Sequence record: OM258170 | DNA from: Escherichia phage ZL19 | Strand: one strand, 5' to 3' | DNA length: 47,884 nt | Translations under genes and position numbers: made by a program | Part shown: positions 1 through 47,884 of the stretch, one piece after another | Layout: every line of letters begins with the position of its first letter | Position numbering within the stretch: the stretch's first letter is position 1 | The notes under the pieces: model-generated | Databases searched by the model: none | What the model saw: the letters and a program-made list of their open reading frames with translations, nothing else | Told to the model about the DNA's origin: nothing

Positions 1-45
1 AGCTGACGCGTAATCGCCGTAGCGCGATGTAAGCCAACGCCTATC

Positions 46-83
46 GTTACGCTAGTTACGCGCAGCTACGCCCAGACTTACAC
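46..83. repeat. GTTACGC-type iteron-like repeats
   Basis: GTTACGC at 46-52 and 55-61, GCTACGC 65-71, CTTACAC 77-83. Confidence 0.5.
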
Positions 84-94
84 TATAAGTGCCT

Positions 95-146
95 AATATA
101 TATATATATCTTCTTTCTATTATTATTATTATTATTAATATTATTG
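95..146. repeat. (TA)n and (ATT)n microsatellite, AT-rich
   Basis: ATATATATATATAT followed by 5x ATT. Confidence 0.8.
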
Positions 147-284
147 TATGTAAGTCGTGTAACGGGGGTCTCGGCGATATTTATATGTTTTTTCCTCTCA
201 GTTATAGCCTTGTCTATAATTTAGGATATGGGGGGTGTTTTTGGGCTATTTGCCTCGTTACACGCACGACACGCTACTTACACC

Positions 285-309
285 GAGCTATAGCTGGGCT
301 GAAATGCCA
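285..309. repeat. conserved 25-bp box with AGCTATAGCT palindrome (copy 1)
   Basis: GAGCTATAGCTGGGCTGAAATGCCA, 24/25 identical to 30410-30434. Confidence 0.8.
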
Positions 310-348
310 TTTCGCGTAACGACCCCTCAAAGTTACCAAAAATTACAC

Positions 349-377
349 TTGACTACATGTGTAAGTCGGGATATGAT
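349..377 (+). promoter_or_regulatory. sigma70-like promoter TTGACT-17-TATGAT
   Basis: TTGACT 349-354, 17-nt spacer, TATGAT 372-377, ~30 nt upstream of first gene. Confidence 0.6.
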
Positions 378-408
378 GGACTCAACTTAAACGAGAGGAG
401 TGATAGAA

Positions 409-888
409 ATGAACGAGAAAGTAACATTAGGCCAAGTGATTCGTGAGATGGTGAAAGCAGCGCTTAAGTCTGAGGACAAGCAAATCAGCGTGACGCTCAA
501 CAAGATTGAGAGCCTTATTGGCGCTGAGGAGGGCGGTCTACATAAGCTTAAAAGCTCATACATCTATAATACGACGGCTCGCATGCCAGAGCTGAGAGAT
601 GCAGGGCTGAAGGCAACTCACTATTATGATGAGGATGAGGGTGATAGTGAGTTTGGTGAAACCACTCTAGCTGGAGACAAAAAGCTTGTTATTAAGCTGA
701 TTCCAGGCTCAGCAAACATTGGAATCAGGAAGAAGACCAACGACGCGATCAAGGATGAGGCAATCACTGAGTTCAAGGCGAAGATTTCTAAGGTGATGCC
801 AGACATTTCGGAGTATGAGGGTGAGGCGCTTACCGCGGCTATGAAGGCCATCAAGGATTACCGTTTAATTATCGATGATATTAAGTAA
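409..888 (+). CDS. hypothetical early protein (acidic)
   Basis: Track ORF 400..888 starts at GTG; in-frame ATG 409 has RBS GAGAGGAG 9 nt upstream. Confidence 0.5.
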   Translation: MNEKVTLGQVIREMVKAALKSEDKQISVTLNKIESLIGAEEGGLHKLKSSYIYNTTARMPELRDAGLKATHYYDEDEGDSEFGETTLAGDKKLVIKLIPGSANIGIRKKTNDAIKDEAITEFKAKISKVMPDISEYEGEALTAAMKAIKDYRLIIDDIK

Positions 889-964
889 TGCTTGACTTCA
901 ACTAGGACAAATTGACGACAAGGCATCTTGCGAGGTGCCTCAATAAGACAACTGGAGATAAAAC

Positions 965-1159
965 ATGAAAACTAAAATGGTACACAAGAGCGAAGTTAAG
1001 ATTGGGGATACTGTTATTCATCGTGGCTATCTTAGAACTGTAAACGCCAACACTTTTAGTGAGGATGAGTTTATGGGCCTACTCCTTTGGGGTGACTCCT
1101 ACCAACTTGGGCAGGAGAAGGTTGAGGTGATAATTGATGTTAAGCAGGCAAATTGCTAA
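965..1159 (+). CDS. hypothetical protein (64 aa)
   Basis: ORF with GGAGA RBS. Confidence 0.45.
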   Translation: MKTKMVHKSEVKIGDTVIHRGYLRTVNANTFSEDEFMGLLLWGDSYQLGQEKVEVIIDVKQANC

Positions 1160-1227
1160 ACAATGGATCGGGTAGTCAGCTATGATTACCCCATAGACAA
1201 CAAAGAGAAAGTATTGAGGATTGTAGG

Positions 1228-1491
1228 ATGAAACGTTTAATGAAATGCATGACTATTATTGCGGCAATGGTTGATCTTACTGGCTGCAAGAAGGTGTCGG
1301 AGGTTCAGATTCAGTCAGGTGAGTTCAATGTGGAGCGTCTATTCACAGTGGATGGATGTACCGCCTACCGATTCCTAGATAACGGTAGAACCGTCTACTA
1401 CACAAATTGCCATGGCAGTACGCAGAGTGAGTGCAATTCAGGCAAGGTCATGAAACAAGAAACAGTTCAGACAAATAGCACTAATTGGTAA
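1228..1491 (+). CDS. putative lipoprotein (signal peptide ending LTGC)
   Basis: N-terminal hydrophobic segment with lipobox-like LTGC; GAGGA RBS. Confidence 0.45.
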   Translation: MKRLMKCMTIIAAMVDLTGCKKVSEVQIQSGEFNVERLFTVDGCTAYRFLDNGRTVYYTNCHGSTQSECNSGKVMKQETVQTNSTNW

Positions 1492-1548
1492 AAAGGGATC
1501 ATCCTGACTGGTATAATCCACACATCAGCCACACTAAATGGTAGCAAT

Positions 1549-2001
1549 ATGAGAAAGGTAGATGAATTAATAATAATGATAAGTAGGCAAACGGATGATT
1601 GTATAGAGTGGAATAACTCAAGGACCGTTGATGGATATGGCCAGGTAAGATATGCTGGAACAACTAGAAGGGCGCACAAAGTAGCTTACTGCATAAGCAA
1701 TGATATAGATTATGAATGCGTAAAAGGTGTAATAATGCATTCATGCGATAATCCTTCTTGCATTAATCCAAAGCACCTATCGGTAGGTAGTCAGCATGAT
1801 AACGTGATTGATTGCGTATCAAAGGGCAGGTTCCGAAGCGTTGAGGGGCTTAAGAACCCGAAGTCAATAGTAACCATCGAAGACTCAAGAAAGATGTTAA
1901 GAATGAGAACTGATGGCATGACCTATCAGGATATAGCTGACGCAATGGTCGTTGGCAAAAGCACAGCATACAGAGTGATAACTACAGGATACTTACTATG
2001 A
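1549..2001 (+). CDS. HNH homing endonuclease
   Basis: HNH-type His/Asn/Cys motifs (HSCDNPSCINPKHL, GSQHDN); start uncertain. Confidence 0.55.
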   Translation: MRKVDELIIMISRQTDDCIEWNNSRTVDGYGQVRYAGTTRRAHKVAYCISNDIDYECVKGVIMHSCDNPSCINPKHLSVGSQHDNVIDCVSKGRFRSVEGLKNPKSIVTIEDSRKMLRMRTDGMTYQDIADAMVVGKSTAYRVITTGYLL

Positions 2002-2537
2002 ATCAGCTATACACCATGATTAAACACCATTTAGAAACAGTTGCAGTCAATAAAAAAGTATACTGCTTTGATTTCGACGGCACTCTGTCAGACGGAACTC
2101 ACCGCCTGCATAAGCTGCCGACCAAGGATTTGCACCTCACTGAGTCATGGCTTGAATTTAACTCATTGAGCAAGTTCGATCAGCCATTCCAGGAAACGAT
2201 TGACGTAATGAATAGCCTATTCGCTTCCGGCGCTTTCATCATCGTACTCACTGGTCGATCTGATGCTGTTGTTGAGGAATCAACGCAATGGCTGCATGAT
2301 GCTGGCGCTAAATATAGCGTTCTGGTCATGCGCCAGGCTGATGATAACCGAAAGGATACGATCATCAAGGAAGAGTTTTTACGATACATTGGCTTGCACC
2401 GCATCACCGCAGCGTGGGATGATAGCGTGAGTGTTATAAAGCACTTCCGCAGCTTAGGCATTACCACGTATCAGGTATGTGACTATGGCGATAAACTACA
2501 CGCCGGACTCGGATCGCATGGCGTTCATCATAAGTGA
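1998..2537 (+). CDS. HAD-superfamily phosphatase-like protein
   Basis: HAD motif I FDFDGTL near N-terminus; ATGA overlap with upstream stop. Confidence 0.55.
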   Translation: MNQLYTMIKHHLETVAVNKKVYCFDFDGTLSDGTHRLHKLPTKDLHLTESWLEFNSLSKFDQPFQETIDVMNSLFASGAFIIVLTGRSDAVVEESTQWLHDAGAKYSVLVMRQADDNRKDTIIKEEFLRYIGLHRITAAWDDSVSVIKHFRSLGITTYQVCDYGDKLHAGLGSHGVHHK

Positions 2538-2655
2538 CGATATACGAACATAAATTCAGCAGCAGGGGTATTGATATGCTCCTGCACTATATAGACGAAA
2601 AATACGCAAGGCTAATGCTTAAGACGCATGGCGGCACAATAACGAGGATTAATAT

Positions 2656-2916
2656 ATGAGCAAGTACGACCGCAAAATCATTGGTATTGATGGCACGGTA
2701 ACAACAGTAGATGTTTATCGTGTTCTTGATGCTTTTGGCGTAACTGACCCAGCAACGCAGCACGCGGTAAAGAAGATGCTTTGTATGGGATTGCGTGGCC
2801 ACAAAGATTACTTAACTGATCTTAATGACTCTATTGAGTCACTACAGAAAGCTAAGGAGCTTTACTTGCAGAGGATGATTAGTGAATCGCCTAAATCAAT
2901 TCAGGCTGGTAAATAG
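2656..2916 (+). CDS. hypothetical protein (86 aa)
   Basis: ORF with GAGGA RBS; stop TAG lies inside downstream promoter palindrome. Confidence 0.45.
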   Translation: MSKYDRKIIGIDGTVTTVDVYRVLDAFGVTDPATQHAVKKMLCMGLRGHKDYLTDLNDSIESLQKAKELYLQRMISESPKSIQAGK

Positions 2917-2956
2917 CACGAATTGCTAAAACCGCTCCGGCGGTTTTAGTTATAGT
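2914..2956 (+). promoter_or_regulatory. palindrome-type promoter module (TAGCACGAATTGCTA + TATAGT -10)
   Basis: 15-bp palindrome 2914-2928, -10 TATAGT 2951-2956 (37 bp downstream), then leader and RBS. Confidence 0.55.
2929..2947 (+). terminator. intrinsic terminator hairpin inside promoter module
   Basis: AAACCGC-TCCG-GCGGTTTT hairpin with T-run. Confidence 0.5.
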
Positions 2957-2985
2957 TAGTTAACACCAAACGAGAGGAAAGAGAA

Positions 2986-3078
2986 ATGAAGCAATACCCA
3001 TCAAGCAATCACCATAACGGTCACATCATGCAGTTCTACCGCCACAATCTGAAGACTAAGGGAGTATTTGGAAAATGA
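2986..3078 (+). CDS. small ORF (30 aa)
   Basis: ATG with GAGAGGAAAGAG RBS directly after promoter module; ATGA overlap with next gene; below track cutoff. Confidence 0.3.
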
Positions 3079-3371
3079 TTACAATTAACCTATCAGATAA
3101 AGACGCCGCAATCCTGAAGAGCATAGCTCAATTCAGTAACTCCAGCCCATTCGAGCAGATGAGGGTTGCCAAAGAGGTCGTGGCGCAGATTAATAACCAG
3201 CAGTTCGACGTCGGCGAATTCGAGTCATCACGTCAGTACGAGTCGCTTAGCGTGCAGAGTGCAGGGTTCATACCAAAGAGCGAGTTCACTAAAGGGAAGG
3301 GGTGGAGCATGAAAAAATCGCAGTCAGAATACTCATACCTAGATAACTGGGATAAGGCGAATAAGAAATGA
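3075..3371 (+). CDS. hypothetical protein (98 aa)
   Basis: ORF translationally coupled to upstream small ORF. Confidence 0.45.
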
Positions 3372-3556
3372 AAGATATTAAAACCACAGATCGAAGCGAT
3401 GACCCCCTAATGTTCCAGGTTGACAGCAAGACAACGAAAGAGCACATGAATAAACTGGAGTCATTTGGGATTGATGTTGGCGCATCGAAAGCAACATATG
3501 CCGATAAAATAATCAAATCAGCCATTCAATATGATGTTGGGTTCGGAGAGGGCTGA
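3368..3556 (+). CDS. hypothetical protein (62 aa)
   Basis: ORF with ATGA start/stop overlap. Confidence 0.4.
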   Translation: MKDIKTTDRSDDPLMFQVDSKTTKEHMNKLESFGIDVGASKATYADKIIKSAIQYDVGFGEG

Positions 3557-3559
3557 AGG

Positions 3560-3697
3560 ATGATTTACATTCACACTTACTACACAGGTAAGTTTAACAG
3601 CGTCAAGCATGTTCGCGTGCATGATAGCTACGAGAGTGCAAAGGCGCAATGGCTTATTCTTGGCGGTGACATTAATTCATATAGAGTCGCTGAATAG
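3560..3697 (+). CDS. small ORF (45 aa)
   Basis: ATG 3560 with GGAGAGGG RBS; stop TAG inside next promoter palindrome. Confidence 0.3.
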   Translation: MIYIHTYYTGKFNSVKHVRVHDSYESAKAQWLILGGDINSYRVAE

Positions 3698-3737
3698 CAC
3701 GAATTGCTAAAGCAGTATTGGGGTAATCTGATATAGT
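3695..3737 (+). promoter_or_regulatory. palindrome-type promoter module
   Basis: TAGCACGAATTGCTA 3695-3709; TG-n-TATAGT 3729-3737; TACCCCATTGAAACGAG leader. Confidence 0.55.
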
Positions 3738-3768
3738 TACCCCATTGAAACGAGATGAGGAATTGGAA

Positions 3769-4086
3769 ATGAAAGATCTTAGAATGTTTACTGTTTTTGT
3801 TGCAGTGGATGATGTTGATGGCGAAAATTCATTCTTTGTTTTCGAGCACGAAAAAGTAGCGGAATGGGAAAGATACTATTCTTATGTTGTTTTACCTGTA
3901 TCCGTGTTTGAAGGTCAATATATAATCGATAAGATAGGTAAGTTAAAGGAATACATCATGAAGGAAAAGAAATGCGAATGGCCTGAGATCAACAAGAGGA
4001 AAAGAATGAACGATATGGTTAATCCAATAATGGTTTGCTCATTTGCTATTGATGAATCTAAAAGTGATGATGGGGTAAAAAGATGA
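3769..4086 (+). CDS. hypothetical protein (105 aa)
   Basis: Track ORF 3745..4086 starts at TTG; ATG 3769 has GAGGA RBS. Confidence 0.45.
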   Translation: MKDLRMFTVFVAVDDVDGENSFFVFEHEKVAEWERYYSYVVLPVSVFEGQYIIDKIGKLKEYIMKEKKCEWPEINKRKRMNDMVNPIMVCSFAIDESKSDDGVKR

Positions 4087-4122
4087 ATAGCGACCAAATA
4101 TTTGACATGATGATGAGTCAAT

Positions 4123-4329
4123 GTGAAGAGGTTGGTAAAAAAAATGGCAATGCGATTCCACCAATCAGAACCCAAGCTCCAGGCCAACCACTTCGACGGC
4201 TACGCGACATTCATCATTGCCCAGGCTTGCGGGATGCGTGACGAGCCACAGGTTCACACCATCCACTTAACAGAAGAACAGGCTCGAGAGTTGGCCTACG
4301 AAATTCTAGAGCAATTGAACCGAATTTAA
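4123..4329 (+). CDS. hypothetical protein (start uncertain: GTG 4123 or ATG 4144)
   Basis: Protein-like frame; a competing 52-codon frame from ATG 4083 is Pro/Arg-rich and looks non-coding. Confidence 0.35.
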   Translation: MKRLVKKMAMRFHQSEPKLQANHFDGYATFIIAQACGMRDEPQVHTIHLTEEQARELAYEILEQLNRI

Positions 4330-4380
4330 CGAGCCTAAAACGAATTCTAACGAACTATAATTTAAGTAAGGTGATTCATC

Positions 4381-4506
4381 ATGGAAGTACAAGAAAGCCC
4401 AGTAGAGTGGTGCAGGCGAATGCAGGACGAAGCTAAAACGGGCGAAGAGGCGATGGCTTACTACGAGCTGGCGAAAATGTGGATGGAGCGGGAGAAGAGA
4501 CAATGA
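4381..4506 (+). CDS. small ORF (41 aa)
   Basis: ATG with TAAGGTGA RBS; ATGA overlap with next ORF. Confidence 0.3.
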   Translation: MEVQESPVEWCRRMQDEAKTGEEAMAYYELAKMWMEREKRQ

Positions 4507-4655
4507 GCTTCACTGAATATGTTATCGCATGCGAGAGGTTGGTTTTCGATATGAAGACTTTCCACTGGTTCGTCATTAAGGATTTGATTAAGCCTTATAA
4601 GCAGGGCGTGACACCTGAGGCATTTATCAAGAGCTTCTATAGCACTAAAAGCTAA
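4503..4655 (+). CDS. small ORF (50 aa)
   Basis: Coupled to upstream ORF; 3' end overlaps promoter palindrome. Confidence 0.3.
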   Translation: MSFTEYVIACERLVFDMKTFHWFVIKDLIKPYKQGVTPEAFIKSFYSTKS

Positions 4656-4682
4656 ACGCAGTCGCCACGGATGGCATATAAT
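4640..4682 (+). promoter_or_regulatory. palindrome-type promoter module (variant TAGCACTAAAAGCTA)
   Basis: Motif 4640-4654, CCACGGATGGC box, -10 TATAAT 4677-4682. Confidence 0.5.
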
Positions 4683-4712
4683 TACCCAATCAACACAGCG
4701 AGAGATTGAGAA

Positions 4713-4949
4713 ATGTTCGGACTAAATGACGCATACTTCAACGCAGTTAAGCGACAGGCTGACAAGCTAAACGATGAGTACAGCAAATTGGGAGTAAAGA
4801 AGAAAGATGATAAGGTTGTGGCTGCACTGATCACACAGGTTTGGGGCCCGGTATCAACACTTATCGCTCGCGATAAATTTGTGTGGATTGCTGGTTATCG
4901 AAAGGGTCGAGTTGGTCATGACGAGAATGGGAATAGCCTTTATGAATAA
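4713..4949 (+). CDS. hypothetical protein (78 aa)
   Basis: ORF downstream of promoter module with GAGAGA RBS. Confidence 0.45.
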   Translation: MFGLNDAYFNAVKRQADKLNDEYSKLGVKKKDDKVVAALITQVWGPVSTLIARDKFVWIAGYRKGRVGHDENGNSLYE

Positions 4950-5127
4950 TTGTAAGCACCACTATTACTACGCATACGAGTCGAAAGTGGAGAAGTCTGA
5001 CATTGATGGGCTTAAACATGGATGGGCTGACACAACTGCGCCATGTATCTTCGTAGGAATGAAAATGGCATTCTACGTTTGCAGTAAGTGCTACAATATA
5101 CTTATCGCGGAGAGGCTAGGTAAATGA
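4942..5127 (+). CDS. hypothetical Cys-containing protein (61 aa)
   Basis: Track ORF 4879..5127 trimmed to ATG overlapping upstream stop; start uncertain. Confidence 0.35.
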   Translation: MNNCKHHYYYAYESKVEKSDIDGLKHGWADTTAPCIFVGMKMAFYVCSKCYNILIAERLGK

Positions 5128-5210
5128 GCGAGTTAACAATCTGGTTTATCGCAGGGCTGATTACTTGGGGTTACTTTTTAATCGCTTAGATGGAGATTGT
5201 CAAAAAGAGC

Positions 5211-5239
5211 TTGCATCACTGACCGGAATTACCTAATAT
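5211..5239 (+). promoter_or_regulatory. sigma70-like promoter TTGCAT-17-TAATAT
   Basis: Hexamers with 17-nt spacer upstream of a ~180-nt non-coding stretch and the tRNA. Confidence 0.45.
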
Positions 5240-5422
5240 TGACCACGTAGAAGACAGCCATCCAAGATGGAACGGCGCACGGAGCGCACTACACGGTAAG
5301 TCCGTTGCTCATTAAGTAGCGTATGCGGCACACCCTTACGGGACTTGCAAGACCTAGCGCAAATAGGCAGATTAACCGGCTGTATCAGGCAGCCCCGGAG
5401 CCGTAACCGGGACTCATTCAAA

Positions 5423-5500
5423 GCTCTGCTAGCTCAACAGGATAGCAGCAACGACCTTCTAAGTCGTAGGTTACTGGTTCGAATCCAGTGCGGAGCGCCA
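5423..5500 (+). tRNA. tRNA-Arg (anticodon UCU), CCA encoded
   Basis: 7-bp acceptor stem GCTCTGC/GCGGAGC, anticodon stem ACGAC/GTCGT with loop CTTCTAA, T-arm ACTGG-TTCGAAT-CCAGT, GG in D-loop; D-arm atypical (3-bp stem, long loop). Confidence 0.7.
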
Positions 5501-5514
5501 ATAAAGGAGTCATT

Positions 5515-5697
5515 ATGTGGGATGTGAAGTTGTCCATTCGCTTAATGGGCCGCTCGTGCAAGAATTGCACTCAAGATTACATCGCGTCAGTTGCCGCAAT
5601 CAGCGCTGAGGATGCGGTAGCGAAAGTAAAGGAGTTGTCGGGCGCTGACCCTGATACCCACAAATTCCTGGTAGCTTACGTTCGTGAGCGAAAGTAA
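5515..5697 (+). CDS. hypothetical protein (60 aa)
   Basis: ATG with AAAGGAG RBS just after tRNA; track ORF 5488 starts at GTG inside the tRNA. Confidence 0.4.
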   Translation: MWDVKLSIRLMGRSCKNCTQDYIASVAAISAEDAVAKVKELSGADPDTHKFLVAYVRERK

Positions 5698-5740
5698 AAA
5701 GTGTTATACCCTCGTTAAGTTTCGTTTCTCTCGTTGTTTT

Positions 5741-5764
5741 AGCCCTCGCTTGAGGGCTTTTTTC
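5741..5764 (+). terminator. intrinsic terminator
   Basis: AGCCCTC-GCTT-GAGGGCT hairpin followed by T-run. Confidence 0.65.
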
Positions 5765-5773
5765 GACTGCATG

Positions 5774-5802
5774 TTGACAATAATATGTAGGTGCATTAGT
5801 AT
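5774..5802 (+). promoter_or_regulatory. sigma70-like promoter TTGACA-17-TAGTAT
   Basis: Consensus -35 with 17-nt spacer, 47 nt upstream of ATG 5844. Confidence 0.6.
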
Positions 5803-5843
5803 TAACTCATCGGGGCGACCCACTAACCAGAAGGAGATTCAAA

Positions 5844-6047
5844 ATGATGACATTAAAGGCAGTATACAAAGATGGCAGTGAGCAGATTATAGAAGTTAAA
5901 AGAGTTGGCTACGCTCATGGGTCTAGACTTGTTGACTTCGTTGATTGCGATGGACCCGGCCAGTTCTTCATGGAGGACCGCGTCTTGTCTGTTTATGTGA
6001 TGAATTCAGCCGGCAGCACAGTTGGGAAATACCAACTAGCGGAGTGA
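5844..6047 (+). CDS. hypothetical protein (67 aa)
   Basis: ORF with AAGGAG RBS. Confidence 0.45.
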   Translation: MMTLKAVYKDGSEQIIEVKRVGYAHGSRLVDFVDCDGPGQFFMEDRVLSVYVMNSAGSTVGKYQLAE

Positions 6048-6056
6048 GTTGCCACC

Positions 6057-6081
6057 AAGCCCCTTAATTGGGGCTTTTTTA
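6057..6081 (+). terminator. intrinsic terminator
   Basis: AAGCCCC-TTAATT-GGGGCTT hairpin plus T6. Confidence 0.65.
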
Positions 6082-6125
6082 CGCCTGTAATATGGTATAA
6101 TCTACCATCAACAAAGGAGGATTAA

Positions 6126-6632
6126 ATGAGCAAAGCAGCATTAAAGATGGGTGAGGGAAATTTCAAGGCGCTCTACAACAAGAAGTATGGCGACATTGCT
6201 ATGGTGGCAATCAACCGCAAGTACACGCCTGAGGAAGTTTTTGACTTCGCTGTTCGATACTTCTCTTGGGCAGAGAGTGAGGCAATCAAGGCTATTGAGA
6301 CGGCAGCATTCCAGGGGGTTGTTGGTGAAAGCCTCGTACATAAACCGCGAGTATTCACCTTGACGGGGCTTGCGCTCTTCATGGGTGTTAATATCAATAG
6401 ATTCGCTCGCTGGCGCACTGAGGCTGGATACTCTGATGTTATGGAATTCATTGATAACGTAATCTACGAGCAGAAATACCAACTTGGCGTTGCAGGCATT
6501 ATCAACTCCACCATCGTTGGTAAAGAGCTTGGCATTGATAAGCCACAGGAGATTACCATCAGTAATAACTCTACAGCTAACGACGTTGATAGCATGAAGG
6601 AAGCACTGGAATCTGTGATTGGTAAATTATAA
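6126..6632 (+). CDS. terminase small subunit (putative)
   Basis: Directly upstream of TerL; motifs TLTGLALFMGV and GVAGIINSTIVGKELG resemble small-terminase family. Confidence 0.6.
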   Translation: MSKAALKMGEGNFKALYNKKYGDIAMVAINRKYTPEEVFDFAVRYFSWAESEAIKAIETAAFQGVVGESLVHKPRVFTLTGLALFMGVNINRFARWRTEAGYSDVMEFIDNVIYEQKYQLGVAGIINSTIVGKELGIDKPQEITISNNSTANDVDSMKEALESVIGKL

Positions 6633-6651
6633 CAATAAGAGGGTATAACAC

Positions 6652-8217
6652 ATGTCTTTAGTATGGGAAGAAATGACCATTCAGGAAAAGATGGCCGTCA
6701 AGGCGATATCAGAACACAGCTTCGAGGGCTTTCTTCGCTGCTGGTTCCAAATCACACAAGGCGAGCGATACATCCCTAACTGGCACCACAAATATCTATG
6801 CCGAATTATCGACGAGATTATAGCAGGGGAGCGAAAGGACACCATCATCAACATAGCGCCGGGTAGTGGAAAGACGGAAATCGCTTCAATTCACTTTCCG
6901 GCCTACTCTATGGTTAAGTTAAAGAAGGTTCGCAACCTTAACATCTCTTTTGCCGACTCACTGGTTAAGCGCAACTCCAAGCGCGTACGTGACCTCATCA
7001 AGTCTCAAGAATTTCAGTCACTCTGGCCATGTAAGTTTGGCACTTGCAAAGACGATGAGCTTCAGGTTCTTGATGAGAGTGGCAAGGTGAGATTTGAGTC
7101 AATCTCGAAAGCGGCTGGTGGTCAGATTACTGGTGCTCGAGGTGGGTACATAACTGAAACATATAGCGGCGCGGTTTTGCTGGATGATTTTGACAAGCCC
7201 GCCGATATGCTATCAGCAGTGTACCGCTCGAATAATCACGTAATGCTAAAGAACACGATTCGCTCACGTCGCGCTAGCTCTGTAAAAGGAAAGGCGACAC
7301 CAATAATTTCGATACAGCAGCGACTGCACGTCAATGACTCAACGTATTTCATGATGGAAGGCGGTATGGGTATCGACTTTGACTTGATTAAGATACCTGC
7401 GCTAGTTACTGAGGATTACATAGATTCGCTTCCTGACTGGATTAAAGAACAGTTTGCGGAAGACGTATTAAGCAGTGAGTGCATTGAGCGAGATGGCGTA
7501 AAGTACTACAGCTACTTTCCTAAAAAGGAGTCAGTAAACGACCTTGTTGCGATGTGGGATAGTGACCCGTACACTTTCCTTAGTCAATATCAGCAGGAAC
7601 CTGTAGCACTAGGTGGAAACCTCATTAATGTGGATTGGTTCCAGCGAATCAGCGATACTTTCAGACCTCCAGCTAAGTATGACTATAGATTCATCACATG
7701 CGATACCGCGATGACTACAAAGAGTTATAGTGACTTCTCTGTGCTTCAACTGTGGGGATATAAGGATGCTAAGATTTACCTTATAGACCAGCGTCGAGGC
7801 AAATGGGAGGCGCCTGAGTTGGAGGCGGAACTACTGGACTTCGAGAGGAAATCAAGGGCAACCAGTCAGGTAGATGGCATCCTACGAAAAATCATCATCG
7901 AGAAGAAATCATCCGGAATCGGACTTATTCAGTCGGCAGGCAGAGTGATGAGAACGCCGATAGAGCCATACGTACCTGATAACGACAAGCTAACCAGGGT
8001 AATGAGCGCACTGCCACAGATTAAGGCTGGCAATGTAGTTCTTCCAGAATCAGCGCCGTGGTTAAGCGGATTGCTCACGGAGATTGCAGCTTTTACGGCA
8101 GATGATAGCCACAAACACGATGACCAAATTGACTGTCTAACAATGGCAGTAAACCTTGTTCTCAATATCGCAGATGATCCTAAGTCCAGATTAATGCGCA
8201 TAGCGGGAATTAAATAG
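6652..8217 (+). CDS. terminase large subunit
   Basis: 521 aa, Walker A APGSGKT, C-terminal nuclease-like region, position before portal. Confidence 0.85.
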   Translation: MSLVWEEMTIQEKMAVKAISEHSFEGFLRCWFQITQGERYIPNWHHKYLCRIIDEIIAGERKDTIINIAPGSGKTEIASIHFPAYSMVKLKKVRNLNISFADSLVKRNSKRVRDLIKSQEFQSLWPCKFGTCKDDELQVLDESGKVRFESISKAAGGQITGARGGYITETYSGAVLLDDFDKPADMLSAVYRSNNHVMLKNTIRSRRASSVKGKATPIISIQQRLHVNDSTYFMMEGGMGIDFDLIKIPALVTEDYIDSLPDWIKEQFAEDVLSSECIERDGVKYYSYFPKKESVNDLVAMWDSDPYTFLSQYQQEPVALGGNLINVDWFQRISDTFRPPAKYDYRFITCDTAMTTKSYSDFSVLQLWGYKDAKIYLIDQRRGKWEAPELEAELLDFERKSRATSQVDGILRKIIIEKKSSGIGLIQSAGRVMRTPIEPYVPDNDKLTRVMSALPQIKAGNVVLPESAPWLSGLLTEIAAFTADDSHKHDDQIDCLTMAVNLVLNIADDPKSRLMRIAGIK

Positions 8218-8257
8218 CACTAATTGCTAAACATTGAGGCCACGGATGGCGTATATT
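8215..8257 (+). promoter_or_regulatory. palindrome-type promoter module
   Basis: TAGCACTAATTGCTA 8215-8229 overlapping TerL stop; CCACGGATGGC; -10 TATATT 8252-8257. Confidence 0.5.
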
Positions 8258-8288
8258 TACCTTACACAAACGAGAGGAGAAAAGACAA

Positions 8289-8645
8289 ATGGCACGCACT
8301 TCAAAGGCTGTATATCTTGGCAACAACGATGATGTGTATTATGGCTTCACCGTAGGTAAGGAATATGAGATTGTATCGTATACTGATGATGACCTCATTC
8401 TGATCGTTGATGATGATGGCGAATGCCGTGGCATCAATAACGGGGCATTCCACAAGTTCGAACTCTCAGTAACAGAATGCGCAGCCGCAGCCACTGGCAA
8501 TAATAAAAGACCGGATCTCAGATATTACATAAACGGGCATGAGGTTGACATGATTGAGTTCGAAAATGTGCGCTATAAGGTGGATCAGCTTGATGAGGAT
8601 GGCGTAAAATGCGACACAATAAAGTTCGAGGTAAAATTCGAGTAA
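8289..8645 (+). CDS. hypothetical protein with internal duplication (moron-like)
   Basis: Own promoter module and terminator, inserted between TerL and portal; acidic D/E-D-G-x-x-C repeat. Confidence 0.45.
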   Translation: MARTSKAVYLGNNDDVYYGFTVGKEYEIVSYTDDDLILIVDDDGECRGINNGAFHKFELSVTECAAAATGNNKRPDLRYYINGHEVDMIEFENVRYKVDQLDEDGVKCDTIKFEVKFE

Positions 8646-8666
8646 CCACAAAAGCTATGATAAACT

Positions 8667-8689
8667 AGCCCCTACATGGGGCTTTTTTA
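8667..8689 (+). terminator. intrinsic terminator
   Basis: AGCCCC-TACAT-GGGGC hairpin plus T6. Confidence 0.65.
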
Positions 8690-8701
8690 TTGGAGAAAAA
8701 C

Positions 8702-9970
8702 ATGGTCAAGACAGACAGCTACGCCAATATCTTTCTCGGCGGTAGTGATGGTAGTGAGATTTACGGGAGCTTGCAGAACCAGGCTCCTACAATTCTGGCT
8801 TCGCTATATGCGGACAATGCTCTGGTGCGTCGAATTATCGACACAATCCCGGAGACAGCATTGGCGGCAGGATTCCATATTGACGGCATTGATGACGAAC
8901 CTGCATTCTGGTCGAGATGGGATGATTTGGAGATGACGCAGAATATCAACGATGCCTGGTCATGGGCCAGATTGTTCGGTGGGGCTGCTATTGTCGCTAT
9001 CGTCAAGGACAATAGAGCATTAACAAGCCCCGCCAGGGAAGGCGCTGAGCTTGAAACCGTTCGCGTTTACGACCGCACTCAAGTGAAAGTTCAGACTCGC
9101 GAGGAGAATCCGCGCAACGCACGTTTTGGTAAGCCATTAACCTATCGCATCACAACTAATGAGAGCGATATGTTCTATGATGTTCATTACAGCCGCATTC
9201 ATATCATCGATGGCGAGCGAATCCCTAACGTAATGCGTCGGCAAAATGACGGCTGGGGCCGTAGCGTTCTATCCAGTGACATTCTTGACTCAATCAAGGA
9301 TTACACCAACTGTGAACGACTTGCTACGCAATTACTGAAACGTAAGCAGCAAGCGGTATGGAAAGCCAAAGGTCTGGCTGAACTGTGTGATGATAGCGAA
9401 GGATTTGGTGCAGCAAGATTACGCCTGGCCCAGGTTGACAACAATAGCGGTGTTGGTCAGGCGATTGGCATTGACGCAGAATCTGAAGAGTACAGCGTTC
9501 TAAACTCTGATATTGGCGGCATCGACGCGTTTCTGGATAAGAAGTTCGATAGAATCGTTGCTCTGAGCGGCATTCATGAAATCATCCTGAAGAACAAGAA
9601 CGTTGGAGGGGTATCATCAAGCCAGAATACGGCACTGGAGACATTCCACAAGCTGGTTGACCGCAAGCGCAATGCTGAGTTGCTCCCTATTCTTGAGTTC
9701 TTGATCCCGTTCATCGCGAACGCAGAAGAGTGGTCAGTTGAGTTTAATCCGTTGGCTCAGGAATCAAGCAAGGATAAGGCCGAGATTCTTGAGAAGAACG
9801 CAAACAGCATTGCGGCACTAATTGCGGCAGGCGCTATGGATATCGACGAGGCTCGTGATACACTACGAACTATAGCCCCAGAGGTTAAGATCAATGATGG
9901 TTCAGTAGAGACAAAGGTGACAATTAGTGAAACCAGTAACGACCCGTTGGAAGTACCCACAGACAATTGA
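8702..9970 (+). CDS. portal protein (putative)
   Basis: ~420 aa ORF after TerL; track ORF starts at TTG 8690, ATG 8702 has GGAGA RBS. Confidence 0.65.
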   Translation: MVKTDSYANIFLGGSDGSEIYGSLQNQAPTILASLYADNALVRRIIDTIPETALAAGFHIDGIDDEPAFWSRWDDLEMTQNINDAWSWARLFGGAAIVAIVKDNRALTSPAREGAELETVRVYDRTQVKVQTREENPRNARFGKPLTYRITTNESDMFYDVHYSRIHIIDGERIPNVMRRQNDGWGRSVLSSDILDSIKDYTNCERLATQLLKRKQQAVWKAKGLAELCDDSEGFGAARLRLAQVDNNSGVGQAIGIDAESEEYSVLNSDIGGIDAFLDKKFDRIVALSGIHEIILKNKNVGGVSSSQNTALETFHKLVDRKRNAELLPILEFLIPFIANAEEWSVEFNPLAQESSKDKAEILEKNANSIAALIAAGAMDIDEARDTLRTIAPEVKINDGSVETKVTISETSNDPLEVPTDN

Positions 9971-10655
9971 GAGCCAGGTTAACCGCAATCTCAGTATTGC
10001 GGTAACTGAGTTAATTTCGGCAATGAGGGAGTCTGCAACAAGGCTTAAAATTGATACTGCAGATGAGCTTGAGGAAGAGGATGGATACCTTGACGGGATA
10101 ATTGCGGCGCTGGTGGCGTCATTTATATCAACCATCCCAGCTATAGGGGCAGCAATATACAGATACAATAGTTCGCAATTTCTTGTTCTTGCAATCAAGA
10201 CTGGAGGGAGATCTAATCCTAGCGTTCTAGACCTTGAATTTAACGGAATAAATGGCGATGAGCCGTGGTATAATGATGACCTCAAGAAGTGGATTTACAC
10301 CACGGATAAGTCAGCCAGAAAACTGCTAAACAACATCAAGGATGATTTCTTACAGACGGCTGCAACAATACAGAATGGTGACTACGTTAAGCTATCTGAC
10401 AGGTACAAAATCTACAGGAAGCGAACAGCAAACATTGCTTCTGGGATTGTTTCAAGCCTAAACTCGACACTCATGAGGCGCAGGCTTGAGGATGCTGGTG
10501 TTAGCCGCTATATCTGGCATGGCATGCTAGATGAGAGGGAGCGCCAATCACACATAGCAAGAGAAGGCCTTAGCTTTAAACTTGGTGGGGCAGATATATT
10601 TCCGGGCCAAGAGTACGGCTGTCGTTGCTGGTCAGTTCCAGATTGGGAATCATAA
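9927..10655 (+). CDS. head morphogenesis protein (Mu F / SPP1 gp7-like)
   Basis: C-terminal DERERQSHIA-type motif; overlaps portal 3' end; GTG start. Confidence 0.6.
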   Translation: MKPVTTRWKYPQTIESQVNRNLSIAVTELISAMRESATRLKIDTADELEEEDGYLDGIIAALVASFISTIPAIGAAIYRYNSSQFLVLAIKTGGRSNPSVLDLEFNGINGDEPWYNDDLKKWIYTTDKSARKLLNNIKDDFLQTAATIQNGDYVKLSDRYKIYRKRTANIASGIVSSLNSTLMRRRLEDAGVSRYIWHGMLDERERQSHIAREGLSFKLGGADIFPGQEYGCRCWSVPDWES

Positions 10656-10668
10656 TAGGAGAGTTTAA

Positions 10669-11757
10669 ATGAGTAAAATCCGCTATGACAGCGCAAAGTT
10701 TAAGGCAACAATCGACGAGAATGGATTCTTAGTCGACACACCAGTAGTCGCACGTCTCGGCGTGCAAGTCTACTACATGGAGGACGGTCGCACCGTTCGA
10801 GAGTTTCGTCCAGCAGAGGAGGTTTTCAAGTATGAGTCTCTGGCAAGTTACCAGGGCAAGCCAATGACGCTGGACCACGTCTTCGTTAACTCGGAGAATG
10901 CTAAAGACGTAGTGGTAGGTTCCGTTACTGGCAAGGCTGAACCATTGGGTAGCTCGGTCGTTGCTCCGATTGTTGTTTACGACAACACGGCCATTCAGGA
11001 AGCTATGGCAGGTAACGCCAAAGAGTTATCGGTTGGGTACTCCGCAGTTCTTGATGAGACCCCTGGCTGGGGCGACCCTATTACTGGCGAGTATGTACTT
11101 AAATCTGATGGTGAGCAATTCGATGCGCCTGAAGGATGGCAGGAGTTCGACGCAATTCAGCGTGACATTAAAGTTAACCATCTCGCAATGGTATATCGCG
11201 GTCGCGCAGGTATTGCCAAATTGAATATGGACGGTGAGCAGGAAAACCCGTATACTACTGACGTTGATATCAATAAAGAGGATAAACAGGAAATGACAGT
11301 TAAAATTAAACTCGACGGCGCGCAGGAATTTGAAGTCGCACCGGAAATCGCTTCTCACATCGAAGCGCTGAACGCAAAGGCTGACACTGCAATCGCAGAA
11401 CGCGATGCACTGAAAGCTAAAGTAGATGCAATCCCCTCTGAAATCGAGGCTGCTGTTGCTAAAGCGAAAGCTGATGCTGATGCTCTGGCTGCTCTGGTTG
11501 CTGTTGCTGCTGAAGCTGGTGTGAAAGCTGATGGTCTGGACGCTAAAGGCATCAAGATTGCTTACGTTAAAGAAGTCTCCGGCCTTGATGTTGCTGAGAA
11601 ATCTGACGCGTACATCGACGCAGCGTTCGACATTGCCAAAGAATCTGATAAAATGGCTGAAGTACGTAAAGCGACTACCGCTTCCGACAAATCTGACAGC
11701 GCCGATGAGCCTAAGAAATTAGACCCGCGTGCTCGTTTAGCTAAAATCAAGAAATAA
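10669..11757 (+). CDS. scaffolding protein, possibly with N-terminal prohead-protease-like domain
   Basis: C-terminal Ala/Lys/Glu-rich coiled-coil; N-terminal ~200 aa globular region; position before capsid gene. Confidence 0.5.
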   Translation: MSKIRYDSAKFKATIDENGFLVDTPVVARLGVQVYYMEDGRTVREFRPAEEVFKYESLASYQGKPMTLDHVFVNSENAKDVVVGSVTGKAEPLGSSVVAPIVVYDNTAIQEAMAGNAKELSVGYSAVLDETPGWGDPITGEYVLKSDGEQFDAPEGWQEFDAIQRDIKVNHLAMVYRGRAGIAKLNMDGEQENPYTTDVDINKEDKQEMTVKIKLDGAQEFEVAPEIASHIEALNAKADTAIAERDALKAKVDAIPSEIEAAVAKAKADADALAALVAVAAEAGVKADGLDAKGIKIAYVKEVSGLDVAEKSDAYIDAAFDIAKESDKMAEVRKATTASDKSDSADEPKKLDPRARLAKIKK

Positions 11758-11769
11758 GGAGTTATAAAC

Positions 11770-12249
11770 ATGGCAATTCGTTCTGTAGCACTCGCTGGTA
11801 TGATTTCTGATACCTCTCTGTATAACATCGACGGCGCATGTGTAGTTGGCGGCACTACTGCAATTCCAGTTGGGACTGTTGTTGGTGCGTCAGTGCCTGC
11901 TGATGAGCGCCTGGCTGGTCACAAGGTGATTGCAGCCACTGGCATCACTGCTGATAATGTTTACGGTGTGGTTGTTCGCTCTCATTACGAGACTCCTGAT
12001 GGGGCTGCTAAACCGCAAGAAGCTGTTAACGTGATGACACATGGTCGAATCTGGGTTCGCACCAGCCTTACTGCCGCGCCTACATTTGGTGCCCCAGTTC
12101 TTGTATCTGCCACTGGACTGGTTGAATCAGCAGGTGCAGTTGAGACTGGTTGGACTTTTGCAGGTGGTTACATCGCAAACACTGGCACAGACCCACAAAA
12201 CCTGAGCGTTGATGGCGCCCTGGTTGAAGTTCAGGTCAAGCAGAAGTAA
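11770..12249 (+). CDS. head structural/decoration protein (putative)
   Basis: Gly/Ala/Val-rich 159-aa ORF between scaffold and capsid genes. Confidence 0.4.
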   Translation: MAIRSVALAGMISDTSLYNIDGACVVGGTTAIPVGTVVGASVPADERLAGHKVIAATGITADNVYGVVVRSHYETPDGAAKPQEAVNVMTHGRIWVRTSLTAAPTFGAPVLVSATGLVESAGAVETGWTFAGGYIANTGTDPQNLSVDGALVEVQVKQK

Positions 12250-12266
12250 ATATTAAAGCTAAATTA

Positions 12267-12290
12267 AAGCCTCCTTCGGGAGGTTTTTTA
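12267..12290 (+). terminator. intrinsic terminator
   Basis: GCCTCC-TTCG-GGAGGT hairpin plus T6. Confidence 0.65.
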
Positions 12291-12614
12291 TTACCCATAA
12301 TCTGTTAGACTTATTATGTCTATTAACCAATCAGGAGATTAAGATGGATAGCGAATTAAGAGCAGCGCCCTAACACTTGGCGCCAGCTCTGCAGGACTTG
12401 GCTTGAGGACCGTTCACTACACGATAAAAGAGTGGGGTTCAAGATACATAGTGGAAATAGATATAACTCAACATGGAAGGGTTGGTGATTCTTCAATCCC
12501 AATTCAGGTAAGGATGGCATCTTATAAGTACTAACAAAGAGCCCACCATTGCGTGGGCTAAAAACTCGTGTATAATGAATCCGTAAACACATAACCGAAA
12601 AGGAACAACAAAGA

Positions 12615-13559
12615 ATGGCCATTAAATTTGATGCAGAACAAGCAAAAATCACCGCTCACCTCGAGCAAATGGGCGTAGAGAAAGCCGACGCCGCTGGTAT
12701 CTGGACTGTTAAGCAGCTTACCGCAACTCTGAATCGTGCTTACGAAAAAGAGTATGCAGACAATTCTGTTGTTAATATCTTCCCTGTAACCAATGAAATT
12801 CCTGGTCACGCGAAGTATTTCGAATACCCAGAGTTTGATGGTGTTGGTATCGCGCAGATTATCGCTGATTACTCTGATGACCTGCCGCTGGTTGATGCTT
12901 TCATGACCGAGAAACAAGGTAAAGTGTTCCGTTTCGGTAACGCATTCCTGATTTCTACTGATGAAATTAAAGCAGGCGCTGCAACTGGTCAGCCTCTGTC
13001 AGCTCGCAAGCAGGCACTGGCTTTCGAAGCGCACGACAACCTGCTGGATAAACTGGTTTGGTCTGGTTCCGCTCCCCACGGTATCGTAAGCGTATTCGAT
13101 CAGCCGAACATCAACAACGTTGTCGCAACACCAGACTGGAGTGCCCCGCAGAACGCAATTAATGACGTTACCGCAATGATTGACGCAGTTGAGACTTCAA
13201 CTCAGGGCTTCCATCATGTAACTGACATTCTGCTTCCGGCATCTGCCCGTCGAGTAATGCAGCGCCTTGTTCCGAATACAACTCTGAGCTACGGCGAGCT
13301 ATTCACTCGTAACAACCCAGGTATGACCATTCGTTTCATGCAGTTCCTGGACAACTACGATGGCGCAGGTGGTAAAGCTGCTCTGGCGTTTGAGAAGGAT
13401 CCGCTCAATATGTCCATTGAGATTCCAGAGGTTACCAACGTACTTCCGGCCCAACCTAAAGATCTGCATTTCCGCTACCCTGTAACATCAAAGGCTACAG
13501 GATTGATTGTTTATCGTCCGCTGACGATGGCTGTAATCAAAGGCATCACCTTTGCATAA
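12615..13559 (+). CDS. major capsid protein (putative)
   Basis: 314-aa ORF with GGAACAACAAAGA RBS, positioned after scaffold and followed by strong terminator. Confidence 0.65.
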   Translation: MAIKFDAEQAKITAHLEQMGVEKADAAGIWTVKQLTATLNRAYEKEYADNSVVNIFPVTNEIPGHAKYFEYPEFDGVGIAQIIADYSDDLPLVDAFMTEKQGKVFRFGNAFLISTDEIKAGAATGQPLSARKQALAFEAHDNLLDKLVWSGSAPHGIVSVFDQPNINNVVATPDWSAPQNAINDVTAMIDAVETSTQGFHHVTDILLPASARRVMQRLVPNTTLSYGELFTRNNPGMTIRFMQFLDNYDGAGGKAALAFEKDPLNMSIEIPEVTNVLPAQPKDLHFRYPVTSKATGLIVYRPLTMAVIKGITFA

Positions 13560-13563
13560 TAAA

Positions 13564-13588
13564 TCGCCCTCTTCGGAGGGCTTTTTTA
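13564..13588 (+). terminator. intrinsic terminator
   Basis: GCCCTC-TTCG-GAGGGC hairpin plus T6. Confidence 0.7.
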
Positions 13589-13651
13589 CGCCTGTACCAA
13601 ATGGAATTGTTGGGTTATAATCACCCAATCAGATAAACAAAGGAGACAAAG

Positions 13652-13897
13652 ATGATTAGTTTAGAACACACTGGTGCTTGCCTTATCGTTTACAAGGGTG
13701 AGAAATATTTGCCTGGTGACACTTTCGAGGTTGACGTAATTTGCGACGGCCTTAAGCGTTTAATCGCAGAGGGCAAGCTCACTATCGAAGGTGACGCCAA
13801 AACAACCAAGCAGATCGCGCAAGAAGTTATTAGCAAGAAAAAGCGCAAAGAACCGAAAACTATCTCCGAAGCTGAGACCGGTAACGAGTACAAATAA
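13652..13897 (+). CDS. hypothetical protein (81 aa, Lys-rich C-terminus)
   Basis: ORF with AAAGGAGA RBS. Confidence 0.4.
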   Translation: MISLEHTGACLIVYKGEKYLPGDTFEVDVICDGLKRLIAEGKLTIEGDAKTTKQIAQEVISKKKRKEPKTISEAETGNEYK

Positions 13898-13902
13898 CAA
13901 AC

Positions 13903-13922
13903 AGGGCGCTTCGGCGTCCTTT
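13903..13922 (+). terminator. intrinsic terminator (weak T-run)
   Basis: AGGGCGC-TTCG-GCGTCCT hairpin. Confidence 0.45.
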
Positions 13923-13938
13923 ATTGTATGGAGCTAAT

Positions 13939-14340
13939 ATGAATGATGAAATCTTGGCGTTTATGCGATCGCTTGTTCCTGCGCTCAAGGCAGTGGATGA
14001 TGAATCAATTAATGTGTGGATCGATTTGGCGCGTCTCTACGTATGTGCGGATAAGTTTGGTAATGATGCAGATCGCGCTGTGGGCCTTTATGCACTACAC
14101 CTGATGCTTTCTGATGGCGCATTTAAGGGGGAGAATGAAGGCTTGGAAACATACAGTCGTAGAATGGCAAGTTACGCACTGAGCGGTGAGTTCTCTATCA
14201 CTTATGATAATCAATCAGCAATCCAGGGTGACTTATCATCTTCCTCTTGGGGTCGCATGTACAAGGCACTTCTCCGCAAGAAAGGCGGCGGATTTGGATT
14301 GATTACTTCCGCTGCTGGCGGTGGGTGCGGTTGCCGATGA
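13939..14340 (+). CDS. head-tail connector/adaptor protein (putative)
   Basis: Track ORF 13924 starts at TTG; ATG 13939 after GGAG; position after capsid. Confidence 0.45.
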   Translation: MNDEILAFMRSLVPALKAVDDESINVWIDLARLYVCADKFGNDADRAVGLYALHLMLSDGAFKGENEGLETYSRRMASYALSGEFSITYDNQSAIQGDLSSSSWGRMYKALLRKKGGGFGLITSAAGGGCGCR

Positions 14341-14708
14341 ACTACAATGAAATCGAATCAATCACTCGCGCTGGCATTAACTTCTTTAGTGATGCCAATG
14401 GCGTTTACGAGATGAGCACTGGCGCTGGGTATGTTGAAATCGTTAACGGAGTTGAGGTTGAGGTTCCAGCAAGAAAATTCCAACTAAAGGGTTTGGTGCG
14501 AGAGATCAAGACTCGCGATATCGATGGCGAGTTTATCCAGTTTGGCGATAAGCGCGGAATCTTCACGGCCCAGGTAGAAATCAAGCAGGGTTATCAGATT
14601 AAAGTCGATGGTGAGACTTTTGTTGTTGTTGACCCGCGCCCCGTTAAACCAACAGGGACGACTGTTGGTTATCGTCCGATTCTTCGCAGGGTGGCTACTT
14701 ATGGCTAG
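14337..14708 (+). CDS. head-tail joining protein (putative)
   Basis: ATGA overlap with upstream gene; track ORF 14247 trimmed. Confidence 0.4.
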   Translation: MNYNEIESITRAGINFFSDANGVYEMSTGAGYVEIVNGVEVEVPARKFQLKGLVREIKTRDIDGEFIQFGDKRGIFTAQVEIKQGYQIKVDGETFVVVDPRPVKPTGTTVGYRPILRRVATYG

Positions 14709-15138
14709 AAACATGGGGAGTGTAGTTACGTTTGAGAAATCTATTGCTGACTGGATTGACAGAGCGGAGGATGGTTTTGGGATTGTGGTATCCAATACGG
14801 TTATCAAGACAGCAAACGCAATTGTTGACCTTTCACCCGTCGATACCGGCAGATTCAAGGCTAACTGGCAAATCTCCGCAAACTCACCAGCTCAGCAGTC
14901 ACTCAATGAGTACGACCAGACTGGCGGCCAGACCAAAACATATCTCGCCAGACAGGCTAGAGCGGTTGCCAACTCAAAAGCTACAAGTGTTATTTATATC
15001 ACCAATCGACTTGATTACGCGGTCGACCTTGAATACGGAGCTTCAAGCCAGGCTCCAGCTGGCGTTTTAGGTGTGGTGCAAGCAAGGCTGGGTAGGTATT
15101 TCCAGGAAGCAGTAGAGGAGGCTCGCCGTGCAATATGA
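14701..15138 (+). CDS. neck/tail component (putative)
   Basis: Track ORF 14608 trimmed to ATG overlapping upstream stop. Confidence 0.4.
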   Translation: MARNMGSVVTFEKSIADWIDRAEDGFGIVVSNTVIKTANAIVDLSPVDTGRFKANWQISANSPAQQSLNEYDQTGGQTKTYLARQARAVANSKATSVIYITNRLDYAVDLEYGASSQAPAGVLGVVQARLGRYFQEAVEEARRAI

Positions 15139-15529
15139 ATTATCATTAGCAGCAAGGAAATTCGTCAACGATTTGTTGGTAAATGAATTTCCTGTCAGAT
15201 ATCCAGTTGCTTGGGAGAACGCTGCCTTTGCGCCTCCTGCGGACGGCTCAATCTGGCTTAAGTACGACTACACAGAAGTTGACACAGTAACATACGGGTT
15301 AAGCAGGAAGTGCAAATACTACGTTGGCATGGTGCAGATTTCAGTGTTCTTCAGTCCGGGGACTGGGATTGATAAGCCGAGACAAATAGCTAATCAATTG
15401 GCAGAATCTATCGTTGATGGTACAATGCTTGACAGCGGGACCATTTATGAGTCTGGAGTTGTTAACCCGGTTATCAAATCCAAGTCTGGGTGGTTTATCC
15501 CGGTTCGTTTTTATGTTCGTCTAGACTAA
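15128..15529 (+). CDS. tail completion/terminator protein (putative)
   Basis: 133-aa ORF overlapping upstream gene, precedes major tail gene. Confidence 0.4.
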   Translation: MQYELSLAARKFVNDLLVNEFPVRYPVAWENAAFAPPADGSIWLKYDYTEVDTVTYGLSRKCKYYVGMVQISVFFSPGTGIDKPRQIANQLAESIVDGTMLDSGTIYESGVVNPVIKSKSGWFIPVRFYVRLD

Positions 15530-15544
15530 CAAAAGGAAAAATAC

Positions 15545-16201
15545 ATGGCCCATCTCAGCAATGGCACGCAGGTCTTCGTAGAAGGCTCTCGCGGAGCTGC
15601 AATCGACGTAACTGCAATTTCTAACGCAGTTACCCCTGTTTTAACTGTATCTGACGCGTCTGGTTTGGTCGTTGGTGATTACCTGCTTTTCACCTCTTCT
15701 GCTTCAACGCTTCTAGCTGACAAGCAAGTTCGAGTGACTGCAATCACTGGTACGTCAGTAACTGTTGAAGGTATTGATACCTCCAGCACCACAAAGTTCC
15801 CGGCTGGCTTAACTGGTGAAGTTGTCAAGATCACCTCCTGGTTCGAAGTTCCGTGCGTTCAGGACGTATCTACTGACGGTGGCGAACAGCAATTCGTTAA
15901 CTTCCAGTGCTTGTCCGATGACCGCGAACAGCAGATTCCGACTTATAAATCTGCGGTAACAAACACCTTCACCTTTGCTCACGAGTACACCAACCCGGTC
16001 TATCCGGTTCTGCGTAAATACGATGAGTCTGGCCAGGTTGTCGCGATTCGTCTGTTCGTACCTCGCGCTCAGGAAATGCGTTTGCAGTCCGGCACTATCG
16101 CTTTCAACGACACCCCTACCATTGGTGTTAACGAAATCGAAACGGTATCCATCGCAGTATCAATTCGTGGTCGCCTGTCCTCTGTGGCAGCTGAAGTTTA
16201 A
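15545..16201 (+). CDS. major tail protein
   Basis: 218-aa ORF with AAGGA RBS, followed by strong terminator, upstream of chaperones and tape measure. Confidence 0.6.
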   Translation: MAHLSNGTQVFVEGSRGAAIDVTAISNAVTPVLTVSDASGLVVGDYLLFTSSASTLLADKQVRVTAITGTSVTVEGIDTSSTTKFPAGLTGEVVKITSWFEVPCVQDVSTDGGEQQFVNFQCLSDDREQQIPTYKSAVTNTFTFAHEYTNPVYPVLRKYDESGQVVAIRLFVPRAQEMRLQSGTIAFNDTPTIGVNEIETVSIAVSIRGRLSSVAAEV

Positions 16202-16207
16202 AACACA

Positions 16208-16230
16208 AACCCTCTTCGGAGGGTTTTTTA
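16208..16230 (+). terminator. intrinsic terminator
   Basis: CCCTC-TTCG-GAGGG hairpin plus T6. Confidence 0.7.
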
Positions 16231-16235
16231 TTGCA

Positions 16236-16278
16236 TAGCACTTTTTGCTAAAGCACTTATTCAGCTTTACTGTATAGT
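16236..16278 (+). promoter_or_regulatory. palindrome-type promoter module
   Basis: TAGCACTTTTTGCTA 16236-16250; TG-TATAGT 16271-16278; CATCGAAACGAAATGAGAG leader. Confidence 0.55.
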
Positions 16279-16311
16279 TATCTCATCGAAACGAAATGAG
16301 AGATTAAAGAA

Positions 16312-16560
16312 ATGAATAACGTTAAAAACATCATCAAACTTGCTGCAGTTCTTGTTGCTTTTTATGCAGTAGTTCAGATTGTTAACCCAACTGGTGAGGC
16401 TGATGCCAATAGCAAGGCAAACAAATATACCGTTGAGTTCGCTAAAGCTGAGCGAGCATGTCAGGAGCTTGTGGGTAGTAAAGTTGACCAAATCATGAAA
16501 TATGGCAAAGAGGTCTGCAAGGACTCAGCTGCTAAGATTGCAAAAGAAAACACTAAGTAA
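16312..16560 (+). CDS. small secreted/membrane protein (moron-like)
   Basis: N-terminal hydrophobic segment; own promoter module between major tail and chaperone genes. Confidence 0.45.
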   Translation: MNNVKNIIKLAAVLVAFYAVVQIVNPTGEADANSKANKYTVEFAKAERACQELVGSKVDQIMKYGKEVCKDSAAKIAKENTK

Positions 16561-16599
16561 TAGAATACATACTCACAAACAATAAGAGGATTAACTAAG

Positions 16600-16914
16600 A
16601 TGGCTAAGTTCAAACTTTCACTGGCAGCACTCCCTGACTTCAAGCTTCCGGTAAAATTCAAGCTGGCTAACGACCAGGATGTAGAGGTTATCTTTACAGT
16701 CAAGCATAAGAAAACATCTGAGCTTCAGGAGCTTTTGCAGAAAGAAGACTTGAGTACTAAAGAATTGATTATGGCAATCGCCTCTGATTGGGATTTGGAA
16801 GAAGAATACAACGAGGATAACGTTAATGAGTTCTCCGACCTGTTCCCAGCGTCAACAGTTGCACTGACTACCGCTTACATGCAGGCACTGGCAGGCCAGC
16901 GGGTAAAAAACTAA
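16600..16914 (+). CDS. tail assembly chaperone (lambda G-like)
   Basis: Acidic 104-aa ORF immediately upstream of tape measure; ends at slippery site. Confidence 0.6.
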   Translation: MAKFKLSLAALPDFKLPVKFKLANDQDVEVIFTVKHKKTSELQELLQKEDLSTKELIMAIASDWDLEEEYNEDNVNEFSDLFPASTVALTTAYMQALAGQRVKN

Positions 16915-17234
16915 AGAGGGCGGTGTATCTACAGTACCAGTCAGATCCAACTGATGCCGAACTGGAAGCTATTGGGATGCGCCGCTCTGATTACGAAGAT
17001 GAAGAGCCTGAAGTTTTACACTTCGACGACAACATGATGAAGGCTTGGGACATTTATTGTTCAATGGCCACGCAATGGAGGGTTGGAGCTAACGGAGCTA
17101 CAGGGTTAGATTACAACGTGCTAAATTTCCTCTTTAGAGTGTATAATGTCTCAGAAGAAGAATTGGTGCTCAGTGATTTACGCATCCTTGAAGCTAAGGC
17201 TCTCGAGATGATGGATAATCTGAGAAAAAAATAA
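16600..17234 (+). CDS. tail assembly chaperone, frameshift-extended product (G-T-like)
   Basis: Predicted fusion of ORF 16600..16914 with -1 frame ORF ending 17234. Confidence 0.5.
16905..16911 (+). other. -1 programmed frameshift slippery heptamer A_AAA_AAC
   Basis: Heptamer 4 nt before G-frame stop; -1 frame is open from here through ORF 16923..17234. Confidence 0.6.
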
Positions 17235-17254
17235 CCCGCTTCGGCGGGTTTTCT
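17234..17254 (+). terminator. intrinsic terminator (short T-run)
   Basis: ACCCGC-TTCG-GCGGGT hairpin. Confidence 0.5.
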
Positions 17255-17269
17255 ATTATGGAGGCTTAG

Positions 17270-20245
17270 ATGGCAACAAATGAATTAGCCGGAATCACAC
17301 TAGCCGTAGACGTCTCGCAGGTAGACAGAGGTACACAGTCCCTGCGGAAGTTCAGGCAGGCAAACCAGCAGGCCGCTTCCGGCATTAGTGAGTTCGTCAA
17401 CGCCGAGCAGGTTGCAAAGAATCAAGCCAGAGACACAGCTCGCGCACTGGCTGAACAGCAATCATCTTTGGCTAAATTGCAAACGGCTATTGACCCAACT
17501 GCGGCAAAGTTCCGTAAACTCCAGGAGGCTGCTGTAGGTCTTGATAAGGCTTTCGCGGCTGGAGTAGTTCCTGATGAGGAGTTTTTCCGCTTAGGTGAGG
17601 CGCTTGAAACGCAGAACGCAAAACTTGCTCGTTCACGTGCGGCACTAACTGAAGAGGGTAGAGCGGCGGCGCAAGCTGCAAAGGATAAGGCAAAGGCAAA
17701 GGCTGAAGCGGATAGATTCATTGCATCACTTGAGCGTCAGGCTCAGGCGGCAACATTGACGCGAGAGGAGTACCTAAAGTTACAAGCGGCCCAGCTTGGC
17801 GTAAGTTCTCAGGCGGCGCCTATTATTGACAGAATCGCCGATGTATCACGGAAGGCAAACACCCAGCTAATTGCTCAGAGCAAGGCCTTTCAACGCTCTG
17901 GCTTAAGCGCAGGTCAATACAAGGCTGCAATCTCTCAATTGCCAGCGCAGATTACAGATATTGGGACATCACTTGCTGGCGGCATTCCGATTTGGCTTAT
18001 TGCAATTCAGCAAGGTGGACAAATTAAGGATGCATTTGGAGGTATTGGTAACACATTTAGTTTTGCGCTTGCTGCTTTAAACCCGTTCAACGTAGCAGTT
18101 GGGGTTCTCGGTGGCGCGCTTGTTGCTTTAGGCGTCGGTGCTGCGCAGGCTGAAAGTGAATTCAGGGCGTTAAACTCCGCCATTGCGTTCTCAAACAACT
18201 CCACAATCGCATCAATCTCGCAGGTTAGAGAGTTGGTTAGCTCTGTTTCTGATGCCACTGGTGCAACCAGAGGACTTGTGACTAGCATCGCAACAAGCCT
18301 TGTTGAGCAAGGAAACCTTACGCTAACGCAGATTGACAAGATTACTAAATCAACAGCCAGATGGGCTCAGTTGACAGGTAAGGATGCAAAGGAAATTACT
18401 GGTTACTATAACCAGATTGCGAGCGACCCAATTCAAGGACTTGCTGATTTAGACAAGAGGTTTAACTTCCTTACACAGGGGCAGTTAACAACAATTGAAA
18501 GATTGAGGGAGACTAGGGGTGAGGTTGAAGCCGTAACTGCTGCTATTGATATATTTAGCAAATCACAAGAGGCAAACCTTAACGATATTGCAGCCCAGCT
18601 TACTCCTCTTGAATTGGCCTGGAATGACTTCAGGAAGTACATATCTGATGTATGGGATGCAATTAGTCGCAGAACGGTTGGGGCGCTAAACCTGTTTGTT
18701 GACGTAATCGCCGGAACAATTGAGCAAATTAGGGTCTTCATCAACCAGGGTGATGTGCTGATTGGTGAATTCGTAATTAGCGCAACACAGGCACTGCAGA
18801 ACATCCCCGGCCTTGATGGTGTTGGTGATGATGTTGTCAAGGGACAGCAGAAGATTATCGATGCCGCTAAGAAGCAAAACATTGAGCTAGAGAAGTCTAT
18901 CAAGGAGCGCGATGCCAGAATCAGAGAAGGAGAACTTGGCTACGTTACTCGCAGAGAAAATCAGAATACCAATGAGCAGTCAGGCACGGATGAGGAGTTT
19001 GCAAAAAGGAAGAAAGCGCTTCAGGATGAACTTGATGCGATCAAGAAGAGCAGGAAAGAAGAAAATGGTAGGGTTAAAGAGCAAAGAGACCTTACAATTG
19101 GTTACGAATCTGGCGTACTTGCACTACAGGCACAACTCAAGGTGCTTCAGGAAAACAGGGATATTGGCGCAGTAATAAGCAATGAGCGCAAGCAGTATCT
19201 TCAGGAGGTTGCAAAATTCCAGATTCTTGAGCAAAGGCAGCGTGATGGCTCAATAAAAAAAGAGCAAGCAAGACTTCTCATTGAAAAGGATAAAGTTCTT
19301 GAGTTGGCCAGGCAGAAGGCTGAGCTAGGTGATCAGATTGTTTTGCAAGAAAGAGCCAATAAGTTGGCTGAAGATAACCGCAAGAAGATTCTTCAGATTA
19401 ACAATGAGGCAAGCAATATTGATTTGGGTACTGGATTATCATCTCGTGAACTGCAAAGAGCCAAAGAGATTCAGGCTCTTCAGTCCAATCAGGTCAATGC
19501 TGGTGGCTCTCTTGATGACGTTGATTTTCAGCAGCTACTGGAAGCAAGACGTAACTTTTATGCCCAGGAGGATGCGCTACGTGAAAACTGGCTCGCTGGT
19601 GTGAATCAATCCTTTGCCAATTGGGCTGAGAGCGCGACGGATGCATTCTCAATTGCTGGAAGTTTAACCACAACAGTCTTTGAAGGCATTACCGACCAGA
19701 TTACAAACCTCGTAACAACTGGCGAAACAAACTTCAGAGAGTTTACTGTTAGCATCCTTAAACAGATTGCTAAGATTGCAACCCAACTTCTTATTGTTAA
19801 GGCTATAGAGTCTAGCTTAAGTAGCTTCGGTGGTACTGGTGGCGCTATTGGTTCAATTTCTTCAGGTCTTGGTTTCGCTGGCGGCGGCTACACTGGTAAT
19901 GGCGGGAAATACCAACCAGCAGGTACTGTACATAAGGGTGAGTTTGTATTCACAAAAGAAGCGACTAGCAGAATTGGTGTTAAGAACCTTTACGCACTAA
20001 TGAAGGGATACGCAAACGGTGGCGCTGTAGGTGGTCCATCTGGTTATGCTAATGGTGGCTATGTTTCCGGCGGCTCGGATATTAATGTTAGTGGCATCAC
20101 TGTTAACGTTAATGGTGGCGTTGGTAGCGACCCAGAACAAGCTAAGGCGCTGCAAAGCGGAGTCAGGGCTATCGTAGCAGAGGAGATTGCTCAGTCCTTC
20201 CAGCAGGGCGGAAAAGCTTATCAGTACCTTCGCGGATTCAACTAA
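17270..20245 (+). CDS. tail tape measure protein
   Basis: 991 aa, Ala/Gln-rich coiled-coil with Gly-rich C-terminus, GGAGG RBS. Confidence 0.85.
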
Positions 20246-20275
20246 TTAACGGGGCTTTGGCCCCTAAGGATTTTT

Positions 20276-20626
20276 ATGGCTATTGATACTTTTAATTGGT
20301 GCACTCAGATACAGGGTGGATCAGCTTCATTCAGTAATACGAACAACGTGAGAGTTGTTAGCTTTGGCAATGGCTTTGAGCAAAGAGGCACGGGTGGTTA
20401 TCGCAGCAACAAGCGTAGCTACCAGATGACTTACACCAACAAGGATTGGCGCGATGTGATGGATTTCTGCTTCAACCACATCATCACTCCATTCTTCTGG
20501 ACCACTCCGCAGGGTGACACATCAATGTTTGTGATTCAGCAGGATAGCATTAGTGTTACACCGCTCAGTAAGGAAGTTCAGACTGTAAGTATGCAATTCG
20601 TAGAAGTATTTAGTTCAATGCGTTAA
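20276..20626 (+). CDS. minor tail protein (lambda M-like)
   Basis: 116-aa ORF directly after tape measure; FGNGFEQRG motif. Confidence 0.6.
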   Translation: MAIDTFNWCTQIQGGSASFSNTNNVRVVSFGNGFEQRGTGGYRSNKRSYQMTYTNKDWRDVMDFCFNHIITPFFWTTPQGDTSMFVIQQDSISVTPLSKEVQTVSMQFVEVFSSMR

Positions 20627-20630
20627 ACTA

Positions 20631-20653
20631 AGCCCCTATGCGGGGCTTTTTTA
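20631..20653 (+). terminator. intrinsic terminator
   Basis: AGCCCC-TATGC-GGGGC hairpin plus T6; near-duplicate of 8667-8689. Confidence 0.6.
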
Positions 20654-20665
20654 TTGGAGAAATAT

Positions 20666-21421
20666 ATGCTAAGTCCAAAGTTTGAAAATCAGTTGCAAAG
20701 CCTTTTTCCTGGCGAGATTGTGACACTAATCCAGGTAGACGGAACCTCATTTGGAAGTCTCGTTTACAACTTCCACAATGAGAACATTTCATACACACCA
20801 GAAGAGATTATGCTGGCCCAGATGAATGGCGAGCCACTACCAGAGAAGACTATTACATTTCGCGGTGAAGAGTATGGTCCTAGACCTTTCGGTATCTCGG
20901 GCATCAATATGACGTCTGACGGAAAGGCCAACAAAGTTACGCTAACAGTATCAAACGTAGATCAGCGTATTAGCGCGTTGATTCGCACATACAATGGACT
21001 CGTTAAGGCCAAGGTCACTATCTGGATTACTACGCGAGACAACATCAATGAGGATGGAAGTATTGCTGATGGGGATTATCGCCGCTTTGTATACTTCATT
21101 GAGCGACCAAAGCAGGTTGACTATAAGACTGCATCATTTGAGCTAAGCAGCCCGATGGATATGGATGGAATTTACATTCCTGCACGACTTGTTCAGTCGG
21201 TTTGCTATTGGGCTTCAAGGGGGTGGTATCGTAGCGGTAATGGGTGTTCATATGCTGGTAACAGATACTTTAGCAAGGATGATGAGCCAGTTGCAGACCC
21301 TTCATTAGACTTCTGTGCAGGAACTGTTAACAGTTGCAAACTTAGATTTGGTGAGAATAATCAGTTAGATTTCGGCGGCTGCGCTGCAGCAAGTCTTCAG
21401 GCTAAAGCCAATCAATCATAA
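20666..21421 (+). CDS. minor tail protein (lambda L-like)
   Basis: C-terminal Cys cluster typical of L-like tail tip proteins; track ORF 20654 starts at TTG. Confidence 0.65.
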   Translation: MLSPKFENQLQSLFPGEIVTLIQVDGTSFGSLVYNFHNENISYTPEEIMLAQMNGEPLPEKTITFRGEEYGPRPFGISGINMTSDGKANKVTLTVSNVDQRISALIRTYNGLVKAKVTIWITTRDNINEDGSIADGDYRRFVYFIERPKQVDYKTASFELSSPMDMDGIYIPARLVQSVCYWASRGWYRSGNGCSYAGNRYFSKDDEPVADPSLDFCAGTVNSCKLRFGENNQLDFGGCAAASLQAKANQS

Positions 21422-21445
21422 AAAAGGCCCCGAAAGGGGCCAAAA
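21422..21445. terminator. bidirectional terminator
   Basis: GGCCCC-GAAA-GGGGCC hairpin flanked by A-run and T-rich sequence, between convergent genes. Confidence 0.6.
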
Positions 21446-21943
21446 TTACCATCCAAGAGTTAACTGTGCTTCCTTGTAAAGGTTCTCCATTTCTTCTTTC
21501 CGCTGCTTCTTGACCCTCTTCCACTCAGATAGTGTCTTTCCGCAACTGCTAGCAATCTCAACCTCTGACTTTAACGTTCCGATTAACTCATTGCATTTCT
21601 GCATTACTGATTTATTTTCTTCTTTATACTCCTCTTTAAGAATTCGCTCCATTTCGTTAAAAGCATTAATGTAAGCTTCCTTCCACTTTGCTGCCTCCTT
21701 TCCGGTAAAGCCCATTGCTAGGAATGAGAAACCATCACGTGTAATGTCATAGCAATCTAACTTCTTGTTTTGCTTGGAAATATAAGATGAGGGCCGAAAA
21801 TTAGGCTCTCTAAATTCTTCGCTACAATCAAGTCCTCGAATAGCATCAAGCACGTGCTTGTGCGACTTACCAAACTTTTCTGAAACATCCTTTGATGTGA
21901 CTGTAATGCGACCATCTTTGCCTAAAGATACTAAATCGTTCAT
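21446..21943 (-). CDS. Rha-family phage regulatory protein
   Basis: N-terminal ITVTSKDVSEKFGKSHKHVLDAIRGL matches Rha domain pattern; track ORF trimmed to ATG with AGGTAGG RBS. Confidence 0.6.
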   Translation of the reverse strand: MNDLVSLGKDGRITVTSKDVSEKFGKSHKHVLDAIRGLDCSEEFREPNFRPSSYISKQNKKLDCYDITRDGFSFLAMGFTGKEAAKWKEAYINAFNEMERILKEEYKEENKSVMQKCNELIGTLKSEVEIASSCGKTLSEWKRVKKQRKEEMENLYKEAQLTLGW

Positions 21944-22039
21944 AATATACCTACCTGGTGAGTTGATTATTTGTTTATGGAGATTCAAATATAAAACTCC
22001 TAATAGGATTTGTCAAATCTTAAAATCATAGAGGTGAAG

Positions 22040-22798
22040 ATGTTAACACCAAAAGTTAAACTGGAAATCTTCCAGCACGCAAAAGAAGTTTACCCGCACG
22101 AATGTTGCGGGGTTGTCACGCAGAAAGGTCGCGCGCAGAAATACCACAGAATCAAGAACGCCAGCAAAGACCCAGAGAATGAATTCATCCTTGATTCAAA
22201 TGAGTATGCAGACGTTCTCTTTGAGTTGGCTCACAACGAGTCAATTGTTTATGTAGTTCACTCTCATACAGGCGATGGAGCCACAACAAGACCAAGCCCA
22301 GCGGACATTTGCAGCTGCAATGAGTGCGAGATTCCTTACGTTATCGTCAGCATTCCGGAAGGAGACATGCGGATCCTTGAACCTTCAACCATGCCACTGA
22401 TTGGTCGCCCATGGGGTCTTGGTAGCTTTGACTGCTGGGAGTTGGTAATGGCATTTCACAAGAAATACGGCGTCAAACTGAATGACTACCGCGTTAATTA
22501 CCCGTGGTGGGAGAAGCGATACAATGAGAATATCTATGAAGACAACTGGATTAAGGAAGGATTTGAGCTAGTAAAAACTTCAGATATTCCTATTGGCTCA
22601 ATGATTATGATGCAGGTTCAAAGTGAGGTGACAAACCACGCCGGAATCTATATTGGCAACAACAGATTCATTCATCACCTTTATGGTAAAATGAGTTCAG
22701 TTGATATCTACTCCGATTACTGGCGAGAGCGCACTGTGCGAATCGTTCGCCATAAGGATTTACCAGAGGATGTAATTTATGACCCAGAAACTGATTGA
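22040..22798 (+). CDS. tail assembly protein (lambda K-like, JAB/MPN + NlpC/P60)
   Basis: HECCGVV and HSH motifs plus C-terminal Cys/His region; track ORF 22010 starts at TTG. Confidence 0.7.
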   Translation: MLTPKVKLEIFQHAKEVYPHECCGVVTQKGRAQKYHRIKNASKDPENEFILDSNEYADVLFELAHNESIVYVVHSHTGDGATTRPSPADICSCNECEIPYVIVSIPEGDMRILEPSTMPLIGRPWGLGSFDCWELVMAFHKKYGVKLNDYRVNYPWWEKRYNENIYEDNWIKEGFELVKTSDIPIGSMIMMQVQSEVTNHAGIYIGNNRFIHHLYGKMSSVDIYSDYWRERTVRIVRHKDLPEDVIYDPETD

Positions 22799-23351
22799 TA
22801 TTAAGTTAGGCTTGTCTCTAGGCCGCAAGTTTGGAAAGATTCACCAGATGGCAGTGAATAGCGTGCCAGAGGCTATGCGAGCGCTTTGCTCTCAGATTCC
22901 TGCATTCAAGGAGTTCATGAGCAGCCACGTTGGGCAGAACACAAGATACGCAGTCTTTGTAGATGGTAAAAATGTGAACGAGCATCAAATCTCTGATTTT
23001 AGTGCCGTTCAGGAGATACGCATCTTGCCAATCCCGCAAGGCCGAAAGTCCGGCGGTTTGTTTCAGACAATTTTAGGTGCAGCGCTTATCACGGTTGGCA
23101 TCTTCACTGGGCAGATTTATCTTGTTGGTGCTGGCGTATCTTTGGCAGCAGGTGGTATTGCCCAGCTACTCTCACCGCAGGCAACTGGATTAAAGACCCA
23201 GAACAACCAAACAAGCAACAGAGCATCTTACGCATTTGGCTCCTCTGTAAACACGGTGGCTGCTGGTTATCCGGTTTGCCTTCCTTACGGCTATCGGACG
23301 GTTGGCGGGTCTGTATTTAGTGCAGGCAGTTATAGTGAAGATATTTCTTGA
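22779..23351 (+). CDS. tail assembly protein (lambda I-like)
   Basis: 190-aa ORF overlapping K 3' end, Gly-rich hydrophobic C-terminal half. Confidence 0.6.
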   Translation: MTQKLIDIKLGLSLGRKFGKIHQMAVNSVPEAMRALCSQIPAFKEFMSSHVGQNTRYAVFVDGKNVNEHQISDFSAVQEIRILPIPQGRKSGGLFQTILGAALITVGIFTGQIYLVGAGVSLAAGGIAQLLSPQATGLKTQNNQTSNRASYAFGSSVNTVAAGYPVCLPYGYRTVGGSVFSAGSYSEDIS

Positions 23352-23408
23352 TAATTAAATTATTCTGCATTACAGTCACCTTAAGATTTACTCTTTTGGT
23401 GACTTAAA

Positions 23409-23897
23409 ATGCAAAAATTCGAGAATTACCTTTACGAGATTGATGGAAAGCTATACTGGAAGGAGGCGAGAAACAACTCGGCCAAAATAGAGTCAGAGGC
23501 TGGATTTATTCATCATTCTGGCTATAGGTATGTTAAATTGAATGACAAACAGACTTCATCTCACAGGATTCTTTGGTACTTAAGAAATGGATTCAAGATG
23601 CCACCTAAAGGCATGGAGATTGACCATATAAATGGAAACAGGCTTGACAACTCAGCTAGTAACTTACGGATTGTATCTTCATCGGTAAACTCAAAAAACA
23701 GGTCAAAAAGGTCAGATAACTCAAGCGGCGTTGCGGGAGTTGGATTTCATAAGTTAACTGGAACGTGGTGGGCTACGATATCAATAAACAAAAAGAGAAA
23801 GCACTTGGGGCTATTCGTTGATTGGTTTGAAGCAGTGTGCGCCAGAAAGAGCGCTGAGAACTTAAATGGTGAGTACACCTATAGACATGGTAAGTAA
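23409..23897 (+). CDS. HNH homing endonuclease with AP2-like domain
   Basis: EIDHINGNRLDNSASNLR HNH motif plus GVAGVGFHKLTGTWWATI AP2-like segment; free-standing between I-like and J-like genes. Confidence 0.65.
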   Translation: MQKFENYLYEIDGKLYWKEARNNSAKIESEAGFIHHSGYRYVKLNDKQTSSHRILWYLRNGFKMPPKGMEIDHINGNRLDNSASNLRIVSSSVNSKNRSKRSDNSSGVAGVGFHKLTGTWWATISINKKRKHLGLFVDWFEAVCARKSAENLNGEYTYRHGK

Positions 23898-23905
23898 AAT
23901 CAGAA

Positions 23906-23926
23906 CCCGCCTGGCGCGGGTTTTTT
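23906..23926 (+). terminator. intrinsic terminator
   Basis: CCCGC-CTGGC-GCGGG hairpin plus T6. Confidence 0.6.
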
Positions 23927-23938
23927 ATTTACTGTAGA

Positions 23939-26900
23939 ATGGCACAAATGATCAAAACAAACATGAGGCTTTGTGATATGGCTGAAGAGATTAAGATTTA
24001 TGGTGCCAAGGGTGGTAGCCAAAAGCAGCATCAACCAGTGGAGCAGGAAGATAACCTAATTTCACTTAACAAGGTTAAGGTTCTTTTGGCGGTTGCTGAC
24101 GGTGAGGTGGATCCTAACTTCTCATTGAAGGATTTATACCTTGCTGACGTTCCGGTACAAAATCAGGATGGTAGCTACAACTATGAAGGTGTTCGCGCTG
24201 AGTTCCGTGCTGGCACGCAGTATCAGGACTATATCGCCGGGCTTGACGGTGCTAACTCAGAGATTCAGGCATCCAGAGAAATCAAGAACGATACCCCGTA
24301 CATCATTGCAGTTAACAATACTCAGCTTTCAGCAATTCGAGTTAAGCTATTCTGGCCTCGACTGGTTAAGCAAGAAAGCAATGGAGACCTGAACGGAACA
24401 ACCTGCGAGTATGCAATTGACCTTTCTGTTAATGGTGGCGCTTACCAGGAATACACTCGCGGAGTTGCTAACGGAAAGACCACTACAGGTTACGACCGAA
24501 GCATTCGCGTAAACCTTCCGGCAGAATTTGATAGCGCGCTTGTTCGCATCCGTAAGATTACGCCGGATTCAACAAGTAGCACCCTGGTTAACGGTATGCA
24601 GATTACAACCTATCAGGAAGTAATTGACGCTAAATTCCGCTATCCGCTTACGGCTCTGGTTTACGTTGAGTTTGGTTCTGACTTGTTCCCTAACGGCATC
24701 CCAACAATCTCAATCAAGAAGAGATGGAAGTTGATTCAGGTTCCTACAAACTATAACCCTGAAACCAGAACTTATAGCGGCACATGGAATGGTCTATTCA
24801 AGATGGCATGGTCAAACAACCCAGCATGGGTTCTTTATGACCTAGTAACAAACCGCCGTTACGGACTTGACCAGCGAGAGCTGGGTGTAGAGATTGATAA
24901 GTGGGGCCTGTACGAAGCTGCACAATTCTGTGACCAGATGGTTCCAGATGGCAAGGGTGGCTTAGAGCCGCGTTACCTTTGCGATATGGTTGTACAGAAC
25001 AAGGTTGAGGCTTACACGCTAATTCGTGATATCTGTTCAATCTTTCGCGGCCTGACTTTCTATGACGGCGAAAAGATTGGCATCGTGGTTGATAAGCCTC
25101 GCAACCCATCTTACATCTTCACCAATGATAACGTTGTAAACGGATTGTTCAGTCGCACATTTGCCAGCGATAAAAGTCTTTACACCACGGCAAACGTTCA
25201 GTTTGATGATGTAGAGAACAACTATCAGCAGGATGTTGAGCCAGTATTTGAGCTTGAGGCTACTCGCAGGTTCGGGTTTAATCCAGTCGACCTTACGGCA
25301 ATTGGCTGCACTCGCAGAAGTGAAGCAAACAGACGCGGCAGATGGCTCCTAAAAACCAACCTGAGAAGCGAAACTATCAGCTTCACTACCGGGTTGGAAG
25401 GCATGATTCCGATGATTGGCGAGGTTATTGCAGTTAATGATGCGGCATGGTCGAGCAACTATCAGTTGAACCTTTCCGGCCGCATTGAATCAGTGCAGGG
25501 GCTACAGGTTTTTACACCGTTTAAAGTTGACGCAGCGCCGGGTGACAGAATTCTTCTTAACAAGCCAGACGGAAGCCCGGAGGCAAGAACTATTGCCAGT
25601 GTTTCGGAAGACGGCAGAACAATCAACCTTAACACTGCTTTCAGTTTTGTAGCTCAGCCAGACACTGTGTTCGCAATTGATAAGGATAACCTTGCGCTTC
25701 AGCAGTATGTTGTGACCGGGATTCAAAAGGCAGATACTGACGGCTCTGATTCATTTCAGTACACGATTACTGCGGTGGAGTATGACCCTAACAAGTATGA
25801 CGAGATTGACTACGGCGTTAATATTGTTGACCGTCCAACTTCAGTCGTAGAGCCTGATAGATTGTCGCCACCTGAGAATTTAACAGTGTCAAGCTACAGC
25901 AAGGTTGTTCAAGGATTATCAGTTGAGACGATGGTTATCGGGTGGGATAAAGCGCCATACGCTAAAACCTACAATGTTCAATGGAGGAAAGAGAATGGTA
26001 ACTGGATTAACGTACCCAGAACAGCAAGCACAGAAGTTGATATCGAAGGTATTTACGCAGGAATCTATGACGTTAGGGTTCGCAGCGTATCAGATACTGA
26101 AAACGTGTCTGCCTGGTCTGACATTGTAACGGTGTCGCTAACTGGCAAGATTGGTCGCCCATCGGCGCCTACTGTTATCACGGCATCAACAGATGAGGTA
26201 TTTGGCATCCGTGTTAAGTGGGGTTTCCCTGAAGGCTCTGGTGACACTGCTTACACTGAACTTCAGCAGGTCCCTGATAATGGTGACGGCACTTACAATC
26301 CTGATAACGCAAGTTTGCTTACGTTACTTCCGTATCCGGCATATGAATACTGGCACACTCCGATTCAGCCAGGTAAGGCTATCTGGTATCGCGCAAGATT
26401 GATTGACAGAATAGGTAATACGTCTGATTGGTCTAGTTTCGCAAGAGGCATGAGTACTGACGACGAAAACATTATCAATGATTACATCAAAGTTGATATT
26501 GAAGGCTCAGAAGGATTCAAATACCTCGAACAGAATGCGATTCAAAAGAATCAGGACATCCAGAACCAGGCAGAATCAATTCTTGAGAACGCATTAGCTA
26601 ATGACACTGATGTTCGTCGCATGACAAAGGAGAATGGCGCAAGAAAGGCGGAGTATGTTCAGGCTGTGAATCTCATAGCCGATGAAACTCAGGCGCGCGT
26701 AGAGGCTCTAACGGCCCTTAAGGCGCAGATAGATGATGAAGTTGTAGCATCGATTACAGAAGTTCAGACTGCATTAGCCACAGAGACAGAAGCAAGGACT
26801 ACTGCAGACACGACTCTATCAGCAAGACTTGGTGAAAATGAGGCGGCTTTAAACCAGAAGCTGGACGCATTCTCTAATGCCACATCGACTGGTGTGCAGT

Positions 26901-27295
26901 ACGGAATTAGTCTTGGCCTGAAATACAATGGACAGACTTATTCATCCGGTATGAGCATGGAGCTTGTTGGTACTGGTGGTAATGTTCGCAGTCAGTTCAT
27001 CTTTGACGCAAACAGATTCGCAATCAGTAATGGTATTGGTTCTGGCTCCGGTCAATGGCAGCTCCCCTTCGTTGTAGAGAACGGAAACGTAATCATCCAA
27101 AGCGCGGTAATTGGCGATGGATCAATCAGCAACGCGAAGATTGGTAACTTCATTCAGTCTAATGACTGGGGTACAAATTCAGGCTGGAGGCTAGATAAGG
27201 ATGATGGATTGACGCTTAGGGGTTCCGATCGTGGCAAGATGAGAGTCCTGGACCGGAATGGAGTGGTTAGGGTAAAATTAGGATACTTGGGTTAA
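23939..27295 (+). CDS. central tail fibre / host specificity protein (lambda J-like)
   Basis: 1118 aa; segment QVPTNYNPETRTYSGTWNGLFKMAWSNNPAWVLYDLVTNRRYG aligns by eye with lambda J; start may be ATG 23978. Confidence 0.85.
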   Translation: MAQMIKTNMRLCDMAEEIKIYGAKGGSQKQHQPVEQEDNLISLNKVKVLLAVADGEVDPNFSLKDLYLADVPVQNQDGSYNYEGVRAEFRAGTQYQDYIAGLDGANSEIQASREIKNDTPYIIAVNNTQLSAIRVKLFWPRLVKQESNGDLNGTTCEYAIDLSVNGGAYQEYTRGVANGKTTTGYDRSIRVNLPAEFDSALVRIRKITPDSTSSTLVNGMQITTYQEVIDAKFRYPLTALVYVEFGSDLFPNGIPTISIKKRWKLIQVPTNYNPETRTYSGTWNGLFKMAWSNNPAWVLYDLVTNRRYGLDQRELGVEIDKWGLYEAAQFCDQMVPDGKGGLEPRYLCDMVVQNKVEAYTLIRDICSIFRGLTFYDGEKIGIVVDKPRNPSYIFTNDNVVNGLFSRTFASDKSLYTTANVQFDDVENNYQQDVEPVFELEATRRFGFNPVDLTAIGCTRRSEANRRGRWLLKTNLRSETISFTTGLEGMIPMIGEVIAVNDAAWSSNYQLNLSGRIESVQGLQVFTPFKVDAAPGDRILLNKPDGSPEARTIASVSEDGRTINLNTAFSFVAQPDTVFAIDKDNLALQQYVVTGIQKADTDGSDSFQYTITAVEYDPNKYDEIDYGVNIVDRPTSVVEPDRLSPPENLTVSSYSKVVQGLSVETMVIGWDKAPYAKTYNVQWRKENGNWINVPRTASTEVDIEGIYAGIYDVRVRSVSDTENVSAWSDIVTVSLTGKIGRPSAPTVITASTDEVFGIRVKWGFPEGSGDTAYTELQQVPDNGDGTYNPDNASLLTLLPYPAYEYWHTPIQPGKAIWYRARLIDRIGNTSDWSSFARGMSTDDENIINDYIKVDIEGSEGFKYLEQNAIQKNQDIQNQAESILENALANDTDVRRMTKENGARKAEYVQAVNLIADETQARVEALTALKAQIDDEVVASITEVQTALATETEARTTADTTLSARLGENEAALNQKLDAFSNATSTGVQYGISLGLKYNGQTYSSGMSMELVGTGGNVRSQFIFDANRFAISNGIGSGSGQWQLPFVVENGNVIIQSAVIGDGSISNAKIGNFIQSNDWGTNSGWRLDKDDGLTLRGSDRGKMRVLDRNGVVRVKLGYLG

Positions 27296-27336
27296 TAAAT
27301 TATTGGCGGGTAAATCCCGCCTAAGGTTTTATTTGT

Positions 27337-27708
27337 ATGGCTGGTTTGTATGGTTGGGAGATGTACGATTCTGCGGGGCGGCTTGTAGCTGACAATAGCA
27401 GCATAATGAGCAGGAGGCTATTCACTTATAGCGTGCCACTGATAAGGGCTTTATCTGCAAACATACCATGGGAAGTCTCATTTAATGTTAACTTCTCAAA
27501 TGGAACGCCTTATGCGCATTGCAATACCAGAACAGGGGTGGTGGTCCCTGCATCTACTAACTGGTATCCAGTATCACCTGATATAATAATATCTGGAAAT
27601 GCAGTTACACTCAGGTATACAAACAGGCATGTTTCCTATCCGGACGATCTTGGGTACATACTTGCAGTTGGTGGTGTTGATGTTCACTTAGGAGTTTATA
27701 ATAAATGA
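27337..27708 (+). CDS. hypothetical protein, paralog of next gene (tail/host-range associated?)
   Basis: N-terminus YGWEMYDSAGRLVAD resembles N-terminus of ORF 27705. Confidence 0.4.
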   Translation: MAGLYGWEMYDSAGRLVADNSSIMSRRLFTYSVPLIRALSANIPWEVSFNVNFSNGTPYAHCNTRTGVVVPASTNWYPVSPDIIISGNAVTLRYTNRHVSYPDDLGYILAVGGVDVHLGVYNK

Positions 27709-28502
27709 GTGATTATGGTGTTGAACTAATAAATGACTATGGTTTAAAGGTTGCTGACGCAGAGGATGTAAATTACGTACTAAGAAGTTCTGGTACATTT
27801 AATGATTCAAATTTCTACTCATATGCAAACTCCACATCTGCAATTAGCCTCATGACCACAGGAATGAATTCGCCTCTTCTATTTCTAAAGATGAACGAAA
27901 GTAGGTCAAGGATAAGCCAGAAGCCTGGAGTTAACAAAATATCACCTGATTTTGTTAACCCAAATACCACAATAACAAAGACAAGCATAGACCTATTCAA
28001 GTGGTGGAACATACCGCTAGGAACTGTAGAGTATTACATATTTGACAAGTGGATCCCGCCAGAAAGAAGTGATTATGGAATGCAGATATTTAATGAATCT
28101 GGTTCTATAATCTTTGATTCTGGCTGGTACTTCCTCAAACTTAGGGATGTGCTATGGCTTGATCCAAGTTATCCAAACCATTCAGATCAGGAAGGTGGTA
28201 GTAACTGGACTAACGTCGGGAATATTGTCAACTCCGCGAACGTATCAAACTCAGCATTATCAATGCCTGTTGGTAGGGGGTGGGTTGAAACATCATTGCA
28301 GGGTGGGTACTACTATAATGAATGCTGTCACCTTGACTCATCCGGTAATCTATTTATATCCATAATACCTACAGGTATATACCTTGATGTTTCACCAACT
28401 GGCGGCTGGGTTGGCAATATGAGGACGCAAGTTATGGTTTGCGACACCTCGAGGCTGCCTCTTAATTACAATCCAGTTGAGATAAGAAAGGAAAACAAAT
28501 AA
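27705..28502 (+). CDS. hypothetical Asn/Ser-rich protein with repeated DYG motif
   Basis: ATGA overlap with upstream paralog; two DYG-x-x-x-x-N-x-x-G segments. Confidence 0.4.
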   Translation: MSDYGVELINDYGLKVADAEDVNYVLRSSGTFNDSNFYSYANSTSAISLMTTGMNSPLLFLKMNESRSRISQKPGVNKISPDFVNPNTTITKTSIDLFKWWNIPLGTVEYYIFDKWIPPERSDYGMQIFNESGSIIFDSGWYFLKLRDVLWLDPSYPNHSDQEGGSNWTNVGNIVNSANVSNSALSMPVGRGWVETSLQGGYYYNECCHLDSSGNLFISIIPTGIYLDVSPTGGWVGNMRTQVMVCDTSRLPLNYNPVEIRKENK

Positions 28503-28504
28503 AA

Positions 28505-28528
28505 ATAAGGCCCTTAATGGGCCTTCTT
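28505..28528. terminator. bidirectional terminator
   Basis: AGGCCC-TTAAT-GGGCCT hairpin between convergent genes. Confidence 0.5.
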
Positions 28529-28699
28529 GTTAAAACAATATCCAGCTGGTAAAACCGAATAAAGATTTTGATTTACCTCTCCATTGCTGTATTCACAACC
28601 TCTAATTGTAACTGAGTAGTCACTGATAAGAACTATAGTTCTTTCACCGCCTGAACAACCAGCTAAAATCATTGCAGTGATAACGATTAATTTTTTCAT
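28514..28699 (-). CDS. small lipoprotein (Cor/Llp-like superinfection-exclusion candidate)
   Basis: Signal peptide with lipobox LAGC, 61 aa, located beside tail fibre genes. Confidence 0.45.
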   Translation of the reverse strand: MKKLIVITAMILAGCSGGERTIVLISDYSVTIRGCEYSNGEVNQNLYSVLPAGYCFNKKAH

Positions 28700-28700
28700 C

Positions 28701-28805
28701 TTAGAACCCTTTAAAGTTGCTAGCCAGCATCAGAAGCCATACGAAGAAACCAGTAGCTGCTACACCGAAGATTGCAGAGATTACGTTAGTAGTTAAGTTA
28801 GTCAT
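28701..28805 (-). CDS. small hydrophobic membrane peptide (34 aa)
   Basis: ATG with AAGGA RBS; stop abuts lipoprotein start; single predicted TM; below track cutoff. Confidence 0.35.
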   Translation of the reverse strand: MTNLTTNVISAIFGVAATGFFVWLLMLASNFKGF

Positions 28806-28826
28806 TTTGTATTCCTTAGTAAGTGT

Positions 28827-28866
28827 GTTTCGTTTCGATGGAAAGATAATACCGCATCCTTGCGAT
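28827..28866 (-). repeat. 40-bp perfect repeat (promoter -10 plus leader), copy A
   Basis: Identical to 46447-46486. Confidence 0.8.
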
Positions 28867-28888
28867 AAGTGTTTAGCAATTAGTGCTA
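28846..28888 (-). promoter_or_regulatory. palindrome-type promoter module (minus strand)
   Basis: Motif TAGCACTAATTGCTA on minus strand, -10 TATTAT 37 bp downstream, leader CCATCGAAACGAAAC. Confidence 0.5.
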
Positions 28889-29158
28889 TTAGTGAATATC
28901 CTCACAGCCAGGAATGGACTTAACATTGTAATGCCGATAAGCGAATATCAAGTTAAGAGCCTGCTCGACCGTGCATTTAAGGGCGCCAGAGATAATAAAT
29001 GAAGACTCAGTGATGTGATTTATTAACTCATTTCTGACAGGGTCGTCATCTGCTAGTAACTCTGCGCGCTTAACAAAAAGAGCGTTGTTTACCAGGATTG
29101 TCACAACCTTTTCATTGAGCTCTTTCTTCGCTTTTGCAATCTCTTTCTCGTAGTTCAT
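28889..29158 (-). CDS. hypothetical protein (89 aa)
   Basis: ORF with AAGGCGG RBS. Confidence 0.4.
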   Translation of the reverse strand: MNYEKEIAKAKKELNEKVVTILVNNALFVKRAELLADDDPVRNELINHITESSFIISGALKCTVEQALNLIFAYRHYNVKSIPGCEDIH

Positions 29159-29300
29159 CTTATACCGCCTTGTTTTCGATTTGCATTACGCTATTAACTG
29201 ACATCATAACATTCCGATTCTGCTGCTGAGTAGTGGTTACTACATGCTGCATTTTATTGCAGTCACTTTAAATGACCACATCTTATTGTGGTCATTAGTG

Positions 29301-29948
29301 CTACTTATCTTTAAGTAGCAACTTGATATCAATTCCTAGATTATTCTCAATCAATCCAGTCAGTGCACCTACCTTTTCCTTAAGCGCGAAGCATTGCGAT
29401 TCATACTTAAATCTTTCCTCCATCTCATCAGAACGACTAACCCAACACTGGCGAGCCTCACAAGCCAACATGTCGAGTTTTTCATCGGTATTCTTATCCA
29501 TGAGTAAGATCTCATTTATCCTTTGCTCTGCAACAATGCGCTGACTCAGGTGTGCATTTTGCGCATTAGCCACACCAAGCATCATGCGCGCTTCTTTTAA
29601 CTCATCAATGCTTACCATCTTACTGATTACTTCTTCTTGTTTTTTGACTAACGCCTCAAGTTCATGAAGTCGACGGATAACCCTGTGACGAAGAACGACG
29701 CTATAGCCAGTTATTAGCGTTTCTGTAAGTTCCTTGTTAAGTAAAATCTCTGATGTATAGCCGCGATTGTCCGTAAGTACTTGATAATCATCATGACCCA
29801 AATCTGGGGCATCGTTATAATGTAACAATTCATTGATCATTTCCTTTGTGTCGCGAACGACGTGATCATGACGCTTACCTGTCAATTCAGCAATTTCCTT
29901 CGTGCTCATCATGGTTTTTGGCTGTTCTTTGTACGCCTCAATGTTCAT
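29301..29948 (-). CDS. Rha-family regulatory protein with coiled-coil C-terminus
   Basis: MSTKEIAELTGKRHDHVVRDTKEMI matches Rha pattern; track ORF trimmed to ATG with AAGAGAGA RBS. Confidence 0.55.
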   Translation of the reverse strand: MNIEAYKEQPKTMMSTKEIAELTGKRHDHVVRDTKEMINELLHYNDAPDLGHDDYQVLTDNRGYTSEILLNKELTETLITGYSVVLRHRVIRRLHELEALVKKQEEVISKMVSIDELKEARMMLGVANAQNAHLSQRIVAEQRINEILLMDKNTDEKLDMLACEARQCWVSRSDEMEERFKYESQCFALKEKVGALTGLIENNLGIDIKLLLKDK

Positions 29949-30052
29949 TTTAGTCTCTCTTATGTTTTTCATGTCTCAGATTTTAGCCATCGTTTGGTTT
30001 TGGTCTATCGATTTTCGGTAGACCAAGCAGCACCATTGCCGCCATGCGCCTA

Positions 30053-30095
30053 AATATACCCAAAGATAGCTAGTTGTCTTTAGCAATTGGTGCTA
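30053..30095 (-). promoter_or_regulatory. palindrome-type promoter module (minus strand) for Rha gene
   Basis: Motif TAGCACCAATTGCTA on minus strand, -10 TATATT at 30053-30058. Confidence 0.5.
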
Positions 30096-30122
30096 TTTAT
30101 CGCCAATTCCACCATAAATCAC

Positions 30123-30215
30123 AGTTACACGTAACCGATGTAACTCGATGTATACAATCTCATCCGCGGAAAATGATATACGCACTGTTACGCCAATTTA
30201 CGCATTAGTTACATT
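30123..30215. repeat. GTTAC(A/G)C iteron-like repeats including palindrome GTTACACGTAAC
   Basis: Several GTTACGC/TTTACGC/GTTACAT copies in non-coding DNA. Confidence 0.5.
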
Positions 30216-30220
30216 AAAAT

Positions 30221-30270
30221 ATCTATATATATCAACCTTTTACTCTTATTATTATTATTATATATATTAC
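30221..30270. repeat. (TA)n and (ATT)n microsatellite, AT-rich
   Basis: ATCTATATATAT and 5x ATT then TATATAT. Confidence 0.8.
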
Positions 30271-30409
30271 TGTGTATATCATGTAACTACTTCTATAGAG
30301 TGTTTCGGTTATAATTTTAATATAATGTGGATTTATACAGTATTGCGTGGCAGCTATACCAATGCACCCCGCAAGGAATGGTATACACGATATACACACT
30401 GGTTACATT

Positions 30410-30434
30410 GAGCTATAGCTGGGCTGAGATGCCA
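30410..30434. repeat. conserved 25-bp box with AGCTATAGCT palindrome (copy 2)
   Basis: GAGCTATAGCTGGGCTGAGATGCCA, 24/25 identical to 285-309. Confidence 0.8.
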
Positions 30435-30514
30435 AAAAACGTAACTAGCGGCAATACCTACACGGAATTACAAAGATTCACGCGTAAGTCTGAATCAACG
30501 ATTGGCAAAACCAA

Positions 30515-30544
30515 TTGGACTGGCTACGGTGCCGAATATATAGT
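30515..30544 (+). promoter_or_regulatory. sigma70-like promoter TTGGAC-18-TATAGT
   Basis: Followed by TACCACATCGAAAG leader and RBS of gene 30582. Confidence 0.5.
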
Positions 30545-30581
30545 TACCACATCGAAAGCAAACAACCAGAGAGATAAATAA

Positions 30582-30776
30582 ATGACCTACTACATTATCA
30601 AAGAGAAAAACAACGCACTGTTCGGTGATTGCTACTTTGGTGGGCCGGCCGGATACACCACAGATAAGAGTGAAGCTGACAGATTCGAAACTAAAGAAGA
30701 AGCCCGAGATGTGCTGACCGGTTACTTCACTGAAGAAGATTTGAAGTCTGTTAAAGTAGTTAAGGTTAAGGAATAA
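30582..30776 (+). CDS. hypothetical protein (64 aa)
   Basis: ORF with GAGAGA RBS, first gene of recombination module. Confidence 0.45.
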   Translation: MTYYIIKEKNNALFGDCYFGGPAGYTTDKSEADRFETKEEARDVLTGYFTEEDLKSVKVVKVKE

Positions 30777-30779
30777 ATT

Positions 30780-31745
30780 ATGGGCTTTAAAGTTTACACA
30801 CGAGAAGAGCTATCAAACTGGGAGTACCACGCCGAAACTGAACACATCTCAGGTAGCTCGCTTGTTGAGATTATCCAGGGATCCCCAGCTAAATGGAAGT
30901 TCAAGCAGCGCAATAATGACAGCAAGGCGCTTAAATTCGGAACGCTTAGTCACACGTACATCCTGGAAGGTGACATGTTTGATAAAGAATACCTTCGAGC
31001 TACAGACCTTGACGCGATTGAAGGATTAATTACAAGCCAGACCGGATTATCGGCAGCGCTGAAAAAAGTTGGCGTGGCTGGCACGTCAGGGAAGGGCTAT
31101 AGCGAGCTCGTAGAGATGATGTATCGCTCTGGTGAGGATTGGCCTATTGAATGGCTAATTGAGCAGCAGGAGAGCGCCAGGGCGCTTGTGGAGGGTAAGG
31201 AGCTAGTTAGCGCAGCAGACTACGACAAGGTGGTGGCGATGCGTGAGGTTCTTTGCAACATCCCGGCGTATGATGCAATTGTGAATAGCGAAACGGCGCA
31301 GAAGGAGTTATCAATCTTTGGTGAGATTCTCGGTGTTGGAGTTAAGATTCGAATAGACCACGTTGATGTTGTTGATGGTGCGGTTAAGATCACAGATTTT
31401 AAAACGACCGCCGACGCAAGCCCGGAAGGATTCGGAAAGTCTGCATTCAATCACGGATACCTTGCAAAAATGTCGCTTCAGCGCGATCTGTTTGTGAAGG
31501 CATTCAACGAGAAGCGCAAGGTTGTTGTAGGATTGCTGGCGCAGGAGAAGGTGGAGCCATACTTACCAATGCTGTACACCCTAACTGACGAACAGCTACG
31601 AATCGGCCGTCTTCAGTATCTTGAGGCGCTGGCTACTTATAAGAAGTGCAAGGAGCTAGATATCTGGCCTGGATATTCGAATGGAATTACAGAGCAAGAG
31701 CTAATGATTCCTGAGTGGGCATTAAAACAATACAAAGAAATCTAA
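30780..31745 (+). CDS. PD-(D/E)xK recombination exonuclease (putative)
   Basis: IDHVDVVDGAVKITDFKT D..D-x-K motif; adjacent to ERF and SSB. Confidence 0.6.
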   Translation: MGFKVYTREELSNWEYHAETEHISGSSLVEIIQGSPAKWKFKQRNNDSKALKFGTLSHTYILEGDMFDKEYLRATDLDAIEGLITSQTGLSAALKKVGVAGTSGKGYSELVEMMYRSGEDWPIEWLIEQQESARALVEGKELVSAADYDKVVAMREVLCNIPAYDAIVNSETAQKELSIFGEILGVGVKIRIDHVDVVDGAVKITDFKTTADASPEGFGKSAFNHGYLAKMSLQRDLFVKAFNEKRKVVVGLLAQEKVEPYLPMLYTLTDEQLRIGRLQYLEALATYKKCKELDIWPGYSNGITEQELMIPEWALKQYKEI

Positions 31746-31746
31746 A

Positions 31747-31789
31747 TAGCACGAATTGCTAAAGACAAAATTAAAAGGCGGGGTATGAT
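31747..31789 (+). promoter_or_regulatory. palindrome-type promoter module
   Basis: TAGCACGAATTGCTA 31747-31761, -10 TATGAT 31784-31789, TACCCCATC leader. Confidence 0.55.
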
Positions 31790-31818
31790 TACCCCATCAA
31801 CAACGAACGAGGTTAAAG

Positions 31819-32469
31819 ATGCAAATTTCAGAATCATGCAAATCAATTTTAAACGCTCTACACACTGCAAAATCGCTATTTGCGAAGGCTGAAAAATCAA
31901 AGCAGAACTCACACTTAAAGAACAAGTACGCTACCTTAGAAGACGTACTAGCGGCTGTTGAGCCAGGCCTAGATGAGTGTGGCTTGGTTATGTTCCAGAG
32001 CGTGCTTGATGATGAACAAGCCAACCGTATGAAGGTTGAGACAAAATTGTTTCATGCTGAATCTGGAGAGTGGGTTAGCTTCTTGATGATCGTCCCAATC
32101 AGTAAGAATGATGCACAAGGTTACGGATCAGCATTAACATACGCTCGACGATACGGCATTACAGCAGCTTTAGGTCTTAGTCAGGCAGATGACGATGGTA
32201 ATCTCGCAGCTAAAGGTGTTAAAGACTTTAAGCGAGAACTTGAGAAGTGCAACACTCTTGATGAGCTTCGCAATGTCTGGAAAGATGCTAAGCAGTCACT
32301 CGATGCGGCTGGATGGAAGGTGTTTGAGCCTTACATTATCGAGCGAAAAGCAGAGATTGAGGCAAATGCAGCAACTGGCTTCAACCCAGCAACACCAAAG
32401 AAAGTTGCAGAAAAAAGTAGTACTACTGAAAAGATTGAAGTAGAATCACAACAAATCGACACATTCTAA
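31819..32469 (+). CDS. erf: ERF-family single-strand annealing protein
   Basis: KYATLEDVLAAVEPGL and GSALTYARRYGITAALGL resemble P22 Erf conserved segments. Confidence 0.8.
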   Translation: MQISESCKSILNALHTAKSLFAKAEKSKQNSHLKNKYATLEDVLAAVEPGLDECGLVMFQSVLDDEQANRMKVETKLFHAESGEWVSFLMIVPISKNDAQGYGSALTYARRYGITAALGLSQADDDGNLAAKGVKDFKRELEKCNTLDELRNVWKDAKQSLDAAGWKVFEPYIIERKAEIEANAATGFNPATPKKVAEKSSTTEKIEVESQQIDTF

Positions 32470-32512
32470 ATTAAGCGGGGATTCGTCCCCAACAAAACAG
32501 AGAGAGATAACA

Positions 32513-32932
32513 ATGCACGTAATTACTGGTCAGATTCGCAAAGCACCATTCACCAAAGAAGGCAGCAACAACAACGGACGTTGGAAAATGTACGCAGTAG
32601 AACTTTCTGAACGAATGAAGATTCGAAATCAGAATGGCGAGGATGAGACTGTTTACAGTAACTACCGCGCTACGTTCTTCGCAAAGGAAAATGTCATGGC
32701 ATGGTATGACGAAGCGTTCCAGGAAGGTAAGGTGGTCTCTATTTCGTCAGATACGTTACACATTACGGCGCGTGATCATAACGGAACTACATACACAACA
32801 GCGGAGCTTATCCGCCCTCAGTTGCAATTCAGCCAGCGCGAGCCAGCACAACAGCAGCCTCAGCAACAACAGCAGCAACCTCAGCGGTCACCGCAGCAGC
32901 AAAAACAATTCGATGACGACATTCCATTCTAA
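32513..32932 (+). CDS. ssb: single-stranded DNA-binding protein
   Basis: C-terminal acidic tail DDDIPF after Gln/Pro-rich linker. Confidence 0.75.
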   Translation: MHVITGQIRKAPFTKEGSNNNGRWKMYAVELSERMKIRNQNGEDETVYSNYRATFFAKENVMAWYDEAFQEGKVVSISSDTLHITARDHNGTTYTTAELIRPQLQFSQREPAQQQPQQQQQQPQRSPQQQKQFDDDIPF

Positions 32933-32944
32933 TGATAAAACTAA

Positions 32945-32970
32945 CCCCGCCTCCGCGGGGTTTTTGTTTT
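32945..32970. terminator. bidirectional terminator
   Basis: CCCCGC-CTCC-GCGGGG hairpin plus T-run, between convergent SSB and tailspike genes. Confidence 0.65.
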
Positions 32971-35533
32971 ATATTGGATAATTAGATACCTTGATGTCAG
33001 AAAAAATTGTTGTTCCGGTAAGCGCAGAATCAGCGTCAGATGCAGCTGCCGGAGCTAAAAGTATTTCAACCGCAGCACAATTCGCATTAGTCACTGCATA
33101 TATAAGAGACTTCAATTCCCATGACGAGTTAGGAACTAAAGGTCTGTAAGTATTAACCAGTGCAGCTCCAGATGAATCAAGTTCTCTGAATATCACAGAG
33201 GCGACACTCGAACTACCACGTAGAACATACAAATCAAGATAAACCCAACCTTTTGTCGACGCAAGAATTGTAGCAACACTAAGAGACTGAATGCTGGCCC
33301 TATTTTCGTCGCCCAATGTAAACGCATATCCGGTTCCCAGGGGCCACGAAGCGCTATCGGTTTTTTTTGGAGCAGTGCTTGTGACATTTTTTAACAGTCT
33401 GTCGTAATTTAAGTAATTTGGTTTTACTACAGAGTATGGTTTGTTCCCATGGTATGTTATTGAACTGCTAGATACCTTTGTTTTACCGTTATTATTATTG
33501 ACAACGCCTGATAATGTTACATTGTGGCCTGTATCGACATTGAGGTCATAGGAGTTGTCGTACGACATAGCGGAACCTTGCGTGTTATCGGTAGGTACTA
33601 TCTCAGCGAGCGTAGTACCGTCTATTCTACCGCGAACCAGTTCCCATGACACCGCCGCGCCGTTGCAAAACTTAGCCCACACACCATCAACAGTGCAATG
33701 TGATGTATTTGCTAACCTAATGGCACTGTTGTTAACTCGTTCAATACTCGCTGAAAGGATATTTATATAGAGACTTTGATGGTAATTAGTTTCGCTTGGA
33801 TACTTATAATCCGTCACGAAAAGACCTGCTTGACCTGCCCGTGAAGCAGGTGACGCACTGTATCGGAAGCCCTCAATTGTTATATGCTCTCCCTGTACTT
33901 CCAGGTAGTTCTTTGTGGTCTGGGATGCCCCCGTCTGTACACCTTCGTTTGAAGAAGTGAATACCCCATAGCTAGAACCATCAGTACTATGGTGGCAGTC
34001 ATTCATATCGTATGTTTGACACCCATCAATAATCCAATGCTCACAACCACGCTTAAGATCTGCCAGGGTTCGGTGGCCATTGGCCGTACTATTACGACAT
34101 ACAATATTTTTAATTGTGTACGTTCCGTAAGGCCCTGGCGCGTCAATAGTTCCATTCATGCATTTGAATGCGTTGAATCCAATCGCAGTAACTGTTGGGT
34201 CTGTACCCTCAGACGAGCAGTTAATATAGCGTATACCGTCAATCTTCCCACCACCTGTGGTATAGCCTTCCCACGCCTCATGAGGGCAATTTTTAAAGTG
34301 ACAACCGTTAGCCTCTATATCACGGATAATATTACCGACACCGTCACTGTGCCAGCAAAAAGCGCGAATCAGGTTTTCGGATGGAGTTGAATACCCACCC
34401 TGATACTGACCGTCAAATCCGATATTCTCCAGGCGCGCGAAGGTTAGCCCCGTGGCTGGGTTCTTTCTGGAAAACCAGGCATACACACTACCATAGTTAC
34501 CAGAATACGCAGCACCTAATGCAGTTCTCGTCAGGGTTAATGGTTTGATTGTAGTGTTGAACCTTCCGTTGGATTTCCAGTGGAAAAAATCTCCAACTCT
34601 GACCATGCCAGAGAAAACAACCTCTTCAATGCCACTAAAATCTATTGGTAAGCGAAGTGACTCTGATAGATCCTGTATCTCTTGGATTATAGAAGAACAA
34701 TCAACCCCGCTAACAACACCGTATAGTTTTGCTGAAATCACGCCAGAAGAGGATGCGAAATTCCCTATGTGTAACGCTCCTTTTTCAGATGCAAGCTCAC
34801 TTCTCAAAGCAGCATCGCCAACACTAACCCACGCCCCTAATTCAATCCCACCAGTGCTATCTGGGGTTGAACCACCTGGAAACATCTTTGGCAATGATCC
34901 AGTCCATATATAAGACTTAACATCGCTTCCATTGACGTATAAAACCTGCTGATTTTTAGACTCTAGCGTTCCTCCATCTGAGAAGTTTAAAGTTAATGAC
35001 CCAGACACAGAATTTGCCGCTGCCTCTGCTCTATCGGCGGCAGATGATGCATTGGTAGCGTTAATTTGTGATGATGATACATCATTTGAAACCTGTGTTG
35101 CATCACTTGAAACCTGCGCACCAATAGAAACAACATCACCATGCTGAGTGTTTACCTGAGCTACCTTCGATTCAAAATCCGCAGAGTCAAAGTTGTTAAA
35201 AGCATCAACGGCATCTGCAACTTCTGTTTCTCGAGACTGATAATATCGAAGCGTTTCAGCAACATCCTGAGCCAAACCCTGAACGGTAATCCCATCGTGT
35301 GCAAGAATCGCGTAACCAGTTCCGGCAGGAACAGTTTCAGAATTAGGATTATAAACATTAACCTGAGTGTCGCTGATAATTTCTGAGATAGTGTAAATCT
35401 GTACTGGTTCAGTTTTGAAAACAATGGTAGCACCAATGCGAATCAGTGTAAGCGGCGCTTTCCATGTCGTTCCTACGCCAGTTACCTCGCCATTCGCGGC
35501 TAGCGATGCTGTTCCTAAGTCATAAATTGCCAT
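32969..35533 (-). CDS. tail fibre / tailspike protein (depolymerase-type, putative)
   Basis: ~854 aa from ATG 35533 (GGAGA RBS); Gly/Asn/Ser-rich central region; track ORF starts at upstream GTG. Confidence 0.65.
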   Translation of the reverse strand: MAIYDLGTASLAANGEVTGVGTTWKAPLTLIRIGATIVFKTEPVQIYTISEIISDTQVNVYNPNSETVPAGTGYAILAHDGITVQGLAQDVAETLRYYQSRETEVADAVDAFNNFDSADFESKVAQVNTQHGDVVSIGAQVSSDATQVSNDVSSSQINATNASSAADRAEAAANSVSGSLTLNFSDGGTLESKNQQVLYVNGSDVKSYIWTGSLPKMFPGGSTPDSTGGIELGAWVSVGDAALRSELASEKGALHIGNFASSSGVISAKLYGVVSGVDCSSIIQEIQDLSESLRLPIDFSGIEEVVFSGMVRVGDFFHWKSNGRFNTTIKPLTLTRTALGAAYSGNYGSVYAWFSRKNPATGLTFARLENIGFDGQYQGGYSTPSENLIRAFCWHSDGVGNIIRDIEANGCHFKNCPHEAWEGYTTGGGKIDGIRYINCSSEGTDPTVTAIGFNAFKCMNGTIDAPGPYGTYTIKNIVCRNSTANGHRTLADLKRGCEHWIIDGCQTYDMNDCHHSTDGSSYGVFTSSNEGVQTGASQTTKNYLEVQGEHITIEGFRYSASPASRAGQAGLFVTDYKYPSETNYHQSLYINILSASIERVNNSAIRLANTSHCTVDGVWAKFCNGAAVSWELVRGRIDGTTLAEIVPTDNTQGSAMSYDNSYDLNVDTGHNVTLSGVVNNNNGKTKVSSSSITYHGNKPYSVVKPNYLNYDRLLKNVTSTAPKKTDSASWPLGTGYAFTLGDENRASIQSLSVATILASTKGWVYLDLYVLRGSSSVASVIFRELDSSGAALVNTYRPLVPNSSWELKSLIYAVTNANCAAVEILLAPAAASDADSALTGTTIFSDIKVSNYPI

Positions 35534-35557
35534 TGTGTAAAGTCTCCATATGTAAAA

Positions 35558-35602
35558 TAGCACGAATTGCTAAAGTGGATTGTAGCATCTTTCAGGTATA
35601 AA
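35558..35602 (+). promoter_or_regulatory. palindrome-type module in plus orientation, function ambiguous
   Basis: TAGCACGAATTGCTA 35558-35572 with TATAAA at 35597-35602; no plus-strand gene downstream; 25 nt upstream of tailspike ATG on minus strand. Confidence 0.35.
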
Positions 35603-35623
35603 AAAAACCTCCCGAAGGAGGTT
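35598..35623 (-). terminator. intrinsic terminator of primase gene
   Basis: AACCTCC-CGAA-GGAGGTT hairpin followed by T8 on minus strand. Confidence 0.65.
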
Positions 35624-36596
35624 AGCTGTTCAATAAATCACTTGCCTTATATATCTTCTTCCTGATTCCGCTCTTGAATGAGTATTCATCATTTGGTATT
35701 ACCACATCAAGATTCCTCTCATCAGCAACGCAAAGCAATTCCCTATCAAGATAGCAAGCAACTCTTAACTTGAAATCTTTGAGTGCGTAAGCAACCATCT
35801 CCATGTTGTAGCTAGAGTGGCAAACAAGTACACATCGGTTGCCAGTAGCAAGATGAACACGAATACCATCAATCCAATTATCCACAAGATAAGCGTACTC
35901 ATCACTTTTAAAGGAACCAATAACAGCAACTGACTGGCGTGTGTAATATTTTGCAGCATAACTAACACCTCCCTCCTCGTTAATAAACATTACATTGCAC
36001 ATTTCTTCTGATATACCGTCACTATAAACCATAAAGCACGGTATTGCGTGTATTATTTCACCGGATTTTGTCCTGCCAACATCAAAACCAAACTCGCTAT
36101 AGATACCCTCGTATGTACTGAGCGGGGTTGATTCTACTCTTTCAGTCCTCTCCATTATCTCTAAGCATCTCTCGTGGTCAATTTGAGCGCCCATTTTGTA
36201 GAGCTTGGTTCTTGATGCTTGCTTGTTTGCCTTGTTAACAACCTCAACAGGGATAAGGCTTAACCACCCACCGAGAACATCGATACATTCACTAAATGAC
36301 TCACCTCGCATTTTCTGGACCCAAACAACACCATCTCCTGAACCGCATTGGTTGCAGATAATTCCACCATCACCATCTTCGCTAACCTTATTAGTCCATC
36401 TTGCGCGATCGTTGCCGCCGCAATAAATGCACGGCTGATGCTTTTTGGTCTGGAAAAACTTAGGGTCAGCGCCGCAGATGTTGATAAGTGCTTTATCCCA
36501 CAGGCCGCGCATTCTTGGTATAACTTCTTTCTTATCGTAGTGCATATCAATCTGTCTCTTAACAAATAAAAAAAGGATGTACCGATTATGGCACAT
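35622..36596 (-). CDS. DNA primase (zinc-ribbon + TOPRIM-like)
   Basis: CIYCGG...CNQCGSGDG zinc-ribbon motif; start could be M18 at 36545. Confidence 0.55.
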   Translation of the reverse strand: MCHNRYILFLFVKRQIDMHYDKKEVIPRMRGLWDKALINICGADPKFFQTKKHQPCIYCGGNDRARWTNKVSEDGDGGIICNQCGSGDGVVWVQKMRGESFSECIDVLGGWLSLIPVEVVNKANKQASRTKLYKMGAQIDHERCLEIMERTERVESTPLSTYEGIYSEFGFDVGRTKSGEIIHAIPCFMVYSDGISEEMCNVMFINEEGGVSYAAKYYTRQSVAVIGSFKSDEYAYLVDNWIDGIRVHLATGNRCVLVCHSSYNMEMVAYALKDFKLRVACYLDRELLCVADERNLDVVIPNDEYSFKSGIRKKIYKASDLLNS

Positions 36597-36604
36597 CCCA
36601 TTCT

Positions 36605-37078
36605 TTACTCTTTAGCTTTTCGTGCTGCCTCGTTGGCGGCCTTAATCTTACGCCATGATCGACACTCTGGCTTGGTGGCTAATTCAGCTTCGGTAACCAC
36701 GCGCAGCATATGACGCTTTTTGCAACGTAGTGTAAGAGGCTTGCCGTTACCGTCGAATTGCAGGTCTGGTCGGCAGAATGTAGCTCGAAAACCTTCTCCG
36801 GTTCGTTTGTAGTAGTTGTGCGACAGCTGAGCACCACGCGCAGAAATCATACCACGATTGAACCATTCTTCTACAGTTTGGGGAGTTACCTTTAACTGCT
36901 TTGCGATGTTTGCCTTTGTTCCGAAGAAATCAAGGAGCATCTCAAGCCGTGCGCGTAACCCTGCCCTTACCTCGTCTTTTAAAACGTAGTAGCCTGAAGG
37001 TCGTTTCCGTTGTTTTTTGTCTTCAGTGCGGATGGTTCCGTTATTACCGTTAGTGGTTCGCTTGTCAACTGCACTCAT
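36605..37078 (-). CDS. HTH DNA-binding protein (putative regulator)
   Basis: Basic protein with helix-turn-helix-like IAKQLKVTPQTVEEWFNRG; ATG with GAGGT RBS; divergent from helicase. Confidence 0.5.
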   Translation of the reverse strand: MSAVDKRTTNGNNGTIRTEDKKQRKRPSGYYVLKDEVRAGLRARLEMLLDFFGTKANIAKQLKVTPQTVEEWFNRGMISARGAQLSHNYYKRTGEGFRATFCRPDLQFDGNGKPLTLRCKKRHMLRVVTEAELATKPECRSWRKIKAANEAARKAKE

Positions 37079-37091
37079 TTTGTTACCTCGA

Positions 37092-37133
37092 TAGCATTTT
37101 TTGTTAAAAGTCATTCTTATTTGATGGTAGTAT
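37092..37133 (+). promoter_or_regulatory. palindrome-type promoter module (variant) for helicase
   Basis: TAGCATTTTTTGTTA 37092-37106, -10 TAGTAT 37128-37133. Confidence 0.45.
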
Positions 37134-37179
37134 TGTACTCAATTAAACGCTACAAGACAATTTTTATAGGAATTTAGAT

Positions 37180-39174
37180 ATGTTGCCTATCGAGAAGCTG
37201 GTTGCCAACTTTGATAAAGAAAGAATCAAACAGATTCAGAAAGATTATCAGTTTGGCGAGATAACCCCTTACGAATTCCAGTGCGTAACATTTGATGCAA
37301 TCGGAAAGTCTATTGGCAAGTACGAGGCACCATTTATCGCTGACCTTTCAGTATCCGCTGGTAAGACAATCATTCTTGCTATGATTGGAAAGCGTATGGA
37401 GCAGCTTGGGCTTCCTTATATGGTTCTTTCTCGCCAGTCAGAAATAATTAGCCAGAACTCAGAAGAGCTTCGTAATTTCGGCATCCGTAATAGCGTCTAT
37501 TGCGCCGGACTTAACGTTAAATCAGTTTACTACCCAACCATAGTGGCTAGCGAGGGTACAGCAGCTAACGGCTTGTTTAAGGGGCTTGGTGACTATGTTC
37601 CTGCCGTTATCGCGATAGATGAGGTCCATCATATGGACCATATGGATATCGTGGAGGCTGAAGAGAACGAAGAAACATTTGAGCAAATGAGCACAAAGAA
37701 AGGAGAGATGGTTTTCAAGGATGGCGTTAATACCGGATTGCTTGGCACTGGTCGCGCGCAGTACACGCTAATAATTATTGAGATGAAGCGCCGCTGCAAA
37801 GAAAAGTACGGTCGTGAGCTTCGTATCTTTGGCCTTACTGGCAGCCCGTATCGTAACAACGATCACATTGTCATTAGCAACCCAAACATCCGTGGATTCT
37901 GGCGCAAAACAGTGATTCAGGTGCCAACCAATTACCTGGTTGATTTGGGGTTTGTTGTGCCAACTGTTTACGGAGAGGTTGGTGATTTGGGTTACGACCT
38001 TAGCGAATTTGCTCCAGACGGTAGTGATGGTGTGAAAGACTTTAGTAAGAAAGAAATGGATGCAATGCAGGAAAAGATTCATCAAAACCAGTCCATGACG
38101 CAAAAGATTATGCAATTTGCCGCAAAGTTCATGGAGACTCGCAACGCTGCGCTTGTGACATGTGCCGGTAAACGTCATTGTGAGGAGGCAGCAGCAGCGC
38201 TTCCTGAGGGTGTAACCTGGGCTATAGTAACTGACTCTACTGGTGAGAAAAAGCGTAGGGAGATTCTTTCTGACGCAGTTGAAGGTAAGTATAAATTCAT
38301 ATTTCAGATCGGTTGTCTCACAACTGGCGTGAACGTCCCGCCATGGGATACATCAATCATTCTGCGCAAAGTTGGTAGTATCACGCTTCTTATTCAGCTT
38401 TTGGGGCGAGGCATGCGAATACTTAAGAAGAAACATAAGGACATGGGGATGGTCAAGGATGATCACGTGGTGCTAGACTTTGCTGGCACTCTTGATGACA
38501 TGGCAGAATTATACTTTGATCCAATCATAGAGGAGGTGCAGGATCAGAAATTCAAGTCCTCTCGTAAAGTTGGGGATAAGTCAAGAGTATGTCAGGCCTG
38601 TGGATATAAAAACTCCCCACTTGCTCGTCGTTGCAATAACGTAATTGACGGAAAGCGTTGTGATAATTTTTTTACATTTCGCTTGTGTGAAGATATAGAG
38701 GACCCGCAGACAAAATCTATTATTAAGAAAGGTTGTGGTGAGAAGAATGATATTGCCGCTAAAAACTGTCGGTGCTGCGGTGAGATGTTAATAGACCCGA
38801 ATGCAAAGTTATCTGGGAAAATGTATCGTAAAGGAGACTGGTTGCGAGTCTACGACTTTAAGATTGGATTAACAAAGAATCAATCAGGGATTGTTGCCTC
38901 ATACGAGGTCATGGCTCATAGTGGTGATAGGTTCCGGGCCTATGAGACGTTTTTTCCAGAGTCAGACCATCGCGTTTGCTCTGTAAGATGGAAAGCATTT
39001 TGCTCAACTCACATAGAGAACAGGACTGAGGCTTTTAGAATTGGCAGGTTACGTAATGCTAAGATGATTATGACTAATGCTCACCTTTTTCGTGCGCCAT
39101 TAAGGATTACGCACAGAAAAAACCAGAAAGGTCAGGATATTATCGCCAATAAATCTTTTACTATGGAGGATTGA
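37180..39174 (+). CDS. superfamily-2 DNA helicase (DExH)
   Basis: Walker A SAGKT, motif II AIDEVHH, 664 aa with C-terminal Cys-rich zinc-finger-like region. Confidence 0.75.
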   Translation: MLPIEKLVANFDKERIKQIQKDYQFGEITPYEFQCVTFDAIGKSIGKYEAPFIADLSVSAGKTIILAMIGKRMEQLGLPYMVLSRQSEIISQNSEELRNFGIRNSVYCAGLNVKSVYYPTIVASEGTAANGLFKGLGDYVPAVIAIDEVHHMDHMDIVEAEENEETFEQMSTKKGEMVFKDGVNTGLLGTGRAQYTLIIIEMKRRCKEKYGRELRIFGLTGSPYRNNDHIVISNPNIRGFWRKTVIQVPTNYLVDLGFVVPTVYGEVGDLGYDLSEFAPDGSDGVKDFSKKEMDAMQEKIHQNQSMTQKIMQFAAKFMETRNAALVTCAGKRHCEEAAAALPEGVTWAIVTDSTGEKKRREILSDAVEGKYKFIFQIGCLTTGVNVPPWDTSIILRKVGSITLLIQLLGRGMRILKKKHKDMGMVKDDHVVLDFAGTLDDMAELYFDPIIEEVQDQKFKSSRKVGDKSRVCQACGYKNSPLARRCNNVIDGKRCDNFFTFRLCEDIEDPQTKSIIKKGCGEKNDIAAKNCRCCGEMLIDPNAKLSGKMYRKGDWLRVYDFKIGLTKNQSGIVASYEVMAHSGDRFRAYETFFPESDHRVCSVRWKAFCSTHIENRTEAFRIGRLRNAKMIMTNAHLFRAPLRITHRKNQKGQDIIANKSFTMED

Positions 39175-39175
39175 T

Positions 39176-39595
39176 ATGAATATTACAGACAAAGTTGATT
39201 ACATTGAGTTTTACCCTGGCCCGGTTAAGTCATGCCCTAAAGAGGATGATGAACAAATCTTTTGCTCTGATTGGGTTAAGTATAACTACCCAGGGATGGT
39301 ATTTTTCCACTGCGTGAATGAGGGTAAGAAAACCATTGGTCAAGCAAGAAAAGATCAGGCTAAGGGTCTCCTTAAGGGAGTGTCAGACTGTATGTTTCTT
39401 ATACCTGAATCTATCCGAGGCAAATACCCTTTCGGAGCTATAGAGCTAAAGAGAGCAGGAAAAACGCAGGCAAGCCCAGTCAGTGAGGAGCAGAAAGCTT
39501 TCCTTAAAAGCGTAATGGAATCAGGTGGTTTCTCCGCAGTCGCCTACGGCAGGGAAGGGTTCCTTGCAGCATTCAAAGAAATGATTTCAAAATAG
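39176..39595 (+). CDS. VRR-NUC domain nuclease
   Basis: PD-(D/E)xK-type core GAIELKRAG; immediately after helicase. Confidence 0.6.
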   Translation: MNITDKVDYIEFYPGPVKSCPKEDDEQIFCSDWVKYNYPGMVFFHCVNEGKKTIGQARKDQAKGLLKGVSDCMFLIPESIRGKYPFGAIELKRAGKTQASPVSEEQKAFLKSVMESGGFSAVAYGREGFLAAFKEMISK

Positions 39596-39635
39596 CACGA
39601 ATTGCTAAATGAGATTTCAAAAGATGGGGTATAGT
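39593..39635 (+). promoter_or_regulatory. palindrome-type promoter module
   Basis: TAGCACGAATTGCTA 39593-39607 overlapping stop; -10 TATAGT 39630-39635; CATCGAAACGAAACGAAG leader. Confidence 0.55.
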
Positions 39636-39671
39636 TACTTCATCGAAACGAAACGAAGAGAGAGAAACAAA

Positions 39672-39872
39672 ATGGCTACTATCTACACTGGAAAATTCTA
39701 CGAGTCACGCAAAACTGGTTATATTTATGAGTTGCAAATCACTGAGGATGGTTATGTTTTGGTTGATATCGAAGATTGCACTTACGCATTCGAGGTTAGC
39801 CCGACCTACAAGGATGACTTGGAAACTGTTAAAAACGCATTTGGAGAAAAATTTAATGAGGTATCAGAATAA
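39672..39872 (+). CDS. hypothetical protein (66 aa)
   Basis: ATG with GAGAGAG RBS; track ORF 39609 trimmed. Confidence 0.4.
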   Translation: MATIYTGKFYESRKTGYIYELQITEDGYVLVDIEDCTYAFEVSPTYKDDLETVKNAFGEKFNEVSE

Positions 39873-40093
39873 TGGCAATTTTTACATTTGAGCAACAATG
39901 GGAAGCATTCAAGGTAATGGCGGCGGAGGAATTATACAACGCACATTATAAGCGTGATTTATGGGGTGTTGTGAGTTGCCTGGATATGAGCTTCGAAGAA
40001 GACTACCTGAACACTGATATCGAAACATGGCGAGACCGTATGGTTGCTGATATCGAAGAGATGAAAAAAGATTGCCCGGAGGATTTTTTATGA
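39872..40093 (+). CDS. hypothetical protein (73 aa)
   Basis: TAATG overlap coupling. Confidence 0.4.
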   Translation: MAIFTFEQQWEAFKVMAAEELYNAHYKRDLWGVVSCLDMSFEEDYLNTDIETWRDRMVADIEEMKKDCPEDFL

Positions 40094-40278
40094 TTGGCAT
40101 CTGCGTAAAAACAAATGGCTTCTTTACACTTCTTGAGGATTATGAAATTAATTTCGATTCAAATGAAATAACAGTGTTAAGCGATGATGGGTGCTATTGG
40201 TTCCTTAGTTATCAAGGTGATGGTTATTACGGTTGCAGAGATTCAGGCGGAAAAGAGGTTAGTTTCTTAGTCGAATAG
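40090..40278 (+). CDS. hypothetical protein (62 aa)
   Basis: ATGA overlap; GGAGGA RBS. Confidence 0.4.
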   Translation: MIGICVKTNGFFTLLEDYEINFDSNEITVLSDDGCYWFLSYQGDGYYGCRDSGGKEVSFLVE

Positions 40279-40318
40279 CACTTTTTGTTAAAAATCAAAT
40301 CCATGGATGGATTATATT
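40276..40318 (+). promoter_or_regulatory. palindrome-type promoter module (variant)
   Basis: TAGCACTTTTTGTTA 40276-40290; CCATGGATGG; -10 TATATT 40313-40318. Confidence 0.45.
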
Positions 40319-40348
40319 AAACACATCAACAACGCAGAGGATTGAGAG

Positions 40349-40474
40349 ATGAAAATTGTAGACAGAGAGATGTTTGAGATCGCACAGATGTACGCAAATG
40401 ATGCTGTAAAAACTGGCTCTGATTATTGCTGGATGTGCGCTAAAGAATACCTGAAAATGGCCTACGGCTTATGA
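40349..40474 (+). CDS. small ORF (41 aa)
   Basis: ATG with GAGGATTGAGAG RBS; ATGA overlap with next gene; below track cutoff. Confidence 0.3.
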   Translation: MKIVDREMFEIAQMYANDAVKTGSDYCWMCAKEYLKMAYGL

Positions 40475-40713
40475 TAGTTAAAACCGGACGCGCGGAAGTA
40501 TGGGCGCACTGTGGGGAGGCTGGCATTCAGGATGATATTAAACAAATTTCTCGCTTCTTCGACATAAAAGATATAAGCGTAGTCTATGATGGTAAATTCT
40601 CATACGTTGATGAGCGCCCAAGAAAGTACGTAAGAGTTAAGCCAGGTGTAAGCATAGATGTTAACGAATTCCTGAAATCTCAGGGATGCAAATTTAAGAT
40701 AACTAAGGCATAA
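40471..40713 (+). CDS. hypothetical protein (80 aa)
   Basis: Coupled ORF. Confidence 0.4.
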   Translation: MIVKTGRAEVWAHCGEAGIQDDIKQISRFFDIKDISVVYDGKFSYVDERPRKYVRVKPGVSIDVNEFLKSQGCKFKITKA

Positions 40714-40716
40714 ATT

Positions 40717-40968
40717 ATGTTGGGATTGGACTTTCAGCCAGAGCATTACGATTTAGTTCATGGTCAGAGTGGGGTAAAGTTTAGAGCTATACCTATTGCT
40801 GACTGGTTTCCTCCTGATTATGTGGATGTGAACGCAAAAACTAAAGACGGGAAGTGGGTTCAGATTTACTACTCCCCAGCATGCGGAAACCTTTGCATGA
40901 CTGACCTTGATAAGAAATTAGCAATTAGTGCGGAAGTTATCGACTACTGGTTGAAAGAAGTTGAATGA
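40717..40968 (+). CDS. hypothetical protein (83 aa)
   Basis: ORF 3 nt after upstream stop. Confidence 0.4.
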   Translation: MLGLDFQPEHYDLVHGQSGVKFRAIPIADWFPPDYVDVNAKTKDGKWVQIYYSPACGNLCMTDLDKKLAISAEVIDYWLKEVE

Positions 40969-41050
40969 AGAGCCTGATACTAGTAGCATTAGTCCCACTG
41001 TTTAGCTTTACTATCTTATACTTTATCGTAATGAATTAAGGAACTTATAA

Positions 41051-42187
41051 ATGGCAACTGCAAAAATTACCAACGAAGAACTGCGCGAAGAACTGGCAAA
41101 TGGCATGACAAACAAGGCAATCGCAGAGAAGTACGGCATGAACATTCGCAACGTTGAATTGCGTCGCAGTAAGCTGGCGAAGAGTGGAGAATTGCACGGA
41201 AACCCAGGCATCAAGAAGCTAGTTCCTGACGGTTATATGGTTAAGGGTACGTCAACCATGATTGACGCTGATGGTAACGAGAAGATTAGATGGGTCAAAA
41301 CCTCAATAGACAATGAGCGCCTTGAGGTTTTAATGGAGCAAGCTCGCGAGGCATTCTGCTCTGAGTTGCCAAAGGCCACTCCATCTGAATCACCAAATGT
41401 TAACTTTGATAATGACACACTTGCGATGTATCCAGTTTTTGATTTGCACATTGGGGCGATGGCCCACAAACATGAGTGTGGCGAAAACTATGATACAGCA
41501 ACAGCAGAGAATGTTATGAATGGGTTCTTTGACTACGCTGTAGATAAGGCGCCAAACTCTAAGAATGCTGTATTGGTATTGGGTGGTGATTTCCTACATT
41601 ACGATTCCCTAGAGGCTAAAACCCCGGCCTCAGGCCATATCTTAGACTCTGACAGTCGTTACGCTAAGATTGTTTATGTCGCAATCCGGTCAGTTCGTCG
41701 TGCGATCTCTCGAATGATGGAGAAGCACCAAGTTATTGATATTAAAGTAATAAGTGGAAATCACGACGAAGCAGGGATGGTTTGGCTTCGCGCTGCTCTT
41801 GCTGCATTTTATGAAGACGAGCCTCGCGTAAATGTTGATGTTAGCCCAGCTGCAATGATGATGACAAGCTTTGGAACGACGCTTATTGGATACACTCATG
41901 GCCACCAAATGCGGAAAGCCGATACTCGACTAACTGTTATGGCAACTGATTTTCGTAAGTTATTTGGTCAAAGTGAGTATGTTTACACACATAGTGGCCA
42001 CTGGCATTCTCAGAAGATTACAGAAACAAACTTGGGAATTGATGAGGTTCATGGGCAGCTGGGAAGTCCTGACGCGTACTCAGCAAATGGCGGCTGGCGC
42101 TCTCAACGTCAAGCGGCAGTTATTGTCTACCATAAAGAATTCGGTGAAGTTGGCCGCTTCATTTGTCGCCCTAAAATGTTTAGCTAA
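41051..42187 (+). CDS. metallophosphoesterase with N-terminal HTH-like domain
   Basis: Calcineurin-like motifs GGDFLHYD, GNHDE, GHWH; N-terminal MTNKAIAEKYGMNIRNVELRR HTH-like segment. Confidence 0.6.
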   Translation: MATAKITNEELREELANGMTNKAIAEKYGMNIRNVELRRSKLAKSGELHGNPGIKKLVPDGYMVKGTSTMIDADGNEKIRWVKTSIDNERLEVLMEQAREAFCSELPKATPSESPNVNFDNDTLAMYPVFDLHIGAMAHKHECGENYDTATAENVMNGFFDYAVDKAPNSKNAVLVLGGDFLHYDSLEAKTPASGHILDSDSRYAKIVYVAIRSVRRAISRMMEKHQVIDIKVISGNHDEAGMVWLRAALAAFYEDEPRVNVDVSPAAMMMTSFGTTLIGYTHGHQMRKADTRLTVMATDFRKLFGQSEYVYTHSGHWHSQKITETNLGIDEVHGQLGSPDAYSANGGWRSQRQAAVIVYHKEFGEVGRFICRPKMFS

Positions 42188-42230
42188 TAGCACTTTTTGC
42201 CTAACCCATGCCGTAGAAATGCGGCATAAT
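42188..42230 (+). promoter_or_regulatory. palindrome-type promoter module (variant)
   Basis: TAGCACTTTTTGCCT 42188-42202; -10 CATAAT 42225-42230; CATCGAAACGAG leader. Confidence 0.45.
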
Positions 42231-42271
42231 TACCACATCGAAACGAGATGAACTAAGCGAGGAAACACAAG

Positions 42272-42448
42272 ATGACCAAGATGATTTATTGCACAAAGAA
42301 CAACTCCAAGACCCTGCCATTTACAGTTAACCAGCCGTACAATGCAGAGTACCAGGGTGATGGATATTACAAGATTTACAGCGACGATATGACGTGGATT
42401 TTAGCGCCGATTGAAGGTTCACTGGTTGAATTTATTATCGCTGACTAG
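42272..42448 (+). CDS. small ORF (58 aa)
   Basis: ATG with GAGGAAACACAAG RBS after promoter module; below track cutoff. Confidence 0.35.
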   Translation: MTKMIYCTKNNSKTLPFTVNQPYNAEYQGDGYYKIYSDDMTWILAPIEGSLVEFIIAD

Positions 42449-42474
42449 CACAGAAAAAACATAGCGTTACGCAC

Positions 42475-42500
42475 GGGGAGCCTTTGGGCTCCCTTTTTTT
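42475..42500 (+). terminator. intrinsic terminator upstream of lysis cassette
   Basis: GGGGAGCC-TTTG-GGCTCCC hairpin plus T7. Confidence 0.7.
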
Positions 42501-42578
42501 GTGCTTCTTTTACGAGCAGGGCTAATGTATCATTCTTTTACTAACTTAAACATTGACAAATACATAAAGGTGGATCAC

Positions 42579-42794
42579 ATGAGGGAAGTAATCAACGCCG
42601 CTACGGCATCAACTGGCGGTGCTGCGGTAACTGGCGCGGCAACTGGTCAAATGACTATAGCAATAATCAGCCTTATCGCTCTAATCATTTTTGGAGCTTG
42701 GGGTGCTTACTGGAAGTATAAGGATAGCCAGGCAATTCGACGAGCGCTTGAATCAAGGGATTTAAAGACGGCAATCAAGATAAGGAGCAGGTAA
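42579..42794 (+). CDS. holin (pinholin-like)
   Basis: 72 aa; Gly/Ala-rich weak TM1 and strong TM2 then charged tail; abuts endolysin start; track ORF starts at upstream GTG. Confidence 0.55.
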   Translation: MREVINAATASTGGAAVTGAATGQMTIAIISLIALIIFGAWGAYWKYKDSQAIRRALESRDLKTAIKIRSR

Positions 42795-43280
42795 ATGAAG
42801 CAGAAGCTGGTAGTTGGTGCTGCGACCGCTGCGGCAATATACATCGCAGCGCCGCTTATTGAGCTTGTAGAGGGTGTTGAGAATAGGCCTTACATGGACA
42901 TTGCTGGGGTGAAAACTGTTTGTGCTGGCGTAACTGGTCCTGACGTAGTTTGGGGTAAGACTTACAGTAACAGGGAGTGCCGGAACCTGCTGGAGAAACA
43001 CATTCAGATTCATGGGAAGCATGTTCAGGATGCAGTTACCTACCCAATTTCACCGCAGACAAGAGCGGCGTTAATCAGCTTTAGCTACAATGTTGGTGGT
43101 CATGCTATGAAGAACTCAACAGCAGTTCGACTTATTAACCAGGGTAAAGTGGAGCAGGGTTGCAGGGCTCTCGGGGTGTGGAATAAAGCTACCATTAACG
43201 GCAAGAAGGTTGTGGTTAAGGGGTTGGTAAATCGCAGGAATGAGGAGATTAAGTTATGCTTAAGTGGATTGCAGCGTTAG
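42795..43280 (+). CDS. SAR endolysin (lysozyme)
   Basis: N-terminal signal-anchor-release-like TM; PYMDIAGVKTVCAGVTG...GKTYSNRECRNLL resembles phage 21 R-type lysozymes. Confidence 0.8.
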   Translation: MKQKLVVGAATAAAIYIAAPLIELVEGVENRPYMDIAGVKTVCAGVTGPDVVWGKTYSNRECRNLLEKHIQIHGKHVQDAVTYPISPQTRAALISFSYNVGGHAMKNSTAVRLINQGKVEQGCRALGVWNKATINGKKVVVKGLVNRRNEEIKLCLSGLQR

Positions 43281-43645
43281 TAATGTGCGTAGCTTTATCT
43301 GGATGTTCAGCAACATCCGCGCTGACCGGATTAATTGGCAGCAAGCCAGAGATTAGCGCCCAGGCTGGCGCTGAGAACAATAAGGTTGGTGTTGGGTTAA
43401 CGAACAAGGTTGACTCAAGTAACTCAAGTGAAGCCACGGTTAAAGATTCTAAGGTTGGGTCACTGGATAGCTCGAGCGGGAAAAAGACTGCTGACAACTC
43501 GATTAAGGCCTCAACAATCACTGCTGAAAAGATTGAGATCACAAATAACGAATCATCAGCGCTTCCGTGGGTCGGAACAGGAGCAATGGGGTTGCTGGTT
43601 CTTATTCTCATGGCATTAATCTTAAGACGTAAAAAAGCCCCCTAA
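43256..43645 (+). CDS. unimolecular spanin (T1 gp11-like)
   Basis: N-terminal lipoprotein signal (LSGC) plus C-terminal TM followed by RRKK; overlaps endolysin 3' end. Confidence 0.7.
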   Translation: MLKWIAALVMCVALSGCSATSALTGLIGSKPEISAQAGAENNKVGVGLTNKVDSSNSSEATVKDSKVGSLDSSSGKKTADNSIKASTITAEKIEITNNESSALPWVGTGAMGLLVLILMALILRRKKAP

Positions 43646-43653
43646 TGGGGGCT
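43636..43653. terminator. bidirectional terminator
   Basis: AGCCCCC-TAAT-GGGGGCT hairpin between convergent genes. Confidence 0.5.
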
Positions 43654-43658
43654 ATATT

Positions 43659-43994
43659 TTAGCTAAATAACTCGTCGTCAGTCATTGTTCCTATATTCAT
43701 CATCTCTTTTATGTACTTGCTCTGATACCCGCTAAGTGCCTCGAAATTAAACTCAAATGGCCTTTTCAAACTCCCCTTGCTAACAAACTCACCGCACTTA
43801 CCATCAATGTAACCCGCGCTAAGCATCTTCGCGCAGAACTCCTTTGAAGCAGCACTGCAAAACTCTCTATGCGATAAACCCGATGCCTTGCTGAACCTCT
43901 CAGAGTCCTTATGTTGGTATATGAACCGCGCCAAATGCTGTCGCGTGAAAAAGCTGTAAGATTCGCAGAACTTAAATATATCGAGCATGAACAT
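43659..43994 (-). CDS. hypothetical protein (111 aa)
   Basis: Track ORF trimmed to ATG with GGAGTT RBS. Confidence 0.45.
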   Translation of the reverse strand: MFMLDIFKFCESYSFFTRQHLARFIYQHKDSERFSKASGLSHREFCSAASKEFCAKMLSAGYIDGKCGEFVSKGSLKRPFEFNFEALSGYQSKYIKEMMNIGTMTDDELFS

Positions 43995-44083
43995 AATTAA
44001 CTCCATTGCATGCTTAAAACAAATATGACACCAGAAATCACCACAAGGAAACCAAACAATATAAGTAGAATGTCAAGCATAAA

Positions 44084-45667
44084 TCACCCCAACAGTCGTG
44101 GATTAATGTAAACTTTATCACCAATCAGGCACGTATAGTTTTTCTCATCAAGCATTGGCAGTAAGTGATCTTTAATCTTTGTCATTACACCAGCCTGAGC
44201 TTCGAACGGCTTAACCTTACGAGCCGCTTCATATAGAGAACGAATACCCACTACTCCTTTACCGTTCTTGCCTTGCTTAATTAGAATATCAATCAGCTTA
44301 TTCATCTCGGCATTGTCGCCAGCGTGACCAGCGGCGTTTGCAGATGACAGATAAGTCTTGCTAAGTTCATGGAACATAATTACAGCTTCTTGCATGGTGT
44401 CGAGCTCGATCTCTCTGGACTTCTGTGGACTACCGCCATTTGGGTTGAACCAGTTGCGCACAGTGTGAAGAACAGCTGCAATCCTTATGGCCTGCTTATC
44501 GAACTTACCCAACGCGCCACGTAACATTGTGTGTGAATACTTCCCGCCATCTGCAAGGTGAGGCTCCATCTCCTGACGCGCACGGTTGAGGTATTTCATC
44601 GCTGAGTTGCTAACTGTCAATTTCACTTCTTGCTCGTTCATGATCTCGTGAACCAGACGGAAATAGTTAGCCTTCAGCTCACCATCAATTGGCTCGTATG
44701 TTGAGTTGCCATTCTCATCAACGAATACGCGCTCACCAAGGAATGATTTTTCACGAACCAAAAGGAAACGTTCAGATACACCGATACCACGCGCACCAGC
44801 ATTCATGATGGCGTTGATTGTTTCATCCTGCGCAATTACAGAGATGCAACCCATAGCAACGAAACTCATGTTATTTTCTGCGTTGGCACGCGCGATAGAT
44901 ACGTTACCAGCGTCCCACGCTTTCAGTACAAGCTCGCTGTTCGTTTTCTTGGATCCGTCGCCATATGTCATACCAAGTAGTGAGTTCACGCTCGTTGCTT
45001 CATCCGAGATCACGGCAAAGTTACCCTGGCGGTTGTTTATTCGCGCAAGACCTTCAGGTGTGGTATCTGACACGGGGAAAACGATATCGCATAGCTTCTC
45101 GAGCTTCTCCTCTAACTCCTCTTTCTCCTCAAAAAGTGAGGCCATCTCTGATGGTGACTTCTCCTGCTTCATCTCTTTGGATAATGCAGATAGTTTTGCC
45201 ATGATCTTCTTGCGCTCACGCTTTCGCACTTCATTCAGTCGCTCAGTCTCAGCAATCATTGGAGCAATTGAAAGTGAGTTAATGGCTGACTTACCAGTCG
45301 ATGGTGGCTGGCTTGTTACGACGTAAAGCGAAGTCGGTTGCTGGGTTCCATGATACTCTACAGTAAAACGTCCAAGCATCGCCGCAGAAATACATCCCAG
45401 GAAGTGCATATAAGCAGATGACTCAGGGAACTGGACTGAGCGAGCGATGTTAGATGAAAGTTTACCAACAACATCAATGTCATTGCCGAGTGAGATTACG
45501 GGGTACTTGTCATTAGCAGCATCAATCTCGACTGGTGCTTTCCAGAATGATTGAGACTGACGATAGCCATTAGCATTAATAGCGACGCGCAGGGGTGAGA
45601 GGTTGTCTGCGGCAGCAATTGCCATAACCTGTTCAACAGATAGTTTATCTTCGTTGAAATCAAACAT
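44084..45667 (-). CDS. P-loop NTPase of unknown function (possibly DUF3987-like)
   Basis: 527 aa; Walker A SQPPSTGKSA and Walker B VISDEAT; GGAGAGAAG RBS. Confidence 0.6.
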   Translation of the reverse strand: MFDFNEDKLSVEQVMAIAAADNLSPLRVAINANGYRQSQSFWKAPVEIDAANDKYPVISLGNDIDVVGKLSSNIARSVQFPESSAYMHFLGCISAAMLGRFTVEYHGTQQPTSLYVVTSQPPSTGKSAINSLSIAPMIAETERLNEVRKRERKKIMAKLSALSKEMKQEKSPSEMASLFEEKEELEEKLEKLCDIVFPVSDTTPEGLARINNRQGNFAVISDEATSVNSLLGMTYGDGSKKTNSELVLKAWDAGNVSIARANAENNMSFVAMGCISVIAQDETINAIMNAGARGIGVSERFLLVREKSFLGERVFVDENGNSTYEPIDGELKANYFRLVHEIMNEQEVKLTVSNSAMKYLNRARQEMEPHLADGGKYSHTMLRGALGKFDKQAIRIAAVLHTVRNWFNPNGGSPQKSREIELDTMQEAVIMFHELSKTYLSSANAAGHAGDNAEMNKLIDILIKQGKNGKGVVGIRSLYEAARKVKPFEAQAGVMTKIKDHLLPMLDEKNYTCLIGDKVYINPRLLG

Positions 45668-45741
45668 TACTTCTCTCCGTGTTGTTTCTGAGCGGCCATT
45701 ATATCAACGACCGCTTATAATTCATTATCAATTTGTGCTAT

Positions 45742-46095
45742 TTACAGGTATTGCGCCTCGAAGTGATATGTCTCACAAAGAGTGTAAAATCCAACATCCT
45801 CACTTCGGTAAAGCTGCCATGCGTTACCATCTTCGTCATAAATGTATCCGGCAGACTGACCAAGACCCGTATGAAGATTTACTTGATAACGATTATTCTC
45901 TTTAAAGTCTTTTTTAACTCCTGACTTGTGGTTAACCTTTGTGCAGTAAAGAGTCTTGGTCTTGATATACTTGCCGCGCTCTTCCAGGTTAATCCATTTG
46001 CCATCTTTCTTGATTTGCTCTACACCATCTTTAACGCGAGCTTTGTAGAGTACGTTTTCGCTGCTAATCCAGTTTTTAGTCAGTGTGGTAGTCAT
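45742..46095 (-). CDS. hypothetical protein (117 aa)
   Basis: Track ORF 45742..46119 trimmed to ATG 46095 that overlaps upstream stop (TAATG). Confidence 0.45.
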   Translation of the reverse strand: MTTTLTKNWISSENVLYKARVKDGVEQIKKDGKWINLEERGKYIKTKTLYCTKVNHKSGVKKDFKENNRYQVNLHTGLGQSAGYIYDEDGNAWQLYRSEDVGFYTLCETYHFEAQYL

Positions 46096-46256
46096 TATTT
46101 CGCTCTCTTCGTTGTCCACATGAATTTGTTTGGTACTGATTTGCGCACTATTCGTACAACAATCTTATCAGTCTTCTGAACTAAACCGTAAATCTTTCCA
46201 TCAAGGGAGGCTCGGTAAACGGCCTCCTCCATTGCGTCATGAAAGTTGTCGAACAT
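46095..46256 (-). CDS. small ORF (53 aa)
   Basis: ATG overlapping stop of upstream gene, stop overlapping next ATG; below track cutoff. Confidence 0.3.
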   Translation of the reverse strand: MFDNFHDAMEEAVYRASLDGKIYGLVQKTDKIVVRIVRKSVPNKFMWTTKRAK

Positions 46257-46429
46257 TAGTGAGCCTTGTAGTTGGTAGAGAATTTAGCACCTTCGAATTT
46301 TGAAGGGCGGCGGTTAGCGTTAATTGCTTCGTAAGTTTTTTTAGTGTCGCGAGCATCAATCACTTCAACAACCATCATGGCAACCATCGGGAAAACTACT
46401 GCGATAACCATCAGAGTTAAAATAATCAT
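46256..46429 (-). CDS. small membrane protein (57 aa)
   Basis: ATG 46429 with AAAGGTAAAG RBS; N-terminal TM segment; track ORF extends upstream into promoter leader. Confidence 0.4.
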   Translation of the reverse strand: MIILTLMVIAVVFPMVAMMVVEVIDARDTKKTYEAINANRRPSKFEGAKFSTNYKAH

Positions 46430-46446
46430 TTTCTTTACCTTTCGTT

Positions 46447-46486
46447 GTTTCGTTTCGATGGAAAGATAATACCGCATCCTTGCGAT
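46447..46486 (-). repeat. 40-bp perfect repeat (promoter -10 plus leader), copy B
   Basis: Identical to 28827-28866. Confidence 0.8.
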
Positions 46487-46508
46487 TCTGTTTTAGCAAT
46501 TCGTGCTA
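46466..46508 (-). promoter_or_regulatory. palindrome-type promoter module (minus strand)
   Basis: Motif TAGCACGAATTGCTA on minus strand at 46494-46508, -10 TATTAT 46466-46471. Confidence 0.5.
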
Positions 46509-46653
46509 TTTCGTGCCTTTTCTATCGCCTTGAGCATAATTTCATGACTCTCAAGCAAGTCTTCGCGAAACCAGTCGCCGCAGGGCCAACCCTTTCCGCT
46601 GTAGGCGCTAATAACTTCCAGATCGAAATAATTTATCTCAGATGGTAGAAGCA

Positions 46654-46893
46654 TCATTTCACCTCGTCAAAAGTTGCAACCCCAGGAATAAACATCCCAA
46701 CCTTCCAACCTGCAATGGCAATCCATCCAGAATCGTGCCTGTGTGGTCGATCAGCGCCATTAATCACCCATTCGTTCGGGATTATCTTCCCGTTAATGAT
46801 TAGCGGCTCAGCGTCGTATACAGGGCCTTTAACGAATGGCGTTAATACTTTCTTGTCGGTACTTGTAATGCAATTGGTGCAGCGAATTTTCAT
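46654..46893 (-). CDS. hypothetical protein (79 aa)
   Basis: Track ORF 46654..46959 trimmed to ATG with GAGGA RBS. Confidence 0.4.
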   Translation of the reverse strand: MKIRCTNCITSTDKKVLTPFVKGPVYDAEPLIINGKIIPNEWVINGADRPHRHDSGWIAIAGWKVGMFIPGVATFDEVK

Positions 46894-46903
46894 ATCTAAA
46901 TCC

Positions 46904-47080
46904 TCAAATAAATGGTAAACATTCGGCACAGCCAAGACCATCACAGCACAGTAATTCATCCTCTGACTGGAATTGCCTTGCTAAATCAATGTCCAACTTT
47001 CCGCGCACCACAAGGTCTGTGTAATCTTCGTTAAGCCCAATCAGTGCGCATTCGTGACGCAACTTATCTTTCTTATTCAT
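46904..47080 (-). CDS. small Cys-rich ORF (58 aa)
   Basis: ATG with GAGG RBS; five Cys near C-terminus; below track cutoff. Confidence 0.3.
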   Translation of the reverse strand: MNKKDKLRHECALIGLNEDYTDLVVRGKLDIDLARQFQSEDELLCCDGLGCAECLPFI

Positions 47081-47088
47081 GAATAACC

Positions 47089-47286
47089 TCAGAAGTTACC
47101 AAGTACCAAAGACATTTGCTTGCGTGTCTTGCACTCAGACAGCTTAGCGAACAAAGCCTTAGCTTCAGGGTCATCTGTCTGCTTTACACAGAATGCGCAA
47201 CTTTCTGCGATATCCTTCACACGGCGGCGAGCATCCTTAATTTCCATTGCGATTTCGTTTAAAGTGTTCTTGATTGCGATATCCAT
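47089..47286 (-). CDS. hypothetical protein (65 aa)
   Basis: ATG with GAGGG RBS; first gene of right-arm minus operon. Confidence 0.45.
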   Translation of the reverse strand: MDIAIKNTLNEIAMEIKDARRRVKDIAESCAFCVKQTDDPEAKALFAKLSECKTRKQMSLVLGNF

Positions 47287-47411
47287 TTTATTCCCTCGTC
47301 TCGTTTAAGTTGTTAGAGGTTCGCTTTGATGCCATCGCTGCTTGGGTGGTTATCCTGTTCCTTCAGGAGGCCGCTCGGCTCTTTACTTCCCACCCCGTTC
47401 TCTATGTATTA

Positions 47412-47454
47412 ACTATACTTCTTTTCTTTACTGCTGTTTTAACATTTCGTGCTA
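47412..47454 (-). promoter_or_regulatory. palindrome-type promoter module (minus strand, variant)
   Basis: Motif TAGCACGAAATGTTA on minus strand at 47440-47454, -10 TATAGT at 47412-47417. Confidence 0.45.
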
Positions 47455-47652
47455 TTTAATAACTTTCCACTTCATTTACTTCTTTCGAGGAACCCGGTCA
47501 GACTTTGCTGCCGGAGAAGGTGTCTGGGAGTTTACCTATTCGGAAGTGACTCAACGTGCCCTTTCTCAACACTCGCCAGCATTTTTCATCTGGACGATTC
47601 GACCTCTGGGAGGCAGCTACTTGGCGTTCGCTTCACTGCTTCCTTGAGGTAC
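47455..47652 (-). ncRNA. candidate non-coding transcript between two promoter modules
   Basis: ~200 nt downstream of minus-strand promoter 47653-47695 without an RBS-preceded ORF; speculative. Confidence 0.25.
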
Positions 47653-47695
47653 ATATTACCAGTTTCTTGATTTATGTCTTTAGCAAAAAGTGCTA
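47653..47695 (-). promoter_or_regulatory. palindrome-type promoter module (minus strand)
   Basis: Motif TAGCACTTTTTGCTA on minus strand at 47681-47695, -10 TAATAT at 47653-47658. Confidence 0.45.
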
Positions 47696-47715
47696 TTCGT
47701 CAGATTTATGGATTG

Positions 47716-47796
47716 TTGCAGATATTGCAATGATTTAGATGACTATTGCACATATAGCAATATTTCTTCATATGCAATGATGTTTTTGATTGTTGC
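47716..47796. repeat. cluster of inverted and direct repeats (TTGCA-N5-TGCAA, ATTGC-N7-GCAAT, TGCAATGAT x2, GATTGTTGC x2)
   Basis: Palindromes at 47716-47730 and 47745-47761 plus direct repeats, non-coding, near window end. Confidence 0.6.
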
Positions 47797-47884
47797 GAAA
47801 AGTGAAATGAATTGGGGAGCGAGTGAATGAAAGATTGATGGACTACCATACAAGTTGATTTTGATTCTGGGTGAACCATTTTTG

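Follow-up and report, generated by a model that had tools for sequence, protein, structure and literature searches.

A probable structured RNA module between tandem predicted promoters recurs in three unrelated groups of coliphages

What does a phage promoter serve when it faces sequence that encodes no protein? The question is raised by the right end of the genome of Escherichia phage ZL19 (OM258170), all 47,884 nt of which were analyzed and are here called the window. The preliminary description of this DNA, made from its letters alone, placed two 43-nt promoter modules at 47653-47695 and 47412-47454, both pointing leftward, and a first gene at 47286. For the ~200 nt between the modules it suggested two products, either a small RNA or a 5′ untranslated region (UTR) that is long and regulated. 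Both modules are present where it placed them, and the first leftward gene does begin with an ATG at 47286, behind the ribosome-binding site GAGGGAATAAA.

Tandem predicted promoters at the right end of the window

The window is a complete genome, circularly permuted, of a T1-type siphovirus (Drexlerviridae) resembling phage Rtp. Its right-end 885 nt match phage Rtp at ~90%, and positions 47400-47700 do so at 95%. Comparison with phage DTL shows that the right end of the window runs on into its left end. The two ends are thus contiguous, and the tandem-promoter region therefore sits in a gene-free control region of ~1 kb, between the first leftward gene (ATG 47286) and the first rightward gene (ATG 409). 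This control region holds a (TA)n/(ATT)n tract, many short inverted repeats, and AT-rich and iteron-like repeats. The first leftward gene (47089-47286, minus strand) encodes a 65-aa homologue of rtp75 that has no PHROG match and belongs to an insertion relative to DTL.

The upstream module, P1 (47695-47653, minus strand; TAGCACTTTTTGCTAAAGACATAAATCAAGAAACTGGTAATAT), carries the 21-nt T1-type repeat TAGCACTTTTTGCTAAA, a −35-like AAGACA, a 16-nt spacer and a −10-like TAATAT, with a predicted +1 at ~47646. The downstream module, P2 (47454-47412, minus strand; TAGCACGAAATGTTAAAACAGCAGTAAAGAAAAGAAGTATAGT), carries a second 21-nt repeat, TAGCACGAAATGTTAAA, followed by TATAGT. The modules are 241 nt apart, with 193 nt in between. 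Both match the repeat consensus aaATAGCACnnnTTGnTAAAA with 0 mismatches. This is the 21-nt repeat of T1/TLS, whose function is listed by its describers as an open question (PMC11447400). The repeat family TAGCAC-N5-G(C/T)TAAA has ~19 copies in the window, every one co-oriented with the genes; allowing ≤2 mismatches, 41 matches are present where shuffles give 15.6 ± 4.2.

In 15 of 16 intergenic copies, those of P1 and P2 included, the repeat start is followed at exactly 36-37 nt by a TAnnnT hexamer, and in 11 of the 16 modules the −10 hexamer is 25-46 nt from a start codon. Because of this fixed offset and these short leaders, the 21-nt repeat/−10 modules look like promoters, and on these well-supported grounds we treat them as predicted promoters, P1 and P2 among them. 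A generic sigma-70 scan calls neither P1 nor P2 (by-eye score 8 of 12). A sigma-54 reading of TGGCAC/TAGCAC-N-TTGC was rejected, as the GG-to-GC spacing, judged by eye, is 8-9 nt and not 10. The distance from −10 hexamer to start codon is 125 nt for P2 and 366 nt for P1. Thus, P1 truly faces untranslated sequence, and it is the clearest module that does so. In DTL, the homologous module stands directly ahead of the first gene, which it drives through a leader of ~30 nt.

The P1 transcript would begin with a leader segment (47609-47643, minus strand) that folds into an imperfect hairpin, GGAAGCAG...CUGCCUCC, and contains the motif AAGCAGUGAAG at 47641-47631. The motif has two exact occurrences in the window, one in each of the P1 and P2 leaders. 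The P2 leader (47287-47411, minus strand), which at ~120 nt is unusually long and is confined to the four Drexlerviridae carriers of the element described below, contains the second copy (AAGCAGCGAUG, 47343-47333). A related motif, GAAGCAG(Y)G(R)UGCAAAGUA, directly follows sigma-70 promoters in several unrelated phages.

Such an arrangement could be ordinary early-leader furniture. The interval would then be an untranslated spacer whose hairpins are mRNA 5′/3′ stabilizers or RNase processing sites, and any identity between families would reflect recent recombination of leader segments that have no dedicated function. Phage T7 has three tandem host promoters, A1, A2 and A3, at intervals of 124-128 nt that contain no ORF, and since it is arranged alike, tandem promoters without an intervening ORF are a weak argument alone. 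Furthermore, the 5′ motif itself turns up promiscuously as a leader module close to promoters, even in a microvirus, so that such modules have been exchanged even between dsDNA phages and a microvirus. We nevertheless regard a passive leader as unlikely, both in its role and in its account of the cross-family identity, for reasons that lie in the interval itself.

Conservation, structure and coding content of the interval

A sensitive BLAST search with positions 47400-47700 among 50,697 phage records recovered 12, comprising 11 other phages from three unrelated groups. Full-length matches are restricted to Rtp (two records), BUCT-XGG-1 and PH1062. In the remaining phages, only ~90 nt from the middle of the query are matched, at 83-87%: in the non-coding DNA of three Seuratviruses (WildeMaa/Bas23, SLUR75 and SA80RD) and in five Vequintavirinae (UPEC06, LTH01, A7_1, A5-4 and A73). 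Reciprocal searches confirmed these matches, and BLAST does not run into the flanks. The shared segment is an 86-nt core (47515-47600, minus strand; GAAUCGUCC...GACACCUUCU) with 83-93% identity between families, whereas the 100-nt flanks on either side, treated with the same global aligner, have 49-64%. A whole-genome blastn comparison of the window with WildeMaa returns one 95-nt segment, which is this core, and nothing else. In every carrier the core is co-oriented with a promoter that lies 40-100 nt upstream, and it precedes the first gene of the operon. In the window it is present as a single copy, scoring 123 bits with our covariance model R1.

Other collections yielded no further copy. 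A gathering-threshold scan of the window with Rfam 15 finds only a tRNA, and scans of the region and of four carriers at E ≤ 10 find nothing on the core. Counting related loci as well, five loci besides the window region were covered at gathering or permissive thresholds, and no family falls on the element. ARAGORN calls only a tRNA-Arg in the window (5423-5500) and none at the element, for which a tRNA identity was thus rejected. Among 5,426 Escherichia coli genomes, blastn at E ≤ 10 gives no match to the core and none of ≥22 nt; plasmids give no match at E ≤ 1, although short seeds are below the reach of such searches. Pattern searches did not find the element in GTDB genomes, returned Rtp itself or chance matches only in IMG/VR, and, with a loose pattern, gave chance matches only in metagenomes, none being confirmed among the matches listed. 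No further locus was confirmed by nhmmer or by model R1. In the literature searched, we found no description of this RNA and no transcript maps for Drexlerviridae or T1.

Alignment A1 comprises 10 distinct sequences from three clades, and its structure model of 23 pairs was obtained with RNAalifold and completed by hand. Hairpin P1h (47576-47593, minus strand) has a CCAG/CUGG stem and an invariant 10-nt loop, AUGAAAAAUG. Its pair 22:35 changes from A-U to G-C in 4 of the 10 sequences, so that CCAG/CUGG is replaced by CCGG/CCGG between the window and Rtp and again between Vequintavirinae and Seuratvirus. Hairpin P3 (47528-47552, minus strand) consists of a GAGU/ACUC outer stem, a 5-bp inner stem and a GAA-N-A pentaloop. 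It has two compensatory pairs, 68:82 (G-C to C-G) and 71:79 (C-G to U-A), which with that in P1h make three within A1. Across the alignment the loop is GAAUA, GAACA or GAAAA, varying at position 4 alone; in the window it is GAAUA, on an inner stem that is weaker, with 2 mismatches.

Directly 3′ of the core is hairpin P4 (47493-47515, minus strand), UCCGG-CAG-[CAAAGU]-CUG-A-CCGGG in the window, with 8 bp, one bulge and no U-tract after it. This 5+3-bp one-bulge architecture is common to Drexlerviridae and Seuratvirus, even though all three inner pairs are replaced: CAG/CUG in the window, UCC/GGA and CUU/AAG, with UGCG/UACG loops, in Seuratvirus. The Vequintavirinae have a 4+3-bp version in which every pair is standard. 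In total, P4 has UNCG-type loops in two families and at least four further double changes. Beyond it, an A-rich unstructured tail (47455-47492, minus strand) extends up to the P2 repeat and is conserved within the Drexlerviridae carriers only. Core and P4 together form a module of ~110 nt, and both its sequence/structure family and its distribution over three groups appear to be previously undescribed.

The pairing is specific to its register: 95.7% of pair cells in A1 are paired, compared with 38-54% when partners are slid by 1-3 columns. Folding energy is unremarkable. The stability of the 193-nt spacer does not exceed that of shuffles (z = +0.68), and minimum free energy (MFE) z-scores range from −1.2 to +1.5, significant on neither strand. 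Since stability is not above shuffles, the case for structure rests on covariation and not on energy, and the covariation statistics are low-powered because there are only 10 distinct sequences in three clades. Two other proposed helices (columns 12-17/41-46 and 47-54/94-99) do not vary among the 10 sequences. The closing helix is ambiguous: AGAAAGG, GUGUU and the 5′ flank are all candidate partners for its 3′ strand ACACCUUCU, and each of these pairings is invariant.

Two further observations bear on what kind of element this is. First, 24 of the 230 pair cells in A1 are G-U, and these would be A-C mismatches on the opposite strand; the structure therefore lies on the promoter-oriented strand. 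Second, the single-stranded stretches GAUGAAAAA, AGUGUUGAGA, AAGGGCACGUUGAGU and AGACACCUUCU are invariant in all 10 sequences. Invariant single strands combined with covarying stems imply sequence-specific recognition, beyond what a stabilizing hairpin needs. This speaks against the passive leader, despite the unexceptional MFE, which is in its favor. These comparisons make it very probable that the element is an RNA structure under selection.

Coding potential offers no substitute. We checked six frames over the 10 sequences, and the plus-strand ORFs over the four Drexlerviridae carriers. On the sense strand, 47455-47652 contains ORFs of 22 and 24 aa only. The ATG of the former falls within the −10 hexamer of P1. 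The latter, a GTG ORF, is interrupted in A7_1 by a stop codon and put out of frame in WildeMaa/SLUR75 by a 1-nt insertion. Plus-strand ORFs of 101, 73 and 60 aa, annotated in some records, are rearranged or broken in PH1062 and BUCT-XGG-1. A coding reading of either strand was thus rejected for want of a conserved frame, and a 7-codon mini-ORF alone was retained as a minor rival.

This mini-ORF (47566-47589, minus strand), AUG AAA AAU GCU GGC GAG UGU UGA (MKNAGEC) in the window, is intact in all 10 sequences as AUG AAA AA(U/G) GC(U/C) GGC (G/A)AG UGU UGA. If it were the functional unit (47589-47566), its start codon would be displayed in the P1h loop and it would serve as a leader peptide or ribosome-loading site, the leader being protected or regulated through its translation. 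Two of its three substitutions are at third codon positions, and the invariant loop AUGAAAAA is a favorable initiation context. A Shine-Dalgarno (SD)-like sequence lies 10-13 nt upstream in the window (GAGG, weak, at 13 nt) and in Seuratvirus (GGAAGGUG), but the Vequintavirinae have none (UUUUCGAAUCGUCCAG). The peptide is MKKAGKC in the other two families, so that two of seven residues differ (N/K, E/K), and the sole synonymous change (GCU/GCC) is matched in every case by a change at a base beyond the ORF, which preserves the P1h stem. Moreover, the surrounding region is nearly invariant, and conservation runs ~70 nt past the mini-ORF stop, where every frame breaks. We therefore consider a function as peptide or ribosome-loading site highly improbable.

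The preliminary description had reported ~200 nt containing no ORF with a ribosome-binding site, and we find that no ORF is conserved on either strand. It had also named covariance over related phages as a check, and there three hairpins, P1h, P3 and P4, hold their pairing through compensatory changes. Its proposal of a small RNA or long regulated 5′ UTR is strengthened accordingly: a structured non-coding element is supported by the cross-family core, the compensatory changes, the lack of a conserved frame and the promoter-proximal co-orientation.

Gain and loss of the element among relatives

The nearest relatives that do not carry the element have either an "empty site" or a 49-aa gene where it would be. 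In Drexlerviridae, DTL has P1 and then the gene directly, with no RNA. The insertion in the Rtp/Nouzilly lineage comprises the RNA, P2 and the 120-nt leader, and in Rtp and the window also the 65-aa gene. Among Seuratviruses, Seurat and VogelGryff (Bas25) have the promoter and the first ~10 transcribed nt as in carriers, followed by the 49-aa gene; carriers have ~270 nt of RNA exactly where Seurat and VogelGryff encode this protein. In the Vequintavirinae, rV5 has a terminator, one promoter and a gene, while carriers have the terminator, P1, the RNA, P2 and the gene, the second promoter being another copy of the same type. The insertion in this last group is promoter plus RNA and nothing more. 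Given these empty sites and the replaced gene, the element behaves as a cassette. Repeated promoter sequences border the indel in two families.

An insertion consisting solely of promoter and RNA, and a copy that took the place of a protein-coding gene, again count against passive leader sequence. Promoter-flanked cassettes do shuffle readily in T4-type phages, where repeated early-promoter modules flank variable cassettes (PeSLs, PMC2839356), and this favors the passive reading. The downstream gene has its own promoter in two of three families, as expected if the RNA fills a gene slot of its own. By physical position, the element in the Seuratvirus carriers constitutes the 5′ UTR of their first gene.

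Genes downstream of the element are unrelated across carriers, belonging to different PHROGs or to none. In a tblastn comparison of all window ORFs with WildeMaa, no protein is shared at high identity, and only distant HNH, helicase and tail matches appear. With unrelated downstream genes and no such shared protein, the constant partner must be the host. The near-unchanged recurrence of the element in a few members of unrelated coliphage families gives it the look of an RNA gene or leader element that has been traded horizontally. No terminator follows it in any family; accordingly, it may be either a stable RNA released by processing or a leader that acts in cis.

The same distribution bears on whether the conserved feature is DNA rather than RNA. 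It could be a set of single-stranded DNA hairpins (a primosome/primase "ssi" signal or an origin primer site) or a protein-binding site. The gene-free location in the window, with its (TA)n/(ATT)n tract and short inverted repeats, would suit such an element. The primary origin of T7 has tandem promoters adjoining AT-rich DNA, and ssi signals are strand-specific, host-factor dependent and mobile. However, the Vequintavirinae copy lies within an ordinary early gene array, outside any control region, and all copies are just downstream of a promoter and co-oriented with it. The G-U pairs and the GNRA-like and UNCG loops are RNA features, and an origin would not be limited to a handful of close relatives. 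A DNA-level function is thus the least probable of the readings considered here, and a very unlikely one.

Possible functions and comparison with known systems

Our preferred reading, which we hold tentatively, is that 47646-47493 is the Rtp-lineage copy of an undescribed mobile structured RNA module that acts on a host factor. In the module, hairpins P1h, P3 and P4 are linked by purine-rich single strands that are invariant. Transcription by host RNA polymerase would start at P1 and would make this RNA before anything else on the leftward early arm. The RNA would build up early, whether as the leading portion of the early transcript or, once cut back to P4, as a ~150-nt species, and its invariant loops and junctions would be the parts that bind an E. 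coli factor. It might then serve as a decoy or sponge of the anti-defense or host-takeover type, neither antisense nor peptide-coding. The cassette is self-contained, and its horizontal transfer between unrelated virulent coliphages probably proceeds by recombination at repeated promoter/leader sequences.

Several features are consistent with this. P4, which is stable, GC-rich and located exactly where similarity ends, suggests a candidate 3′-protective hairpin, and a stable hairpin with A-rich sequence 3′ of it makes a ~150-nt processing product plausible. The lack of any match of ≥22 nt in E. coli genomes or plasmids argues against long antisense action, and the lack of long complementarity to host DNA points to protein binding. 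To our knowledge, RNA-only phage decoys have few precedents.

In its boldest form, which we regard as doubtful though worth stating, the element would be an RNA-only "moron": a portable structured RNA that is traded between families, expressed first, and neutralizes or hijacks one host component. It may be a decoy for a defense or RNA-binding protein, or it may modify E. coli RNA polymerase independently of other factors. Anti-defense and host-takeover functions are being found among the accessory early genes of virulent phages, and nearly all of those we know of are proteins. Here, a non-coding RNA appears to act as an accessory gene, occupying the first early slot and, in Seuratvirus, replacing a protein gene. 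If this is true, it would be a new RNA class without a protein partner.

The alternative closest to host-directed binding, over which we slightly favor the latter, is a cis-acting leader for processive antitermination or against Rho, in the style of HK022 put or lambda nut. While nascent, the RNA would fold in the wake of an RNA polymerase that had started at P1 and, unaided or together with host Nus factors, would render it resistant to Rho and terminators throughout the early operon, making promoter plus RNA a portable transcription booster. We consider this possible but less probable, for the role in general and for this detailed scheme alike. Three observations stand against the preferred host-directed reading here. 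A stand-alone sRNA gene would rarely lack a terminator, whereas a leader acting in cis could well do so; the Seuratvirus copy is simply the 5′ UTR of a first gene; and the MFE z-scores of the region are unremarkable. The element is always promoter-proximal and co-oriented with the downstream operon and is never followed by a terminator, so that read-through is built in. Nevertheless, the same operons are expressed in relatives that do not carry it, and its position upstream of P2 in Drexlerviridae and Vequintavirinae means that transcripts from P2 would lack it. Also, no strong intrinsic terminator was found on the minus strand between 47286 and 43653, or downstream on the plus strand of UPEC06.

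Like lambda nut, the element is a promoter-proximal untranslated early RNA heading an early operon, and it includes a hairpin, P3, with a 5-bp G/C-rich stem (2 stem mismatches in the window) and a GNRA-like GAA-N-A pentaloop that varies at position 4 alone. In the GNRA-like loop of lambda boxB (GAAAA/GAAGA), base 4 is flipped out, and GAA-N-A is its signature. Canonical boxA occurs in the early leaders of host-RNA-polymerase-dependent phages, namely T7, SP6 and the SP6-like contig L136, whose leader begins with the same 5′ motif as that of the element. Unlike nut, the element has no conserved boxA. Exact CGCUCUUA occurs in UPEC06 only, directly 3′ of P3 and overlapping its stem, while the corresponding octamer is CUCCCAGA in the window and CUCCAAGA in Seuratvirus; no boxA lies 5′ of P3, and the window leader has none. 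BoxA as a conserved feature was thus rejected. The element is also far larger than nut (~110 nt, three hairpins), it is placed upstream of a second promoter, and comparison of shared proteins at high identity reveals no N-like protein common to carriers.

The HK022 putL and putR sites, known from temperate lambdoid phages, are likewise multi-hairpin RNAs, ~70-110 nt long, that closely follow an early promoter. As with put, the module requires no shared phage protein and could thus be portable among phages that share only a host. In contrast, we find no sequence or structure similarity: R1 has no cmsearch match at E ≤ 10 in HK022 24-32 kb, the segment expected to hold putL/putR (not located directly), and there is no Rfam match. 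The T7 early leader shares the tandem host-RNA-polymerase promoters and an untranslated purine-rich transcript of >100 nt before the first early gene. It differs in that the last of its three promoters is followed by boxA and an RNase III site, whereas the element has neither boxA nor a long duplex and lies between promoters; nor are the T7 spacers known to be exchanged as a structured module.

Other comparisons concern mobility and host targeting. In T4-type PeSL cassettes (PMC2839356), promoter modules likewise bound insertions, deletions and replacements, providing a plausible route of horizontal transfer, but there the stem-loops are terminators and the cargo is protein genes, while here the cargo is non-coding RNA and a terminator is absent. 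The pseudo-ToxI of PhiTE, RNA anti-CRISPRs and the phage tRNAs that counter anticodon nucleases are, by analogy only, comparable as sporadic small accessory RNAs that are early, host-directed and without a phage protein partner; the element does not resemble ToxI repeats, CRISPR repeats or tRNAs. A trans-acting sRNA gene of the Hfq type would share the predicted promoter. It would differ in ending with a hairpin and U-tract, which follow the element in no family, and in having extended antisense complementarity, which blastn does not detect in E. coli genomes or plasmids.

Thus, because boxA is not conserved, put homology is lacking and an sRNA-type terminator is absent, the element lies outside these families. 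It crossed between three unrelated phage groups that have only their E. coli host in common, and, in flanking this mobile cassette, the unexplained 21-nt repeats of T1-type phages gain a second handle. As structured RNA close to a promoter in the early leader of a phage, the element is of a kind already known, and what it resembles most, as a member of neither, is a put/nut-type leader or an RNA-only "moron".

The 21-nt repeat as a putative promoter element

The 21-nt repeat of the T1/TLS type, aaaTAGCACnnnTTGCTAAA, occurs at ~19 sites across the window. Its function is described in the literature as unknown (PMC11447400). We find that its orientation always follows that of the genes, both at rightward sites (e.g., 1476, 2914, 3695, 4640, 8215, 16236, 31747, 39593, and 40276, +) and at leftward ones (e.g., 28888, 30095, 45740, 46508, 47454, and 47695, -). 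A TAnnnT hexamer lies at a fixed 36-37 nt beyond the repeat and is followed by a leader of the type AUCGAAACGAGAGGAG, usually 25-46 nt long. Together, the shared orientation, the fixed distance to the hexamer, and the usually short leader provide strong in silico support for the repeat as the upstream half of this phage's main promoter class.

One leader, after the repeat at 30095 (-), is atypically long, at ~104 nt. Furthermore, the repeat at 35558 (+) precedes a CCUCC-CGAA-GGAGG hairpin with no ORF nearby; thus, this stretch (35558-35640) may yield another short non-coding transcript.

The control region at the window ends

The two ends of the window are contiguous with each other (1-408 joined to 47696-47884), and the genome is thus circularly permuted. 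Joining them gives a gene-free region of ~1 kb, a candidate for the origin or the pac region. Within it lie a (TA)n/(ATT)n tract (95-145) and numerous inverted repeats of the type TTACRC/GTAAG. Just upstream of P1, the outer of two tandem leftward predicted promoters (P1 and P2), are three direct repeats of ~31 nt, spaced by 30 and 47 nt (47706-47813). These repeats enclose TTGCAAT/ATTGCAA palindromes and are also kept in DTL, a Drexlerviridae relative that lacks the structured RNA element found between P1 and P2. They resemble operators at which a regulator would control the divergent early promoters.

The first rightward gene is preceded by a near-consensus sigma-70 promoter, TTGACT-17-TATGAT (349-377, +). 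Both divergent first genes have the same leader end before the start codon, CAACTTAAACGAGA(C/G)GAG (385-408, +, and 47287-47312, -). Among the small rightward early genes is a tRNA-Arg gene (anticodon TCT; 5423-5500, +). Leftward, the small early genes form a block that is closed by a strong bidirectional terminator hairpin, AGCCCCCATTAGGGGGCT (43636-43653), with T-runs on both strands.

Leader motifs and boxA in different phages

Sigma-70-type promoters of widely different phages have in common a leader motif of 19 nt, GAAGCAG(Y)G(R)UGCAAAGUAG, located 10-17 nt past the -10 hexamer. The phages concerned belong to the Vequintavirinae, Seuratvirus, Grimontviridae, and SP6-like podoviruses, and include an alpha3-like microvirus (L005 2418; L004 ~2418; L013 1076; L012 1504; L135/L136; and L209 271, the C-D intergenic region of microvirus NC29). 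Degenerate copies (AAGCAGYGAWG) are present in the leaders of both P1 and P2. The motif appears to be a promoter-proximal RNA module in its own right, and one that is widely exchanged. In Grimontviridae, it starts a ~2.2-kb genome-end region without annotated ORFs (Salmonella phage SE131, L013 1-2245; pSal-SNUABM-01, L012 1-1585), which may be a large non-coding transcript; an Rfam gathering scan of the SE131 locus returned no match.

Canonical boxA, (C/U)GCUCUUUAACAA, occurs in early leaders of T7 (L140 ~512), SP6 (L141 ~655), and one SP6-like IMG/VR contig. The latter carries two copies (L136 5247 and 4260, -), one in a leader that starts with the 19-nt motif. In UPEC06, a Vequintavirinae phage carrying the RNA element, an exact lambda-type boxA octamer, CGCUCUUA (L005 2571-2578), adjoins the 3' side of P3, the element's pentaloop hairpin. 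The octamer is confined to UPEC06, its sister phages having CGCUCCUA, and is probably due to chance.

A possible shared upstream element in two families

In Seuratvirus, the TAGACA -35 hexamer of early promoters is preceded by (T)AGCAC/GGCAC/GCCAC-GTTTGG (L004 2346-2400; L142 1055-1105; L143 1063-1112). The spacing of this element does not match that of a sigma-54 -24/-12 promoter. The Seuratvirus element is similar to the TAGCAC repeat of Drexlerviridae, and this likeness suggests that a promoter upstream element may be common to both families.

Follow-up and report, generated by a model that had tools for sequence, protein, structure and literature searches.

The junction region of the ZL19 genome

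The window, that is, the whole stretch of DNA that was analyzed (Escherichia phage ZL19, sequence record OM258170; 47,884 nt), is a complete T1-like genome of the Rtp type within the family Drexlerviridae. BLAST searches with the right end returned T1-like coliphages of this family, and the nearest relatives for the stretch were Rtp, PH1062, and BUCT-XGG-1. In phages DTL and PCEc3, base 47884 runs gaplessly into base 1, and an alignment of 13 genomes continues unbroken across the 47884|1 join. Therefore, the window represents the full, circularly closed genome. The initial annotation had suggested extending the sequence beyond 47884; reading on from this position leads directly to base 1, and no sequence is missing.

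The point at which the record opens lies inside a gene-free junction of approximately 1.1 kb (47287 to 47884 plus 1 to 408), which separates divergent transcription units. Rfam searches of 47000 to 47884 gave chance-level matches alone, and no IHF, DnaA-box, Fis-like, or GATC motif was found in the junction by a consensus scan. The GC skew follows the direction of transcription and nothing more. No DNA-binding domain was detected with Pfam or PHROGs in the small open reading frames (ORFs) that flank the region. Folding gave no hairpin signal for the repeat array described below as single-stranded DNA (z = -0.2) and no structured-RNA signal for the leader at 47290 to 47650 (z = +0.3). GATC sites are scarce throughout the ZL19 genome (75 versus approximately 187 expected from length alone); in TLS, more than 200 Dam-methylated GATC sites have been reported (PMC11447400).

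On the right side of the junction, a near-consensus sigma-70 promoter (TTGACT-17-TATGAT, 349 to 377), which differs in type from the box promoters described below, precedes the first rightward gene (409 to 888). The product of this gene belongs to DUF7174/phrog_4841, with no function assigned, and locus retrieval with this protein returned only four close relatives. Positions 1 to 380 hold a repeat family of their own (CGTTACGC, AGTTACGCG, GTGTAACG, GTAAGTCG, CGTTACACG, and GCGTAACGA), which occurs in both orientations around an AT-rich tract at 94 to 146. This tract, composed of (AT)n, TTCTTTCT, and (TTA)n, is conserved, and its layout is origin-like. Analogous ATTACGC and CGATTAACA repeats surround the AT tract of T1.

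On the left side, a noncoding stretch of approximately 370 bp (47300 to 47674) separates the leftward promoter from the first gene in that direction and is limited to Rtp, PH1062, BUCT-XGG-1, and ZL19. It contains a second leftward box promoter (box at 47440 to 47454, -10 element TATAGTTA at 47410 to 47417) and has neither an Rfam match nor an unusual RNA fold. Farther to the left, 44084 to 45667 (minus strand) encodes a 527-aa DUF3987 protein that is annotated as a putative helicase in relatives; a separate primase/helicase module is located at 35.6 to 39.2 kb.

A four-unit repeat array

Two perfect palindromes and two repeated 9-mers had been described in the junction, and a direct check of the sequence located all four where they had been placed (Table 1). 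With a repeat finder and alignment, all four proved to be pieces of one unit of approximately 24 nt, GATTGTTGC-N7-GCAATGAT. Four copies of this unit are present in ZL19, two intact and two decayed, and their centers are spaced 30, 17, and 30 bp apart. The decayed copies (units 2' and 3) had been overlooked in the initial annotation, as had the copy of the promoter box at 47681 to 47695 and the circular closure of the genome.

Table 1. Coordinates of the repeat array and the neighboring features in the ZL19 window
Feature	Position	Strand	Remarks
Box sites	2914, 3695, 4640, 8215, 16236, 31747, 39593, 40276, 42188	+	
Box sites	28874, 30081, 45726, 46494, 47440, 47681	-	
-10-like hexamer TAATAT	47653..47658	-	Follows the box at exactly 22 nt, the spacing of the other box promoters
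Promoter box TAGCACTTTTTGCTA	47681..47695	-	TAGCA-AAAAG-TGCTA; left edge of the conserved block
AGATTTAT	47702..47709	+	GATTTAT core conserved in 12/13 genomes
9-mer GATTGTTGC	47711..47719 and 47788..47796		
9-mer TGCAATGAT	47726..47734 and 47773..47781		
Palindrome TTGCA-GATAT-TGCAA	47716..47730		Perfect
Palindrome ATTGC-ACATATA-GCAAT	47745..47761		Perfect
Unit 1: GATTGTTGC-AGATATT-GCAATGAT	47711..47734		Intact; dyad core 47716..47730
Unit 2: GACTATTGC-ACATATA-GCAATATT	47741..47764		Intact; dyad core 47746..47760
Unit 2': TTTC-TTCATAT-GCAATGAT	47763..47781		Decayed; TTTC-N7-GCAA at 47763..47777
Unit 3: GATTGTTGC-GAAAAGT-GAAATGAA	47788..47811		Right arm decayed; TTGC-N7-GAAA at 47793..47807
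Purine-rich tract, nearly C-free	47812..47837	+	Separates the last unit from the cut zone; GC skew up to +0.81
Putative packaging-initiation cleavage zone	47838..47866	+ (rightward packaging)	Predicted by homology to relatives

Two palindromes with 5-bp arms are by themselves not unusual in AT-rich DNA: at least two perfect 5-N(5-7)-5 palindromes turned up in 13% of the sequences obtained by dinucleotide shuffling of the region (96 nt) and in 5% of the 96-nt windows genome-wide. Two dyads with a common 4-nt half-site (TTGC-N7-GCAA) were found in 0.5% of the shuffles, and such dyads jointly with two distinct repeated 9-mers in 0.05% (p ~0.0005). Genome-wide, TTGC-N7-GCAA was seen 5 times (1.5 expected), TGCAATGAT 6 times (0.8 expected), and GATTGTTGC 4 times (0.5 expected). 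There is one array per genome; the stray matches to the 9-mers and to TTGC-N7-GCAA, including the three copies of the latter outside the ZL19 array, are isolated and lie inside genes. One of them is located in the 5' part of the small-terminase gene terS (6196 to 6210) and is probably a chance match; the residues that it encodes are not conserved in the TerS of T1.

The array also coincides with a direct repeat of different character. The plus-strand density of GATT reaches the maximum of the whole genome at 47694 to 47863, with 7 copies in 170 nt and none on the minus strand.

Conservation and coding status of the array

Across the 13 genomes, which represent several subfamilies, column identity at 47680 to 47800 was 0.87 to 1.0, compared with 0.5 to 0.75 in the flanks, making this block the conservation peak of the junction. 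The arms of the units were more conserved (0.94 to 0.98) than the 7-nt spacers (0.71 to 0.90), which is the signature expected of a protein-binding DNA site. Unit 1 was intact in 11 of the 13 genomes (arm identity, 0.98; spacer identity, 0.89). Unit 2', decayed in ZL19, was an intact TTGC-N7-GCAA in 8 of the 13, and unit 3 was intact in 7; the latter is the counterpart of the last unit, which was found in every array-bearing lineage.

A location inside a conserved coding region, which would have spoken against the array, was not observed. Two ORFs overlap it, and both are interrupted by stops or frameshifts in relatives: the plus-strand ORF (47690 to 47830) in 9 of 12 and the minus-strand ORF (47706 to 47879) in 7 of 12. 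The array is thus real, conserved, and noncoding, and the conservation seen in the alignment is the decisive support for the reality of the feature.

The adjacent promoter box

The box at 47681 to 47695 is a copy of the 21-nt repeat of T1 and TLS and is invariant in the relatives. The role of this repeat in TLS and T1 is unsettled, with an enhancer, an UP-like element, and a "stoperator" having been considered (PMC11447400). In ZL19, TAGCA-N5-TGCTA occurs 11 times (0.08 expected); approximately 5 near copies were also seen. The element is oriented: TAGCAC-N3-TTGCTA is separated by exactly 22 nt from a -10 element resembling TATAGTTA, after which come a ribosome-binding site and a gene. The genome has 14 to 16 of these box sites. 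The TTGCTA of the box is 5 bp too far upstream for a -35 element. Because 22 nt separate the box from the -10 element, the center of the box dyad falls near -42, a geometry that we read as resembling that of a class II activator site.

The copy beside the array is itself a box promoter by this definition, with TAATATGT following the box after 22 nt. The leftward promoter begins approximately 20 bp to the left of unit 1. The geometric kinship between the palindromes and the promoter box that had been proposed was borne out, with a genuine box 20 bp away and a common form, T[A/T]GC-N7-GC[A/T]A; a second, related specificity of DNA binding, as suggested in the initial annotation, would be conceivable. 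Units 1 to 3 fall outside the definition of a box promoter: their arms are TTGC, a -10 element is missing at +22, and no gene follows them.

The only clear helix-turn-helix (HTH) regulator of the phage is encoded at 36608 to 37114 (minus strand; phrog_2856), 10 kb from the array. A box-like site (37092 to 37106) lies in the 5' end or untranslated region of its gene, and in IMG/VR relatives, the box is found 14 nt before the ATG of the HTH gene, oriented to drive the divergent helicase gene. This layout is autoregulation-like, so the HTH protein is a candidate binder of the box.

Distribution of the array

When IMG/VR was scanned with the exact pattern of one unit, 72 stretches matched. At least two dyads were present in 18 of these, of which 17 were T1-like junctions and 1 was a chance match; the other 54 were isolated matches, nearly all in unrelated contigs. 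Multi-unit arrays in IMG/VR were confined to T1-like contigs, and they always lay beside a leftward promoter box. Three layouts were distinguished. In Braunvirinae, Rogunavirinae, and Nouzillyvirus, the box is followed after approximately 20 nt by four units. In the T1 group, the distance is approximately 85 nt, followed by two units 30 bp apart, and in a third group of contigs of approximately 52 kb, named group B here, it is approximately 60 nt, followed by two units 31 bp apart. All three layouts have a purine-rich tract after the last unit, the equivalent in T1 and group B being G rich.

TLS-type phages keep the box and lack TTGC-N7-GCAA, in place of which GATTG/GATTT runs are found. Strand-biased GATT(G/T) clusters like that of ZL19 occur at the starts of the T1 and TLS records, including those of the dyad-less TLS-type phages.

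Complete Escherichia coli genomes contained no copy of 47675 to 47884, so there is no sign of satellites borrowing the signal. A scan of species genomes with the two-unit pattern gave mostly chance matches in unrelated taxa. One match lies in an island of Citrobacter youngae (NZ_GG730299), where the dyads TTGCAATATACGCAA and TTGCAATTTATGCAATGAT are 31 bp apart (6674 to 6721) and are accompanied by GCAATGA. These dyads are situated in the apparent promoter region of an ORF of 187 aa with no function assigned, and a P4-like origin region with GAACCAAC iterons and AT-rich DNA (7440 to 7760) is approximately 0.8 kb away. As a single case among many chance matches, it may be a coincidence.

Position of the array relative to packaging starts

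T1 is one of the earliest phages in which a pac site was demonstrated along with processive headful packaging. An early study by Ramsay and Ritchie (1983) is cited in PMC8421802. In ZL19, the small-terminase gene (6126 to 6632) encodes a member of PF16677, GP3_package, the P22 gp3 family (E = 5.5e-13; phrog_606), and it is followed by a 521-aa ORF (6652 to 8217) at the position of the large-terminase gene (terL) of an annotated relative. By family and gene order, the predicted terminase pair is of the headful type.

An operator array, an origin, and a packaging signal had all been offered for the repeats. Packaging gained support from the relatives, whose starts fall to the right of the array, at 47838 to 47866 and 30 to 60 bp past its last unit; the operator and the origin found no independent support. 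The start determined for MSK with PhageTerm (36,862, forward strand, p = 1.6e-9; PMC8421802) corresponds to window position 47846. The record of UDF157lw, which was reorganized with PhageTerm and reported as "headful with preferred pac site" (PMC10838988), starts at the equivalent of 47839. For SU57, the boundary maps to 47863|64; this end was the authors' pick among PhageTerm candidates and coincided with an abrupt change in coverage (PMC7718038). The record of Rao1, for which no method is given, starts at the equivalent of 47838. The genome of an isolate of the T1 group was opened 34 nt to the right of its last unit.

Other records open within the array. The T1 reference begins inside its first unit, at GATT|GTTGCATGGTGTGCAAC, and its base 1 is also the start of the annotated 2.8-kb terminal-repeat region; the Rtp reference was opened inside unit 2, between 47755 and 47756. 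Some record starts may follow convention instead of measurement. PhageTerm detected no ends in the T1-like phages OzMSK/7WV, KanT1, and FP, from which we conclude that the cut is weak or lacks precision. Taken across the relatives, the adjacency of the array to a packaging-cut zone is reasonably well supported.

Earlier proposals for the pac site of these phages had pointed to several elements. The pac site of T1-like phages was placed in this untranslated region, with the site itself not identified for SU57 (PMC7718038); the pac site of T1 and Rtp was linked to ATATA repeats, as relayed in the MSK paper (PMC8421802); and that of TLS was assigned by analogy to P22, on the basis of the likeness of the AGATTTAT motif to P22 pac (PMC11447400).

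The array as a candidate pac site

We hold it to be somewhat probable, and the best supported of the readings considered, from the position, conservation, and uniqueness of the array, that it is the recognition part of a T1-like headful pac region for the small terminase of the P22 gp3 family. In the mechanism that we propose, the small terminase would bind the approximately four 24-bp units at 47711 to 47811 on concatemeric DNA, and the large terminase would make the first cut 30 to 60 bp to the right, at approximately 47838 to 47866. Packaging would then proceed rightward over the 47884|1 junction, and the subsequent cuts would be set by headful measurement. We infer from homology that ZL19 is cut at the same place as its relatives. 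TerS is presumably the protein that reads the array, and the sub-motif that it would read is either the TTGC/GCAA dyad or the flanking strand-biased GATT(G/T) direct repeat.

Some observations weigh against this assignment. The TerS of TLS-type phages is approximately 50% identical, yet TTGC-N7-GCAA is absent there and only the GATT repeats are found. The array lies 6 kb from terS, whereas P22 pac is within gene 3. In addition, dyad symmetry is commoner for the sites of dimeric HTH regulators than for those of ring-shaped small terminases. The comparison with TLS hints that the GATT repeats may be the common denominator, with the dyads as a lineage-specific layer.

Comparison with known packaging and replication signals

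In the SPP1 pac region (pacL, pacC, and pacR), repeated TerS boxes are found next to the first cut, which has a defined position and opens a one-directional headful series; headful packaging is said to be reviewed by Oliveira, Tavares, and Alonso (2013), a paper cited in PMC10838988. The ZL19 region would be similar in having repeated recognition boxes by the cut, part of the signal on the unpackaged side, and a one-directional headful series. The two differ in that SPP1 has short direct repeats, located within its terS gene and near it, for a TerS of another family, whereas the ZL19 units are 24-bp repeats containing a dyad that lie between genes, at a distance of 6 kb from terS, and for which binding is predicted. 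The cosB site of lambda comprises the gpNu1 sites R3, R2, and R1 together with the IHF site I1. It likewise has several TerS repeats, some inverted, within approximately 50 to 150 bp of the terminase cut; however, lambda cos is cut by precise nicks and by a terminase of another family, and the ZL19 junction has no IHF consensus. As a putative pac site, the array is comparable in architecture to SPP1 pacL/pacR or lambda cosB.

ZL19 shares with P22 the TerS family PF16677 and headful packaging. In contrast to the multi-unit intergenic array, P22 pac is a single asymmetric 22-bp site, GAAGATTTATCTGAAGTCGTTA, inside gene 3. The AGATTTAT motif at 47702 to 47709 matches 8 contiguous bases of P22 pac. 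A P22-type pac sequence was also considered for ZL19 and rejected: the match at 47700 to 47721 is 11/22, and 418 positions in the genome reach at least 12/22, so the similarity is at chance level.

The 21-nt repeat of T1 and TLS, aaATAGCACnnnTTGnTAAAA (PMC11447400), has the same arm spacing as the units and a half-site one base off, with a copy 20 bp to the left of unit 1. Unlike the TTGC units, which form one array, it is present in many copies, oriented with transcription, and followed by TATAGTTA at exactly 22 nt and then by a gene. The origin of lambda (NC_001416) has four 18-bp dyad iterons, and ZL19 likewise has four dyads, at a spacing of 17 to 30 bp; the lambda iterons abut an AT-rich region inside the initiator gene, whereas the AT tract of ZL19 is 170 to 190 bp off and has repeats of its own.

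Drexler reportedly described in 1984 that T1 packaging can start between the lambda genes P and Q. The best matches to the unit in the lambda genome had 4 mismatches in 16 positions, and two of the five such matches were within the P-Q interval; these are too weak to be of use.

Alternative readings of the array

The array could instead serve as an operator or enhancer, with a dimeric protein that recognizes a TTGC half-site, one base from the TAGC of the box, binding the dyads. The binder would be phage encoded, such as a relative of the HTH protein of 36608 to 37114, or a host factor, and its binding would either alter the activity of the neighboring leftward promoter or sequester the box-binding factor. 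The location of the units is unfavorable for this role: they lie upstream of the leftward promoter, at approximately -70 to -160 from its start, and thus outside the promoter core. A scan of 47000 to 47884, with nonconsensus promoters outside its reach, found no sigma-70-type promoter, so the label "operator-like" in the initial annotation gains no support from the position of the repeats. Nevertheless, a leftward box is found beside the array in every array-bearing lineage (at -30, -103, or -127 nt), the units share the geometry of the box sites, and conserved arms with variable spacers are the pattern of a dimer site. The Citrobacter island, with two similar dyads in an apparent promoter region, agrees with this reading, whereas the TLS-type phages, which have the leftward box and no dyads, do not. 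Pfam and PHROGs searches found no adjacent regulator gene among the flanking small ORFs, and the clustering of mapped DNA ends beside the array is left unexplained. We therefore regard an operator or enhancer as possible but doubtful.

Another reading takes the units as origin iterons, in which case an initiator would bind the dyads, in the way that lambda O binds its four iterons, and the DNA would open at the AT-rich tract at 94 to 146. The DUF3987 helicase-like protein (44084 to 45667), whose gene is 2 kb to the left, or the primase/helicase module would supply the initiator. The presence of four dyads within a long stretch free of genes, from which transcription diverges, and of a conserved AT-rich tract (TTATTATTATTA) is in keeping with an origin. 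However, 170 to 190 bp separate this tract from the last unit, and the mapped cut zone falls in that interval, so the tract is not adjacent to the units as it would be at an iteron origin. It is flanked by a repeat family of its own (CGTTACRCG/GTGTAACG, in both orientations), which is the better iteron candidate. The lack of DnaA and IHF consensus sites in the junction and a GC skew that tracks only transcription also speak against an origin at the array, which we consider improbable.

It is also conceivable that the site is composite. TerS would read the strand-biased GATT(G/T) repeats, which are common to all T1-like pac regions, that of TLS among them, a dimeric factor akin to the box binder would read the TTGC-N7-GCAA dyads, and approximately 100 bp would couple a leftward transcription switch to the licensing of packaging. 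We see this as a long shot. If it were true, the array would represent a pac site gated by a transcription factor, unlike any pac or cos site characterized so far.

Finally, that the array has no sequence-specific function, being left over from a duplication of the promoter-box region or a set of chance palindromes in AT-rich DNA, is very hard to credit: the frequency of palindromes in the shuffled region and the decay of two of the four units in ZL19 would allow it, but no other part of the junction is as strongly conserved across subfamilies whose flanks have diverged, the unit is kept in four lineages with different surroundings, and same-half-site dyads with repeated 9-mers are rare in shuffled sequence.

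Implications for T1-like phages

As a candidate pac site, the array is concrete and mutable, being a unique conserved element of 100 bp beside independently mapped packaging starts. It offers a principled point for opening and comparing the genome records of Drexlerviridae. If the array is pac, a small terminase of the gp3 family would read a multi-unit intergenic array, as opposed to the single 22-bp intragenic site of P22. The finding could also help to engineer generalized transduction by T1-like phages, or to block it; these phages are common contaminants in laboratories and fermentations.
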